Positions 1 to 62,594 of a stretch of 62,594 nt of DNA are shown here, one piece after another. A program made the position numbers and the translations under genes. Source of the stretch: Thermomicrobiales bacterium (GTDB lineage: Bacteria > Chloroflexota > Chloroflexia > Thermomicrobiales > UBA6265). Numbering within the stretch: the first letter of the stretch is position 1; every line of letters starts with the position of its first letter. The notes beneath the pieces were generated by a model. That model had not been told where the DNA came from. It searched no databases and saw only the letters and a program-made list of their open reading frames with translations. Where the stretch lies: contig JBBRVX010000003.1 in assembly GCA_038246475.1 (NCBI GenBank), forward strand, positions 1 to 62,594, read 5' to 3'.

Positions 1-230
1 CGCGATCGAGCCTCTGCCGGTGTGGAGCGACGATGGGCACAGCGGTCTGGGACGCCGGATACCGGGGCCGGTCGACCGCCTTGCTTGTCGTGGCGAATCC
101 GGAAGGATTACGGATCGCGCGCGACGCACGGGTGATGCAACTCGTGTTCTTCACCCTGAACGCGGCAACAGCGCGGGGCTACGACGGCGTCTATCAGGGA
201 GAAAACCTCGGCGAGAACGCACGGGTTTAG
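1..230 (+). CDS. dUTPase / dCTP deaminase family protein, archaeal-type (5' truncated by window edge)
   Basis: Frame from position 3 reads RSSLCRCGATMGTAVWDAGYRGRS...ARVMQLVF...GYDGVYQGE, matching the RSS, D.GY.G, QL.F and Y.G.YQ motifs of the trimeric dUTPase/dCTP deaminase fold. Confidence 0.8.
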   Translation, partial: RSSLCRCGATMGTAVWDAGYRGRSTALLVVANPEGLRIARDARVMQLVFFTLNAATARGYDGVYQGENLGENARV

Positions 231-496
231 TCGCGGCGCGCGTAGTCTGGCCGGCGCGGAGCAGCGCCGGGAACCGGGATTTGCGTCATCGCCAATTGTT
301 CTTCCGCCGTTTCATCGCATGTCGGAACAGGGCAATAGTAGATGACGGTATACGTTTCCTCGGTCTGATAGCTGAAGCGTGCCGGCCTGCCCATGACGCC
401 GCGCATTTGCATGGAGACGCGATGACTTGGACACTCGGGGACATCCGGCTTCGTTCGCTCTCGCTTTAATACCCAGTCAAGTACCCGCTGCACCAC
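227..496 (-). CDS. Small hypothetical protein, possible zinc-binding (CPxH...CPxxxC)
   Basis: 89-aa ORF with ECPSH and YYCPVPTC; GGAG upstream of the GTG start; stop overlaps the dUTPase stop. Confidence 0.6.
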   Translation of the reverse strand: MVQRVLDWVLKRERTKPDVPECPSHRVSMQMRGVMGRPARFSYQTEETYTVIYYCPVPTCDETAEEQLAMTQIPVPGAAPRRPDYARRD

Positions 497-650
497 GCGG
501 AAGCTCCTTCAACTCTGCCGGCAACGGTGTATCAGGGTACCAGAGTCGGCCTGCAGCCGAACGCTGAATATCGAGCCCCTGCGCCGGATAGGATATATAG
601 AGCATTGCAGCCGATAGCGGTGCAATCCCTACAAGTGGCAGGATGGCTGA

Positions 651-1073
651 ATGGTCGATGATATTGTGGAGGCGCTCCGCAGCCGCTACGGCAAAGAGTG
701 GGTTGAGGATACCGACGCCAACATTCGATTCGCCATCGAGGCGGAACGCCTGGTGGCGGGTCTCGAAGATGCGCACCTTATTGGAGAGCCGGAACTGGAT
801 GACCATCATGTGACGCTGCAGTTCTGGGTGGATCGGCCAATATCCGACCTGATGACCGCCGACAGGGTGGCATTCGAAATCTTCGCGCGAATCAGTATCG
901 AGATCTTCTATTCCGAGCGGCGGTTTATCGAGGGGGCAATCGTCTACACGTTTGTCACAGGAACGTCCCGGCATGGCCACAGTGGGTCTGTGATTCTGGC
1001 CGGTCCGCACGCGGCGGAGTTTTCCGAGCGGTTTCGGCAGCGGATGGTGGGCGGTCCGCGGTATCACGCGTAG
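651..1073 (+). CDS. Hypothetical protein (140 aa)
   Basis: ORF with globular-protein-like composition and an AGGA RBS; no recognisable motif. Confidence 0.65.
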   Translation: MVDDIVEALRSRYGKEWVEDTDANIRFAIEAERLVAGLEDAHLIGEPELDDHHVTLQFWVDRPISDLMTADRVAFEIFARISIEIFYSERRFIEGAIVYTFVTGTSRHGHSGSVILAGPHAAEFSERFRQRMVGGPRYHA

Positions 1074-1132
1074 GCGACTCAAACGGATTGCGGTTGATCA
1101 CTGCCGGAAATACGGTCTGCTGGAGCTTAATT

Positions 1133-1187
1133 CCCCCTCTCCCGGCCCGACGGGGCTAGGGGAGGAGAGGGGGTTAGGGGGTGAGGG
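1133..1187. repeat. REP-like palindromic element (CCCCCTCTCC...GGAGAGGGGG followed by TTAGGGGGTGAGGG)
   Basis: Perfect 10-bp inverted repeat at 1133-1142 / 1164-1173 plus a G-run tail; resembles the CCCTCACCCC...CCCCTCTCCC class of intergenic repeats. Confidence 0.65.
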
Positions 1188-1286
1188 CCGCGGCGGTGCG
1201 CGGAACGGATTACCCGAATTCCGAATCAGGGAGAAACCCGTCATCGAAGCGATGATCGGTTGCGCAATGGGGAAGGGACGGATCAG

Positions 1287-1637
1287 ATGGCGACGATTCG
1301 CATGGAGGGCATCGGGGTCACGACGGCCCCGGACGGAGAACGGCTGGTGCTGGCCGTCATGAACGCGGGGGTGGATATCCTGCATCGCTGCGGCGGAAAC
1401 GCCCGTTGCACCACGTGCAGAGTGCAGATTCTCGCGGGCGACGCCGGACCGATGACAGACGCGGAGCGAGAGAAGCTGCTCACCCTGGATGAGATTCCCG
1501 AAAAGATGCGGCTTTCGTGCCAGGTGCGGTGCTGTGATGACCTTACCGTGAAAGTTCTACGCCGGCTTTCGGAGAATCCGGACATGGGAGACGCGGGACC
1601 GCAACCTGACTCCTGGCCGCTGGAATGCAACCGGTGA
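1287..1637 (+). CDS. 2Fe-2S ferredoxin
   Basis: HRCGGNARCTTC...RLSCQ cysteine pattern; ATG at 1287 after a purine-rich RBS. Confidence 0.9.
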   Translation: MATIRMEGIGVTTAPDGERLVLAVMNAGVDILHRCGGNARCTTCRVQILAGDAGPMTDAEREKLLTLDEIPEKMRLSCQVRCCDDLTVKVLRRLSENPDMGDAGPQPDSWPLECNR

Positions 1638-1669
1638 GGAGTACGATGCCGGCCGAAGGGCCGGAGCTT

Positions 1670-1698
1670 TTGACGCCGGAAGGTTGAAAACCTACACT
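1670..1698 (+). promoter_or_regulatory. Sigma70-type promoter of the SRP RNA
   Basis: TTGACG-17 nt-TACACT ending about 6 nt before the SRP RNA 5' end. Confidence 0.8.
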
Positions 1699-1703
1699 TG
1701 GGG

Positions 1704-1974
1704 ATGGCCATGCTAGATGGGGAGCTGGCGGTGCCCTGAACCCGCAACCCGCCTTAGCGGGGTTGAATTCCTCTTCGAGGTCCGGTGCTTCGGGACTGGC
1801 GGCGATACGCGGCGTTGATGGAAGGGTCCCGCGCGGCGGGGAACGGCGAACCCGGTCAGGACCGGAAGGTAGCAGCCGTAAGCCGACCTCCCTGGGTGAC
1901 GTGGGGCAGCCCAACCGGAGCCAGCGACCGCTGAAAAGCCGGAGTGGCGCGATCGACAAGAGGTGCATGGCCAT
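1704..1974 (+). ncRNA. ffs: Signal recognition particle RNA, large (Alu-domain) bacterial type
   Basis: Helix-8 signature CCGGTCAGGACCGGAAGGTAGCAGCCG near 1852-1878; 5' ATGGCCATGC pairs with 3' GCATGGCCAT; about 270 nt; own promoter and a downstream hairpin. Confidence 0.92.
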
Positions 1975-1981
1975 TTCTGAT

Positions 1982-2011
1982 ACGCCTCGCTCCCGAAATG
2001 GAGTGAGGCGT
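1982..2011 (+). terminator. Hairpin downstream of SRP RNA, probable terminator
   Basis: ACGCCTCGCTCC-loop-GGAGTGAGGCGT stem followed by GTT; weak U-tract. Confidence 0.55.
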
Positions 2012-2357
2012 GTTGCTCTCTGCCGATCGAGCCGGCGTGGCTCGTCCTCTCCCCCTTTGCTCAATGTTCTGAAAAGAGAAAGGTAAGCGCGCGATCCCTT
2101 TGGCAGGTGCCCCTCCGCCGCGCTCCCGGCGCACGGCCAGAGCACAGGCTCATCCAGCCCATGCGACCATACACCCCCTCTGATACCTAGATTTACCTAG
2201 ATATGGCGCACTTTTTGCTCGAAAACGTGTCTATATAGATAGAGGGGTTGTGCGAACCGGCGTGCAGCGTGGACCTCGAGACCACGACCACGCCAACCGC
2301 TCGCGGGACCGGCAGGGGCGCCTGTCGCCATCCACCCCTCCCCCCATCTGATCCTGA

Positions 2358-2381
2358 CGCCCGCGATGGCCATCGCGGGCG
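2358..2381. repeat. Perfect 24-bp palindrome
   Basis: CGCCCGCGATGG|CCATCGCGGGCG. Confidence 0.85.
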
Positions 2382-2552
2382 ATCATCGTCAACCTTAGGG
2401 GAACAAGGAACCACGCCAGTTTGAGAGGGTTCGTCACCCCCCGCCAGGAGGCCGCGGGGCAGCGGGAGCCGGGATCGTATCGTAGAGATTCAAGGTTTCA
2501 TCGCGCAGTGTGTTGTACCCGTGTTTCATTGTGCTCGTGTTCTGCTCACGCA

Positions 2553-2599
2553 TCGAGGCCGCCATTGCCTCGCGCTTCGAGGCCGCCATTGCCTCGCGC
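2553..2599. repeat. Tandem duplication, 2 copies, period 24
   Basis: TCGAGGCCGCCATTGCCTCGCGC at 2553-2575 and 2577-2599; each unit has an internal GAGGC/GCCTC inverted repeat. Confidence 0.85.
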
Positions 2600-2832
2600 A
2601 TCCCGGCGCCCGCTGCCCCGCGTCCTGCCTTCGCGTCCGTGTCCCACGTCCGCGCCGCTCGTCGTGCCCGTCGTCTGGCCGAGGCCGCGGTGCGCTCGCT
2701 GAGGTCGGACTGGAAGCGAAGGGGGTCGCATCGCGATCGTACTGAGGCAGGACGTCTTCAACCAGACGCCGAAAAAAGAGGTCGAGGCTCGGCACACCCT
2801 GCACGAGCGAAAACGACGGCCCCTGCTGCTTG

Positions 2833-3531
2833 CTAAACCTGTTCGAGGAGCAGAGTTCTCTTCACGTCCTCGATCGTCTTGGTGACCTCGATATCGCGTG
2901 GACACGCTTCCGTGCAGTTGAAGACCGTCCGGCAACGCCAGACCCCGGATTGGGTGTTCAGGATGCGCAAGCGTTCGCTGGCCCCTTCGTCGCGGCTGTC
3001 GTAGATGAAGCGTGCGGCGTTGACGATCGCGGCAGGTCCCACAAAGCTCTCGTTTGTCCAGGTGATGGGGCAGGCCGTGGTGCACGAGGCGCAAAGAATG
3101 CACTTGGTCGTGCTCTCGTATCGCTCGAGCTGTTCCGGGGTTTGCCGCCGCTCCTCAGCCCGCGGGGCGTCTCCGGCGATCAAGTACGGCTTCACCGACT
3201 TGTACCCCGCGAAGAAGGGGTCCATATCGACCACCATATCCTTGATGACGGTGAACCCGATCAAGGGCTCGATGGTGATCTTGTTCCCAAATTCTTTCAT
3301 CAGTGTCTTGCAGGCCAGGTAGTTGCGGCCGTTGATGCGCATGGCATCGGACCCGCAAACGCCATGGGCACAGGAGCGGCGATAGGTGAGGGTTCCGTCC
3401 TCTCGCCACTTGATTTCGTTCAGACCGTCAAGCACACGATCAGATGGCTCAAGTTCAACCTTGTACTCCTTGAAATGGGGTTTGACATCGACATCGGGGT
3501 CGTATCGCTTAATGCGAAACGTGTATTCCAC
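2833..3531 (-). CDS. sdhB: Succinate dehydrogenase iron-sulfur subunit
   Basis: RRSCAHGVCGSD, CILCASCTTACP and CRTVFNCTEACP cluster motifs. Confidence 0.95.
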   Translation of the reverse strand: MEYTFRIKRYDPDVDVKPHFKEYKVELEPSDRVLDGLNEIKWREDGTLTYRRSCAHGVCGSDAMRINGRNYLACKTLMKEFGNKITIEPLIGFTVIKDMVVDMDPFFAGYKSVKPYLIAGDAPRAEERRQTPEQLERYESTTKCILCASCTTACPITWTNESFVGPAAIVNAARFIYDSRDEGASERLRILNTQSGVWRCRTVFNCTEACPRDIEVTKTIEDVKRTLLLEQV

Positions 3532-3605
3532 CTGTCTGCTCCTTGTGCTGGGCGTTCACTCCACTCCTGCGCAAACAGGATCGATCCTGGCGCGAACAGG
3601 GCCGG

Positions 3606-5336
3606 TTAGTATTTTCGTTCCTTTGGCTGAAACTCGGTAATGCTGACACTCTTCTTGGACAAGTTCAGCCCACCGGATGTCTTGCGCAACATTGTGTGCT
3701 TGAGCCAATTGACATCGTCGCGAGTTGGAAAGTCTTCACGGTAGTGCGCGCCGCGGCTCTCTTCCCGGGCCAGCGCCCCGACGACGACCGTCTCCGCGCA
3801 ATCGAGCATGGCGCCGAGTTCCAGCGCCTCGGTGAGATCGGTATTGAAGGTCGTGCCACGGTCGTCGATGCCCGCGCGCGCGTAGCGAGCGCGCAGCTCG
3901 GCGAGCCCACGACTGGCTTCATTCAGGCTCTCGGCGGTGCGAACGACGGAGGCCTTGTCCATCATCATCACCTGCAAGTCGCGCCGTACATCAGCCATGC
4001 GCTCATGCTTCGGCCGCGAGAGAAGATCATGGACCTGGGCGCGGGCGACGAATTCGGGATCGACCGGAAGTGTGGGCAAGTCGGAGTCGTGGACGAAATC
4101 GAGCATGTGGCGACCTGCCCGGCGGCCGAATACGACGAGATCGACCAGGGAGTTCGTTCCCAACCGGTTGGCCCCATGGACCGAAACGCAGGCATTTTCC
4201 CCGGCCGAGTAGAGACCGGTAATGGTGTTTGCGTCAGCATCGCGCAGGACCCGGCCGTCGATGTCGGTCGGTATGCCGCCCATGGCGTAGTGCGCGGTGG
4301 GTTGAATCGGCATCGGGTCGGTTTTGGGCTCGATGCCGAGATACGTTCTGGCGAAGTCGGTAATGTCAGGGAGTTTGGCGTCGATGAGCTCGGGGGGGAG
4401 ATGGGAGAGATCGAGGTGGACATAATCCTTGCCGTCCACACCGCGACCTTCCTTGATTTCCTGGAAGATGAAGCGGGAGACCATATCTCGTGGCGCGAGG
4501 TCTTTCAGGGTGGGAGCGTAGCGCTCGGCGAACGCTTCGCCCAGGCCGTTCCGCAGAATTCCACCTTCGCCGCGGGCCGCCTCCGAGAGGAGGATGCCAA
4601 ACTTGTAAATGCCCGTGGGGTGGAACTGATAGAACTCCATGTCCATCAGCGGCACGCCGCGCCGGAACGGAATGGCAAAGCCGTCCCCGGTGCCCGCCAT
4701 GGCATTTGAGGTGACGCTGAAGATGCGCCCGAATCCGCCGGTGGCCCACAACACGGCCTTGGCATGGATGGTGTGGATTTCGCCAGTCCGCAATTCGAGC
4801 GCGACCACGCCACAGGCGCGTCCGTCTTCGCTGACCAGGAGATCGAGAACGTGATACTCGTCGAGGAAGTTGACGTTGTGCTTGATGCCCTGCTGGTAGA
4901 GAGTCTGCAGGATCATGTGGCCAGTGCGGTCGGCGGCATAACAGGCGCGCTTGACAGGGCCTTCCCCGAAGTTTCTGGTGTGTCCCCCGAATCGACGTTG
5001 ATCCATACGGCCATCGGGGAGCCGGTTGAAGGGGAGGCCCATATGCTCTAACTCAAGGACCGCTTCGACGGCCTCGCGCGTCAAGACCTCCGCGGCATCC
5101 TGGTCGACCAGGTAGTCGCCACCTTTCACGGTGTCGAACATGTGCCACTGCCAGTGGTCCTCTTCAACATTTCCGAGCGCGGCGCTAATGCCGCCCTGGG
5201 CCGCTCCCGTGTGAGACCGGGTGGGATAGAGTTTGCTGACGACCGCGATGTTGGCCTTGCCCGCCATTTGAATCGCCGCCATCAGGCCGGCGCCGCCGGC
5301 GCCGATAATTACCGCGTCGTACCTGTGATACGCCAT
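3606..5336 (-). CDS. sdhA: Succinate dehydrogenase flavoprotein subunit
   Basis: [16 protein letters not shown] (FAD-linked His), QFHPT, HYAMGG, HGANRLG and ESRGAH motifs; start placed at MAYHRYD. Confidence 0.95.
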
Positions 5337-5430
5337 TGTTCGGTCTCCCGATCGACCTTTTGATGCTGACCGGATTCGCGTTGGTGCAACGATTTTCCGC
5401 CGCGGGACACTTTGCTCGACCCAATGGGCA

Positions 5431-5459
5431 AAACTAGCCGGGGAAGAATGGAGTGTCAA
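5431..5459 (-). promoter_or_regulatory. Sigma70-type promoter for sdhAB
   Basis: Minus strand TTGACA-17 nt-TAGTTT about 95 nt upstream of the sdhA start. Confidence 0.6.
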
Positions 5460-5677
5460 GCGCTTTCCCGCGCGACTGCCACATTGGAAGTGCCAAGAGA
5501 CCATGGAGATCGATGCTTGCGGACGTTGCGATCAGGGGCGGCGCGGGTGCGCTGACGTGTGGGAAATTGGTGCTATCATCGCTGGCGTCGCACGGGGATT
5601 GCCTTACTGAGCCCCGGATTGCCGGCGAACGTCACGCTTTTGGAAATCCTCTCTCGAAGTTCGAGTCCGGAGACTCT

Positions 5678-6847
5678 GTGATCCTGGCTTCATCAGAGCG
5701 CATCAATGCGGTGCGGGCCGCGGCCGCCGCGCTTACGCCTGACGTGCTCGACCTGACCGCGCGCATCGCCGCGGTGGCGGCTCCCACAAATGACGAAGGC
5801 GATCGGTCCCGCTTCGTGGCAAAGCTCTTTGCAGCCGAGGGACTGGTTCCGCAACGCGATTCCATTGGCGATGTTGTCGCGACAATCCCGGGACGACTTT
5901 CGGCAGCCGGGGGAACGAAAACCCTCCTTATTGCCGCCCATCTGGATACCGTGTTCGTCAAGGAAACGCCGCTAGAGATCACGAAGACTCCAGATCGGCT
6001 GACCGGGCCAGGCGTAGGCGACAACAGTCTGGCCGTCGCAACGATCGTCAAACTGGCGCAGGTCTTGAGCATGTCCGGCGAAACGAGCGCGATGGATGTT
6101 TTGGTCACCGGAAACGTTGGCGAAGAGGGCCTGGGCAATCTCCGGGGAATACGCCAGGTTCTGTCGGACCGACCGGAGGTTGGCGCCGTGGTGGCGCTGG
6201 AAGGCCACAATCTCGGCCGGGTGACTCACGTTGCCGTGGGCAGCCGCCGCTACCGAATTGTGGCGACAGGCCCTGGCGGTCATTCCTGGGGGGATTTTGG
6301 CAAACCAAACGCCATTCACGCGCTAGCCAAGCTGATTTCCGAACTTGACGCCATTCCACTGCCGCGCTTGCCGAAAACGACGCTGAATGTTGGAACAATC
6401 GAAGGCGGCGTATCGGTAAACTCCATCGCGCCGACAGCGTCCTGCCTGCTCGACTTGCGATCCACGGATGAGCCCGCGTTGCAACGGCTGGGCGAGCGCG
6501 TAGTGCGATTGGCCGGCCGCGCCAGCCGGATCGATGGCGTGAGTTTTCGCCTGGAGACGATCGGCGAACGGCCCGCTGGCGTCGTCGCCCCTGACAGCCC
6601 TCTGGTCCGGACCGCGGCGCGGACGCTTGAGGTGCTCGGCGTGGACCCGAGCTTCGACGCTTCCAGCACGGACGCGAATGTGCCGATCGCGATGGGAATC
6701 CCGGCAATATGCATTGGCTTGACCTCCGGGGGGAACGTGCATCGGACAGACGAATACATCGAGGTGGCGCCGGTGGCGAATGGCATCGCCCAGCTTGCGC
6801 TCCTGACGCTCGCACTGTCGGAACTGCTCGCCGCTCGAGCAATCTAG
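5678..6847 (+). CDS. M20/M25/M40 family metallo-hydrolase
   Basis: AHLDTV, GVGDN, GEEGLG, GGHSW, SSTDAN and C-terminal H..DE motifs; GTG start after GGAG. Confidence 0.85.
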   Translation: MILASSERINAVRAAAAALTPDVLDLTARIAAVAAPTNDEGDRSRFVAKLFAAEGLVPQRDSIGDVVATIPGRLSAAGGTKTLLIAAHLDTVFVKETPLEITKTPDRLTGPGVGDNSLAVATIVKLAQVLSMSGETSAMDVLVTGNVGEEGLGNLRGIRQVLSDRPEVGAVVALEGHNLGRVTHVAVGSRRYRIVATGPGGHSWGDFGKPNAIHALAKLISELDAIPLPRLPKTTLNVGTIEGGVSVNSIAPTASCLLDLRSTDEPALQRLGERVVRLAGRASRIDGVSFRLETIGERPAGVVAPDSPLVRTAARTLEVLGVDPSFDASSTDANVPIAMGIPAICIGLTSGGNVHRTDEYIEVAPVANGIAQLALLTLALSELLAARAI

Positions 6848-6877
6848 ACAACAGACCTGAAAGCGACAATTTGCACA

Positions 6878-9736
6878 GTGAGCATCCCATTCGTTGCATT
6901 GACGCTAAATACGACGGGTCCTGATCCGAAGCGGGACAGGATTTCGGCGATTTCGGCGCTCGCGATCAGCGCCGATGGAGCGAGGTCGCGCCTGGACGCG
7001 GCCATCAAGCTCGGCGACGCGTACGCAGGCCAACCGGCAGCGGCGCCCCAACGGCGGTGGCAAGACGCGGCCCGTGAGCTGCAAGCGCTTCTGCAGTCGC
7101 GCGTGCTCGTGGTGCATGACGCGGAAGCAGCGTTGGCGGTGATGGCGGCCGACGGCGTGCGCCCGGACCAACGGGCAGTCGATGTTGCCGAACTGGCCAC
7201 GCTGCTCGTTCCGGGCCTGAACGCAATAGACCTCGCTTCGCTGAGCGGTGCTCTCGCTGTTGCGGTGGACGATGAACACAGGCCCCGGCAGACCGTCGAG
7301 GTGCTGGCGTCGATATTCGAGGCGCTCCTCGAGCGGATTGCCGAATACGACGATCTGACGCTTGAGCGGCTTGAGATGCACGCGCACGACGGGGGGTGGA
7401 GCTTCGCGGGACTCTTCAATGAGTATCACGCGGCGCGAACTCGCGCCAATCGTCAGGTAGAACGCCTGGTTTCTCCAGAACTTTCATTCCTGCGCGAGAG
7501 GGTTCGGGAGGACGAGCTGGAACCGACGGGTTCACTCGAACTGCTCGATCAACACGTGGTGCAGTCGGTGATCGGCCCTTCTGGAGCGCTCTCTGGGGTC
7601 ATCCCGGGCTTTGAGAGACGGCTGCAACAAGAGCAGATGGCCTTAGCGGTCGCGGAAACGATCAACAGCAGCGGACAGATTCTGGTCGAGGCGGGAACCG
7701 GCACCGGAAAGAGCCTGGCGTATCTGGTTCCGTCGGCATTGTCCGCGTCTGAACGGGGGCAGCCGGTAGTGCTCTCGACCAATACGCTGGCGCTGCAGGA
7801 TCAGCTCTTGCGCAAGGATGTCCCTGACCTGATCTCGGCGCTGGAGCAATCCGACACGGGAGCCCATGTCGATGTGGTGGCCGTGAAAGGCCGGTCGAAC
7901 TACCTCTGCTTGCGGAAGTGGTTTCCCTGGGAGCGGCAGGCTTCGCTCGATCAGGATGAAGCGCGTCTCAAGGCGAAAGTGCTGGCATGGCTGCCGCGGA
8001 CAGAGACGGGTGATCGTTCAGAACTGAGACTGACCGGCGGCGAGGAGTCGTTCTGGAGGCAGATCTGCGAAGAAGAGGGCTCCTGTGAACCGGGCTCCTG
8101 TGTATTCCACCAACGCGGGCAGTGTTTTCTGTTTCGAGCGCGACGGGCGGCGGAAAGCGCACACCTGGTGGTGGTCAATCATGCCCTGCTGCTTACCGAC
8201 GCGGCGTCGAGCAATCGAATACTTCCCGATTACGACACATTGGTGATTGACGAGGCGCATCATCTCGAAGATCAGGCCACGACGCAGTTCACTGTAACGT
8301 TGACCGAACGGGATCTGATCGACTACGCGGACGCGGTGGCCGCCAATGACGGAATAACGTTGACGGGAGTCACCGCCGGCGCGGTCGCGTTCTTGCTGGG
8401 AGCGGTGACCGACGATGACGGGCAACGACGCGCCAGGCAAGCCCGGGAAAAGCTCGATGCCGCGCTGAAAACTGGCGATCAGATTCGAACAACGGGCAGA
8501 GAACTCTTCGCTGCCCTGGAGAACGTGCATCAGGAATCGGATGAATTCTCGAACTCCGCCGAGCGTGCCCGGCGCGTTACCCCGGCGACACGAGGAACAC
8601 CGGCATGGCAAGCTGTTGACACGGCGTGGGACCGATTGCTGGGCGCCTTGAAGGACGCCGAATCGGAACTGCGCTGGTTCGCCACGGCCGTCGATGGCGT
8701 AGACGAGCTCGCGGTTGCGGATTTGGCGGAAGGAGGGGAGCGCCAGGAGCTCTTGCTGCTCGATCTGGCGAACACGGTACGAATCGGATCTGAACTGGCA
8801 ACGAAGTTTGCGAACGCGTTCGACGCCCCGGAGACAGCCAGGGTGTACTGGCTCGAACGGCAAGGCATGCTCGAACGTATCCTCTTTCGTTCCGCGCCGC
8901 TGGACGTGAGTACGCTGCTGCAAGAACGACTCTTCAGCAAGACCCGAGCCACGGTGCTGACTTCGGCGACGCTGGCCGTTGATGGCAGTTGTGCCTTTCT
9001 GGCCGCGCGGTTGGGGATTCCCGATGCGTCGTCGCTCATTGTTCCGTCGCCGTTTGACTATCGAGCGTCGGTGCTGCTTTATCTGGCAGATGACATGCCA
9101 GACCCGACGCACCCCTATCATCGGGATGCGCTAGAGCGCACGCTGATTGAATCGATCGCGGCGACCCAGGGCCGAACCCTGGTCCTCTTTACGTCGCATG
9201 CGTTGCTCGCGGACATGGCGCGGTCAATTTCGAAGCCTCTCCTGGAGCGCGGCGTGACGGTGCTGGCCCAGCGTCGAGATGGATCCCCCCAGCAACTCAC
9301 CGAGCGGCTACGGCGAGAGTCCAATGTCGCCGTGTTGGGAACCGCGTCGTTCTGGGAGGGCGTTGACGTCGCGGGCGAGGCACTAAGCATGCTTGTCATA
9401 ACGCGATTGCCATTCAGTGTGCCAACGGATCCGGTTTTCGCCGCGCGCGGGGAACTCTTCGACGATGCCTTCCGCGAATACGCGGTGCCACAGGCCGTGC
9501 TGCGGTTCAAACAGGGGTTTGGCAGGCTGATTCGATCGAGCCATGACCGAGGGATTTGCGCGGTGCTCGATCGCCGCATTCTGACCAAACGGTACGGCGC
9601 GACATTTCTGCATTCCCTTCCGGAATGCTCGGTCGAGGTAGGGAGCATGAATGATCTGCCCGGTGCAGCGGAGGCATGGCTGGACGTGACGCCGCGGCAG
9701 GGAGTCCTTGAGCGACTGGCGTCGAGCAACGCATGA
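6878..9736 (+). CDS. dinG: DinG-family FeS helicase with a degenerate N-terminal DEDDh exonuclease-like domain
   Basis: [27 protein letters not shown] and QGFGRLIRS helicase motifs; FeS cysteines in NYLC...C..C..C. Confidence 0.88.
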
Positions 9737-9744
9737 GAGGTGCT

Positions 9745-10728
9745 ATGGAACCGCGGATTGGGAGAAATCTGGCCCTGGATCTGGTGAGAGTGACCGAGGC
9801 TGCCGCGCTAACGGCCGGTCGCTGGATGGGGCGTGGTCAAAAGGAAGCGGCGGATCAGGCAGCGGTCGACGCCATGCGGATGGTGCTGAACACGATTCCG
9901 ATGGCCGGTGTCGTGGTAATTGGCGAAGGGACCAAAGACAAGGCGCCGATGCTCTATGGAGGTGAAGAGCTCGGCTGCGCGGCTGAACCGAAGACCGACA
10001 TCGCGGTGGATCCGATCGACGGCACCAGGCTCCTCGCCCAGGGGATGGCAAATTCCATCGCGACGGTGGCGGTAGCTGAGCGAGGGGCGCTCTACGAATC
10101 CCCCTATGTTTTCTACATGGATAAACTCGCCGTGGGCCCCGGCGCGGCGCATGCCATCGACATCAACGCGCCGGTGGCGACCAACCTCGCGAATGTCGCT
10201 GCCGCCCTGGGGAAAGATGTCCGCGACCTGACCATCGTCATGCTCGATCGCCCTCGGCATGAGGCGATGGCCGACCAGGTTCGGGCGACTGGGGCGCGGA
10301 TTCGTTTCATCATGGACGGCGATGTGGCCGGAGCGGTGATGGCGGCCATGCCGGAAACGGGGATCGACATTCTCATGGGGATTGGCGGAGCGCCGGAAGC
10401 GGTGGTTGCCGCCTGCGCGATCCGCTGCATCGGCGGGGAGATCCAATGCAAGCTCTGGCCCCGAGACGAAAAGGAATGGGCGGCGGTGAATGAAGCCGGC
10501 ATCGATGTCTCCCAGGTGCTGACGGCGGAAGACCTCGTGCGAGGCGATGATGTGTTCTTCGCCGCCACGGGCATCACCGACGGCGAACTCCTGCGCGGCG
10601 TGCATTACTTTGGTGATGGCGCAACGACGCAGTCCGTCGTGATGCGCTCCAGATCAGGAACCGTGCGCAAGGTCGACGCCGTTCATCGCCTCAGCAAGTT
10701 GGATGCTTATGGAGTGCCGGTCGATTGA
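9745..10728 (+). CDS. glpX: Fructose-1,6-bisphosphatase class II
   Basis: RVTEAAA, VIGEG, DPIDGT, DGDV and FAATGITDG motifs; GAGG RBS before ATG 9745 (alternative start 9733). Confidence 0.95.
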
Positions 10729-10782
10729 CATGGTTTCACCGGCATGAGAAGAGACCGGAGAGCTCGGCACTTCGCGCGATTA

Positions 10783-10811
10783 TTGACGGCGGCATCATCC
10801 GGTGCTAAAGT
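10783..10811 (+). promoter_or_regulatory. Sigma70-type promoter upstream of rho with extended -10
   Basis: TTGACG-17 nt-TAAAGT with TG immediately upstream of the -10 element. Confidence 0.6.
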
Positions 10812-11064
10812 GGCTTTTGCCACGCCGGGGGCACGAACGATCCTCGCCCTCCGCATTTTCACACCTCATTCCTGGAGCGTCCGGCATTGTCTTGCCCCAC
10901 CTTCGATGCGCCATTGGATTCGTGAGACGTTGGCGCCGTTTCCGAGGGTGACGATTCGCAGGAGCGCTCTGGTTCGAGGATAGAGCTCCGGAACAGCATG
11001 AGCATTCGTGGTCAATCTCAATCGTGAATCTGTCCACATCCGGGTACAACTGGAGGGAAATCTG

Positions 11065-13206
11065 TTGACGGTCGAAGAACTAGCCGAGGCCGCACCTGCG
11101 CCTCGCCGCAGGGCGACCCGCGCGCGATCCGCCGCGAAGCCCACTGAAGACGCCTCAATCATCACAGAATTCAATTCTGAGATCAGTGCTGCTCGGGAGA
11201 GTTCAGCAGCGCCTGATCCAACGCCCGTTACGGATGCCGCGCCATCGCCCGCTCCCGCAAGACCTTCCCGCGCCCGATCCGGCGCGAAAGCCGCCGCGGC
11301 GCCCGCTCCTGACCCGACGAGCGCGAGCCCATCCGAGGATGTCGGAGAGGGCCGCTCGATGGAGCCAGTGAGCGAGGTCGCGGCTGTGGCTGGCCGTCGT
11401 CGCGCGCCATCGGTGCAGGAAGACAACGCCGAGCGGGAGATTCCCGCGGCGTTCGCGAGTGCATCTGCCCGACCGCAAGAACTCGACACCATGGATCCTG
11501 TTCGCGACGAAGCGCGAGAGGGTGCTGCGGACCGGGTACAGGAACCAATCAAGGCGTCCGCAGAACATGAACGAAACGAAACGCGGCAGAGTCCGTCAAC
11601 TGGCGATGGCGTATCGCCTCCAACCACTGCCGCAATAGTGCATCCCGCCACCGAGGAAGCGGCGCCGGCGAGCGACAACGCCTCCGAGCCTTTTCGCAGG
11701 AGCCCTTCCGACGTTGGACCTGAGCTTCCGTTTGACGGACGCGGCGATCTCGGGCAGCGCTCGCGCGGCCGAGATACCCGCGGCCGGCGAGACCGTGGTC
11801 CCCGCCCCGTCCCGAATGAACGAACGAACGGGTCGGAGCGATTCAGCGGCGATGGCCGGGACAACAGGTCCGGGGCTTACGTTCAGAATCAACCTCGTCC
11901 CCGCAATGGCGCGCCGTATACCCCGCCCGCGGCGCCGGTGCGAACTGGACCGCCGCATGTGACGGTGCTGGAGCTCGAAGCCAAATCGCCCGAAGAGCTG
12001 GCGGAAATGGCGCGTGAGCTGGAAATTCCGACGTTTAGTCGATTGCCGCGCCAGGAGCAGATGGTCCGTCTTCTGCGTGCCCAGACAGAAAAAGACGGGC
12101 AGATCTTTGGTGATGGCATCCTGGAGATCATCGAAGACGGATTCGGCTTCCTGCGCGGGCAACGGTTCCTGCCGGGACCTGACGACATCTATGTGTCACA
12201 GTCGCAGATCCGGCGCTTTGGGTTGCGTACCGGAGATCGGATCAGTGGGCAGGTGCGCCCGCCGAAAGACAACGAGAAGTTCTTCAGCCTCTTGCGCGTC
12301 GAGGCGGTGAACGGAATCGACCCTGAAACGGCGCGACGCCGCCCTTCCTTCGATTCTCTGACTCCCATATTTCCGCTGGAAATGATTGATCTGGAGACAG
12401 CGCCAAACATCCTTTCGACTCGTCTCCTGAACTTCGTTGCTCCGATCGGACGAGGACAGCGGGGACTCATCGTCTCGCCGCCCAAGGCGGGGAAGACGAT
12501 GCTGCTGAAGGCGATCGCCAACGGCATCAGTACGAACTGCCCTGATATTCATCTGATGGTGTGCCTGATCGGCGAGCGGCCCGAGGAAGTGACCGACATG
12601 CGCCGGTCGATCGCGGGCGAGGTGATCTCTTCGACGTTCGATGAGCCGGTGGAGGATCATACGAAGGTTGCCGAAATGGCGCTGGAGCGCGCCAAGCGGC
12701 TGGTTGAAGGCGGGCGTGACGTCGTCATTCTGCTCGATTCCATTACTCGCCTCGCTCGTGCCTACAACCTCGCCGTGCCCCCGAGCGGTCGCACGTTGTC
12801 GGGCGGCATCGATCCGGTGGCGCTCTACCCACCCAAGCGGTTTTTCGGCGCGGCCCGCAACATCGAAGGTGGGGGGAGTTTGACGATCGTTTCGACATGC
12901 CTGATCGATACCGGCAGCCGCATGGACGATGTGATCTACGAAGAGTTCAAGGGCACCGGAAACATGGAGCTGCATCTGGACCGGAAGCTCGCGGAGCGCC
13001 GGATCTACCCGTCGATCGACATTCAACGCTCGGGAACCCGGCGCGAGGAGCTTCTCCTCGACGAGGCGACGTTGCGACAGGTCTGGACGATGCGGCGGAT
13101 GGTATCAATGTTGGGCGGGAGCGAAGGGACCGAGCTGCTGCTAAGCCGGCTTTCCAAGACGCAGACCAACGATGAGTTCCTGGAGAGCCTGAACAAGGAC
13201 GTTTAG
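11065..13206 (+). CDS. rho: Transcription termination factor Rho with a long low-complexity N-terminal extension
   Basis: [36 protein letters not shown] and EFKGTGNME; TTG start after GGAGGG is inferred (ORF open from 11008). Confidence 0.95.
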
Positions 13207-13302
13207 AAACGATCCGGGCGCCGGGCTGTCTACCAGGGCCGCGCTGCCAATGGTGGGAGCATTCGCAGGTGACGGCAGCCTCCGAGGTGTTCCAGTCTGG
13301 AG

Positions 13303-14223
13303 CTATCCAGGGGCAACCGCATGATGTCGCTCCATTTCCGAGGGTTCCGCGTCGTCCCCGGTCATGACGATGTATGTGCGACCGGGGACAAGCGAGACAG
13401 CCCCGTGGGCGCCATGGCGATCGATGGCCAGGATGTTGACTTCGCCCCAATACGGGTCTTCGAGATTGAGCAAGTCTTCGGCCGCCCGTTGCAGCGCGTC
13501 ATGCAGCGAGAGGCCAAAGCGCATGAACATCACGACGCTATGGGCTGTGCAGCAGCGTTGCGCCATTTCGCCGCGACCAGTGCAGGTCGCGGCGCCGTAC
13601 CGCTGATCCGCGTAATTCCCGGCGCCAATGATCGGCGAATCTCCGACGCGCCCCGGGTACTTCCAGGCCCAGCCCGAAGTGCTCACCCCACTGGCGATGT
13701 TGCCGGCACGATCTCTGGCGATCACATTGACCGTGCCATGAGCATCGTCGGGTCGTTCCGGATCACGGCTCAGTACGCCCGCAAGGCGTCGCATCTTGAC
13801 GGTGTACTTACCGTTGGCATCGATCCGGGACGCCCAGACGGCGCGGGCTTCAGGAGTGCGTAAGTCCTTCGGTGTGAAGCCTGATTCGCGAGCCAGCCGC
13901 TCGGCGCCTGCGCCGACGACCAGGACATGCGGAAGCTCTTCCATCACTGTCCGGGCGACATCGATGGCGTCCTGAAAGCCCTGCATCGCGGCTACGGCGC
14001 CTGAGGCAAGGGTGCGCCCGTCCATGATGCTGGCATCCAGCTCGACATCGCCGAGCAGGTTTGGCAGTCCGCTGTAGCCGACCGAGTGATCGTCCGGACT
14101 CGCTTCCACCTGGCGAATCGCGGCGACCACGGCATCGATCGCTGATCCTCCAGCTCGCAGTATGGCCATGCCATCGTGAAATCCAACGCGCGCGTTTGTG
14201 CTGCCCACAAGGAGAAGACTCAC
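13303..14223 (-). CDS. Asparaginase-2 family Ntn hydrolase (isoaspartyl peptidase / glycosylasparaginase-like)
   Basis: ELDASIMDG, HGTV autocleavage site, STSG, GRVGDSP and TGRGE motifs. Confidence 0.9.
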   Translation of the reverse strand: MSLLLVGSTNARVGFHDGMAILRAGGSAIDAVVAAIRQVEASPDDHSVGYSGLPNLLGDVELDASIMDGRTLASGAVAAMQGFQDAIDVARTVMEELPHVLVVGAGAERLARESGFTPKDLRTPEARAVWASRIDANGKYTVKMRRLAGVLSRDPERPDDAHGTVNVIARDRAGNIASGVSTSGWAWKYPGRVGDSPIIGAGNYADQRYGAATCTGRGEMAQRCCTAHSVVMFMRFGLSLHDALQRAAEDLLNLEDPYWGEVNILAIDRHGAHGAVSLVPGRTYIVMTGDDAEPSEMERHHAVAPG

Positions 14224-15266
14224 GTGATGCTTTCCTCATAGTCGTCGGAAAGGAGCCTCGCGACTTCATCGACCGCGAACTCAGGGAGTGGATCCACGGC
14301 TGCGCCGGATCTGATAGTGAACAAATCTGATTCATCGATCAATTCGCCGATGGCGGCAACCGGAATGCCATCACTCGCGATCGCTCGCGAGATCGCGGGA
14401 ACAGCTCGTGGGTTGGCGGCAATCAACAACGAGCCCGAAGCCAGGAGGCCGAGGGGATCGAGCCCCAATGCTTCCGCGATGGCGTGAGTCTCAGGCAAGA
14501 TTGGTATGGCGGCACGGTCGATGATGGCGCCCAGACCCGATGCCGCCGCGAGCTCGCGCACCGCTGATGCCAATCCGCCTTCTGTCGGATCATGGAGGGC
14601 GGTCACACCCCCGGCGCCACGGGCGAGTTCGGCTTCGCGGACGACCGAGATGCCCGGATGGCGGAGAAGATTCGCGGCATCCCGGACAGCGTCTTCTCCG
14701 ATCAGCCTCTTCAGCCTATCCGCGCACTCGACTGCCAGCAGGGCGGTTCCCTCGATCGCCAACCCCTTGGTGAGGAGAAGGATGTCTCCTGGGCGAGCCT
14801 GACCAGGAGTGATGAGCTCGTGCGGGGCAACGTCCCCGAGCATCATGCCAACCAGAATTGGTCGTGTCAGGCCCGGCACGATCTCGGTGTGGCCCCCAAT
14901 GAGCTCGACGGATCGATGCCGGCAAGCTTCGCGCAGGGAGGCAAAGTCGCGCAGGATTTCGGCTGGCGTGACCCCGTGCGGGAGCAGCGCCGTGACGAGC
15001 ATCCATCGCGGTGTGCCGCCTAAACACGCGATGTCGTTGGCGTTGACTTCGACAAGGTGTTCTTCGCCATGCTCGCTGGCAAAGGTGATGGGATCGCTCT
15101 TGACCACGAGCGTCTGACCGCCGAAGGCGATGGCCGCGGCGTCGCTGCCAATTCCCGGCCCGACCAGGATGTCAGGGTCATGCGATGGAACGGGGAGGAC
15201 TTTCCTGAGCAGCCAGGTGGGGAGCTTCCCAGGGGGAAGCGGAGTAAGGAGAAGATCTCGTCTCAC
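14220..15266 (-). CDS. AIR synthase-related (PurM/HypE/ThiL fold) protein
   Basis: GPGIGSDAA, KSDPIT, NANDI, GGHTE and HDPTEGG motifs. Confidence 0.85.
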   Translation of the reverse strand: MRRDLLLTPLPPGKLPTWLLRKVLPVPSHDPDILVGPGIGSDAAAIAFGGQTLVVKSDPITFASEHGEEHLVEVNANDIACLGGTPRWMLVTALLPHGVTPAEILRDFASLREACRHRSVELIGGHTEIVPGLTRPILVGMMLGDVAPHELITPGQARPGDILLLTKGLAIEGTALLAVECADRLKRLIGEDAVRDAANLLRHPGISVVREAELARGAGGVTALHDPTEGGLASAVRELAAASGLGAIIDRAAIPILPETHAIAEALGLDPLGLLASGSLLIAANPRAVPAISRAIASDGIPVAAIGELIDESDLFTIRSGAAVDPLPEFAVDEVARLLSDDYEESIT

Positions 15267-15314
15267 TGCGAACGGTCCGTCGACCGCAACGAGGCTATGA
15301 AACGCGCGCGTTCT

Positions 15315-15596
15315 CTATGAGTCATGGGTGTCCCACGATTCGAAGTTTGGAGCGACCCCATGCGATTCGTCCAACATGGTTATTCGCAGACTCGCTTCTT
15401 TGAGCAACGCGGCACAACGATGAGAAAGGCGAAGGCCGACTTCGTACCATGTTACCGCGTCCATGATCGAGAGTCGGCCACGCTCCAGGTGTCCAACCAC
15501 GCCTTCGAGCGCGTTGAGGGCCTCATCGAAGGAGCCAGACAGAGCGAGTGAACTGACCGTTTCCAGGTCCGGAGCCGCGTGGTGCTGGTCGTTCAT
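15315..15596 (-). CDS. xseB: Exodeoxyribonuclease VII small subunit
   Basis: SFDEALNALEGVVGHLERGRLS...YEVG..L...C...L pattern; ATG overlaps the xseA stop. Confidence 0.85.
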   Translation of the reverse strand: MNDQHHAAPDLETVSSLALSGSFDEALNALEGVVGHLERGRLSIMDAVTWYEVGLRLSHRCAALLKEASLRITMLDESHGVAPNFESWDTHDS

Positions 15597-16822
15597 GAGG
15601 CGCCGCGCAACGGGCTGCCTTCGTGGACGCGATCGATGGTGCCTCTGACGGTTCCATCGCCAAGGACGATGGAAACAGGTGAGCCCTCGTTCAATTGGAC
15701 AACGCTGAAGATGGCCTGATTGTCGGCGGGATCGATCAACGCGGCATATCCTCTGCGCAGGACGGCTGCAGGATCGAGCGAGTGGAGCACGGCGTCCGTT
15801 CTGGAATGGCGATGAGCGGCAAACGTCAGGCAATGGTCGATCGCCAAATCAAGTCGCGACCTGGAGTCCTGGAGCGCGATCCGTTTCTCGCTTAGCGTGG
15901 AACGCGGGTTTCGCGCCCTCAGACGGTCAGTCGAGTCGCGCAATTGGGCAGCGGCGGTCGATTGGCACGACGACATTGACCACGTGAGACGCGCGTTCAG
16001 ACTCTGCAATTGCTGGAGCAACTCTGAAACCGAGGGCACGCAGATTTCGGCGGCGGCGGAAGGAGTCGCGGCGGCGGCATCAGCGGCATCTTCGGCCAAC
16101 GTGGAATCAGTTGCGTGACCGATACCGGCCACGACAGGCGCCCGAGAGGCAAAGACCGCCCGCACGACCTGCTCGTCGTTGAATGCTGAGAGGTCATCCA
16201 TGGCGCCGCCGCCCCGAGCCAGGATCAGGACATCGATGTGCGCTTCGGCCTGAAGCGCCTCGATCGCCGCAACGATGCTGGCGGGAGAGCCCACGCCCTG
16301 CACCTGCGCCGGGGACAAGATGAGTTCTGCGAACGGGAATCGGCGGCCAATCACCGTCTGGATGTCATGCCATGCGGCGCCATGGGGCGAGGTAACGACG
16401 CCTATGCGGTCGGGCCATGCAGGAAGCGCGCGCTTCCGGTATGGATCGAACAAACCCTCGGCTTCGAGGCGTTGGCGAAGATACTCAAGCTCGAGACTCG
16501 CGGCTCCCATGCCCGCGGGTCGGATGAGATCGACGATGAGCTGCATGCTGCCCGAGGCTGGATAGATCGAAATCCCGCCATGAACCACGACCTGGTCTCC
16601 AAACTTTGGAGGCTGTAATTGTCGCAGCCCCTGTTTCCGAAAGAGGACGCATTTCAGGACGCCGTCGGCGTCTCGCAGCGAAAAATAGGTGTGACCGGAT
16701 TTCGAACGGGAAAGATCACTGATCTCGCCTTCCAGCCATAAATCAGCATAGAACGGATCCGATTCGAGCGTCTCGCGAAGCAGGCAAACGAACACCCCGA
16801 CCGGCAGCAAGTGCGCCGTCAA
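15593..16822 (-). CDS. xseA: Exodeoxyribonuclease VII large subunit
   Basis: GEIS, SGHTYFSLRD, GVVTS, RGGG, GH..D and TPSAAAE motifs. Confidence 0.93.
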   Translation of the reverse strand: MTAHLLPVGVFVCLLRETLESDPFYADLWLEGEISDLSRSKSGHTYFSLRDADGVLKCVLFRKQGLRQLQPPKFGDQVVVHGGISIYPASGSMQLIVDLIRPAGMGAASLELEYLRQRLEAEGLFDPYRKRALPAWPDRIGVVTSPHGAAWHDIQTVIGRRFPFAELILSPAQVQGVGSPASIVAAIEALQAEAHIDVLILARGGGAMDDLSAFNDEQVVRAVFASRAPVVAGIGHATDSTLAEDAADAAAATPSAAAEICVPSVSELLQQLQSLNARLTWSMSSCQSTAAAQLRDSTDRLRARNPRSTLSEKRIALQDSRSRLDLAIDHCLTFAAHRHSRTDAVLHSLDPAAVLRRGYAALIDPADNQAIFSVVQLNEGSPVSIVLGDGTVRGTIDRVHEGSPLRGAS

Positions 16823-17298
16823 GAGCGCGATCCCTGCGATTCAAGGCGAAAGAGCGGTGAACCATATTCAACGGGTTGGCCATCGATCACCAGCATTTCC
16901 TGCACGATGCCGGAGCGATCCGTGGTGATCTCGTTCATGATCTTCATGGCTTCGATGATGCCGATGGTTTGGCCAGCGTGGACCTCGTCGCCGACCATTA
17001 CAAAGGGTGAGGCGCTTGGCGTGGGAGACATGTAGAAGGTGCCAACCATTGGCGCTGTGACCAGGTGGCCCGGCTCGGCGGCAGTACCCATATCCGCCGG
17101 AACCCCACTGCCGGAGTCGTCGGGAACGACGTTTCCGCCACGCGAGGGTCGACGCAGCCGAATGGAAACACTTCCCAATTCGACGTCAAGCTCGGTGACC
17201 TCGGCCTGTCTCATCACCGCGGCAAACGAGCGCACCAGTTCGGCGACTTGGTCGGGCGACTGTTCGCTCGTGGCCGGAGGCGTTTCCGAAGACGACAC
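16819..17298 (-). CDS. accB: Acetyl-CoA carboxylase biotin carboxyl carrier protein
   Basis: APMVGTFY and IEAMKIMNEI biotinylation motif. Confidence 0.93.
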   Translation of the reverse strand: MSSSETPPATSEQSPDQVAELVRSFAAVMRQAEVTELDVELGSVSIRLRRPSRGGNVVPDDSGSGVPADMGTAAEPGHLVTAPMVGTFYMSPTPSASPFVMVGDEVHAGQTIGIIEAMKIMNEITTDRSGIVQEMLVIDGQPVEYGSPLFRLESQGSRS

Positions 17299-17859
17299 CT
17301 AGCTGACTCGCTCGATGTATTCGCCGGATCGGGTATCGACTTTTAGCGTATCTCCCGGGTTGATGAAGAGGGGGACGTTGACCACCAGCCCAGTCTCCAG
17401 GGTCGCCGGTTTTGTGGCGCCGCTCGCCGTATCGCCTTTGAGTCCGGGGTCCGTATCGGCGACGGTGAGCAAAACCGCCGGCGGCAGCTCGATGTCGATC
17501 GGCTCATCGTTATACGTCAGGAGATCGACCACATCGTTTTCCCGAATGAAGCGAGCGTTCTCGCCCACGGTTGATAAGTCCAGCACAATCTGGTCGAAGG
17601 ATTCGGTATCCATGAAGTAGCGATGGTCGCCGTCCGGATAAAGATATTGAACATGTTGGCGTTCGAGCCGGACCAGTGGGAACTTCGCCCCAGCTTGCAC
17701 GGTGTGCTGGGTGAGCGAGCCCGTACGAAGGTCGCGAAGTGTCATGCGGACCTGAGCCGAGCCGCGGCCCTGCTTGTTGTGGGCGAATTCAACGACTTTG
17801 ACAAGCCGTCCGTCCATCTCGAACGTCAACCCTTTTCGCAGATCGCCTGTATCAATCAT
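17299..17859 (-). CDS. efp: Elongation factor P (Arg at the loop tip)
   Basis: DLRKG, KQGRGSA, KGDTA, KPATLETG, VPLFI and DTRSGEY. Confidence 0.96.
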   Translation of the reverse strand: MIDTGDLRKGLTFEMDGRLVKVVEFAHNKQGRGSAQVRMTLRDLRTGSLTQHTVQAGAKFPLVRLERQHVQYLYPDGDHRYFMDTESFDQIVLDLSTVGENARFIRENDVVDLLTYNDEPIDIELPPAVLLTVADTDPGLKGDTASGATKPATLETGLVVNVPLFINPGDTLKVDTRSGEYIERVS

Positions 17860-17874
17860 GAATCGACGCGTCTC

Positions 17875-18951
17875 CTACTTTGGCGCTTTCGAAAGAACAT
17901 CGAGCCCCGTCTGGGTCACAACACAGAGATCCTCGATGCGAATGCCGCCCCAACCTTCCAGATAGATCCCTGGTTCAATGGTAACCACCTGATCCGGTTC
18001 AAGGTGATCATCTGAACTCACCCCTAGCGAAGGGTACTCGTGAATCAGGAGCCCGACGCCATGACCGAGGCCATGAACAAAATTATCGCCGTAGCCAGCG
18101 GCAATGATCATGTCGCGGGCGATCTTATCCGATGCCCGTCCAGTCATACCTGCGCCGATGCCGGACATTGCGGAACGCTCGGCATCAAGCACGATAGCGT
18201 ATCGTTCGATGAATGCTGGCGATGGATCGCCGATAACGATTGTGCGCGTCAGATCGGCACAGTAGCCGTTGTAGACGCCGCCCATATCAATAACGACGGG
18301 TTCGCCCGATTCGAGCGCTCGATTCGTAGCGTCATGATGTGGGCGCGCCGCGTGCGGGCCAGACGCAACAGACGTGGGAAACGAGGATCCGTTTGCCCCG
18401 AGATCCCGCATCGTCAATTCGATGCGCCAGGCAAGTTCGCGCTCTGTAATTCCGGCTTCGAGTCCGGTTGTCGCGGTGAGAAACGCGGCATCTGTAATCC
18501 TGGCGGCTTCGGAAATCGATTCCAGCTCCGCGCGCTCCTTGATCGCTCGCACCGTCTGCAAGGTGCTGCCAGCCGGAATGAGCTCAACATCGCCTGCATC
18601 AGCAAGGATCGCGGCATGGTCAAAAACGTTCATGGCATGATCCTCGAAGAGGACCCGTCGCACGCCGATTTCGCGGAATCGTTTCGCCACGAACGTTTGC
18701 CAGGGCCGGACCCAGGGGCGGACAGTGACGGTCGCGTGAACCGCGGCTTCGGCCTTGGGCAGATTTGTCGCACTCACGAAGAGCTCGACGGCGCCCCGCG
18801 ACACCAGCAATACCCCGGACGATTCATCTGGAGCGTGATCTTCGGCGGGGAAACCCGAAAAGTAATGGCGGTTCGCTGGATGGGTGACGATGGCAGCGTC
18901 CGCGCCCATCGAATCTGCCACGTCCAGCAGGCGTCTGAGCCGGTCGGTCAT
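17875..18951 (-). CDS. Xaa-Pro aminopeptidase (M24)
   Basis: IDMG, YCADLTRT, HGLGHGVGL.IHE, TIEPGIY and GIRIED. Confidence 0.92.
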   Translation of the reverse strand: MTDRLRRLLDVADSMGADAAIVTHPANRHYFSGFPAEDHAPDESSGVLLVSRGAVELFVSATNLPKAEAAVHATVTVRPWVRPWQTFVAKRFREIGVRRVLFEDHAMNVFDHAAILADAGDVELIPAGSTLQTVRAIKERAELESISEAARITDAAFLTATTGLEAGITERELAWRIELTMRDLGANGSSFPTSVASGPHAARPHHDATNRALESGEPVVIDMGGVYNGYCADLTRTIVIGDPSPAFIERYAIVLDAERSAMSGIGAGMTGRASDKIARDMIIAAGYGDNFVHGLGHGVGLLIHEYPSLGVSSDDHLEPDQVVTIEPGIYLEGWGGIRIEDLCVVTQTGLDVLSKAPK

Positions 18952-19451
18952 GGCGTAACGCCAGATTTCATTGACAGTCGACCGACGAGGAAGTGCAGCG
19001 CGAGGCCGTAGCCAGGCGGGCCCAATCCAGCGATCTGTCCAATGACGACGGGCGCAATGACAGAACGGTGCCGAAACTCCTCCCGGGCGTGAATGTTGGA
19101 AATATGGACTTCGATCGCTGGCGTTGCGATGGCTGACAGCGCGTCACGGATGGCAATACTGTAATGGGTCCAAGCTCCGGGGTTGATGATAATGCCAATC
19201 GCGTCAGGGCCGCGTTGCTGAATAGCGTCGACCAGGTCGCCCTCGTGATTGGATTGCAGGTGATCGATCTGGACCGGTGGATCAAATCGCGTCGCACGGT
19301 CGCGCAGCTCCTCGACAATGTCGGAGAGCGTCGTTGAGCCGTAGTGCGCGGGTTCCCGCGATCCCAGGAGATTGAGGTTGGGGCCATTCAGCACAAGGAC
19401 GTAGCCCAGGCGAACACCGTCAATCTCGCTGAGACCATCCGCACTTTGCAT
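18948..19451 (-). CDS. aroQ: Type II 3-dehydroquinate dehydratase
   Basis: LNGPNLNLLG.REP..YG, QSNHEG and EVHISNIHAREEFRH. Confidence 0.96.
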   Translation of the reverse strand: MQSADGLSEIDGVRLGYVLVLNGPNLNLLGSREPAHYGSTTLSDIVEELRDRATRFDPPVQIDHLQSNHEGDLVDAIQQRGPDAIGIIINPGAWTHYSIAIRDALSAIATPAIEVHISNIHAREEFRHRSVIAPVVIGQIAGLGPPGYGLALHFLVGRLSMKSGVTP

Positions 19452-19462
19452 GCGCTCCCCGC

Positions 19463-21478
19463 CTAATGCAGAACCGGGTCGACCATCGTGATGCGGCGAA
19501 GCTCGACAATCTGATCGCGAAGCAGCGCTGCCTTTTCGAACTCCAGATCGCGAGCGGCGCCTTTCATCTGAACCTCGAGCTCCTTGATCATGCGCACCAG
19601 CTCGTCGCGGGGGATTTCGGCAATGATGCCGGGCTTGCCACTCTTGCCGTCCGGCGAGTAAGCGCCCTGTTCTTCGGCGACCGCGCGCACCCGCTCGGTA
19701 ATGTCTCTGATTTCCTTGATGATGCCCCGGGGAACAATGCCATGCTGTTCGTTGTGCGTGACCTGAATCGCTCGCCGGCGATACGTTTCGTCAATGGCGG
19801 CCTTCATGGAGCGGGTCATGGTGTCGGCGTACATGATCACCTGCCCGTCGACGTGACGGGCGGCTCGACCGATCGACTGGATGAGCGAGCCTTCGGAGCG
19901 GAGGAATCCTTCCTTGTCGGCATCAAGGATGGCGACGAGCGACACCTCGGGAAGATCAAGTCCCTCGCGGAGAAGGTTGATGCCCACGACTACATCGTAG
20001 ACGCCGAGGCGCAGATCGCGCAGGATTTCGACCCGTTCCAGGGTGTCGATCTCGCTGTGGAGATAGTGCGTGCGCACGCCCATCTCCTTGAGGTAGTCGG
20101 CGAGGTCTTCGGCCATACGTTTTGTCAACGTGGTCACCAGGGCTCGCTCGCCGCGGGTGACGCGAGCGTTGACTTCCGCCAGGAGGTCGTCGATTTGACC
20201 CTTTGACGGGCGCACCGAAATCGCGGGATCGATGAGCCCGGTTGGCCGGATGACCTGCTGAACGACCTTTTCGCTATGTTCCTGTTCGTAGGGACCAGGA
20301 GTGGCGGAGACGAAAATCGCTTGCTGAATCATGCCTTCAAATTCAGGGAATGTCAGCGGCCGATTGTCGCGCGCTGATGGCAGGCGAAATCCATGCTCGA
20401 CGAGGACATCTTTGCGCGACCGATCGCCAGCGTGCATGCCCCGCACCTGCGGCAACGAGATGTGAGACTCGTCGACGAAGAGCAAAAAGTCGTCCGGAAA
20501 GTAATCCATCAACGTCGACGGCTGTTCGCCCGGCTTCCTGCGTGAGAGATGCATCGAGTAGTTTTCGACCCCGGCGCAGTATCCCGTCTCCTGGAGCATT
20601 TCCAGGTCGTACATGGTTCGCTGCCGCAACCGGGCGCTTTCCAGCAGTTTCCCCGCCGCGTCCAGCTCCCGGACACGATCGTCCAGTTCCTGTTCGATGT
20701 CGCCGATGGCCGCCCGCAATTTGTCCTCGGTGGTGACAAAGTGCTTGGCGGGATAAATGTCGACCTCAAGGCGCTCGATCAGCAACTCCCCGGTCAAAGG
20801 ATCGACCTCGACAATGCGTTCGACATCGTCACCGAAGAACTCCACGCGCAAGGCAATGTCTTCGTAGGCGGGGAAGATTTCCAGCGTATCGCCGCGGACC
20901 CGGAACGAACCGCGCACCAGGGTCATATCATTCCGGTCGTACTGGATGTCGATCAGGTGGCGGACGATTTTGTCGCGCCGTGCCTTTTCGCCACGGCGCA
21001 GGGAAACCACTGTCTGGGCATACTCTTCCGGAGAGCCGAGGCCATAAATGCACGAAACTGAGGCGACGATGATAACATCGTGGCGAGTAAGCAGGGCGCG
21101 GGTCGCGGCGTGCCGGAGCTTGTCTATCTCCTCGTTGATATCGGAATCTTTTTCGATGAACGTATCAGTTCTGGGAACATACGCTTCTGGCTGGTAATAG
21201 TCATAGTACGAAACGAAGTATTCGACGGCGTTGTGAGGAAAGAATTCCTTGAACTCGGAGTAAAGCTGAGCGGCAAGGGTCTTGTTATGGGCGAGGACGA
21301 TGGTCGGCCGGTTGACCTGCTCGATGACGTTGGCCATGGTGAACGTCTTGCCGGAGCCGGTCACGCCGAGCAGGGTCTGAAAACGCTTTCCCTCGTTCAA
21401 TCCTTCAACCAGCTCGATGATGGCCCGCGGCTGATCTCCAGTGGGTTTGATGTCCGCGACAATCTGGAAGTCAGGCAT
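19463..21478 (-). CDS. uvrB: Excinuclease ABC subunit B
   Basis: [31 protein letters not shown] and C-terminal UVR domain; start placed at MPDFQIV. Confidence 0.97.
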
Positions 21479-21555
21479 GATTTCTCCAGGACGTGCTCTG
21501 ATCGATCGGCATGATCGAGCGGGACTCATTGTAGTGTGGAACGTGCTTCCGAAAC

Positions 21556-22017
21556 CTAGCGGATGCGATAGAACTCGGCTGCCGGCCCTCCGGACCCGAT
21601 GACATCGTCGATGTGCCGAACCGACCAGCGCTGCCCTGACCACAGCAGGCGGGTCGCCGCTTCGTCGCGTTCGCACCATTCGTAGTTGAGGAAATCGGGA
21701 CCAATCTCAATCGGGGAATGTGGTGCGATCTCAAACGCCAATACCGGAATCAGCACGATGGCATCACGGGAATGATCGAAGACCTGATTGACATAGTCCG
21801 CGCTGTACACGATCGAAGCCTGAAGCCCAGTGCTTTCTCGCAATGCTCTCTCCGCGGCCGCCAGGGCATTCTCCGTGGGTTCGACGCGGGCATGAATTGC
21901 CTGCCATGAGTTCCCGAATGGGGCGTCCGCACGACGCTGCAAGAGGAGAAACTGCAACCTCGCGTTGAGTCGTCGAATCACGTACGCATCCACGGCATCC
22001 GAAACAAGAGAAGGCAT
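21556..22017 (-). CDS. Nudix-fold protein (NudB-like) with a degenerate Nudix box
   Basis: FLLLQR...WQ preceding [23 protein letters not shown]; start placed at MPSLVSD. Confidence 0.75.
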
Positions 22018-22096
22018 TGCGTAACATTTCCCCTGGTCTTTCTCACTCTGCTGGGACGTGCGGCGCCACTTGAGCGGTTGCCCGGACTGCCGTTTG

Positions 22097-22537
22097 CTAG
22101 TCTCGTGGTTTCCGCGGGCCGCGCCGAGGACCGATATCGATTGGCGGCGGGGGACCGGGATCGCGCAGATCGATTCCGCGCCAGCGCGGCGAGGAGCCAG
22201 GCGACGAGAGACCGGCCGGAATCCAGAGCGAAAAGAACGCAACCGCGCTGGCGATGACGAAAAGAAACGCAATGAGCCGCGAATAGTCGGATATGACAGC
22301 GGCGCCGATAGCGAGGAGAAGCGAAGCACCGATGCGGGCGATGCCGGACGAAAGGAATCTGGACGGAAAGTCGCCGCGAGCGGTGCGAGCCATTTGCACT
22401 TTCGCGGATGCAGTTTGGCTCCGCAGCGTCGATTGCAGGTTTTCGACCGGAGTGGGAGCGCGATCGGATTTCTCGAGAATCTCACGGATCTCGCGCTCGA
22501 CGCGACTGGAGCCCTGGCGATCTTCGCTCGCGTTCAT
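22097..22537 (-). CDS. Hypothetical membrane protein
   Basis: N-terminal EREIREIL helix, two hydrophobic segments, C-terminal RWRG.DL; start overlaps the tyrA stop. Confidence 0.7.
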   Translation of the reverse strand: MNASEDRQGSSRVEREIREILEKSDRAPTPVENLQSTLRSQTASAKVQMARTARGDFPSRFLSSGIARIGASLLLAIGAAVISDYSRLIAFLFVIASAVAFFSLWIPAGLSSPGSSPRWRGIDLRDPGPPPPIDIGPRRGPRKPRD

Positions 22538-23574
22538 CGGTCGTTCGAGGTGGTAGCGGCATCGCCGCGCGAAGAAGGGCCTCGAAGGCGCTTGGCGAAG
22601 CCGCCGAGAAACATCCGGCCCATGTGGTCGCTGACGCTTTCAGGCGATAGCTCGGCGCCAGTCCCCTGCAGCAGCTCACCTTCGCGGGTAGTCTGCGTGG
22701 CCCAGACGGCGCGAGCATCTCGCGCTTCCGAGAAGAACGCCTCAAGCTGCTCAGGCGATGAGCCATCGTTGGCGGCGAGCGTCTGACGCAGCTCGCCGAG
22801 TGTCGCGGTCACCGCATCGATCCAGCGGATCGCCGACTCACGGTTCGTCAGGAGAATATCGCGATGCATGGCTGGACTTCCGGCAGCGAGGCGGGTGGTG
22901 TCCCTGAAGCCGCCGGCCGTCAGCGTCTTCATTTCGCGCCAGGAAGTATCACGGGACACCGCGTTCATGAGCGCGGCGCTGAGTGCAAACGGAAGATGGC
23001 TTACGCCAGCCACATAGGCGTCGTGTTCGCCCGGGTCGATGAAGAATGGCTCAGCACCGGCGGCCGCGACGAGGCCGAGGACCGTGCGGACGGCGTCTTC
23101 GGACGCCGTAACCGAAGGCGAAATGCACCAGGTTGCTCCCGCGAAGAGATCAGCATCGGCGCCTTCGATGCTTTGCGTCTTCCCAGCCATCGGATGTCCA
23201 CCCACGAAGCTGACGTTTTTCGGCAGGATCTCATTTGCCCATTCCAGAACCTGGGATTTGGTTGATCCGGTATCCGTGACGATGGCGCCTGACCTGAGAC
23301 TTGGCGCCATGTCGTGCATGAGCTCGCGCATGCCGTTAACCGGCGTTGCCAATACCACGACGTCGGCCTCGCGAACGGCCTTGGTCAAATCCCAGGCGCC
23401 GCGGTCAACCGCCCCGAGCTTTTCCGCGGCGCGTTGATGGTCGAGATTGGGGTCAAATCCGACGACCTCGAGCGGCTTCTTGCCGTCGACCTTTCGTTCT
23501 TCCGCCCATCTGCGGAGGGCGAGGCCGACCGATCCTCCAATGAGCCCGAGTCCGACGATCAGCACGCGTTGCAT
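22534..23574 (-). CDS. tyrA: Prephenate/arogenate dehydrogenase
   Basis: GLGLIGGS, TDTGSTK, GGHPMAG, HD...A.VSHLP and FRDTTRLA. Confidence 0.92.
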   Translation of the reverse strand: MQRVLIVGLGLIGGSVGLALRRWAEERKVDGKKPLEVVGFDPNLDHQRAAEKLGAVDRGAWDLTKAVREADVVVLATPVNGMRELMHDMAPSLRSGAIVTDTGSTKSQVLEWANEILPKNVSFVGGHPMAGKTQSIEGADADLFAGATWCISPSVTASEDAVRTVLGLVAAAGAEPFFIDPGEHDAYVAGVSHLPFALSAALMNAVSRDTSWREMKTLTAGGFRDTTRLAAGSPAMHRDILLTNRESAIRWIDAVTATLGELRQTLAANDGSSPEQLEAFFSEARDARAVWATQTTREGELLQGTGAELSPESVSDHMGRMFLGGFAKRLRGPSSRGDAATTSNDR

Positions 23575-23620
23575 GTGGTGCTCACTTTCCGCGGAGAGAT
23601 GTCGATGGCGAAAGCATAGA

Positions 23621-24145
23621 TCATGGCTGGTACGCCTCGGTGAACACTTCCAGGACCCAACCCTCGCTGCCATCCTCGGCTCGAAACTTCATCCAGCGAT
23701 CTCCGTTCGGCGCGAGTTGATCCTCATCAAGATACTGGAGGGGTTCGGCCGGGGAGAGCGCCCTGATGATAGGGTCCTCTGTCGAGGGACCGGAGCGAAA
23801 ATTTACGGATGAATTTGCGCCGATTTGATAGGTCGGCGCAAAGGCCTCGGTGATGGGTGGTTCAGTCGGGGCGGCATCGACCACGGGGGCTTCAGATTGC
23901 GCTTCAGTTGTTGGGGCCGGCGCTGGGGCTTCCTCCCGCGGAGTCGTGAGTGTCGCTGCCGCGGGGACCTGTACGGCAGGGGCGGCCATGGGGATGAGAT
24001 CGGAAAAGGGGCGCGACAGCGCGGCATAGATAACAGCCGCGCCGAAGATGCAAATGGCGATCACGAGCACCATCGTGAGGCCGACCATGAGGCCGGCGCG
24101 CCGCGACTGTTGTCGCAGGCGGGCGCTGAGTCCTGAATCGGTCAT
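23621..24145 (-). CDS. Membrane-anchored bacterial SH3 domain protein
   Basis: N-terminal TM helix, Pro/Ala/Thr linker, VNFRSGPS...W...GWV SH3b pattern. Confidence 0.8.
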   Translation of the reverse strand: MTDSGLSARLRQQSRRAGLMVGLTMVLVIAICIFGAAVIYAALSRPFSDLIPMAAPAVQVPAAATLTTPREEAPAPAPTTEAQSEAPVVDAAPTEPPITEAFAPTYQIGANSSVNFRSGPSTEDPIIRALSPAEPLQYLDEDQLAPNGDRWMKFRAEDGSEGWVLEVFTEAYQP

Positions 24146-24366
24146 GCTACCAGGCGCCTGCCCGATATGGATTCTGGTACGAGAAACCGTTCATCATAGG
24201 GTTCGTGAGTCCAGGCATGCTAATGCTCGTCAAAACTCCCATTATGGGGCCAATACGAAGCCACTCCGCCAGGCCAGCGGTTCTGTAAGTCTACGTTGCC
24301 GCGTTTCCGGCCGTTGCTCCTGAGTGTACTCTTGAGAATATCTCGTCTGACATGTACTCTCAGGCA

Positions 24367-25518
24367 ATGACCAAATCTCTTACGATAGCGCGCGTTTTCG
24401 ACCTGAATGTCCAGTTGCACCCGACCTTCGCGCTCGTGTTCGTTTGGGTCTTCATCGATTGGCGCCTGGTCGGCGCCGAAAACAGCATTGCTGACTTTGC
24501 CTTCACCTCGGTTCTAACCCTGCTCATTTTCGGCTGTGTGCTCGTCCATGAGTTCGGGCACGTGTTCATGGCGCGACATTATGGCGTGCGCGTCCATGAT
24601 GTATCGCTTTCGGCCCTGGGCGGCGTTGCGAGGATGGAACAACTTCCGGGTGATCCGGCGTCGGAAGTTGCCATTGCGCTGGCGGGACCTGGCGCCAGCC
24701 TGGCAATTGCGGCAGGAACGGCTCCCTTGATTGTGCTCGCCGGTGTCTTCAGCGGGTTTTCCTCGCTGGAGCATTATGCATTGACGGTTTTCCAACATTC
24801 ACCAACAGGCCTGCTCACGACGCTTTTCTACGCGAATCTGCTGATCATGATGTTCAATCTCTTGCCAGCGTTTCCCATGGATGGCGGACGCGTGCTCCGC
24901 GCGGGGCTATGCATGGTTTGGGGGCGGGAGGCCGCAACCAGAGCCGCTGTGCTGGTCGGGCAGGTGCTTGCATTTGTGCTCTTGCTCTTCAGTGTTCTGG
25001 TGGCGCACAGCGTGATTCTGGGTCTGCTGGCCATCTTCATCATCGTGGTCGCGTATGCGGAAGATCGAGCCGTCCGGGTCGAATCGGCGCTGCGGCGTAT
25101 GCGGGTAGGCCAGTTCGCGCTCTGGGACATGGGGGGAATCTCACCCGATCAACCGTTGGCCAACGCGTTGCGCGGCGGGCCGAGAGACATGGCGGTAACT
25201 CGCGACGGAACGGTCCTGGGCATGCTCTGGCGAAATCGGCTTCTGGCCGAAATTGGTCAGGCGAATCCTGGTCGGACGGTTGGCGAGGTCATGGAGGTTG
25301 GTGTTCCAGTTGTGGATATCAGCGCTTCGGTCTTTGAAGTGCAGCGTTTGATGACGGAAGAAAATCGCTGGGCGGTTCCAGTCACCGAGTCCGGACTCTA
25401 TCGTGGCCTGTTCACGGGCGACAGATTTCTGCACATCTATCGTCAACTTTCTCCGGACCCGCTGCAATGGGCCCGGGAATTCCTGAATCGAAGATCGTCA
25501 CAGCGGCTTCGAACGTAG
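24367..25518 (+). CDS. Site-2 protease (M50) with C-terminal CBS-like domains
   Basis: HEFGH, AGP and NLLPAFPMDGGR motifs; alternative start at 24352. Confidence 0.9.
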   Translation: MTKSLTIARVFDLNVQLHPTFALVFVWVFIDWRLVGAENSIADFAFTSVLTLLIFGCVLVHEFGHVFMARHYGVRVHDVSLSALGGVARMEQLPGDPASEVAIALAGPGASLAIAAGTAPLIVLAGVFSGFSSLEHYALTVFQHSPTGLLTTLFYANLLIMMFNLLPAFPMDGGRVLRAGLCMVWGREAATRAAVLVGQVLAFVLLLFSVLVAHSVILGLLAIFIIVVAYAEDRAVRVESALRRMRVGQFALWDMGGISPDQPLANALRGGPRDMAVTRDGTVLGMLWRNRLLAEIGQANPGRTVGEVMEVGVPVVDISASVFEVQRLMTEENRWAVPVTESGLYRGLFTGDRFLHIYRQLSPDPLQWAREFLNRRSSQRLRT

Positions 25519-25560
25519 CGGCCTGGACATCGTCATCCGTCGTGATGCGCGACCTTTTCC

Positions 25561-25589
25561 TTGAACGTGCGACCGTTGGCGGGTACGAT
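25561..25589 (+). promoter_or_regulatory. Sigma70-type promoter for rrf2-iscS
   Basis: TTGAAC-17 nt-TACGAT about 37 nt upstream of the ATG at 25627. Confidence 0.55.
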
Positions 25590-25626
25590 CACCACGGATC
25601 TGGCCTCGCGCTCTTTCAGGACTGCC

Positions 25627-26094
25627 ATGAAAGTTTCCACTCGCGGTGAATACGGTGTTCGGGCTATGGTGGCGCTTGCCAAGAACCATGGTCAGGGACC
25701 GATGTCCATTGCCGCGATGTCGAAGGCCTCAAGTGTGCCAATGCCGTACCTGGAACAGCTCATCGGCCCTCTCCGGCGAGCAGGCCTTGTCGAGAGCAAA
25801 CGAGGCGCGCGCGGCGGTTATCAACTGACACGTGACCCTCAGGACGTGGGCGTTGGCGAGGTGTACCGCATCATGGAAGGGCCGATAGCCCCCATGGATT
25901 GCGTCTCTGAAGATGTGTCCGAGCAGACGTGCCCGTTGATAGACGGTTGCGAGACGAGGCCAGTCTGGATGAGGATGCGAGACGCGATCGTCGTGTCTCT
26001 CGATTCAACATCGCTCGCTGACCTCATTGCCCAGTCGCCGCGCCGAGCGATGCGGGAAAAGCCGAGCGTGGCTCCTTCAACCGTGGTTGGCTAA
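25627..26094 (+). CDS. Rrf2 family transcriptional regulator (IscR-like, three Cys)
   Basis: MKVSTRGEYG, YLEQL, SKRGARGGY and C..C..C; directly upstream of a cysteine desulfurase. Confidence 0.9.
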   Translation: MKVSTRGEYGVRAMVALAKNHGQGPMSIAAMSKASSVPMPYLEQLIGPLRRAGLVESKRGARGGYQLTRDPQDVGVGEVYRIMEGPIAPMDCVSEDVSEQTCPLIDGCETRPVWMRMRDAIVVSLDSTSLADLIAQSPRRAMREKPSVAPSTVVG

Positions 26095-26157
26095 CCGCGA
26101 CAGCGGAACGAATTCGTCGGACGCGTTGCTCATGCACGCGGATCCCAGGGTCACGCC

Positions 26158-27357
26158 TTGAGTGCTCTTTCATCCACGGACGACACCATTTATCTCGATC
26201 ATGCGGCGACCACTCCAGTTGATCCGGTGGTGCTGGAGGCCATGGCGCCCTATTTCTCTGAGCGTTTCGGGAATCCTTCCAGCATTTATCGCCTCGGGCA
26301 GGAGTCGCGATCGGCCATTGAAGTCGCTCGCGCTCAAGTGGCGAATGTCCTGGGATGTCAGGCAAGCGAAATCGTCTTCACGAGTGGAGCGACCGAAAGC
26401 GACAGCCTTGCGCTGCGAAGCGTTGCGTGGGCAGCGAGGTTCGCTGGAGGAGATTCTGCATTCGCTCCGCATGTAGTTACCACCGCAATCGAGCATCACG
26501 CGATTCTTGCCACGGCACAGTCGCTCGGGCGTCAGGGGTTTTCCGCGACCTACGTCGAGCCAAATGCTGAAGGGATCGTACTGCCTCATCAGATCGCGGC
26601 AGCGGTTCGTCCCGAAACGTGTTTGATCTCGGTTATGTATGCAAACAATGAAACAGGAGCAATTCAGCCGCTGCAAGAGATCGCGGCCATCGCGCGGGAG
26701 CAATCGATCCTTTTCCATACCGACGCGGTTCAGGCCGCCGGAACGCTGTCGCTGGACGTGGATGCGCTTGGCGTCGATCTGATGTCGCTGTCCGCGCACA
26801 AGTTCTATGGCCCAAAGGGCGTTGGCATCCTCTATGTCCGGCGAGGAACCGAGATTGATTTCCAGCAGGTTGGCGGAGGGCAAGAGCAGGGGCGCCGCGG
26901 CGGAACCGAGAACGTTCCCGGCATCGTCGGGCTCGGGGTGGCGCTCGAGCGAGCAGATTCATGGCGGGACCAGTATGCAAAGCATTGTGGCGACCTGCGC
27001 GATCGGCTGGCAGATGGCCTTCTTGATGCGATCCCGGATGCGACAGTCAATAATCCGGTCGATCGAGGATTGCGACTGCCCAACAACTTGAACATTTCCA
27101 TCCCTGGAGTGCAGGGTGAGACGATCCTGCTGAGCCTGGACGGGCTCGGTATCGCCGCGTCAGCAGGTTCCGCGTGCACGACGGGCAACACCGAGCCCAG
27201 TCACGTGCTGCTGGCCATGGGATTGTCCGAGACTGCCTGTCGATCAACGCTGCGGTTCACGGTAGGCCGTGGCAATACGCTCGAGCAGATGGCCGACGCG
27301 GTCGTTGCAGTCAACGAATCTGTCGTGCGTATCAGAGAACTCGCGCATTCCGTCTAG
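26158..27357 (+). CDS. iscS: Cysteine desulfurase (group I, IscS/NifS)
   Basis: IYLDHAATTP, HTDAVQ, SAHKFYGPKG, GTENV and SAGSAC. Confidence 0.92.
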   Translation: MSALSSTDDTIYLDHAATTPVDPVVLEAMAPYFSERFGNPSSIYRLGQESRSAIEVARAQVANVLGCQASEIVFTSGATESDSLALRSVAWAARFAGGDSAFAPHVVTTAIEHHAILATAQSLGRQGFSATYVEPNAEGIVLPHQIAAAVRPETCLISVMYANNETGAIQPLQEIAAIAREQSILFHTDAVQAAGTLSLDVDALGVDLMSLSAHKFYGPKGVGILYVRRGTEIDFQQVGGGQEQGRRGGTENVPGIVGLGVALERADSWRDQYAKHCGDLRDRLADGLLDAIPDATVNNPVDRGLRLPNNLNISIPGVQGETILLSLDGLGIAASAGSACTTGNTEPSHVLLAMGLSETACRSTLRFTVGRGNTLEQMADAVVAVNESVVRIRELAHSV

Positions 27358-27407
27358 ATTCGAATTCAAGCGATGTCAACCGGAGCATCCGGGTCGCTTT
27401 CCAACGC

Positions 27408-28025
27408 CTATGGCGGAACATCGGCAAAAAGCCGTTCAGCAGCATTATCAGCGAGTTCTTCTAGATCTGGGAGATCGGCGAGAGACTTCAGCCCAAACAT
27501 CCTCAAGAACTCCACGGATGTCGCGTATTGCAGGGGATTTCCCGGCGTAGGGAGTCTTCCCGCGATTTCGATCAGGCCCCGCGCGTGCAACGTGGCGAGG
27601 ACACCAGAAGAATCAACGCCTCGCAGGGCATCGATCTCCGCGCGAGTCACAGGTTGCCGGTATGCGACAAGCGTCAGCGTCTCAAGTGAAGCTCCACTCA
27701 GCTTCGAGTTTCGCTCCAACCGAAGAAACTGCCGTACATGAGAAGCAAAGCGAGGAGCCGAGGCCAGGTGTGCGGCGCCATTGTGGCGCACGATTACCCA
27801 TCCTCGTGTGGCCTGATCACTCAGCACCGATAGGGCATCCTCGACTTCCGCGACCGAGACGCCCGCGGCAGCGGCGAGATCGCGCGGTTCCGCTGGTTCG
27901 GGCGCCACGAGCAGAAGCGCCTCGAGCAGAGCGGGCAGGTCATCCCTGTTGAGCAAGGGAAGCGAAGATTGACCCAGGTCGGGCGAGATCTGATCGAACC
28001 CAGGCTCAGCGTCGCTGTGCGTCAT
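27408..28025 (-). CDS. scpB: SMC-Scp complex subunit ScpB
   Basis: LEALL, LETL..VAYRQPVTRAEI...RGVDS and F...FGLKSL.DLP. Confidence 0.92.
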   Translation of the reverse strand: MTHSDAEPGFDQISPDLGQSSLPLLNRDDLPALLEALLLVAPEPAEPRDLAAAAGVSVAEVEDALSVLSDQATRGWVIVRHNGAAHLASAPRFASHVRQFLRLERNSKLSGASLETLTLVAYRQPVTRAEIDALRGVDSSGVLATLHARGLIEIAGRLPTPGNPLQYATSVEFLRMFGLKSLADLPDLEELADNAAERLFADVPP

Positions 28026-28812
28026 GCAAACTTCCATTGGCAAGCAAATCGGGCGAGGATTCGAACGGGGACTCATGGTCAATCCGGATGCGGACCATGG
28101 AAATCGGGCCAAAAAGCTCAGATTGGGTGACGAGAATCGTCTGCCGCCGCAAGAGCGTCAGCACACCGAGAAACGCCACGGCGACGTCCTGCCGGCTCGC
28201 ACAGTCGCCACGAATGGAGTCAAACAGAACAGACTGCCGTCCCTCCAACGTGGCAATGATGCGGAAGATCATTTCCCTCAGTGAGACAACCCGTGGCGCC
28301 GAAACGAGAACTCGCGCGGGGGGCAGCCGGGTCAACCAGCGGGCAACTGCTCGGGAGAGCACAGCTGGAGCCTGAGGCAGAAGCTGTTTCGGAGGAGAGG
28401 GCGGACATGCGATGCTCTCTCCTTTCTCGAAGCCACTGCCGTTGGTCTGCTGACGCTTGGCCAGGAGTTGGGCCGCGGTCTTGAGGGCCTTGTATTCCTG
28501 CAATTGCCGGACCAGGTCGATCTCGTCGATTTCGTCTGGCACTATCACTGGGCGGGGAAGCAGGGCACGAGACTTGAGCACTGACAGGCGGCCGGCGATT
28601 GAAACAAATTCAGCGATTGCCTCCGGAGGGAAGTGTTCCAGCTCATGCACAAACGCGATGAACTGATCGAGGACCGAGAGGAGCGAAACCTCGCTGATGG
28701 GGAGCTGCTCCCTCTCGATGAGGCGAAGTAAGAGGTCGAGAGGGCCCTCAAAGGTTGGGAGCCGGAGTTGATACGTATTCAACGGCGGACCAGAATCGCG
28801 GCTTTTACGCAT
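28006..28812 (-). CDS. scpA: Segregation and condensation protein A
   Basis: FEGPLDLLL.LI, KSR.LLP and Q.ELFGPI. Confidence 0.92.
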   Translation of the reverse strand: MRKSRDSGPPLNTYQLRLPTFEGPLDLLLRLIEREQLPISEVSLLSVLDQFIAFVHELEHFPPEAIAEFVSIAGRLSVLKSRALLPRPVIVPDEIDEIDLVRQLQEYKALKTAAQLLAKRQQTNGSGFEKGESIACPPSPPKQLLPQAPAVLSRAVARWLTRLPPARVLVSAPRVVSLREMIFRIIATLEGRQSVLFDSIRGDCASRQDVAVAFLGVLTLLRRQTILVTQSELFGPISMVRIRIDHESPFESSPDLLANGSLHDAQRR

Positions 28813-28924
28813 CTGGTGAGTCTACGCGACGTGTGAAGAGAATCGGGAGAAGACCGGGTTGTACGACACTGGAAAAATTTTGCCGAGAATCCTGAAAACG
28901 ACACGATTCACTTCGCGGCACGAC

Positions 28925-29593
28925 TTACAGGCCGCCGGCGAAGAAGCGCAACAGGAGGTTTCGCACCGGATCGGTGATTGCCCCGATGATGCTGCTGCCG
29001 ATGCCACGACCGAAGATTAGAAGCAGGAAAAGTATGGGTACCCCGTAGCGCTCAAGCGGCGCCAGGACAGGCCTCCAGAATCCTGGAAGCAGGGCCGCAA
29101 GAATCCGCGAACCATCAAGCGGCGGCAGGGGAATCATGTTGAACGCGGCAAGACTGAAATTCACCAGAACGAAGATCCAGAGAAACTGGTCGAGGCCGCC
29201 AGCGGAGACGGCAGTGAGCGGGGCGAACCGGAGGATAGCGGCGGCCACGGCGCCGAGGACCACATTCGAGAGGGGGCCGGCGAGCGCAATAAGCGCCATG
29301 CTTCCCTGCCGGCCGAATCTTCCCGCGGGCCGCAATCGATAGTCGTTCACGGGAACCGGCTTGCCCCAGGCGATGCCTGGCAGGCCCAAGGCAATGAAGA
29401 GAAACATGATGGCGCCGACAGGATCGAAATGCGCCGCAGGGTTGAGGGTGATCCTGCCCAGGAGGCGAGCCGTGTCATCGCCGAGAATCGACGCTGTCCA
29501 GGCGTGCATGAACTCGTGAACAGTGATCGCCACAATGAACGTGACGAGGATGGCCACAAACGAGCGTGGATCGAAATCGCCAGTTCCCGGCAT
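28925..29593 (-). CDS. Site-2 protease family protein (M50, YwhC-like)
   Basis: HEFMH, GRITLNP, WGKPVP and FNMIPLPPLDGS. Confidence 0.9.
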   Translation of the reverse strand: MPGTGDFDPRSFVAILVTFIVAITVHEFMHAWTASILGDDTARLLGRITLNPAAHFDPVGAIMFLFIALGLPGIAWGKPVPVNDYRLRPAGRFGRQGSMALIALAGPLSNVVLGAVAAAILRFAPLTAVSAGGLDQFLWIFVLVNFSLAAFNMIPLPPLDGSRILAALLPGFWRPVLAPLERYGVPILFLLLIFGRGIGSSIIGAITDPVRNLLLRFFAGGL

Positions 29594-29619
29594 CAGCTAA
29601 CGCCGGCGTTCATGATCGC

Positions 29620-30723
29620 CTAAATCGCCTGGAATTTGGCGGCCCCGCCAGGTGCTTGCTCGGCGCCCGAACCCGAGTAGAGGTGGCAGGCGACCAGGTG
29701 GCCATTTCCCTGATCGGCAAAAATGGGATCGACCTGGCGGCAGACCTCCATGGCATAGGGACATCGCGTGTGAAAGTGACAGCCAGCCGGGGGATTGATT
29801 GGGCTAGGCACGTCGCCGGGAAGAATGATGCGCTCCCGGCGCTTTTCTATCACCGGGTCGGGAATCGGTACGGCTGAGAGCAGGGCCTTGGTGTAGGGGT
29901 GCAACGGATCGGCGTAGAGCTCGTTGCGATCCGCCATCTCGACGATTTTGCCCAGGTACATCACCGCGACGCGGTCAGAAATATGCTTGACGACAGAGAG
30001 GTCGTGGGCGATGAACAAGTATGTGAGTCCGAACTTTTCCTGGAGATCTTCAAGCAGATTGACGATCTGCGCCTGAATCGAAACATCGAGGGCAGAGACG
30101 GGCTCGTCGGCAACAATGAAGTCGGGATTTGCGGCAAGTGCGCGGGCGATGCCGATGCGCTGTCGCTGGCCGCCAGAAAACTCGTGGGGATAGCGGTTTG
30201 CGAAATATGGATTGAGCCCCACGGTTTCCAGGAGCTCCTGAACGCGCTGGGTCCGTTCCTTTTTCGGAACGAGATTGTGGATCTGCATCGGCTCGGACAC
30301 GATGTTGCCGACGGTCATGCGTGGGTTGAGAGACGCATAGGGATCCTGGAAGATCATCTGCAAGTGACGGCGCATCTTGCGCATGTCACCGCTGTTGAGC
30401 TTGGTGAGGTCCTTCCCCTTGAAGATGACTTCGCCGCCTGTCGGCTTGTAGAGCTGGAGGATAGCCCGACCGGTTGTGGACTTGCCGCAGCCGGACTCGC
30501 CGACGAGACCAAGCGTTTCGCCCGGCTTCACGTGGAACGAGATGCCATCGACTGCCTGAACGGCGCCAACCTTGCGCTGGAAGATGATCCCGCGCGTCAA
30601 CGGGAAGTGCATGACGAGGTTGTTCACGGTCAAGAGAGCGTCTTCAGCGCCATTGGACGTAGCGCCGTTCGCCGCCGCCCGCGGACCGAGCGAGGAGGCG
30701 CTGCTTGCAGGTGTTGCTGACAT
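29620..30723 (-). CDS. oppF: Oligopeptide ABC transporter ATPase
   Basis: [29 protein letters not shown] and C.FHTRCP. Confidence 0.9.
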
Positions 30724-30737
30724 CAGATGCCTCCCGT

Positions 30738-31940
30738 TCAGACTGCGTTCGTATTGATGTTCGGCGGCGCGTCCGGCAGCAGGGGATTGTCAATGTCGAG
30801 GACGCCATGAGAACCCGGCACTACCGACTCCAGGGCGTAGTCGACATCGCTGGAAGGAAGGGGATGCCCATGCGCCCTGGCGACGCGGTCCTGGTCATCC
30901 TGCTTGCTAACTTCTTCCCAGAACCAGCAGGCGGCCCAGTGCCCGTCTCTGACTTCAAGCAATGGTGGGTTCTTTTGTTCGCACTTTTCGCGCGCGTAAT
31001 TGCAGCGAGGGACGAAGGGGCACATGTCCGGCAGATCAATGAGGTCTGGTGGAAGGCCCCGAATTGGCTCGAGTCTTTCCTTGCGGGTCGCGTCCAGCCG
31101 TGGAATCGACTTGAGGAGCCCCACCGTGTAAGGGTGGCGCGGATTCGCGAAGATCTCTTCTGTTGAGGCCGTCTCGACGATATGCCCGGCGTACATGACC
31201 TGAATACGGTCGGCCATGCCGGCGACCACTCCCATGGAGTGAGTGACGAGAATAACGCCCGTATCGCGCTCGGTCTGCAGAACGCGCATCAGATCCAGAA
31301 TCTGAGCCTGGATCGTGACGTCGAGCGCCGTGGTTGGCTCATCAGCAATCAGCAGCTTGGGATTGCAAGAGAGCGCCATGGCGATCATCACGCGTTGACG
31401 CATGCCGCCCGAAAACTGGTGCGGATATTGATCAACGCGTTCTTCAGCGTTCGGGATGCCGACCATGTGGAGGAGCTCGACGGTTCTTTGACGAGCCTGG
31501 CCCTTGTTCATGCCCATGTGCAGTTGTAGCGCTTCGCTGATCTGGCGATTGATCGTGAGCACTGGATTCAACGACGTCATCGGATCCTGGAAGATCATCG
31601 CGATGTCATTGCCGCGAATCGATCTGACCTGATCGTCGGACATGCGCAGAATGTCGTCGCCATTGAATAGGATTTCGCCAGCGACAATCTTCCCCGGCGG
31701 GCTGGGGATGAGGCGCATAATGGAGAGCCCGGTCATGCTTTTTCCGCAGCCGGACTCGCCCACGACACCGAGTGTTTCACCAGGCATGACATAGAACGAT
31801 ACATCGTCCACGGCTTTGACCGTGCCGTCCTGCGTCTGAAACTGCGTCTTCAGATTTCTGACTTCGAGGATCGGGCCAGTATGACCATTGCCGCCAATTT
31901 CGCCAGTGGCACGGCCCTTGGGCTTCCGCTTTGCGACCAT
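30738..31940 (-). CDS. oppD: Oligopeptide ABC transporter ATPase
   Basis: [26 protein letters not shown] and DEPTTALD; ATG at 31940 after GAGGAG. Confidence 0.9.
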
Positions 31941-32158
31941 GCTCGCTCCTCTCTCATCCGCCACGTTGGCGGCATCGCGTGTTACGCCAAAGGCTTCATC
32001 GTGCCAGAGACCGCATTATGCGGCATTCGATGCCGCCAAAGGCGACCGGTCGCGGAACGCGAGCCCCCAAATCTGTGCAATTCGTACCCGTGTTGGGGCC
32101 GGAGGATACCACACCAGGCGTTGATCCTCAATCATTCGATATCAACCCGCCTGACCGC

Positions 32159-32650
32159 TCATGGTCCAAGGCGCTTCACAAATCGAACGCGGTCTTCCCC
32201 TGGTCCATCATAGTTCGCAACGTAAGGGATGTCATTCGCCATCGCCGTTGCGGGCAGAAGTTCAAACCCGACATGCCGATGAAACGCAATTGAACTGGAG
32301 TTCGACGTCGATGTGATGGACAACACTTCGGTGCAACCCGCCGCCGCCGCGTCCGCAAAGAAGCGATCGTACAGAGCCGCTCCTACACCTAAACCTCGCG
32401 CCGCTGGTGACACACCGATGAAGTGACAGTAGGCCTGCCGGGCGTCAGTCTGCGAGCGAAATCCGGCGAGAAATCCGATGACGTCGCCATCCTTCTCGGC
32501 GACGAACGTCCAGGGCGCGAAGTGCTGGAAAAAGAGCCGGGGCAGCATGGCGGCCATGTTTCGGCCGCCCCACCACGCGTCGACGCCTCCGATGACGCGA
32601 TCATAGTCGTCGGCCGTGCCGCCGCGAATCACGATAATCTTGTCCATCAC
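32159..32650 (-). CDS. GNAT family N-acetyltransferase
   Basis: HFIGV.P.ARG.GVG..LY motif A; N..SIAFH...GF. Confidence 0.88.
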   Translation of the reverse strand: MMDKIIVIRGGTADDYDRVIGGVDAWWGGRNMAAMLPRLFFQHFAPWTFVAEKDGDVIGFLAGFRSQTDARQAYCHFIGVSPAARGLGVGAALYDRFFADAAAAGCTEVLSITSTSNSSSIAFHRHVGFELLPATAMANDIPYVANYDGPGEDRVRFVKRLGP

Positions 32651-33415
32651 CTATCGTTTGATGTTGCCGAGCATCTCACGGGACGCCCGCATGAGCAACG
32701 CGGGGGCGTTGGCAACCACCATGCGAAACCCCTGCTCGATACGTCGATTGGAGCCCTCGGCATCACCGGCCACAATCGCGGGGACGATGCCACGCGCTGA
32801 CACTTTATCCACGACCTGCTGGATCACGGCCTCAACGTCGGGATGCCCGGTCTGACCCCCAAAACCCATCGACTGACCGAGATCCGTTGGTCCAACGAAG
32901 AAGACATCAAGGCCCGGCGTGTCCAGCATCGCGTCAACATGGGGCAGGGCGTCGATATGCTCAAACTGCACGATGCTCAGCACGCGATCGTTGATCGCGG
33001 GAATGAGGTCGGACATCGGCGTATTGACGCCGTAATCGAACGTGCGTCCTCCGGCCAGCCCGCGCAGACCGTGCGGGGCATAGCGCATCGAGGCGATGGC
33101 CTCTCGCGCAAGATCAGCTGTATTCGTCTGCGGGATCATGACGCCGGAGACGCCGAGATCCAGATACTTCAGAATGACCTGTCGATCGTTTTCGCCCACG
33201 CGGACAAAGGCGGGGATGTCACGGGCCTCCGCGGCAAGGATCATGGGATAGGCATCGTCAGGAGAAATTCTGCCATGCTCGGCATCGAGGAGGGCAAAGT
33301 CGAAGCCCGCGAGGGCGACGATTTCCACGACATCCGGCGACGGCATGGGAATGAACACGCCAATGACCGTACCGCCAGCGCGGAGCTTTTCCTTCACCGG
33401 ATTACCGATCCTCAT
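32651..33415 (-). CDS. HpcH/HpaI aldolase family protein
   Basis: GFDF..LDAEHG, LD.G..GVMIP, QFE and FVGPTDL. Confidence 0.9.
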   Translation of the reverse strand: MRIGNPVKEKLRAGGTVIGVFIPMPSPDVVEIVALAGFDFALLDAEHGRISPDDAYPMILAAEARDIPAFVRVGENDRQVILKYLDLGVSGVMIPQTNTADLAREAIASMRYAPHGLRGLAGGRTFDYGVNTPMSDLIPAINDRVLSIVQFEHIDALPHVDAMLDTPGLDVFFVGPTDLGQSMGFGGQTGHPDVEAVIQQVVDKVSARGIVPAIVAGDAEGSNRRIEQGFRMVVANAPALLMRASREMLGNIKR

Positions 33416-33599
33416 CCGTCCCCCCCAGGTTCTCGCAATGGTCAATGGGTCTGCACGCGGGTCATTCTAACCAAGTCGACGGTTTCACGAGAGGCGTGGC
33501 CTCGCGAACGACAGATCGTCCCTCTGCAATAATCGCCCGGTGGACATGCGGGGAGACAATGCGGAGGGCCTGGTGAACCAGAAGCATGGCGGCGACGAG

Positions 33600-34694
33600 A
33601 TGCGCGACGACGCTCACGAGCGAGAGGCCGCGTTCTGGTTGGCTCTTTCCAGAGTCGCCCACATCGGCCCCGCGCGCATCGATCGCCTCCTGCTCCGGTA
33701 CGGTTCTTTGGAAGCGGCATGGTCGGCTCCCGGGGAAGACCTCCGTGTGGCGCTCGAGGCCAGACCTCTTGCGGAGTTTCTCGCGGCGAGGCTAACCGTC
33801 GATCCAGAATCAGAACTCCAGAAGCTCTCCAACCTTGGAATTCGCGCAACCTATCCTGGTCACCCGGCGTATCCGCGATTGTTGGCGGAAATCTCCGGAA
33901 GGCCGTCGATTCTTTTTGTACGGGGAGAACTCACGCCGGCCGACGACGAGGCCGTGGGCATCGTTGGCACGCGGAGAGCGTCGCCATATGGGCGTCAAGT
34001 TGCGGAGCGATTGGCATCGGATCTCGCGAAGGCCGGAGTCACCGTGATATCAGGGCTGGCACGTGGTGTCGATGCCGCCGCACACCGTGCCGCGGTCGCC
34101 GCCGGCGGGCGAACCCTCGCGGTGCTTGGGTCTGGCGTGGATGTCATCTATCCATCGGAACACGCCAAATTGGCAGAACAGATTCTCACGTCGGGAGCGA
34201 TTGTCTCGGAGCAACCTCCGGGAGCAAAACCCGATGCCCGGAACTTCCCGGCCCGGAACCGCATCATTTCGGGAATGTCGGTTGGTGTGGTGGTCGTTGA
34301 GGCGCCGATGAGGAGCGGAGCGCTGATCACGGCAACGTTTGCCGCCGATCAGGGGCGAGAGGTCTTTGTCGTCCCTGGCAGCGTGCTCTCCACCAGCAGC
34401 GAGGGATCAAACGCGCTGCTTCGCGACGGGGCCCGGATTGTCCGCGATGGCGCCGATGTTCTTGAGGACTTGAATCTGGGGTCGGGCGGAGGGCGGGAGG
34501 CCGTGCAGACGCAGCTGCAATTCACGGCAAACGAGTCCAGCCTCTACCAGGCCATCCATGGCGATCCCCGGCATATCGACGAGCTGGCGGAGGAGACGGG
34601 ACTGCCGTTGCGGGCCGTGAGCGAAGCGCTGCTGATCATGGAGCTCAAGGGCGCGATCCGGAATTTCGGGGCGCAATACTATGTAAGGAGGTGA
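33600..34694 (+). CDS. dprA: DNA-processing protein DprA
   Basis: IVGTR, SGLARGVD..AH, FPARNRIISG, SGALITA and C-terminal winged helix. Confidence 0.95.
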   Translation: MRDDAHEREAAFWLALSRVAHIGPARIDRLLLRYGSLEAAWSAPGEDLRVALEARPLAEFLAARLTVDPESELQKLSNLGIRATYPGHPAYPRLLAEISGRPSILFVRGELTPADDEAVGIVGTRRASPYGRQVAERLASDLAKAGVTVISGLARGVDAAAHRAAVAAGGRTLAVLGSGVDVIYPSEHAKLAEQILTSGAIVSEQPPGAKPDARNFPARNRIISGMSVGVVVVEAPMRSGALITATFAADQGREVFVVPGSVLSTSSEGSNALLRDGARIVRDGADVLEDLNLGSGGGREAVQTQLQFTANESSLYQAIHGDPRHIDELAEETGLPLRAVSEALLIMELKGAIRNFGAQYYVRR

Positions 34695-34882
34695 GCCAAC
34701 AGGCGGCAATACCGCGCTGCTGGACCTTCTATGGTATAGAACTGTAGATCAGGCGTTCTTGACATGGTTTGCAGACCCTGTCTAAGGTTCCGCCCCGTTC
34801 GCGGTTGCGCCCTTTGATCTTGAGGCCGTGTTGCGTTCCCGCTCTGACCTCACTCGAAATACCATGGAGACCAACGAGCACG

Positions 34883-37180
34883 ATGACTGAAGCACCATCG
34901 GCTGGTACACGGCGTGCGACGCCGGCATCGGCCAAAGGCAAGGGCGCCGCCAAGCCCACAATGAAGAAACCATCCCGGTCAAAGGCGACCGCGGCCAAGA
35001 GCACGCGACCTTCGTCTGGCCTTGGGCGGGGAAAATTGGTCATAGTCGAATCGCCGGCGAAAGCCAAGACGATTGGCAAATATCTGGGAAGTGGTTACAC
35101 GGTCAAGGCGTCCATGGGCCACGTTCGTGATCTCCCCAAGAGCACCCTGGGCGTGGACGTCGATGACAACTTCACGCCGACGTACTTGGTGCCGCGCGAC
35201 AAAGCGAAGCTGATCAAGGAGCTGAAAGCCAGCGTCCAGGGCGCCAGAGAAATCTATCTGGCGACGGACCCTGACCGAGAAGGGGAAGCTATCGCCTGGC
35301 ACCTTGTGCAAGCGACCGGAGCGGAAACCAAGCCGGTGCACCGGGTGGTCTTCTACGAAATCACACCAGAGGCCGTGCGAGAGGCAATGGCCTCGCCGCG
35401 CGCGATCGATCCGGATCTTGTGAACGCGCAGCAGGCCCGCCGCGTGCTGGACCGTCTGGTTGGCTACAAAGTCAGTCCCTTGCTTTGGAAGAAAGTCAAG
35501 CGGGGCCTTTCGGCAGGGCGGGTGCAGACCGCGGCATTGCGCATCATCGCGGAGCGGGAGCGCGAGATCCTGGCGTTCGAGCCGGTCGAGTATTGGTCGA
35601 TCGACGCGGAGCTGGCCAAGCAAACTGGCGCTGAGCCAACGAAGAAAGACATTCTGCGCGCCGCCTTGCAGCGGGTGCGTGGGAAGAAGGTCACGCTTGA
35701 CAACGTTGAGCAGACCAATGCAATTCTGGCTGGACTGGAAGGCGCGTCGTATCGCGTCGTCGATGTCAGCCGGAAGGAAAGCCTTCGCCGACCTCCCGCG
35801 CCGTTCACGACGAGCACACTGCAGCAAGAGGCTTCACGCAAGGCTGGTCTAGGCGTTCGGCGCACGATGCAGCTGGCGCAAGAGCTTTACGAGGGTGTCG
35901 ATATCGGTTCCCAGGGAACGCAGGGGTTGATCACCTACATGCGAACCGATTCGACGAATGTGGCGGCTTCGGCGCAAGCGGCGGCGCGCGAGGAGATCGC
36001 GCGCCGGTACGGAAACGAATTTGTCCCAGAGCGCCCGCCGGTGTACAGCCGGAAGACCAAGGGCGCCCAGGAGGCGCACGAGGCGATTCGTCCAACGTCG
36101 CCTCATCGCGATCCCGCGAGTGTAAAGCCCTTTCTATCGAGTCAGCAGTTCCGGCTCTATCAACTCATCTGGCAGCGCTTTATTGCATCGCAGATGCGGC
36201 CGGCGATTCTGGATCAGACCGGCGTCGACATCGCGGCAGGCGCCCGGCGGGAAATCGAGGCGGGTGGAGATCCGCCGTTTCTCTTCCGGGCGACCGGGTC
36301 GGTAATCAAGTTTCCGGGGTACATGGCCGTCTATCAGGCTGGCCGCGATGAAGGCGACGCCGAAGACGAGTTGGAAAAAGGCGCGCTGCCCGTGGTGGAG
36401 GTTGGAGAAAATCTCGACCTGTTGCAATTGATTCCGGAGCAGCACTTTACCCAGCCTCCTCCGCGCTTTACGGAAGCGTCGTTGGTGAAGGCGTTGGAAG
36501 AGCAGGGGATCGGGCGCCCAAGCACTTACGCGCCGACGGTGGCGACGCTTGCGGCACGAGGGTACGTGGCCTCCGAGCAGCGAAAACTGGCGGCGACGGA
36601 ATTGGGCTTGATCGTGAATGATCTTCTGGTTGAGCATTTTCCGCGCGTGTTTGACGTTGGCTTTACCTCACAGATGGAAGAAGAGCTCGATGAGATCGCG
36701 TCGGGCGAACGGTCCTGGATCCCGACGCTGCACGAGTTCTACGGACCGTTTGTGGAAACGCTGGCGCGCGCTGAGCAGACGATGGAACGGGTCCGGCTCA
36801 AGGATGAACCAGCCGGAGAAGATTGCGAGCGTTGCGGCAAACCGATGGTGATCAAGCTTGGAAAGTTCGGGAAATTCCTTGCTTGCAGCGGCTTCCCGGA
36901 TTGCCGGAACGCGCGGCCGCTGCTCACGCGAATCGGTGTGACGTGCCCGACATGTGGCGAAGGAGAAGTCGTGGAGCGCCGGTCGAAGAAGGGGCGAACG
37001 TTCTTTGGCTGTGAACGGTATCCCGCGTGCGACTTCGTTTCCTGGAACAAGCCAGTGGCGAGGCCCTGCGCAAGTTGCGGCAACGCCTATCTTGTCGAAT
37101 CCGGCCGACGAGGGCAGGACAAATGCCCGGTGTGCGGGACGCTGGTCGAGAGCGAAGTTGAGCTCGCCCGCGCTGGATAG
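34883..37180 (+). CDS. topA: DNA topoisomerase I
   Basis: IVESPAKA, DPDREGE, SAGRVQ, ITYMRTDS, EAHEAIRP, GIGRPSTY and three C-terminal zinc ribbons. Confidence 0.97.
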   Translation: MTEAPSAGTRRATPASAKGKGAAKPTMKKPSRSKATAAKSTRPSSGLGRGKLVIVESPAKAKTIGKYLGSGYTVKASMGHVRDLPKSTLGVDVDDNFTPTYLVPRDKAKLIKELKASVQGAREIYLATDPDREGEAIAWHLVQATGAETKPVHRVVFYEITPEAVREAMASPRAIDPDLVNAQQARRVLDRLVGYKVSPLLWKKVKRGLSAGRVQTAALRIIAEREREILAFEPVEYWSIDAELAKQTGAEPTKKDILRAALQRVRGKKVTLDNVEQTNAILAGLEGASYRVVDVSRKESLRRPPAPFTTSTLQQEASRKAGLGVRRTMQLAQELYEGVDIGSQGTQGLITYMRTDSTNVAASAQAAAREEIARRYGNEFVPERPPVYSRKTKGAQEAHEAIRPTSPHRDPASVKPFLSSQQFRLYQLIWQRFIASQMRPAILDQTGVDIAAGARREIEAGGDPPFLFRATGSVIKFPGYMAVYQAGRDEGDAEDELEKGALPVVEVGENLDLLQLIPEQHFTQPPPRFTEASLVKALEEQGIGRPSTYAPTVATLAARGYVASEQRKLAATELGLIVNDLLVEHFPRVFDVGFTSQMEEELDEIASGERSWIPTLHEFYGPFVETLARAEQTMERVRLKDEPAGEDCERCGKPMVIKLGKFGKFLACSGFPDCRNARPLLTRIGVTCPTCGEGEVVERRSKKGRTFFGCERYPACDFVSWNKPVARPCASCGNAYLVESGRRGQDKCPVCGTLVESEVELARAG

Positions 37181-37292
37181 CGCTGAATCTAACCAGCACG
37201 GCGGGCTCGGCTACAATCCGTAACCTCATGAGTTGTTGTCTCGCGTTCCAGCTACTCGCCGCGCGTCTCGCCCGATCAGGAAACAGATCATC

Positions 37293-37934
37293 ATGGCACG
37301 CTCTAATCGAAACGGCTCATCACGTTCATTTTCTGAATCCATTCACAGCACCACTATTCTGGGAGTTCGCCGTAATGGCGTTGTCGCGTTGGCGGGCGAT
37401 GGTCAGGTCACGATTGGCGATGTTGTTCTCAAGCATGGCGCCAAGAAAATCCGGATACTCGCTGATGGAGCGGTAGTGGCGGGATTCGCGGGGGCGGTGG
37501 CCGACGCCCTGACGTTGTTTTCCAAGTTCGAGACGCAGTTGAGATCAGGCGACGGAAACCTGCGCAAGGCGTCGGTGGAACTGGCCAAGGAATGGCGCAC
37601 CGATCGTTATCTGCGCCGGCTCGAGGCACAGCTTATCGTTGCGGACGGCGAATCGATCCTCGTGCTCTCCGGGGAAGGGGACGTGATTGAGCCGGATGAC
37701 GGCATCGCGGCGATTGGGTCTGGCGCTCCGTATGCCACGGCGGCGGCGAAGGCATTGATGGCGCACACGGAGCTCTCCGCACACGAACTGGTCGTCGCAG
37801 CCATGAACATCGCGGCGGATCTCTGTATTTTCACGAACAATCGCATAACCGTGGAGTCAGTGTCCGCGCCAATTAACGAACATGCCGCGGACGAAGCATG
37901 CGGAGCAGCGGACATCGCGGAAATCGAGGCATAA
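37293..37934 (+). CDS. hslV: ATP-dependent protease subunit HslV
   Basis: TTILGV, AGDGQVT, GFAG, WRTD..LRRLEA and IGSG; short propeptide before the catalytic Thr. Confidence 0.95.
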   Translation: MARSNRNGSSRSFSESIHSTTILGVRRNGVVALAGDGQVTIGDVVLKHGAKKIRILADGAVVAGFAGAVADALTLFSKFETQLRSGDGNLRKASVELAKEWRTDRYLRRLEAQLIVADGESILVLSGEGDVIEPDDGIAAIGSGAPYATAAAKALMAHTELSAHELVVAAMNIAADLCIFTNNRITVESVSAPINEHAADEACGAADIAEIEA

Positions 37935-37939
37935 CCGCG

Positions 37940-39412
37940 ATGGCAGAAACACAACCACGCGCAATCGCGGTGCATGGTCCAGCTCGCTCAGTTGGCGACT
38001 CGCCCGACGACGCATCGGTGATGGAAAACCTCACCCCTGCCGAGATTGTCGCGGAGCTCGACCGGTACATCATCGGCCAAGAGGACGCGAAACGGGCGGT
38101 CGCCGTGGCGCTTCGCAATCGGTATCGGCGCCAACTTCTGCCCGAGGAACTGCGGGGCGAGGTCGTGCCGAAGAATATCCTGATGATGGGTCCCACCGGA
38201 GTCGGGAAGACGGAAATCGCCCGCCGCGTGGCCAAGATCGTCGATGCGCCGTTCGTCAAAGTCGAAGCCACGCGGTTTACCGAAGTCGGATTTGTGGGCC
38301 GCGATGTCGAATCGATCGTGCGAGATCTGGTCGAAGTTTCCATTGACATGCTCTATACGCGCCGCCTGGAACAAGTGAAAGACGAGGCGGACGTCGCGGT
38401 TCGGCAGCGGCTCATCGATCTCCTCACGGACCAGGTTGTGAGCCAGGGCCGGGGACCAAACGGTTCCGCGGCGTCCGGGACGGTCGGATCATCACGGCGG
38501 GCCGCGGCGGCTGAAGAACGGCGACGGGAGCGCGAACACGATCGGCTGGCGGCGCTCCTCAACGAGGAAGCGCTTGAAGAAGAAACGATCGAGCTGGATA
38601 TCGATCCCCAGTATGCCGACAGTGGTCGTGATGATTTTGGCCCGCTTTCCCCCGATGAGCTGTACGGCTCGTTCCAGGATTTTTTGGAGGGCTATGCGCC
38701 TTCGCCGCGCCGCGCACGCCGTCGCGTTACCGTGCGCGAGGCGCGACGGATTCTGGCCCAACAGGAACAGGATCGGCTGATCGATTGGGACCGCGTGATC
38801 GAAACCGCGGTGCGCCGCGTTGAAGACGCCGGGGTCGTGTTCATCGACGAGATCGATAAGACGATCAATGCCGATGGGGAATATGCGGCCGAGGTGTCGG
38901 GGGAAGGCGTGCAGCGTGATCTTCTCCCGATCGTCGAAGGTTCAGTGGTGATGACTCGATATGGGCCAGTAAAAACCGACCATGTGCTTTTCATAGCCGC
39001 GGGATCGTTTCACAATACGCGCCCTGCCGATCTCATTCCCGAACTGCAAGGCCGCTTTCCGATCCGGGTTGAGCTCCAGAGCCTCAGCGAAGAGGATCTG
39101 TATGCCATTCTTACCGAACCACAGAACGCGCTCACGAAGCAGAGTGTCGCGATGCTCGCCACGGAAGGTGTCGAGTTGGTCTTCCAGGACGAGGCTCTGC
39201 GGGAGATGGCGCACCTGGCCACGGCTGTCAACGCGACGACGGAAGACATCGGCGCGCGTCGTTTGCATACGATCATTGAGCGCGTGATCGAGGACATTTC
39301 TTTCGAGGCTCCAGATCGCAAGGGCGAGCAGATCCAGATCGATGCCGCATTTGTGATCGACAGAATTGGGGATGTCGCCGCCGACGAGGATCTGAGCACC
39401 TACATCTTGTAG
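37940..39412 (+). CDS. hslU: ATP-dependent protease ATPase subunit HslU
   Basis: PKNILM.GPTGVGKTEIARR, IDEIDK, GVQRDLLP, GRFPIRV, GARRL and C-terminal DLSTYIL; start may be 38021. Confidence 0.95.
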   Translation: MAETQPRAIAVHGPARSVGDSPDDASVMENLTPAEIVAELDRYIIGQEDAKRAVAVALRNRYRRQLLPEELRGEVVPKNILMMGPTGVGKTEIARRVAKIVDAPFVKVEATRFTEVGFVGRDVESIVRDLVEVSIDMLYTRRLEQVKDEADVAVRQRLIDLLTDQVVSQGRGPNGSAASGTVGSSRRAAAAEERRREREHDRLAALLNEEALEEETIELDIDPQYADSGRDDFGPLSPDELYGSFQDFLEGYAPSPRRARRRVTVREARRILAQQEQDRLIDWDRVIETAVRRVEDAGVVFIDEIDKTINADGEYAAEVSGEGVQRDLLPIVEGSVVMTRYGPVKTDHVLFIAAGSFHNTRPADLIPELQGRFPIRVELQSLSEEDLYAILTEPQNALTKQSVAMLATEGVELVFQDEALREMAHLATAVNATTEDIGARRLHTIIERVIEDISFEAPDRKGEQIQIDAAFVIDRIGDVAADEDLSTYIL

Positions 39413-39478
39413 CGAATGCTGCCATCACCATCGTCAAGGATGCATTGGAAGAAGCGCCTGGCTCATCGCCGGTCGTCA

Positions 39479-39547
39479 TGAATCGGTTCAAATGGTTCAC
39501 GATATGAACCTCTCGTCTTGACATGCAATTTTGCGCGATGCTATGGT
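39479..39547 (+). promoter_or_regulatory. Promoter of oppBCA with upstream palindromic operator-like sites
   Basis: TTGACA (39518)-18 nt-TATGGT with extended TG; TGAATCGGTTCA (39479-39490) and GGTTCA-N5-TGAACC (39494-39510) just upstream. Confidence 0.55.
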
Positions 39548-39720
39548 CGGCCAATCCTAAAAAGTGCAGCGGGCGAGTCCTCACGGCGTGGGGCTCATTC
39601 TCGCTTTTGGATCGTTACTGGGCAGGCTGATCTTGTGCTTGATGGCATTCAGTACCGCGTTGCGGTCGAATCGCCTCGCGAGGATGGAGCGGAAACTCCC
39701 GCAAGGAGGCCGGACCAGGA

Positions 39721-40653
39721 ATGTTGAGATTTACTGTAGGCCGGTTGTTCTGGTTTGTGCCGACATTGTTAGCAATGGCGGCCGTCACGTTCTTCATCAT
39801 GCAGGCCACTCCCGGCAGCCCGTTCGATGTCAGTGACAAACAGCGCCCGGAGGATATCGCGCGTCTGGAAGCGCTCTACGGACTCGATAGGCCTCTGCCT
39901 GAACAATTTGGCAGATATATCTGGAACGCGCTGCATCTCGATTTTGGCATGTCGTATAATGCGCGGCCGCAAACGGTTAACGAAATCATTGGGCGCACGT
40001 TTCCCATATCACTTCATCTGGGCGTCATGGCCCTCCTCTTCGCAATCGTCATCGGCATGGTCCTCGGCGTTCTGGCGGCGGTCAATCAGAATGGCTGGAT
40101 CGATTACTTTTCCGTCACGCTGGCGATTCTCTTTTACAGCATGCCAAGCTTTGTGATGGGCTTTCTGCTCATTCTGATCTTTGCGGTGTGGCTTCCGGAT
40201 CGCGGCGTCGACCTCGGTTTCCGGGTAGGAGGGTGGGACCGCCCTATTGACTGGGTGCTGCCGACCATAGCTCTTGGGGCCGCGCCTTTGGCAACCCTCG
40301 CCCGCTATACCCGATCCAGCATGATCGAAGTCATCCGGTCCGATTTTGTTCGCACCGCGCGGGCGAAGGGGTTGAACGAGCAAGGCGTAGTGATCAAACA
40401 CGTCCTCAAGAATGCTTTGATCCCCGTGGTGACGCTCATTGGCCCAATCTTTGCTGCGGTCGGAACCGGATCATTCTTTGTCGAGCAAGTGTTCAATATT
40501 CCCGGCATGGGGAAGTTCTTCGTCACCAGCATGCAGGTCAAGGATCAAACCATGATCCTGGCCGTCGTGCTGCTGTATGGTGTTTTTCTGGCGGCAATGA
40601 ATCTCGCGGTCGATCTCATCTACGGCCTGATCGATCCGCGGATCCGCTACTAA
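39721..40653 (+). CDS. oppB: Oligopeptide ABC transporter permease
   Basis: PGSPF, DFG.S, RTARAKGL, KH.LKNA.IP and D..Y..IDPRI. Confidence 0.92.
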   Translation: MLRFTVGRLFWFVPTLLAMAAVTFFIMQATPGSPFDVSDKQRPEDIARLEALYGLDRPLPEQFGRYIWNALHLDFGMSYNARPQTVNEIIGRTFPISLHLGVMALLFAIVIGMVLGVLAAVNQNGWIDYFSVTLAILFYSMPSFVMGFLLILIFAVWLPDRGVDLGFRVGGWDRPIDWVLPTIALGAAPLATLARYTRSSMIEVIRSDFVRTARAKGLNEQGVVIKHVLKNALIPVVTLIGPIFAAVGTGSFFVEQVFNIPGMGKFFVTSMQVKDQTMILAVVLLYGVFLAAMNLAVDLIYGLIDPRIRY

Positions 40654-40719
40654 GTAGTCGCGCCCCGTCGGCACGGGGCAATGATCCGTCTGGCCCTACG
40701 GCCTATATGAGGTATCCGG

Positions 40720-41754
40720 ATGGCGCGATCCCACACGCAGAGCCAACCGATTGACCCCTTGAATCTGACGTTAAGAGACACGGACTCTACGTACCCAGCT
40801 CCTGGCTGGGAAGTGGAGGAAATGATCGATGAGTCGGCGGCGCCGGCGGAACGCCGGACCGCGACGACGCGATTGGGCGGCGAACTCACGGCCAAGTCGC
40901 AACGGAGTCTATGGAGCGACGCCTGGCGGCGGCTCATTCGCAACAAACTGGCATTGATCGGCCTCATCATCGTGGCCTCGTTTTCATTGATCGCGGTCTT
41001 TGCCTCCTTCATTGCACCCTACGGTCAAGCTGAAGTGGTTGATTTTCGACTCGCTCGCCAGGCTCCGTCATGGCAATGGCCGATGGGGCTGGACGCCAAT
41101 GGACGCGATATTTTCAGCCGGATGGTGTATGGAGCGCAGGTTTCGCTTGTCGTTGGTGTCCTGGCGCAGGCGATCGTGCTCTTGATCGGCGTCCCGCTGG
41201 GGGCCATCGCCGGATACTTCGGCGGCACAACCGACAACGTTCTTATGCGCATGGTCGATGTCATATACGCGATCCCGCAGCTCCTGATGGTTCTGCTGTT
41301 TGTCAACTGGTGGGGACCCGGGTTATTCAACATCTTTCTCGCGATTGGTCTTGTCGGCTGGGTCACCGAAGCGCGCCTGGTGCGGGGGCAGTTTCTCTCC
41401 TTGCGAGAGCAGGAGTACGTCGGCGCGGCTCAGGTTGCTGGCGGACGCGGGGGATACATCATTCGCAAACATATGTTGCCAAACAGCATGACCCCAATCA
41501 TTGTGGCGCTGACGTTTGGCATTCCGACGGCGATCTTCACCGAGGCGGCGTTGAGCTTTATCGGCGTCGGCATCCGGCCCCCGCAGGCCAGTTGGGGACA
41601 GATGGTTGCAGACGGCAGCAAACCTGGTTACATCGAAACAGATCCCCACATGTTGCTCTTTCCCGTGCTGGCGATCGGGTTGACGATGTTGGGATTCTCG
41701 TTCCTGGGCGATGGCCTTCGCGATGCGCTCGATCCCAAGGGGAACCGAGATTAG
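40720..41754 (+). CDS. oppC: Oligopeptide ABC transporter permease
   Basis: W.DAWRRL.RNK, G.D..GRD..SR, EAALSFIG and GDGLRDALDP; true start may be 40822. Confidence 0.9.
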   Translation: MARSHTQSQPIDPLNLTLRDTDSTYPAPGWEVEEMIDESAAPAERRTATTRLGGELTAKSQRSLWSDAWRRLIRNKLALIGLIIVASFSLIAVFASFIAPYGQAEVVDFRLARQAPSWQWPMGLDANGRDIFSRMVYGAQVSLVVGVLAQAIVLLIGVPLGAIAGYFGGTTDNVLMRMVDVIYAIPQLLMVLLFVNWWGPGLFNIFLAIGLVGWVTEARLVRGQFLSLREQEYVGAAQVAGGRGGYIIRKHMLPNSMTPIIVALTFGIPTAIFTEAALSFIGVGIRPPQASWGQMVADGSKPGYIETDPHMLLFPVLAIGLTMLGFSFLGDGLRDALDPKGNRD

Positions 41755-41973
41755 TGGCGCGGCCACGTCCTTTTGCCAATTCCGGGTATCGACCGGTGTT
41801 GGTCTATTCCATGATTCCGGAGCGGCACACCCGTCTACATCCGGTGTACGGCGTTCTCCATGCGAAAGGAGGGCATCTGGCGCTGACCTGGGCGCCTGAA
41901 AGGCGATCAGCAACGATGCTGACTGCCGGAACGATTGTCGCAATCTAAAACCAGTGGCGAAAGGAGTACGCTC

Positions 41974-43767
41974 GTGGGACGTCGGCAGGACGATCAACTT
42001 CGCATGCTTGGACAGCGGTTCAAGAGCCTCGGCATGAGCCGCCGCAACTTCATGAAGATCGCGGCCGCGGCCGCGGCAGGCACGGCAACGACGGCCGGAA
42101 TGGAGCGATACGTCGGCCCTAGCGCCATGGCCGCGCCCCGGCGAGCCATTCGCCGGCAGGAGCTCACCGGAGATGATGTCTTCTACCACTTTGCCATCTT
42201 TGACGACCCAGTGTCGTTCGACTGGAACCTCAATCTCTACTGTAACGCGGAAGTGGAAATCGCGGCGGGGCTTCTGACCTTTGACGCCGATCTGAACGCC
42301 ATTCCTGACTGGGCGGAAACCTTCACGCCGAATGAGGATGCTTCGGTCTGGACCTTTAACATTCGGCCCGATAATCAGGGCTGGACTAACGGAACTGACA
42401 CCCGGCCAGTGACGGCGCAGGATTTTGTCTTTTCGTGGGAGCGGCAGCTCAATCCGGCGAATGCCGCCGCCTACGCGGGATTCCTGTTCGACATCAAGAA
42501 CGCGGAAAAGTACAACCTCGGTGAAGAAAAAATGGCTCCCGAGGACCTGGGCGTCAAGGCTCTGGACGAATGGACGCTGGAAGTGACGATGGAGGGGCCG
42601 CGCGCCTACTTCCCTCAGGTGGTGGGCTACCAGGCTTCAGTGCCGGCGCCGCAATGGGCGATCGAAGAGCATGGGGCGGACAAGTGGGCCTCGGGCGACG
42701 TTCCGTTCTGGGCCAACGGGCCGTACAAGCTCGACAAATGGGAACATGATGTTGTCGTCGAGATCTCACCAAATGAAGGGCATTGGAACTACGAGAATCT
42801 GCATTTCAAGAAGGTCTACGAGCCGATTGTGCCAGGCGCCTCGGCCGTGCTCATGTACGAACGCGGCGAGGGCGAGCAGCAGCTCGACTGGGTGAACATT
42901 CCGGCGGCGGATCTCACCCGCTACCAGGATGACCCAGAATTGGCCGCGCAACTCAAGAAGTATGTCTATCCCGGCATCTGGATGCTGGTGCCTTCCAACG
43001 GGAAGGCACCCTTCCAGAACGACGAGGTTGGGCTCAAGGTTCGGCGCGCACTCAGTCACGCCGTAGACCGGAGCCGAATCGTCGAACTGACCAATGGGCT
43101 CTCGGCCGAAGCCTATTGCATGGTCCCCAGCGGGGTCTTCGGCTTCATTGATGACCCCGAGATCAACGCCATCCAGGCGTTCGATCCTGCGGCCGCGATG
43201 GAGGAACTGGTCGGCACGCCGTACGAAGGCGGGAAAAACTGGCCAGAGATCACCATGCACATGCGGGGCAGCGAGGAGCCCTATAACTCCGACCTCATGG
43301 CCAACGACATCGTCGCCCAGCTCCAGGAGAACCTGGGCATGAGCGTCAACATTCAGGTTTGGCCCGAGGCTTCCTGGCGGCCAGAGCTGTTCAAGAACGA
43401 GTTCCAGCTCACCTGGATTCGATGGTGGTACGACTATCCCGATCCGAACAACGGCTACGGCGATATGTTCTACAGCCAGAAATCGTCGGGCAAGCGCCAG
43501 GCGTGGTCGAATGCCGAGTTCGATGATCTCGTCAATCAGGGCAAGAGTGTCCCCGATCCCGAGGCCAGGCTTGAGGTTTACAAAAAGGCGGAAATGGTCA
43601 TTCAAGGAGACGTCGGATACATTCCGGTCGTCTACCGGGTCGATCAATACGCGTTCAAGCCGTGGGTCAAGGACGTTGCGGTCAACCGGCAGGGCTTCAC
43701 CGTTCCGCTCGGCAACATCTACGCTCGCATGGTCTCAACGGCAAGGGTGGAGGGCCGACCAGAGTAG
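41974..43767 (+). CDS. oppA: Peptide ABC transporter substrate-binding protein with Tat signal
   Basis: GTG after AAGGAG; SRRNFMK twin-arginine motif; PVTA.DF.FSW, NGPYKL, VRRAL..A.DR and W..DYPDP family-5 SBP motifs. Confidence 0.88.
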   Translation: MGRRQDDQLRMLGQRFKSLGMSRRNFMKIAAAAAAGTATTAGMERYVGPSAMAAPRRAIRRQELTGDDVFYHFAIFDDPVSFDWNLNLYCNAEVEIAAGLLTFDADLNAIPDWAETFTPNEDASVWTFNIRPDNQGWTNGTDTRPVTAQDFVFSWERQLNPANAAAYAGFLFDIKNAEKYNLGEEKMAPEDLGVKALDEWTLEVTMEGPRAYFPQVVGYQASVPAPQWAIEEHGADKWASGDVPFWANGPYKLDKWEHDVVVEISPNEGHWNYENLHFKKVYEPIVPGASAVLMYERGEGEQQLDWVNIPAADLTRYQDDPELAAQLKKYVYPGIWMLVPSNGKAPFQNDEVGLKVRRALSHAVDRSRIVELTNGLSAEAYCMVPSGVFGFIDDPEINAIQAFDPAAAMEELVGTPYEGGKNWPEITMHMRGSEEPYNSDLMANDIVAQLQENLGMSVNIQVWPEASWRPELFKNEFQLTWIRWWYDYPDPNNGYGDMFYSQKSSGKRQAWSNAEFDDLVNQGKSVPDPEARLEVYKKAEMVIQGDVGYIPVVYRVDQYAFKPWVKDVAVNRQGFTVPLGNIYARMVSTARVEGRPE

Positions 43768-43808
43768 TAGCGCACGGCGCCGTCGACGGTGTTCGAAGGA
43801 TGCGTTCT

Positions 43809-43842
43809 CGAGCAGGGGAAGCCAATTGGCTTCCCCTGCTCG
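43809..43842 (+). terminator. Perfect 34-bp palindrome after oppA, probable terminator
   Basis: CGAGCAGGGGAAGCCAA|TTGGCTTCCCCTGCTCG; no U-tract. Confidence 0.6.
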
Positions 43843-43976
43843 CGTGCGCCCACGAGCTGACCGAGTGCACCTCGCACAATGGCCGTGACATACTTCCCGG
43901 CACCCTCACGGGCAGGGACGGCTGGCGAACAACTGGAGCTGGCGTCGCACTATCAGTTGCGTAGGTGATTACAGCG

Positions 43977-44921
43977 ATGACGAATCCTGAGTATGTCTGG
44001 TGGAACGGTGAGAGGCGGCGCTGGGACGATTGCACGGTCCATGTTACCGAGCTTGGATGGTCAACGGTCGGGGCTGTTTTCGAAGGGATCCGCGCCTACA
44101 CGGGCGACACCAGTGGTGAGCTTTACATTTTTCGGTTGCAGGAGCACCTGGAGCGGCTTGAGCGATCGATGCGCCTCGTGCGGCTCAAGCTCGACTATTC
44201 GCTGGAGGAACTGACCAAGGCCACGCTTGACCTGATGGAGGCCAACGGGACGCGGGAAGACACCTATATCCGGCCGCTGGCGTATGCCGCGGACACCTCC
44301 GGCAAGCGATTCGCACAGCTTGGGTACGATGCGGCGTTGCTCATCAATACGCACCCCATGGAAACGCACCTGAAGTCCGGAATCACCCAGAGCGCACGGG
44401 TAAGCTCCTGGCGGCGAATCTCGGACGATGTCATGCCGCCTCGGGTGAAGAACATCTCGAACTATCGAAATAGCCAGCTTGCATCGATTGAGGCCCGCGC
44501 TGATGGCTACGACACGGCCTTCCTGTTAAACCACCAGGGGAAGGTTTCTGAAGGTCCTGGCGCCTGTGTGATGTTCGTGGCGGGAGGCAAACTGATTACC
44601 CCTGATGTTGGGAGCGGCATTCTGGAGAGCATCACGCGCGATGCGCTGATGACGCTTGCTCGCGAGGTCCTCGGCATGGACATTGTTGAACGAGCCGTTG
44701 ATCGAACTGAGCTTTACCTTGCCGACGAGGTGTTTACCTGCGGAACGGCCGCCGAAATTACCCCAATTGTGAACATCGACAAGTTCGCCATTGGCAGTGG
44801 CGGCATCGGCGACGTGACGCGCGCGTTGGAATCGGCATTCGACGACGTGTTGCGCGGACGCGACCCGCGCTATGCCCATTGGCGAACTCCGGCGCCGGTA
44901 AGGGCCGCATCCGTGGTCTAG
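43977..44921 (+). CDS. ilvE: Branched-chain amino acid aminotransferase (class IV PLP)
   Basis: VFEGIRAY, FRL.EH..RL, YIRP, K..SNY, ILESITR and GTAAEI.P. Confidence 0.9.
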   Translation: MTNPEYVWWNGERRRWDDCTVHVTELGWSTVGAVFEGIRAYTGDTSGELYIFRLQEHLERLERSMRLVRLKLDYSLEELTKATLDLMEANGTREDTYIRPLAYAADTSGKRFAQLGYDAALLINTHPMETHLKSGITQSARVSSWRRISDDVMPPRVKNISNYRNSQLASIEARADGYDTAFLLNHQGKVSEGPGACVMFVAGGKLITPDVGSGILESITRDALMTLAREVLGMDIVERAVDRTELYLADEVFTCGTAAEITPIVNIDKFAIGSGGIGDVTRALESAFDDVLRGRDPRYAHWRTPAPVRAASVV

Positions 44922-44932
44922 GGCGCCATCGA

Positions 44933-46642
44933 TCACCTAGTGGGAGCGTTTTCGCCGCCGCGGCGCAAGAGGCGAATACTCCCGCGGGAGCGTTTGGCAT
45001 GCGACCGACCGAACTCCTGGTATCGATCGTATCGTTCTTTGACGACCCGGTCGATTCTCTTGCGTTGCAGCAGAGACAAGGCATTGCTAATGGATTCCGC
45101 GAGAGCGGATGCCATTGCCTCTGGGTGCGCGCCGATGCCGCCTTCCGGCTCAAGCACGATTTCATCGACGATTGCCATGCGTTTGAGCTCGCGGGCGGTC
45201 AACTTCAGCTTGGTTGAGACCTCCGGAGCGCGCGCAGCGTCTCGATAGAGGATCGTCGCCGCGCCCTCGGGCGCGATGACCGAGTAGATTGAACCTTCAA
45301 GCATGAGTACGCGATCGGCGACGGCGAGGGCAAGTGCCCCACCGCTGCCGCCTTCGCCGATAATGGCAGAAACGATCGGGATGCGCAGCTTGCTCATGCG
45401 GGCAAGGGATGCGGCGATCTCGGCCGCCAGCCCGCGTTCCTCGGATTCGACGCCGGGATAGGCGCCAGGTGTGTCGATGAGGGTGACGAGGGGCAATTCC
45501 AGTCGTTCGGCGAGATCCATGATTCGGCGAGCCTTGCGATACCCTTCAGGGTAGGGGCGTCCATCATGGCGAAGGGCGCGATCTTCCAGATGGCCTCGCT
45601 CCAGCGCCACCACGGCAATTCCCTTGCCATCGAGCATGCCGATGCCCGTAATCACGGCAGGATCATCGCCTGACGAGCGGTCACCATGCAATTCGATGAA
45701 CTCACTGAGCATTAGCTTGATGTAGTCGGAGCTGGTCAACCGATCGCCCGCACGAGAGCGCTGGACGGCGTCCCAGGCGAGAATTTCGGCGCCTGTTTGG
45801 ACACGGCGAAAGCGCCGGCCGCGACGCTGATGCCTGGTCCGGGGTGCAAGAAGCACGGAGAGCACGCGGGCGAGATAGGCCCGTTGCTCGCGGCGATCGA
45901 GAATGGCGTCGACCATGCCGTGCGCCAGCAGAAACTCAGACGTGTGGGAACCGTCAGGAAGCCTGCGACCCATTGCCTGTTCGGCAACGCGGGGGCCGGC
46001 GAATCCGATCAGGGCGCCAGGTTCCGCGATCATAATATCGCCGAGATTCGCAAACGAGGCGAAGACTCCACCGGTCGTCGGGTGAGCAAGGATCGAGATG
46101 TATGGGCATCCTTCCTCGCGCAGGCGCTGAATAGCGGCGGAGGTTTTTGCCATCTGGAGCAACGAAAGCATTCCCTCCTGCATGCGGGCTCCACCACTGG
46201 CGGAGATCGTGATGAGCGGCATCTTTCGGTCACGCGCTCGTTCGGCGATGCGCACCAGCTTCTCGCCGACGACGACGCCCATGCTGCCGCCTAGGAAACC
46301 GAATTCAAGGGCGGCGATGGCAATCGGATGACCATCCAACAGGGCCGTTCCCGAGATGAGCGCATCCGCCTCACCAGTTTCCTTGCGGAGCGCGCGGAGG
46401 CGATCCCGGTAGAGTGTTTCGTCTTCAAAATGGAGCGGGTCCGTGGAAACCAGCCCCATGTCCTGCTCATGGAATGAGCCCGCATCGACAAGGCGCATGA
46501 TTGCGGAACGCGCTGAAGCGCGGCCGTGATATCCGCATACGCCGCACACCTGCACTTCACGATACGTGGGATCGTCAGTGAGTGTCGCTTCGCAGATGGG
46601 ACACCGCGGAGATTCCGGTTCCTCACATCGAGGCGCCGTCAT
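44933..46642 (-). CDS. accDA: Acetyl-CoA carboxylase carboxyltransferase, fused beta-alpha subunits
   Basis: N-terminal CPIC..CGVC zinc finger, GGSMG and SGGARMQEG (beta), then ELHGDR, DTPGA and GEGGSGGA (alpha) in one frame. Confidence 0.92.
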   Translation of the reverse strand: MTAPRCEEPESPRCPICEATLTDDPTYREVQVCGVCGYHGRASARSAIMRLVDAGSFHEQDMGLVSTDPLHFEDETLYRDRLRALRKETGEADALISGTALLDGHPIAIAALEFGFLGGSMGVVVGEKLVRIAERARDRKMPLITISASGGARMQEGMLSLLQMAKTSAAIQRLREEGCPYISILAHPTTGGVFASFANLGDIMIAEPGALIGFAGPRVAEQAMGRRLPDGSHTSEFLLAHGMVDAILDRREQRAYLARVLSVLLAPRTRHQRRGRRFRRVQTGAEILAWDAVQRSRAGDRLTSSDYIKLMLSEFIELHGDRSSGDDPAVITGIGMLDGKGIAVVALERGHLEDRALRHDGRPYPEGYRKARRIMDLAERLELPLVTLIDTPGAYPGVESEERGLAAEIAASLARMSKLRIPIVSAIIGEGGSGGALALAVADRVLMLEGSIYSVIAPEGAATILYRDAARAPEVSTKLKLTARELKRMAIVDEIVLEPEGGIGAHPEAMASALAESISNALSLLQRKRIDRVVKERYDRYQEFGRSHAKRSRGSIRLLRRGGENAPTR

Positions 46643-46811
46643 CCTTCGATTCTCATCATTATCTCCTTGGGATGGGATGCGTTCCTCGTCGTGCTATGCC
46701 CCCGTTCGTCAGACTGTCATCTCCGCCGCCTTTATCGCGCGACACGCGCCACGGGGATGTACAATCGCGGTGGTTCAGACAATAGCACCTCAAGCCGAGG
46801 ACGTTGCTATC

Positions 46812-47096
46812 TTGATTTCATCAGAGAACGGTCCGATTCGCATCGATGTTCTGCAGCGACTGGCCGAACAAGCGATGTCCGACCCCGCGTTCCGCGCTGA
46901 CGCGAGCACTGACTTGCCCGCGGCGCTCAGCCGCTACGGGTACGATCTGACGGCTCAGGAACTCGCCCTCGTGTTGCGGTTTCGGAAATCGCTCGCCGAC
47001 GCGGGCGTTGACCTGGATTTGGTGGCGAGCGCGAATGATGATCAGTTGGCAGAACTCCTGGAGAGTTTACAGCGTCGCGTACAGAACTCACGCTGA
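46812..47096 (+). CDS. Small NHLP-clan (Os1348-like) protein
   Basis: TTG after GAGGA; LQRLAEQAMSDPAFR...P.AL..YG..LT..E pattern typical of nitrile-hydratase-leader-like proteins. Confidence 0.6.
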   Translation: MISSENGPIRIDVLQRLAEQAMSDPAFRADASTDLPAALSRYGYDLTAQELALVLRFRKSLADAGVDLDLVASANDDQLAELLESLQRRVQNSR

Positions 47097-47226
47097 TGCA
47101 GAACTTTCAACCTTCGTGCAGACCTCGATGACGGCGACGTAACCCAGGACGAAGCGGTCTGAAACCATCGGGTTGCGTGGAAACATGAGCGTGAATCTCT
47201 CCGGGCAGCCGGTGTGGGGGGCGAAC

Positions 47227-48093
47227 GTGCGGCTCTGTAGATATACATTCAAGGACCGGGACGAAGAACATCTGGGACTGGTTCAGGGTGATCAGGTGAT
47301 CGATGTCGGTGAATCGGGCGGGCCGAGAACACTTGCGGACGCCATGCGCCAGACGAAGAGCAGTTTGATCGCCGCGTTGGAGGCTGTTTCGACGTCGACC
47401 GCGCCTGGCATTGCGATCTCCGACGTGTCATTGCTGGCGCCCATTGACGAGCAAGAGGTCTGGGCCGCGGGCGTGACCTACCTCCGATCGAGAAACGCGC
47501 GGATGGAGGAATCGACGCAGAGAGACGTCTACGATCAGGTCTATGATGCGGATCGTCCCGAGATTTTCTTCAAGGCAACGCCGAACCGCGTGTCGGGACC
47601 GGGTGTCCCGGTCGCGATTCGGCAAGATTCCGGGTGGGATGTTCCAGAGCCAGAGTTGGTGTTGCTGCTGAACGCGGAGGGCGAAACGGTCGGATACACC
47701 ATTGGCAATGACGTCTCTTCGCGTTCTATCGAAGGCGAGAATCCGCTCTATCTGCCTCAGGCGAAGCTCTACGATCGATCCGCGGCGCTAGGGCCAATGA
47801 TCGTGACCGCGGACGAACTGCGCGATGTGTCGAATCTCGCCATCGCGTTGACGATCCGGCGTGCGGACGAGGTGCTGTTTCACGATGTGACTTCAACGGC
47901 GCAGCTCCATCGGACCCTGGAGGATTTGTCGAGCTATCTCTTCAGGGCGAATCAGTTTCCTGCTGGGGTATTTCTGATGACGGGCACCGGAATTGTGCCG
48001 CCATCCGAATTCACGCTGGAGGCTGGCGACGAGGTCACCATTACCATCGACGGCATCGGCTCGCTCGTCAACCCCGTTGTCCGCACTTCTTGA
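47227..48093 (+). CDS. Fumarylacetoacetate hydrolase family protein (2-keto-3-deoxypentonate dehydratase-like)
   Basis: [48 protein letters not shown] and MTGTG. Confidence 0.88.
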
Positions 48094-48941
48094 TGCGCCA
48101 CAACGTTCCCAATGATCGTCGATGTCGCGACGATCACGAACTGGCCATTGGGTTTGATGCGGTCAGGGTGTGGACGCCGGGTGGAGCGCAGATTCTGCGT
48201 AATGTCGACTGGCATGTGCAACGTGGTGAACGGTGGGCATTGATCGGCCCTAACGGGTCTGGAAAGAGCACGACCCTTTCCCTCGCCGGAGCGATTCGTC
48301 ATCCCAGTAGCGGCGTGGTCTCGGTCCTTGGTGGGATTCTGGGACAGGTGGATATGCCTGCGCTACGGCGATCGATCGGGCACGTGGATTCCGGAAGTGG
48401 CGTGCTCGATTGGCTGACCGCGGAAGAGATTGTACTCACCGGCATTGGGTCGACGGTGCGGCCCCTCTGGTGGACGTACACCACTAGCGATCGAGGAAGA
48501 GCGCGAGACCTCCTGGCGCTGCTCGATTGCGCGAATCTCGCGGGCCGTGAGATCAAGACGTTCTCACAGGGGGAACGTGGCCGCGTCCGCATCGCGCGCG
48601 CGCTCATGGCGAGACCGGAGCTCCTCCTGCTTGATGAGCCAGCCGTCGGGCTGGATCTTTCCGCGCGGGAAGCGTTGATCCAGGCGTTCGATCGCCTGAG
48701 TGAAGAGCGGCCGGACCTGACGACGGTATTGGTGACCCATCACCTTGAAGAGCTCCCGGCCTCAACAAGCCACGCGCTGCTTTTGCGAGAGGGTTCGGTG
48801 GTGGCATGTGGCCAGGCCGTTGAGGTCCTCACGAGCGAAAATCTCTCCGTCTGCTTCGGTCTGCCCGTGGCATGCCGGTTCGACGGCGAGCGATGGACAG
48901 CGCGTGCTCCAGGATCGTGGGCGCGAGCGGCAGGGGATTGA
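48093..48941 (+). CDS. Stand-alone ABC ATPase (ModF/YlmA-like)
   Basis: GPNGSGKST, FSQGE, LLLDEP..GLD and VTHH.EE. Confidence 0.85.
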   Translation: MRHNVPNDRRCRDDHELAIGFDAVRVWTPGGAQILRNVDWHVQRGERWALIGPNGSGKSTTLSLAGAIRHPSSGVVSVLGGILGQVDMPALRRSIGHVDSGSGVLDWLTAEEIVLTGIGSTVRPLWWTYTTSDRGRARDLLALLDCANLAGREIKTFSQGERGRVRIARALMARPELLLLDEPAVGLDLSAREALIQAFDRLSEERPDLTTVLVTHHLEELPASTSHALLLREGSVVACGQAVEVLTSENLSVCFGLPVACRFDGERWTARAPGSWARAAGD

Positions 48942-49034
48942 TTGGCTGAATGGAACATTGAGACAGCCACCTGCCGAATTTCGCTAGAGAACCTGGTCGT
49001 TTGATGGCAAGCGAAGGATCTACAGGTGACGCCG

Positions 49035-49556
49035 ATGGACTTTGACGATCCTGAAGACGGCACCCCCGGGATATTGAGTCATTTTGACACCGCCGGACGA
49101 GCGCGGATGGTTGATGTCGGCAAGAAGGAGGAATCGGAGCGCGTCGCCACCGCCACCGGTCGCGTGATGATGCACCCGGAAACCCTCGCACTCATTCGCG
49201 AGGGGAGAATGGCGAAAGGGGACGTGCTGGCGGTAGCCCAGATCGCGGCAGTGATGGGAGCGAAGCGGACGCCGGACATCATTCCGATGTGTCATCCCTT
49301 GATGCTAACCCGCATCGATGTGAACTTCGAGGTTCGAGACGACGACATCGTGATCGAGGCCACGGTCGCAACTCAAGGGCGAACGGGCGTTGAAATGGAG
49401 GCGCTGACGGCTGTAGCGACCGCGGCCCTGACGATATATGACATGGTGAAAGCGGTCGATCGCGGCATGCTCATCAGTGACATTCAATTGGAGCGAAAGG
49501 AGGGAGGGCGCTCAGGACTCTGGATGCGTGAAAGCGAGAGCGATGAACCACGGTAG
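49035..49556 (+). CDS. moaC: Cyclic pyranopterin monophosphate synthase
   Basis: [35 protein letters not shown] and K.GGRSG; start 49026 or 49035. Confidence 0.95.
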
Positions 49557-49666
49557 TCAGTACGGGATGCCAATGTCCATAAAGTCCATTGGGGTGGCGC
49601 GTACAATTCCATCTGGTAGGGGAGCCCGAAAGGGGCTTTACGGCAGCGGATTGAAAGGATGTCTGC

Positions 49667-50563
49667 GTGGCATCGGTTGCAGAGCAGCGGCCCGTCGGAG
49701 GCGCTGGAGTCACGATACCGGGATCGGAGCGCCTGGTCTGGTACTTCATGCGGATTTCGGGTGCGCTTCTGATCCTGCTGGCGGGCGGTCATCTGTTCAT
49801 CACGCACTTTCTGAATGTGCCGTCGGATACAACGTTCGCATTTGTGGCCAATCGTTGGGCAAATCCATACTGGCGGACGTTTGACTGGCTTCTCCTGATG
49901 ATGGCCCTGTGGCATGGCGTACTTGGTTTGCGCTACTCCATCCAGGACTATCTTCGTTCGCCCATGGCGCGAACCTTGGCGCAAGGCGTGATGTGGGCCC
50001 TGGGCGTGGTGTTCTTCGCCCTGGGGTCGGTGACCATTTTTACGTTTGATCAAACCGCGGCGGCGGCGAACGACGGGCCGTTGGCAGGGCAACTCTGGAT
50101 CGCGGATGCCATTGGGTACTCACTGTATGCGTTCGCCATCGTCACGTACGTTGGCATTGCGCTATTGATCGTTTGGGTGGCCCGGTCGCTGATGCGAGGA
50201 GTGGTTCCCATTTATAGCGGTGGAAGTGGGCAATATGCCTGGGTCCTGCATCGGGCATCAGGGATAGGGGTGCTGTTCTTCCTGCTCGTTCACATCATCG
50301 ATATCTCGCTGATTGGCCTCGGGCGCGACATCTATGACATTTCCGTGGAGTTTTACGCGCAGCCTGGTTTGCTGCCGATGGAGGTGCTTCTGGTCGGCGC
50401 CGTCATCTATCACTCACTGAACGGAATCCGGGTGATGACGATTGATTTCACCAGGGAAGGGTACCGCCGCGAACGCGCATCGTTCGCCGCCGTGATGATT
50501 CTGACGATTCTCCTGACGTTGCCGAGTGCCTGGATCATTTTTCGAACTGAGCTCATGCCCTGA
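49667..50563 (+). CDS. Succinate dehydrogenase membrane anchor, SdhD-SdhC fusion
   Basis: N-half W.FMR.SG..L...GH...WHG..G.R....DY (SdhD-like); C-half Y.G..G...W.LHR.SG...VH..D...YH.LNG.R...DF (SdhC-like); GTG after AAGGA. Confidence 0.85.
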   Translation: MASVAEQRPVGGAGVTIPGSERLVWYFMRISGALLILLAGGHLFITHFLNVPSDTTFAFVANRWANPYWRTFDWLLLMMALWHGVLGLRYSIQDYLRSPMARTLAQGVMWALGVVFFALGSVTIFTFDQTAAAANDGPLAGQLWIADAIGYSLYAFAIVTYVGIALLIVWVARSLMRGVVPIYSGGSGQYAWVLHRASGIGVLFFLLVHIIDISLIGLGRDIYDISVEFYAQPGLLPMEVLLVGAVIYHSLNGIRVMTIDFTREGYRRERASFAAVMILTILLTLPSAWIIFRTELMP

Positions 50564-50626
50564 GATAGACGAGCGCCTCGGCCGACTCTCCGGGGCGCGC
50601 GTGCCTTACCAGGTCCCGATTTGAAC

Positions 50627-52135
50627 TTATGTGGTGAGGTAACGGAGCAAGGTTCTCACGCCAACACCTGTTGCGCCCTTTGGACCAGTCGGCCCTGCTT
50701 TTTCCTGCCGAGACGATCCGGCGATGTCGAGATGGGCCCAGGGCAGGCCCTCCGAGAAGTGCTGAAGGAAGAGCGCGGCGGTAATGGCCCCCCCGCCGCG
50801 GCCGCCGGTGTTCTTGATATCGGCAACGTCGCCCTTGATCTTGCTTTCAAGCTCGGCCAGAAGCGGCATGCGCCACATGCGTTCTCCAGTTTGCTCGGCC
50901 GCGCCAAGCAGCTTCTGGGCGAGCTCGTCGTCGGAGGCGAACAATGCCGTTGTCCCATTGCCGAGGGCGACGACGGCGGCGCCAGTAAGCGTTGCGAGGT
51001 CGATCATTTCCGTCGCGCCCCGACGAGCGGTATCGACCAGACCGTCGGCGAGCACCAGCCTCCCTTCGGCGTCGGTCGAAAGAATTTCCATGGTTACGCC
51101 ATTCATCCCCTCAATGACGTCGCCCGGCCGAAATGCCGTGCCGGATATCATGTTCTCCGCCACGCAGATCGTGCCGATCACTGGAACCGGGCAGGCGAGG
51201 TCTCGCAGCGCGGACATCGCGCCGAGCACAGCTGCTCCCCCTGCCATATCGCCTTTCATATCGAGCATGCCTTCGTAGGGTTTGATGGAATAGCCGCCCG
51301 TGTCGAAGGTGATGGCTTTGCCCACCAGGCCGGTTATCTTGTCGTTCGCGGTATCCCCGTCAGGCTGGTAGCGAAGCCGAATCAGTCGCGGTGGGTTCAC
51401 GCTTCCGGCGCCAACCGTGAGGATGGCCCGAGCGCCCAGCGCCTCCAGCTCGGCTTCACCCAGGACCTCGATGTCCAGGTTTGACGCGGCGGCGACGTCG
51501 TGCGCGCGTTGGGCGAAGTGTTCGGGAGTGAGGGTGGAGGCTGGTTCGTTTCCGAGGTCGCGCGCGAGATTGACCGCTGCCGCAATGGCGTTGCCGCGCG
51601 CGATTGCCGACCGGGCCACGTTTTCGCTGATTTCCGGCGCGACAAGAGTCAGTGAGGCGATCTCCGGCTGGTTCTGAAGATCGGGCGAACCTTTGCCCCG
51701 GTAGACGTCAAAACGATAGAGCCCGAGTCGTACGCCGATCAGGGCCGCTTCGATGATTGCAGCGGTGTCCAGAGACGCGGTGCTCTCGGGAAGTGCAACG
51801 GCGATGTCTTTCGCGCCGTTTTCCCTGGCGGACCGCGCGGCGGCCCCGACGGCGCGGGAGACGACCTCTTCAGTGAAATCAGCCTCGGAACCACAGCCCG
51901 CGAGAATGATCCTCCTCGCGGGCAGACGACCGAGCGTCGGAATCGTCAGTGTTGAAGCAGGGCGACCGTTGAATCGGGCCTCTTGAGCCAGTCTGACCAG
52001 CTCGCCCGAGAGGTTGGCATCGGCGGCTGAGGCGGCGGAAGACCAATGGTCGCCATGTTCGCCAGACCAGACGAACAGAATCAGCGCATCTATTCCGAGG
52101 CTGAGCGGGTCCAGGTTACTGAACTCTACCTGCAT
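50627..52135 (-). CDS. pepA: Leucyl aminopeptidase (M17)
   Basis: VGK.ITFDTGG, MK.DM.G, TDAEGRL.LAD, DLATLTGA and WAHLDIAG. Confidence 0.95.
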   Translation of the reverse strand: MQVEFSNLDPLSLGIDALILFVWSGEHGDHWSSAASAADANLSGELVRLAQEARFNGRPASTLTIPTLGRLPARRIILAGCGSEADFTEEVVSRAVGAAARSARENGAKDIAVALPESTASLDTAAIIEAALIGVRLGLYRFDVYRGKGSPDLQNQPEIASLTLVAPEISENVARSAIARGNAIAAAVNLARDLGNEPASTLTPEHFAQRAHDVAAASNLDIEVLGEAELEALGARAILTVGAGSVNPPRLIRLRYQPDGDTANDKITGLVGKAITFDTGGYSIKPYEGMLDMKGDMAGGAAVLGAMSALRDLACPVPVIGTICVAENMISGTAFRPGDVIEGMNGVTMEILSTDAEGRLVLADGLVDTARRGATEMIDLATLTGAAVVALGNGTTALFASDDELAQKLLGAAEQTGERMWRMPLLAELESKIKGDVADIKNTGGRGGGAITAALFLQHFSEGLPWAHLDIAGSSRQEKAGPTGPKGATGVGVRTLLRYLTT

Positions 52136-52316
52136 GGGTTTCCCTTCGATGTGCAGCGCGCGAAATTGGCCATAGAGTGCCCTCGACTACTGTACGCGAA
52201 CGGCGCAACTCGATTGCGCCGAAAAACCCTACGGGATGTTGCGCTTTTGTCCGATTCGATGCTAGCATCCCGGGAGTGTACGTACATTTAGCACGAACAC
52301 TTGACGGAGGCAGACG

Positions 52317-53798
52317 GTGGATCGAGGAGACCCCAGCGCGCAGGTTCAGGTTGATGCCAACCTGATCTGGCGAGCGGTCCTATCCGATCTCCAGTCGACG
52401 CTCCCCGCGAGCGCCTTCGAATGGCTCCGAAACACCCGGCTGACCGGATTTGCGGCAAATGACGTTGCCACTGTGCAGGTGACGGATCGCGTGGCGGCTG
52501 ATACGCTGACTCGCCGTTTCGCACGCGATATCGAACGGCAACTGTCTCAGCGCGTGGGACGCCCGGTGACCACCGAGTTTCTGGCGGACGCCGCTGAGAG
52601 CAGTGGAGCATCAGCATCGGTCGAAAGGACACCACCCAGACCCCGTGCCAATAGGGCGCCAGGCGAGCAGGACGCAAACCGTCGCGCATCAGAGTCGGCT
52701 CCGGCGAACAAGGCCGGCCATGCGCGGGACAAGCCGACCCAGATGGAACTGGCGCCCTCGCGCGCGCTTGGCCTCAATCCAAGATACGTGCTTCGCACGT
52801 ATGTCGTGGGATCGGCGAATCGATTCGCACATGCAGCGGGCGTGTCGGTCGCCGAGCATCCCGGGGGCAAGTACAACCCGCTCTTCATTCATGGTGGGGT
52901 CGGCCTGGGAAAGACTCATCTCCTCCATGCCGTCGGTCATCGCGCGCTCGATCTCAACGCGAGTCTGCAGGTGGCGTATGTCACATCGGAAAAGTTCACT
53001 AACGATTTGATCGCCTCGATCCGGCAGCAACGCACGGATGACTTCCGTGCTCGCTATCGAGAGATTGACGTGCTGATGATCGATGATATCCAGTTCATCG
53101 CGGGTAAGGAGAGTACACAGGAAGAGTTCTTTCACACGTTCAATGCCCTCTATCAAAGTGGCAAGCAAGTGATCATTTCCAGTGACAAGCCACCCAAGGC
53201 GATTTCGGCGCTGGAGGAACGATTGCGTTCTCGCTTCGAAGGTGGTTTGATCGCCGACGTTCAGCCGCCAGACTATGAGATGCGCCTCGCGATTTTGCGG
53301 ATCAAGGATGAAGAGTTGCGCCTTGGGTTGCAATCGGACGTTGCCGAGTACATCGCCCAGAAAGATCTCCGAAACATTCGAGAGCTCGAAGGGGCGCTGA
53401 ACAAGGTCATCGCGAGAGCCCAGCTCACCGGAGAGTCAATTACTCTCAATCTGGCGATCGAGGCACTCACGGACAATGCGCCGGGCAGCCGGCGATCCGC
53501 GGTGACGCGAGACGAAGTCATCGGGGAAGTTCTCAAGCACTTCGATGTTGCGCGGCGTGAATTGGCCGGGCGTTCGCGGACCAAGGACATCGTCTTGCCG
53601 CGACAGGTTGCAATGTACCTGCTGCGGACAGAAACGGATGCATCCCTCCTCGAAATTGGGTCTGAACTGGGGGGCCGTGACCACACGACGGTGCTTCACG
53701 GAATTCGGCAGATCGAACGAGCCTTTGCGACCGACGCTTCGCTGCGTGCCCATGTCGTGGCGATCCGGGAATCGATCGTCACCGGAGGTGCTTCATAG
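52317..53798 (+). CDS. dnaA: Chromosomal replication initiator DnaA (possibly a paralog)
   Basis: YNPLFIHGGVGLGKTHL, IDDIQF, QEEFFH.FN, RLRSRF, NIRELEGAL, RQVAMYL and GGRDHTTV. Confidence 0.95.
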   Translation: MDRGDPSAQVQVDANLIWRAVLSDLQSTLPASAFEWLRNTRLTGFAANDVATVQVTDRVAADTLTRRFARDIERQLSQRVGRPVTTEFLADAAESSGASASVERTPPRPRANRAPGEQDANRRASESAPANKAGHARDKPTQMELAPSRALGLNPRYVLRTYVVGSANRFAHAAGVSVAEHPGGKYNPLFIHGGVGLGKTHLLHAVGHRALDLNASLQVAYVTSEKFTNDLIASIRQQRTDDFRARYREIDVLMIDDIQFIAGKESTQEEFFHTFNALYQSGKQVIISSDKPPKAISALEERLRSRFEGGLIADVQPPDYEMRLAILRIKDEELRLGLQSDVAEYIAQKDLRNIRELEGALNKVIARAQLTGESITLNLAIEALTDNAPGSRRSAVTRDEVIGEVLKHFDVARRELAGRSRTKDIVLPRQVAMYLLRTETDASLLEIGSELGGRDHTTVLHGIRQIERAFATDASLRAHVVAIRESIVTGGAS

Positions 53799-53918
53799 AC
53801 GTATCGAAAAAGAGACCACTTGACTTTCCACAGGATAATTGAGTGGTCCCCTGTGGCAGACGAAAACCCAGCAAATGAACTGTCGACGAAATGCGTGATG
53901 GGGCAACCCCTTGAGGCG

Positions 53919-54389
53919 CTAACTTCCCGGCGATGAAACCAGATACGCGGACAGGTCGAGCACCTGTTTATCGCTGATTTCAGTCACTTTGTAGGCGCCT
54001 GGAGGCGTATGGCCGGCGCCTTCTCGAACGAGGGCGAGAAGAAAATCCGGATCTGCTGTCGCCCCGGCGGAGCCGGTCGCGAGAATGTCCGGACCCGATC
54101 CGCCGGGCCCATGGCAGCCAGTACACCACGTGTCAAACTGACGCTTGCCGGCGGTGACATCTCCATGCACCGCGGCGCTGGGCGAGCTTTGGGCGAGTTG
54201 CCGTGCGGCCGAGGTGGCGCTGGCGGCCGCGGCGGCGGCGGTGATCTGCTCCGCGGTGAGTGTCGCGGTGGGCGTAATGCCGAGAGCCTGGTTGATTTGC
54301 TCATCGGTGGCGCGGCCGCAGGCCGCGGCAATCAGCGCCACCGCAATCACGGTGGCCATGAGCGAGAGCCGTCGAGGCAAGGTCGTCAT
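53919..54389 (-). CDS. Lipoprotein c-type cytochrome
   Basis: Signal peptide ending IAAAC (lipobox); G...F...CTGCHG heme motif; C-terminal ISD..V.DL.AYL helix. Confidence 0.8.
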
Positions 54390-54503
54390 CCTGTCACGAT
54401 CGTAGCCCGGCGCGTAGTCACTGCTGCACATCGCCGATGCATTGCTTCACCAACCTGGGTGAGCGGAGGGTATCAAGGCCGTGGGCGAGTGTCAATCATC
54501 GAG

Positions 54504-55310
54504 TTAAACCGGAGTCCGCCCAGGAGAATGGTGAACAATTCTGGGAAGCGCCAGCAGGGCGACGCCGGCCGCGAGGAGAATCCAACTCATCCAGAAGGCG
54601 GCCGGCAACGGTCCAAGATAGAGACTGTCCGTGCGCACTCGTTCAATCAGGAAGCGGGCAACGCCATAGTTGATCAAATAGATAGCGAGGACATCCCCGT
54701 GACGGAGCGTTTGAGATCTCGGCACGTGAAGCGCGATCCACGACAGCAAAAGTGCATTGGCAAGGTTGAAGAGCGACTCGTAGAGGAACGTGGGATGGAA
54801 GCGTTCCGAGGAAAGAAACGCCGAGGGTCTGTGAGCCTGGTCGATAGCCAGACCCCAGGGGAGGTCAGTGGGCGTGCCGAAAGCCTCCTGATTCGCCCAA
54901 TTTCCCCAGCGACCCACGGCCTGCGCCAGCGCCACCCCCGGTACAGCGATATCGATCCAACGCAAGACGGGCTGGCCGCGACGAAGACATAACGCGATTA
55001 AAGTAGCAACTCCCACGATCAGCGCTCCGTGAAACGACAACCCCCCCAAACGGACGTTGACCGCCTCTAGAGGATGTGTGGAAAAGTAGCCCGCGCGAAG
55101 CATGACGTAATAGAGCCGAGCGCCAAGGATTGAAGCAAGCACAATCCAGGGCGCCACATCGAGGACCCACTCTGGATCGAGGCCAAGCCGTCCGGCGAGG
55201 AACCGGGTCAGAGTTATTCCTGCAATCACGCCGAGGAGCATGAAAACGGCATACCATCGGATTTCGATTCCGAGTATTTCAATGGCGGTCGGATCAGCTG
55301 GAGACGGCAT
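54504..55310 (-). CDS. lgt: Prolipoprotein diacylglyceryl transferase
   Basis: IRWY, GARLYY, GGLSFHG, GRWGN..NQE.FG, HPTFLYES and RF.IE..R. Confidence 0.95.
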   Translation of the reverse strand: MPSPADPTAIEILGIEIRWYAVFMLLGVIAGITLTRFLAGRLGLDPEWVLDVAPWIVLASILGARLYYVMLRAGYFSTHPLEAVNVRLGGLSFHGALIVGVATLIALCLRRGQPVLRWIDIAVPGVALAQAVGRWGNWANQEAFGTPTDLPWGLAIDQAHRPSAFLSSERFHPTFLYESLFNLANALLLSWIALHVPRSQTLRHGDVLAIYLINYGVARFLIERVRTDSLYLGPLPAAFWMSWILLAAGVALLALPRIVHHSPGRTPV

Positions 55311-55361
55311 GAGGACTCAAAAATGGTCGCCGCTCCGGGCGCAAGAGGGCGGCGGAGGTGT

Positions 55362-56330
55362 TCACGCTGACAACAGAAAGTCTTCGAGCTGGTCAATGCC
55401 GGGAAGGCCGTCCCATGCCCCGGCTTTGGTAGTGGCAAGTGCTCCTGCGGCTGCCGCGAACCGGATGTCATCAGTGGATGGTGCGGTCCATGCAGAGGCG
55501 AGTGATCGAGCAATCAAGGCGGCGGTGAACGCGTCTCCAGCGCCAGTCGGTTCGATCGACGCGACCGTGAATGCTGGAACAAACGAAACGCTGTAATCGG
55601 GAGGTGACGAAAACCAGCAACCGCGCTCACCGTCAGTCAGCACGGCGAATCGGGACCCGAGGGCGTGCACGCGTTCAAGCGCGGATGAAGGGGAAGCCCC
55701 GGATCCAAACATCCCGATGGCGTCGTCAAGGCTCAACTTCACGAGATCACTCTGTCGTGCCATGTCCATGCACGCGGACGCCGCGTCGTCCAGGTTAGCC
55801 CACACCGCCGGCCGCAAATTGACGTCAAAGACGACCGGCACTCGAGCCTCGCGCGCCAGCTCGACCGCGCGCTGCACTGCCGCCCTCGTAGACGGCGCTG
55901 CCAAGGAGACAGATCCGAGGACGAGGGCGGCGAGCTCGCCGATTCTTGCCGCCTCGGCGTCAGCCGTCGCAAGCAACAGATCCGCGCCGCGCAAGATCCA
56001 GAAATGCCCGTCGCCGCGGGCATCTTTCCAGGCGTAGGCCAACGTCGTCGCGGCTTCCGGTGTCCGCCGCAATCGCGACGTATCGACCCCCTCGGCGCTG
56101 AGTTCGGAACGCAAGCGGGCCCCAAACGGATCGTCGCCTGTGACGCCGCAAAACGCACTAGGCACGCCAAGTCGCGCCAACGCGACGGTGACGTTGGCCG
56201 GTGCTCCGCCTGAGCGGGCGACAAACCTGTCAGCCGATTCCAGGGAGGGAGCGTCGTCATCGACGATGAAATCAATCAGCAGCTCACCAATCGCCATGAC
56301 CTGTTTGCCATCCGACCGGGTTTGATTCAT
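55362..56330 (-). CDS. PfkB family carbohydrate kinase (fructokinase-like)
   Basis: GE.LIDF, GGAPANV, G.D.FG, FDVN.R and TGAGDAF. Confidence 0.92.
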   Translation of the reverse strand: MNQTRSDGKQVMAIGELLIDFIVDDDAPSLESADRFVARSGGAPANVTVALARLGVPSAFCGVTGDDPFGARLRSELSAEGVDTSRLRRTPEAATTLAYAWKDARGDGHFWILRGADLLLATADAEAARIGELAALVLGSVSLAAPSTRAAVQRAVELAREARVPVVFDVNLRPAVWANLDDAASACMDMARQSDLVKLSLDDAIGMFGSGASPSSALERVHALGSRFAVLTDGERGCWFSSPPDYSVSFVPAFTVASIEPTGAGDAFTAALIARSLASAWTAPSTDDIRFAAAAGALATTKAGAWDGLPGIDQLEDFLLSA

Positions 56331-56333
56331 GGC

Positions 56334-58667
56334 TCAATCGGCGCTGGAGCGGGACTTTGGCGGCGTTGCATCGCGGTGCACCTCATAGACTTCGCGGACG
56401 CCCTCAAGTTTTCGCAGAATAGTACTGAGCTGGCCAACCCCTTCGACTTCGACCGTAGCGAAGAGCGTGACCGATCTGTCGTCATGCGTATTGGTGAGGA
56501 CACTCAAAATGTTCACGCGTTCGTCGGCGAGAAGCGTGCTGACATCCTTGAGAAGGCCGACCCGATCCCACGCTTTCACCTGTATGGTGACGGGGAAGGT
56601 TTCTTCGCCGTGGCTGCCCCAAGTTACGGGAACAAGGCGCTCCGGTTCCGAAATGTTGAGGATATTTGGGCAATCTTCACGATGGACGGTCACTCCCCGA
56701 CCACGGGTGACAAAGCCAATGATCCGATCGCCATTCACGGGACGACAACATACGGCCAGATTCGTCATGAGATCGCCAACGCCCATCACTTGCAGCCGCG
56801 GAGGCGCGTGGGGCGCCTGGATACTTGGCGCGGTGAGAAGCGCTTCTTGCTCTGGGTGCTGAGCCAATCGGACGGCAATGCGTTGGGAGGGAATCGCCCC
56901 GTACCCAATGGCGGCTAACAGGTCATCGAGCTTCGGATATTGAGGAAACGCTTTCAAGAGGTCATCGGGCTTGAACTCAACGCTCATGCGCCGCAGCTCT
57001 CGCTCAAGAATTTCCTTGCCCTGGGCGATGTTGACGTCTCGCTCCTGGCCGCGGAACCAGCGCCTGATTTTCTCTCTGGCTGACGCGGTGGTGACGTACT
57101 CTGAGCTCGATAGGAGCCAATCGCGATTGGGCCCAGTGCGTGTGCGGCTGGTGTTGATCTTGACGACCTGGCCATTTTGCAACCGATAGTCGAGCGGCAC
57201 GAGTTGATCGTTTATCTTGGCGCCGACGCATTGGTGACCGACTTCGGTGTGAATGCGATAGGCAAAGTCGACCGGTGTCGCCCCGGCAGGAAGTTCGATG
57301 ATGTCGCCCGCCGGGGTGAAGACGTAGATCTGTTCCTTGAAGACATCCGATTTCAGGGATTCGACGAATTCCTCGGCATCGGCGACCTGGTCACGCCATT
57401 CCAGGAGCTGGCGTAGCCAGGCGACCTTCGCTTCGACGCGGGCGTCGGAGCGGACGCCCTCCTTGTATCGCCAATGGGCCGCGACCCCATGCTCGGCGAT
57501 GCGGTGCATTTCGCGACTGCGAATCTGAATCTCGATCGGGTGCCCGCCGGGCCCGACCACGGCCGTGTGCAGCGACTGATACATGCTGTCCTTGGGAGTC
57601 GCGATGTAGTCGTCGAACTCTCCAGGAAGAGGATGCCAGCGTGCATGGACCACGCCCAGTGCTCCATAACAATCCTTGCGATCGTTCACCAGCACTCGCA
57701 AGCCGATCACGTCGTAAATTTCATCCATGCTTCGGCGTTTGGCGAGCATCTTCCGATAAATGGAGAAGATGTGTTTGGTGCGGCCGGTAATCTCCGCTTC
57801 AATCCCCGCGTCGTGCAGCGTTTCCAGCAGTTCCGTCTTGACCTGTTCGATGTACGGGGCCGCGTCGCGAGCGCGTTTCTCGAATTCCAGGGTGAGGGCG
57901 CGGTATGCCACCGGATTCGTATACCGGAAGGCCAGGTCCTCAAGCTCCGACTTGAACTGCCAGATGCCCAAACGATTCGCGAGCGGCGCAAATATCTCGA
58001 GGGTTTGGTGCGCGATGCGAACCTGCTTTTCCGGGGGCAGGGCCTCAAGCGTGCGCATGTTATGTAGGCGGTCGGCGAGTTTGATCAGCACGACGCCAAT
58101 ATCATCGACCATCGCAAGGAACATCTTGCGCAGATTTTCAGCTTGATGCGCTTTTTCGCGGGAGCTGGCGCTGTCGGCGTCGTCTCTGGTCCAGGGAATT
58201 CTCCCGAGCTTCGATACGCCATCGACGAGGCGCGCCACACGAGGGCCAAAGTCGGTTTCGATCTGATCCAGGATGACGGACGTGTCCTCGATGACGTCGT
58301 GGAGAAGGGCGCCAGCTATGGTTTCGGCGTCGAGATGGATCTCCGCCAGAATCGCGGCTACCGCGATGGGATGCATGACGTACGGCTCGCCCGATTTACG
58401 CTGGTCTTCGCCATGAGCCGCAATGGCGAAATGGGCGGCGCGCTCTACGAGCTCGAGATTGGCCGTGGGGGAGTGTGCGCTGATGACGGCAAGCAGCGAA
58501 GCGATGGCCTCTTCAATGCGTGGGGAAAGCGGGCGCACAATGACCTGCGTGTCCGCCGGGCCATCGACGGCAGACTCCGTCGCTGAAACGACAGGTGCAC
58601 GCTCAACTGCTGCCGAGCGTCTGGGTGACATTGCCAATGTTGCTTTCAGAGGTTCTTCCGGGTTCAC
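56334..58667 (-). CDS. rel: Long RelA/SpoT homolog, (p)ppGpp synthetase/hydrolase
   Basis: RKSGEPY..HP, HDVIED, KLADRLHNMRT, YQSLHT, EIQIR, plus TGS, CC..HR.DC and ACT domains; exact start uncertain. Confidence 0.95.
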   Translation of the reverse strand: MNPEEPLKATLAMSPRRSAAVERAPVVSATESAVDGPADTQVIVRPLSPRIEEAIASLLAVISAHSPTANLELVERAAHFAIAAHGEDQRKSGEPYVMHPIAVAAILAEIHLDAETIAGALLHDVIEDTSVILDQIETDFGPRVARLVDGVSKLGRIPWTRDDADSASSREKAHQAENLRKMFLAMVDDIGVVLIKLADRLHNMRTLEALPPEKQVRIAHQTLEIFAPLANRLGIWQFKSELEDLAFRYTNPVAYRALTLEFEKRARDAAPYIEQVKTELLETLHDAGIEAEITGRTKHIFSIYRKMLAKRRSMDEIYDVIGLRVLVNDRKDCYGALGVVHARWHPLPGEFDDYIATPKDSMYQSLHTAVVGPGGHPIEIQIRSREMHRIAEHGVAAHWRYKEGVRSDARVEAKVAWLRQLLEWRDQVADAEEFVESLKSDVFKEQIYVFTPAGDIIELPAGATPVDFAYRIHTEVGHQCVGAKINDQLVPLDYRLQNGQVVKINTSRTRTGPNRDWLLSSSEYVTTASAREKIRRWFRGQERDVNIAQGKEILERELRRMSVEFKPDDLLKAFPQYPKLDDLLAAIGYGAIPSQRIAVRLAQHPEQEALLTAPSIQAPHAPPRLQVMGVGDLMTNLAVCCRPVNGDRIIGFVTRGRGVTVHREDCPNILNISEPERLVPVTWGSHGEETFPVTIQVKAWDRVGLLKDVSTLLADERVNILSVLTNTHDDRSVTLFATVEVEGVGQLSTILRKLEGVREVYEVHRDATPPKSRSSAD

Positions 58668-58838
58668 CGTTCGAGTTTACATTCCGGACTGTAGAGAATT
58701 CTTGGTAAATCGTCAACCGATGGTGGCCGAATGATCCCGCGGTCCGTGCGAGAACGTGACCTCCGTGTTTCCGTCGGCGGTTGGGTACCATTCTCGGCGG
58801 TGCAGGAGCGGCGTCAAATCGAACAGGATGCAGTCAGA

Positions 58839-60077
58839 ATGGGAAGTCAGCCGGCGATCAGCGATCTGGACCGAATGCTGCGTCCCGAAGAAGCGCGCGC
58901 GATCATCTTTTCATTTCTGAGGGCCTTACCGAGCGAAGACGTGGCCCTCGCAGACGCGGCATGGCGGGTGCTTGCTCATGACCTCGTGGCGCTCGAGAAC
59001 CATCCTCCCTTCGCGGCTTCGACCATGGACGGCTATGCCGTGGTGGCAGATGACCCTTCTCCCTGGCGCGAGATCGTGGGTCGGCAGACGGCAGGGTATG
59101 TTGAAGCAGTTGTGGTCGAGCTGGGCACGGCGGCCTGGATTACCACGGGAGCCCCACTCCCCCGCGGCGCGACCGCTGTCGTTCCAGTAGAAGCAACGGA
59201 GTTGGCGGAAGATCACGTCATCATCCGGCAAGAGCGCGTTGAGCCAGGCGAAAATATTCGACCTGTCGGAGTCGATCTGGCCAAGGGAACCGTCGCGCTC
59301 ACAGGGGGAACCATCATCGGCTCCGCGGAAATCGGAGTGTTGGCTGGGCTCGGCATCGACCCCGTGACGGTGGTGAGGAAGCCAAGAATCAGCGTGCTCT
59401 CGACCGGGAACGAGCTCGTGGAACCGCGAGAGCAGCCGGGGCCGGGCCAGATTCGGGACTCGAATCGGTTCAGTCTGATCTCGGCCGCGATCGAGGCGGG
59501 CGCGGAAGTTGTCTGGGCCGGTCATGGACCTGATGACCTCGGTGAGCTGAGGGCGACCCTGATCGACCGGATCGCCCAGAGCGATGTGGTGATCACCAGT
59601 GGTGGCGTGTCGATGGGGGACCTGGACCTGATCAAGCCGCTCCTGGGAGAACTCGCGGATGTGCATTTCCGGCGGGTTTTCATGAAGCCTGGCAAACCGT
59701 TCAACTTTGCGACATCATTAGAGACTCTGATTTTCAGCCTGCCAGGGAATCCGGTATCGGCGCTGGTGGGGTTCGAGATTTTCGTGCGCCCGGCATTGGG
59801 CCAGATGCTCGGGGCGAAAGTGATCGATCGTCCGAGGCTGCCCGTGCGCCTGGAGGCCGCGGTACGGCCTTCGGATCGGATCGAATTTCAAAGAGCTGTA
59901 GTTCGCGTTGCTGACACCGGAGAACTGGTGGCACGGCCTACCGGGACCCAAGCCTCATCGCGCCTCGCATCGCTCGTCGGCGCCAATGCGCTCGTGGAGA
60001 TTCCACCTGGCAATGCCGAGATTCCGGCTGGCGCGCGTCTGGAAGCACTCATGATCGGGCCGCTTGCTACTTGCTGA
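58839..60077 (+). CDS. moeA: Molybdopterin molybdotransferase
   Basis: PPF..S.MDGYA, TGAP.P, STGNEL, DSN, TSGGVS.GD.D, KPGKP and LPGNPVS. Confidence 0.95.
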   Translation: MGSQPAISDLDRMLRPEEARAIIFSFLRALPSEDVALADAAWRVLAHDLVALENHPPFAASTMDGYAVVADDPSPWREIVGRQTAGYVEAVVVELGTAAWITTGAPLPRGATAVVPVEATELAEDHVIIRQERVEPGENIRPVGVDLAKGTVALTGGTIIGSAEIGVLAGLGIDPVTVVRKPRISVLSTGNELVEPREQPGPGQIRDSNRFSLISAAIEAGAEVVWAGHGPDDLGELRATLIDRIAQSDVVITSGGVSMGDLDLIKPLLGELADVHFRRVFMKPGKPFNFATSLETLIFSLPGNPVSALVGFEIFVRPALGQMLGAKVIDRPRLPVRLEAAVRPSDRIEFQRAVVRVADTGELVARPTGTQASSRLASLVGANALVEIPPGNAEIPAGARLEALMIGPLATC

Positions 60078-60206
60078 ACAGGTGCGCGATTCGGAGCGAT
60101 CGGCGCCGAGAGCGCGACCGTTGCCGACGCTGGTACTATCGCGAACGTTGCGGTCCGAGCGACGCCCGGCACATGGGTCGGTTGATGGCTAAATTGGGAG
60201 GTATCG

Positions 60207-60434
60207 ATGCAACCTGGAGAAATGAAGTATGGCGTCCCGAACATCGTGTACGACATCATCCAGACCGTTGGAAATCTCCTTCAAGGCGAAGAAAAGTTGA
60301 AAGAGTACGCCATTGACGCGGAGGAAGCGGGTGATGCCGAGGCCGCGACGGTGTTCCGGACCGTGGCGGATGGAAATCGCGCCGCGGCGCAAACACTGCT
60401 GAAGCGTCTGCGGGCGCATCTCCAGGATCTCTGA
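60207..60434 (+). CDS. Small helical hypothetical protein (half-ferritin-like)
   Basis: GGAGG RBS; N..YD.I......Q......Y..DAE..GD.E....F pattern. Confidence 0.7.
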   Translation: MQPGEMKYGVPNIVYDIIQTVGNLLQGEEKLKEYAIDAEEAGDAEAATVFRTVADGNRAAAQTLLKRLRAHLQDL

Positions 60435-60542
60435 GAGGACTTGCCTTGGGACCGCCGCGGAGTGGCAACTCGATCCGGCAGCGACATCTTCCGGCGTTGA
60501 TCGAGGCATCTGTATTTCCTTCAGGAGTAGATAAATTTGGGT

Positions 60543-61250
60543 ATGGAAGTAAACGTCCGCTACTTTGCAATGATCCGGGAAATCGTCGGCCGTTCTTCTG
60601 AGCGTCGCGCGGTCGCCGAGGGCGAGACCATCGGTGGATTCTTCGACGGACTCGTCGCCGAGTTTCCTCGTCTAGAGCAGGTGAAACCGGTTACTCTGCT
60701 CATGGTCAATCAAGCCTATGTACGCGCCGATCATATCCTCCATGATGGAGATGAGGTCGCGTTCATCCCACCGGTAAGTGGTGGATCAGGAGCACGCTTT
60801 CGGGTGCAGGCAGAACCACTCGATGCTCGTGCGACCGAGGCGCTCGTGGCGCATGCCGGCGCCGGCGCGATCACGACGTTTACGGGAACCGTGCGCGATC
60901 ATGGACGAGGGCGGCAGGTAACGCACCTCGAATATGAAGCATATGCGCCCGCCGCTGAGCAAATGCTCGAACAGATTGGTGACGAAATTCGCGACCGATG
61001 GCAGCTTGAGCATGTGGCCATCGTCCATCGCGTGGGCTCGCTGGCGATCGGGGAGTCAAGCGTGGTGATCAGCGTTGCTTCCGCGCACCGGGACGCCGCG
61101 TTCGAGGCGTGCCGGTATGCGATCGAACGCATCAAGGAAATTGTTCCCATATGGAAGAAAGAGCATTACAAAGACGGAGCGACGTGGCTCGGCAGTGAAC
61201 ATGATTACCAGGTGGAGGTCGGAAAGTTGCCCGGAACCTCGTCTCCCTAG
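60543..61250 (+). CDS. moaDE: Fused MoaD-MoaE molybdopterin synthase (MoaX-like)
   Basis: V.YFA...VN..Y...GDEVAFIPPVSGG (MoaD) followed in frame by F.G.VR, LEYEAY, HR.G, HR..AF and PIWKKE (MoaE). Confidence 0.93.
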   Translation: MEVNVRYFAMIREIVGRSSERRAVAEGETIGGFFDGLVAEFPRLEQVKPVTLLMVNQAYVRADHILHDGDEVAFIPPVSGGSGARFRVQAEPLDARATEALVAHAGAGAITTFTGTVRDHGRGRQVTHLEYEAYAPAAEQMLEQIGDEIRDRWQLEHVAIVHRVGSLAIGESSVVISVASAHRDAAFEACRYAIERIKEIVPIWKKEHYKDGATWLGSEHDYQVEVGKLPGTSSP

Positions 61251-61281
61251 CGATGTAGAAGCGACGTGCGGTGCTCGTCAG

Positions 61282-61321
61282 TGGAATTCATTGATCTAAA
61301 ACTCTAGAATGAATTGGAGTT
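61282..61321 (+). promoter_or_regulatory. Putative cysK promoter overlapped by AT-rich inverted repeats
   Basis: TGGAAT-17 nt-TAGAAT; AATTCATT/AATGAATT (61285-61315) and AACTCTA/TGGAGTT (61300-61321). Confidence 0.45.
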
Positions 61322-61360
61322 GGAATTGAGCCGCAGTATTCCATTCAAGGAGACGACACC

Positions 61361-62386
61361 ATGGCGGAAGCAATAGCCGGAAAACGACAGGATATTGACT
61401 TAAGTCTGACTTCGAGGCGAACACGGCCGGCAATCGCAACGGACGCCACTGAACTGATTGGGAACACTCCGCTGGTGCGTCTTTCGCGCTTTGCCGGCGA
61501 TGCTCCTGGCATCCTGGTTGGCAAGCTTGAATCGTTCAGTCCGGGTTTCTCTGTCAAGGATCGCATCGGCGTCGCGATGATCGAAGACGCGGAAGCGAAG
61601 GGTGAAATAGCCCCTGGCAAGACGACGATTGTCGAGCCGACAAGCGGAAACACGGGAATTGCACTGGCCTGGGTCGCCGCGGCGAAAGGATATCGCCTGA
61701 TCCTGACGATGCCGGAGAGTATGAGCCTCGAACGGAGAGTGCTCCTTTTGGGGTATGGGGCAGAGCTTGTCTTGACTCCGGCGTCAGAAGGCATGGCCGG
61801 CGCCGTGCGACGGGCCGAAGCCATCGCGGCGAAGACGCCGGATTCCTGGATCCCGCAACAATTCGAAAATCCGGCGAATCCGGAAGTCCATCGCCGTACA
61901 ACGGCAGTCGAACTTTGGGAGGACACGGGCGGCGAAATCGACATTCTCGTCGCCGGCATAGGCACGGGTGGAACGATAACCGGCGCGGGACAGGTCTTGA
62001 AGCAGCTCAAGCCGTCGTTGCGGGTCGTTGCGGTCGAGCCCACGGAATCGCCTCTCCTGGCGACAGGACAGGCGGGTCCGCACAAGATTCAGGGCATCGG
62101 GGCGAATTTCGTTCCTGGTGTGCTCGACCTTGAAGTGTTCGATGAGATCGTCCATATCGACGCGCAGACCGCCATTGCGGCTCAGATGGAATTGATGCTG
62201 ACCGAGGGCCTTCTGAAGGGCATTTCCTGCGGAGCCGCGGCCGCGGCGGCACGAGAAGTGGCGCGCCGACCAGAGAACGAAGGCAAGCTGATTGTCGCGA
62301 TCTTGCCAGATACGGGAGAACGCTATCTGAGTACGGTGGCGTTCGCCGAGCTGCGCGAACGGGCGGCAGCAATGTCAGCGAAATAG
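61361..62386 (+). CDS. cysK: Cysteine synthase A
   Basis: [38 protein letters not shown] and [10 protein letters not shown]. Confidence 0.96.
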
Positions 62387-62415
62387 CCTCCACGAAAGCA
62401 CCTCAAATCGGAGCT

Positions 62416-62438
62416 GGGGCCGGCATGGAGCTGGCCCC
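62416..62438 (+). terminator. Hairpin after cysK
   Basis: GGGGCCGGC-ATGGA-GCTGGCCCC stem-loop; no U-tract. Confidence 0.45.
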
Positions 62439-62594
62439 TGCGTCAATCCCATACGAGACCGCGGAAAGCACAAGAGACAACTTGGGCTTTGCAGGCAGAT
62501 CACGGATCGTTGCCGATTCCGCGTTGGAATCGGTGCTCATTGTCGCCGGAACTGCATTATCGACCGCTCATGGCGTTGTGTCTGACATGTTCCA

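Follow-up and report, generated by a model that had tools for sequence, protein, structure and literature searches.

A reverse-ordered SdhD–SdhC fusion with an added membrane helix as a probable single-chain diheme anchor of complex II in a Thermomicrobiales bacterium

The window analysed here (62,594 nucleotides from a Thermomicrobiales bacterium, contig JBBRVX010000003.1, positions 1 to 62,594, to which all coordinates refer unless a locus or contig handle precedes them) raises the question of how its succinate dehydrogenase is held in the membrane. The flavoprotein gene sdhA (3606..5336, reverse strand; TIGR01816 sdhA_forward, 842 bits, cut-off 727) and the iron-sulfur subunit gene sdhB (2833..3531, reverse strand; NF004616, 331 bits, cut-off 228) are adjoined by no anchor gene, and 44.3 kb away lies a single ORF in which both halves of a two-chain anchor are joined in reverse order through an extra predicted membrane helix, here called T. 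A low-complexity repeat just downstream of sdhB (2421–2800), with peptide units repeated in several frames, is possibly a structured RNA or a tandem repeat.

The fused gene (49667..50563, forward strand) encodes 298 aa from a GTG start and has no internal stop; a putative Shine-Dalgarno sequence, AAAGGA (49654..49659, forward strand), lies 7 nt 5' of the GTG. The sequence motifs quoted in a first-pass annotation of this DNA are all present in the ORF. Of the two NCBIfam models, TIGR02968 (SdhD) matches residues 25–124 (56.1 bits, cut-off 41.8) and TIGR02970 (SdhC) residues 187–285 (72.1 bits, cut-off 52.3), and hence the order is D then C, as that annotation had proposed; a C-then-D result was not seen. 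When the single protein was searched against the sequences in the PDB, the sole matches were to two chains of Mycobacterium smegmatis Sdh2, 6lum_D (residues 17–130) and 6lum_C (182–287). On this evidence and that of a structural model, the SdhD half comprises helices IV–VI (residues 20–125; 49724..50041, forward strand) and the SdhC half helices I–III (residues 187–296; 50225..50554, forward strand). The GC3 values of the D, T and C parts (0.69, 0.74 and 0.70) are alike and therefore give no compositional hint of a foreign linker. No promoter-like site was found near the gene and terminators near it were not above chance. The gene follows moaC (49026..49556, forward strand; PF01967) in 29 of 38 loci, though no functional link is implied.

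Further features of the window may be recorded. In the region 52317–54431, 1.8 kb past the anchor gene on its downstream side and beyond pepA, dnaA is followed by a monoheme cytochrome c gene whose product has a lipoprotein-like N-terminus, an order kept in close relatives. On the reverse strand, a 569-aa ORF (44933–46642) appears by eye to be a fusion of the beta and alpha acetyl-CoA carboxylase carboxyltransferase subunits.

An AlphaFold2 model of the anchor, built with 73 sequences (pLDDT 88.2, pTM 0.85), has seven long helices (residues 20–48, 67–95, 99–125, 144–176, 187–217, 233–261 and 266–296), and hydropathy at a threshold of 1.2 gives seven hydrophobic peaks, that of helix V reaching only 1.3, in agreement with the seven helices counted previously. 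An alignment-free fold was poor (pLDDT 49.9) and was set aside. The D half of the model superposes on 6lum_D (Z 17.1, rmsd 1.0 Å, 117 residues) and Foldseek aligned the model to 6lum_C with an rmsd of 1.6 Å. The whole model aligns to single-chain diheme anchors over 187–200 residues across both halves, with an rmsd of 4.3–5.9 Å and a Z of 10.3–12.1, which for these type B anchors is in the range that chance can give for helical bundles and is not decisive; the alignment suggests that the two halves would form the usual four-helix heme bundle. With loop limits taken from the model, the K+R count averages 12.5 for the side predicted to lie inside and 4.3 for the outside, and inner exceeds outer in 73/73 homologues. 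The predicted topology is thus N-in/C-out. Because the SdhD and SdhC halves both start inside, a membrane crossing is needed between them, and helix T provides one: it would lead the polypeptide from helix VI, which ends outside, back to helix I, which begins inside. The earlier idea that the added helix restores an N-in start for the C half is borne out by the charge bias, which fits in all 73.

In M. smegmatis Sdh2, His D107 and His C87 ligate the proximal heme and His D65 and His C47 the distal heme (Gong et al., PMC7447783). The corresponding residues of the window protein are His83 (49913..49915; also E. coli SdhD His71) and His249 (50411..50413), the predicted proximal ligands, and His42 (49790..49792) and His209 (50291..50293), the predicted distal ligands, all on the forward strand and placed by alignment. 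Each of the four is invariant in 73/73 homologues, and the anchor likely holds two hemes. The first-pass annotation had named these four histidines but had missed a fifth, His47 (49805..49807, forward strand), near the outer face and also invariant in 73/73. R63, the equivalent of Arg D87, a partner of the distal heme propionate, is likewise invariant, and W64 (Trp D88) is kept in 72/73.

The proximal quinone site, judged from residue conservation, looks weakened or degraded in the fused anchors. The position of E. coli Ser27, placed via the His30-Arg31 register (PMC2785890), is Trp in 72/73 homologues and that of E. coli Tyr83 is Tyr in just 56/73. Glu D86, the proposed proton entry point in M. 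smegmatis, is not kept, position 62 being Ala in 29, Gly in 13, Asn in 8, Asp in 8 and Gln in 4 of the 73, and the distal proton path must therefore differ from that of M. smegmatis. Candidate substitutes for Glu D86 are D/E54 (70/73), D73 (72/73), E239 (73/73) and H47.

Helix T (residues 144–176 in the model; 50096..50194, forward strand), predicted to run from outside to inside, is preceded by a conserved N-x-G-P-L loop and ends about 10 residues ahead of helix I. Its conserved residues are W144, L153, A157, Y161 and W170, of which Y161 is invariant and L153, A157 and W170 are nearly so, and its conservation has helical periodicity (p=0.010), as does that of helix III (p=0.006). Structural alignments to E. 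coli SdhC begin at model residues 172–176 against chain residue 11, just before the proximal site, which places the inner end of T near that site. In Sdh2, the proximal site is blocked by the small subunit SdhF, which touches SdhB as well as helices I and V (PMC7447783). This geometry, together with the conserved face of the helix, makes an SdhF-like position plausible, and T may pack between helices I and V, in the groove from which SdhF obstructs the proximal quinone site; this is the least certain element of our reading, and we regard it as slightly short of an even call.

The source of T was sought in several collections. A profile of T found no similar chain in the PDB and no match to 6LUM at E up to 10, short helices being hard to match; in Pfam there were weak unrelated matches only; no T-like protein of 24–90 aa was found at E up to 1; and in five split-anchor genomes (three of the same order and two of the same class) none was found, the best E being 0.04. 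A free SdhF-like protein as the source of T was thus not found in the PDB, Pfam, small proteins or split-anchor genomes.

The strongest competing interpretation is that T is a mere topological spacer at the periphery, off the SdhF groove, and that the proximal quinone site is usable, as in the type B enzyme of Chloroflexus aurantiacus. We take this to be a serious possibility, one that falls somewhat below even. No SdhF similarity was found for T, and its overall conservation is no better than that of the peripheral helices (mean entropy 1.44 for T, 1.26 for III and 1.43 for VI). The window protein has the proximal-site residues Y95 and R196, and C. aurantiacus SDH, a class B enzyme, is described as binding menaquinone at both sites (PMC12663545). 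Moreover, the extra helices of the fusions of opposite order described below are unlike T (hhalign probability 0.6–1.1 %), indicating that many helices can serve as connector. A spacer sits less easily with the spacing from W170 to H195, fixed at 25–26 residues in 73/73 homologues, with the invariance of Y161 and near-invariance of L153, A157 and W170, with the point at which the alignments to E. coli SdhC open, and with the homology of the T helices of two D-T-C subgroups from distant clades (98.7 %).

It is also conceivable, though we judge it improbable, that one precursor yields two working pieces, either by a cut in the outer loop to give SdhD and a four-helix T-SdhC or by domain swapping in a trimer, the D half of one chain joining up with the C half of the next. 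After helix VI, the window protein and 36/73 homologues carry an A-x-A motif that the other 37/73 lack; a free four-helix T-SdhC occurs in another lineage; and related enzymes are trimers whose protomers meet at helices V and VI (PMC7447783). Against this, the loop is near-constant in length and has a pLDDT above 90, and the single chain folds confidently.

Which dehydrogenase the fused anchor serves must be judged from the genome. The assembly is 90.8 % complete and contains one forward-type SdhA, one SdhB and one such gene pair. It also contains MenD and MenB above their cut-offs and heme-copper oxidase subunit I. The SdhA carries the motif SHTGAAQGG, in which the Gln matches the one that marks the oxidising direction, as cited by Gong et al. 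(PMC7447783). No second anchor was detected in the assembly by tblastn, the family HMMs, broader HMMs, PF01127 or TIGR02046, in line with the previous remark that sdhAB lies 44 kb off and is adjoined by no anchor gene; the canonical sdhCD elsewhere in the genome that would have told against the first-pass annotation did not turn up in these searches.

Between sdhA and a divergent M20 peptidase gene there is an empty slot of ~340 bp (5337..5677), which is where the sister families place sdhC and sdhD. Among 46 genomes of two sister families (f2 and f3), 45 match the anchor, in half-length matches only, and the loci inspected (6 of the 45) all have the order sdhC-sdhD-sdhA-sdhB, divergent from M20 peptidase and DinG genes, with 1.0–1.3 kb from the start of sdhA to that of M20 in the 5 of 6 where it could be estimated. 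In the family of the window genome, an anchor lies within 1.5 kb of sdhA in 0/30 loci (one with only 4 bp upstream and one from the unpublished genome G194), the M20 gene is still divergent from sdhA in 26/30, within 400 bp in 20 of these, and in none of 38 loci does the fused gene lie close to sdhA or sdhB. The anchor has left its ancestral slot beside sdhA. With a sole anchor and a vacated slot, the simplest reading is that the fused anchor still serves the SdhAB encoded 44 kb off, a pairing that the genome context makes likely.

Two observations on related loci are noted separately. In five loci (L122, L125, L132, L135 and L146) the gap between sdhA and M20 is 0.8–1.2 kb with no anchor match, and two genomes of one genus carry tandem SdhA-like genes (G196:C2:181972-185604 and G132:C30:18360-22035) with 70–72 % and 63–64 % identity to the window SdhA.

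Our preferred interpretation, which we hold with considerable confidence, is that the reverse-fused SdhD-T-SdhC is the single-chain diheme anchor of a succinate:menaquinone oxidoreductase and binds the SdhA and SdhB encoded 44 kb off. The opposing view, that the fused protein serves another dehydrogenase and the anchor of SdhAB is unassembled or unrecognised, draws on the separation of the genes, which are adjacent in none of the 38 loci, on the incompleteness of the assembly, and on three genomes (G441, G388 and G313) in which the anchor follows a TfrA-like gene. We consider it very unlikely, given that none of the 30 sdhA loci has an anchor, that the second SdhA-like protein of the window genome looks by eye like L-aspartate oxidase and has no adjoining SdhB, and that there is exactly one anchor match in 59/60 family genomes, the exception, G288, having two, of which the one listed is a contig-end fragment.

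The fusion is a property of the family. In a survey of 301 genomes of the class, one match across both halves was found in 60/62 other same-family genomes (59/61 without the unpublished G194), and therefore the fusion is not an assembly artefact; the two misses are in genomes 82 % and 75 % complete. A stop falls inside the match in 4 rows, and G214, the one examined, has an intact 296-aa ORF. Those relatives that carry a name are MAGs of Thermomicrobiales, Chloroflexia or Chloroflexota. A misassembly, or the recent loss of a stop codon between two genes, can be dismissed as the source of the single ORF, since the first-pass annotation's own caveat that relatives might show two separate ORFs did not materialise: one locus in 38 is frameshifted, yet the open fusion spans many genera at 50–89 % identity with a conserved linker, and the split genes of the sister families are in the opposite order, C then D. 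In the frameshifted locus (L010:6001-6893) the matches to the neighbouring pepA and lgt are broken up as well, suggesting sequencing error there.

Other fusions were sought by running a profile against 1.84 billion cluster representatives, and the best 150 of 1828 matches, which were examined, include 4 full D-first fusions, 3 D-plus-T fragments and 23 C-first fusions. From the C-first set 12/23 were retained, together with one genome example, and 11 were left out as apparently truncated, chimeric or frameshifted. The retained proteins (284–421 aa; P0127, P0129, P0132, P0134, P0140-P0144, P0187, P0189, P0198 and, in G329, L098:5398-6618) have two hydrophobic peaks, helix III and an extra one, before the D half (10/10 that were pattern-parsed, the other 3 being the same). 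Seven-helix fusions of the opposite order, C-T-D, therefore exist on sequence evidence; some bear large outer-loop inserts, and in G329 the gene lies directly 5' of sdhA-sdhB. The earlier description of a different anchor solution thus stands for the permuted D-T-C order, but not for the extra helix as unique to it. Several independent origins of the C-T-D fusions were considered and are unsupported, as a single clade was not rejected (p-AU 0.46).

A four-helix T-SdhC with the extra helix at its N-terminus was also found, represented by P0172 and P0194. The standalone genes (L149-L187 for the P0172 family, and P0194) lie, at several loci, downstream of two ATPase genes that look ArsA-like by eye, and neither sdhD, sdhA nor sdhB was found near them in any of the 39 P0172-family metagenome loci with an SdhC match, many of which are short. 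Most of the Atlas clusters that share this length come from Actinomycetota, which is a lead only. Descent of D-T-C from T-SdhC is compatible with the data (p-AU 0.74; helix similarity 41 % against ≤1.1 % for controls). One branch of the C-half tree (SH-aLRT 97) separates all 26 D-T-C rows from the rest, and the D-half data do not reject a single D-T-C grouping (p-AU 0.91); in this and the T-SdhC descent test the free quick trees were outscored by the constrained ones and are therefore suboptimal. Taken with the homology of T between the two subgroups, these results indicate that the D-T-C fusion likely arose once.

In a sample of the phylum, 159/401 genomes match, and 30 loci and 15 regions were inspected. 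The second D-T-C subgroup is found in operons (L091:1105-6084 in G441, L092:1388-6442 in G388 and L094:1002-6687 in G313) with the order fumarate-hydratase-type alpha, beta, a TfrA-like flavoprotein, SdhB and then the D-T-C anchor. The flavoprotein best matches NF004900 at 560–574 bits, below the cut-off of 718, with SGCT replacing SHT, and the operon may encode a membrane-bound TfrA-type enzyme for some dicarboxylate. Two of the three loci also have ABC-transporter-like genes on the other strand. The subgroup is patchy, being present in 2/6 genomes in the order of G313. As the same fused anchor accompanies a TfrA-like protein and SdhB in other Chloroflexota, the gene appears portable, and as its partner flavoprotein differs there, the anchor by itself does not reveal what it pairs with. 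Hence the link to SdhAB drawn by the first-pass annotation is upheld by context in the window genome, while the fused gene is not tied to this type of SdhAB. In G030, from another order (L050 and L107), a fused anchor occurs with an sdhAB that has no adjoining anchor. The SdhA of G030 groups as sister (support 100) to the one from a genome of the same family that has a split operon, and the other sampled members of that family have split genes. This suggests that in G030 a split anchor may have been replaced by a transferred fused gene, with the caveat that G030 is a MAG with 5 % contamination. Separately, second divergent sdhAB-type operons at L093, L095 and L096, in several Chloroflexota, adjoin canonical sdhCD(AB), and the L093 flavoprotein passes PRK07803.

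Among known anchors, the closest is that of Sdh2 (6LUM; SdhC, SdhD and SdhF), a class A enzyme of a menaquinone host, which is the best match for both halves (36–37 % identity, rmsd 1.0–1.7 Å) and shares with the window anchor the SdhC-type and SdhD-type three-helix units, the four heme histidines and a total of seven membrane helices per protomer. It differs in having three membrane chains rather than one, the seventh helix of the window anchor being covalent and giving no sequence match to SdhF in the profile search; in the window, moreover, Glu D86 is unconserved and the anchor gene is detached from sdhAB. In the sister Thermomicrobiales families the halves are 42–49 % identical to the window anchor and the M20-DinG neighbourhood of sdhAB is shared, but there are two genes, C then D, in an operon, and T was found in none of the 5 split-anchor genomes searched with its profile. 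E. coli SdhCDAB (1NEK, class C) has the same fold per half (Z 11–12), and its His71, Asp82-Tyr83 and His30-Arg31 positions map onto the window anchor, but it has one heme, a proximal ubiquinone site and two chains, without the distal histidines.

The class B anchors (Wolinella FrdC, Desulfovibrio gigas FrdC and C. aurantiacus SdhC, 9LAY) are single chains with two hemes, and heme is predicted in the window anchor also; however, they have five helices rather than seven, share 11–15 % identity over the 187–200 aligned residues, and belong to the b558 family TIGR02046, for which the window anchor scores 15.2 bits against a cut-off of 96. Class B is regarded as a C-then-D fusion in which one helix was lost. 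M. smegmatis Sdh1 (7D6V, class F), like the window anchor, has a single membrane subunit, but with six helices and a membrane Rieske cluster, whereas the window anchor has seven helices, zero cysteines and histidines that match heme ligands; neither the sequence nor the fold searches gave an Sdh1-like match to it.

Complex II is classified by its anchor into six classes, A–F, in which class A has two three-helix chains, some with SdhF, class B one five-helix chain and class F one six-helix chain with a Rieske cluster, and none of these, as set out in PMC10238741, has a seven-helix single chain. The fused anchor likely works like class A yet fails its two-chain criterion. A D-C or seven-helix fusion is not described in the literature searched, the available parts of PMC4239112 and PMC5874750 mentioning none beyond Sdh1; Karavaeva and Sousa 2023 (35,000 assemblies, BBA Bioenergetics 148916), which falls outside that search, may list some.

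The chemistry of the enzyme is probably ordinary. By analogy with Sdh2, electrons from succinate would enter at FAD, run along three Fe-S clusters and reach first heme bP (H83/H249), next heme bD (H42/H209) and finally menaquinone near the outer face, the reduction of which would be uphill and paid for by the proton motive force, as proposed for Sdh2. The conservation of R63 and W64 and the weakened look of the proximal site favour this route, and the loss of Glu D86 speaks against it. The history would comprise one fusion, exit from the sdhCDAB operon and later reuse elsewhere. Anchor sequences of this kind are already in databases under automatic names, and annotation pipelines label the fused protein by one half only, so genomes may seem to lack sdhD or to carry an orphan sdhAB.

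Joining two three-helix units requires a parity fix, and an added helix, in either order, is an alternative to the five-helix solution of class B. We tentatively propose, as a wider reading about which we remain doubtful, that seven-helix single-chain diheme anchors are an unrecognised seventh design reached at least twice (D-T-C and C-T-D), that the D-T-C helix acts as a built-in SdhF which plugs the proximal site and forces distal menaquinone reduction driven by the proton motive force, and that the one-gene anchor is portable, having left its operon, replaced a split anchor and been taken up by a TfrA-like flavoprotein. An anchor encoded by one gene is easily expressed, and if T sits at the place of SdhF, the fused anchors would offer a naturally occurring, stoichiometric test of the reason for which the proximal site is blocked in menaquinone enzymes.
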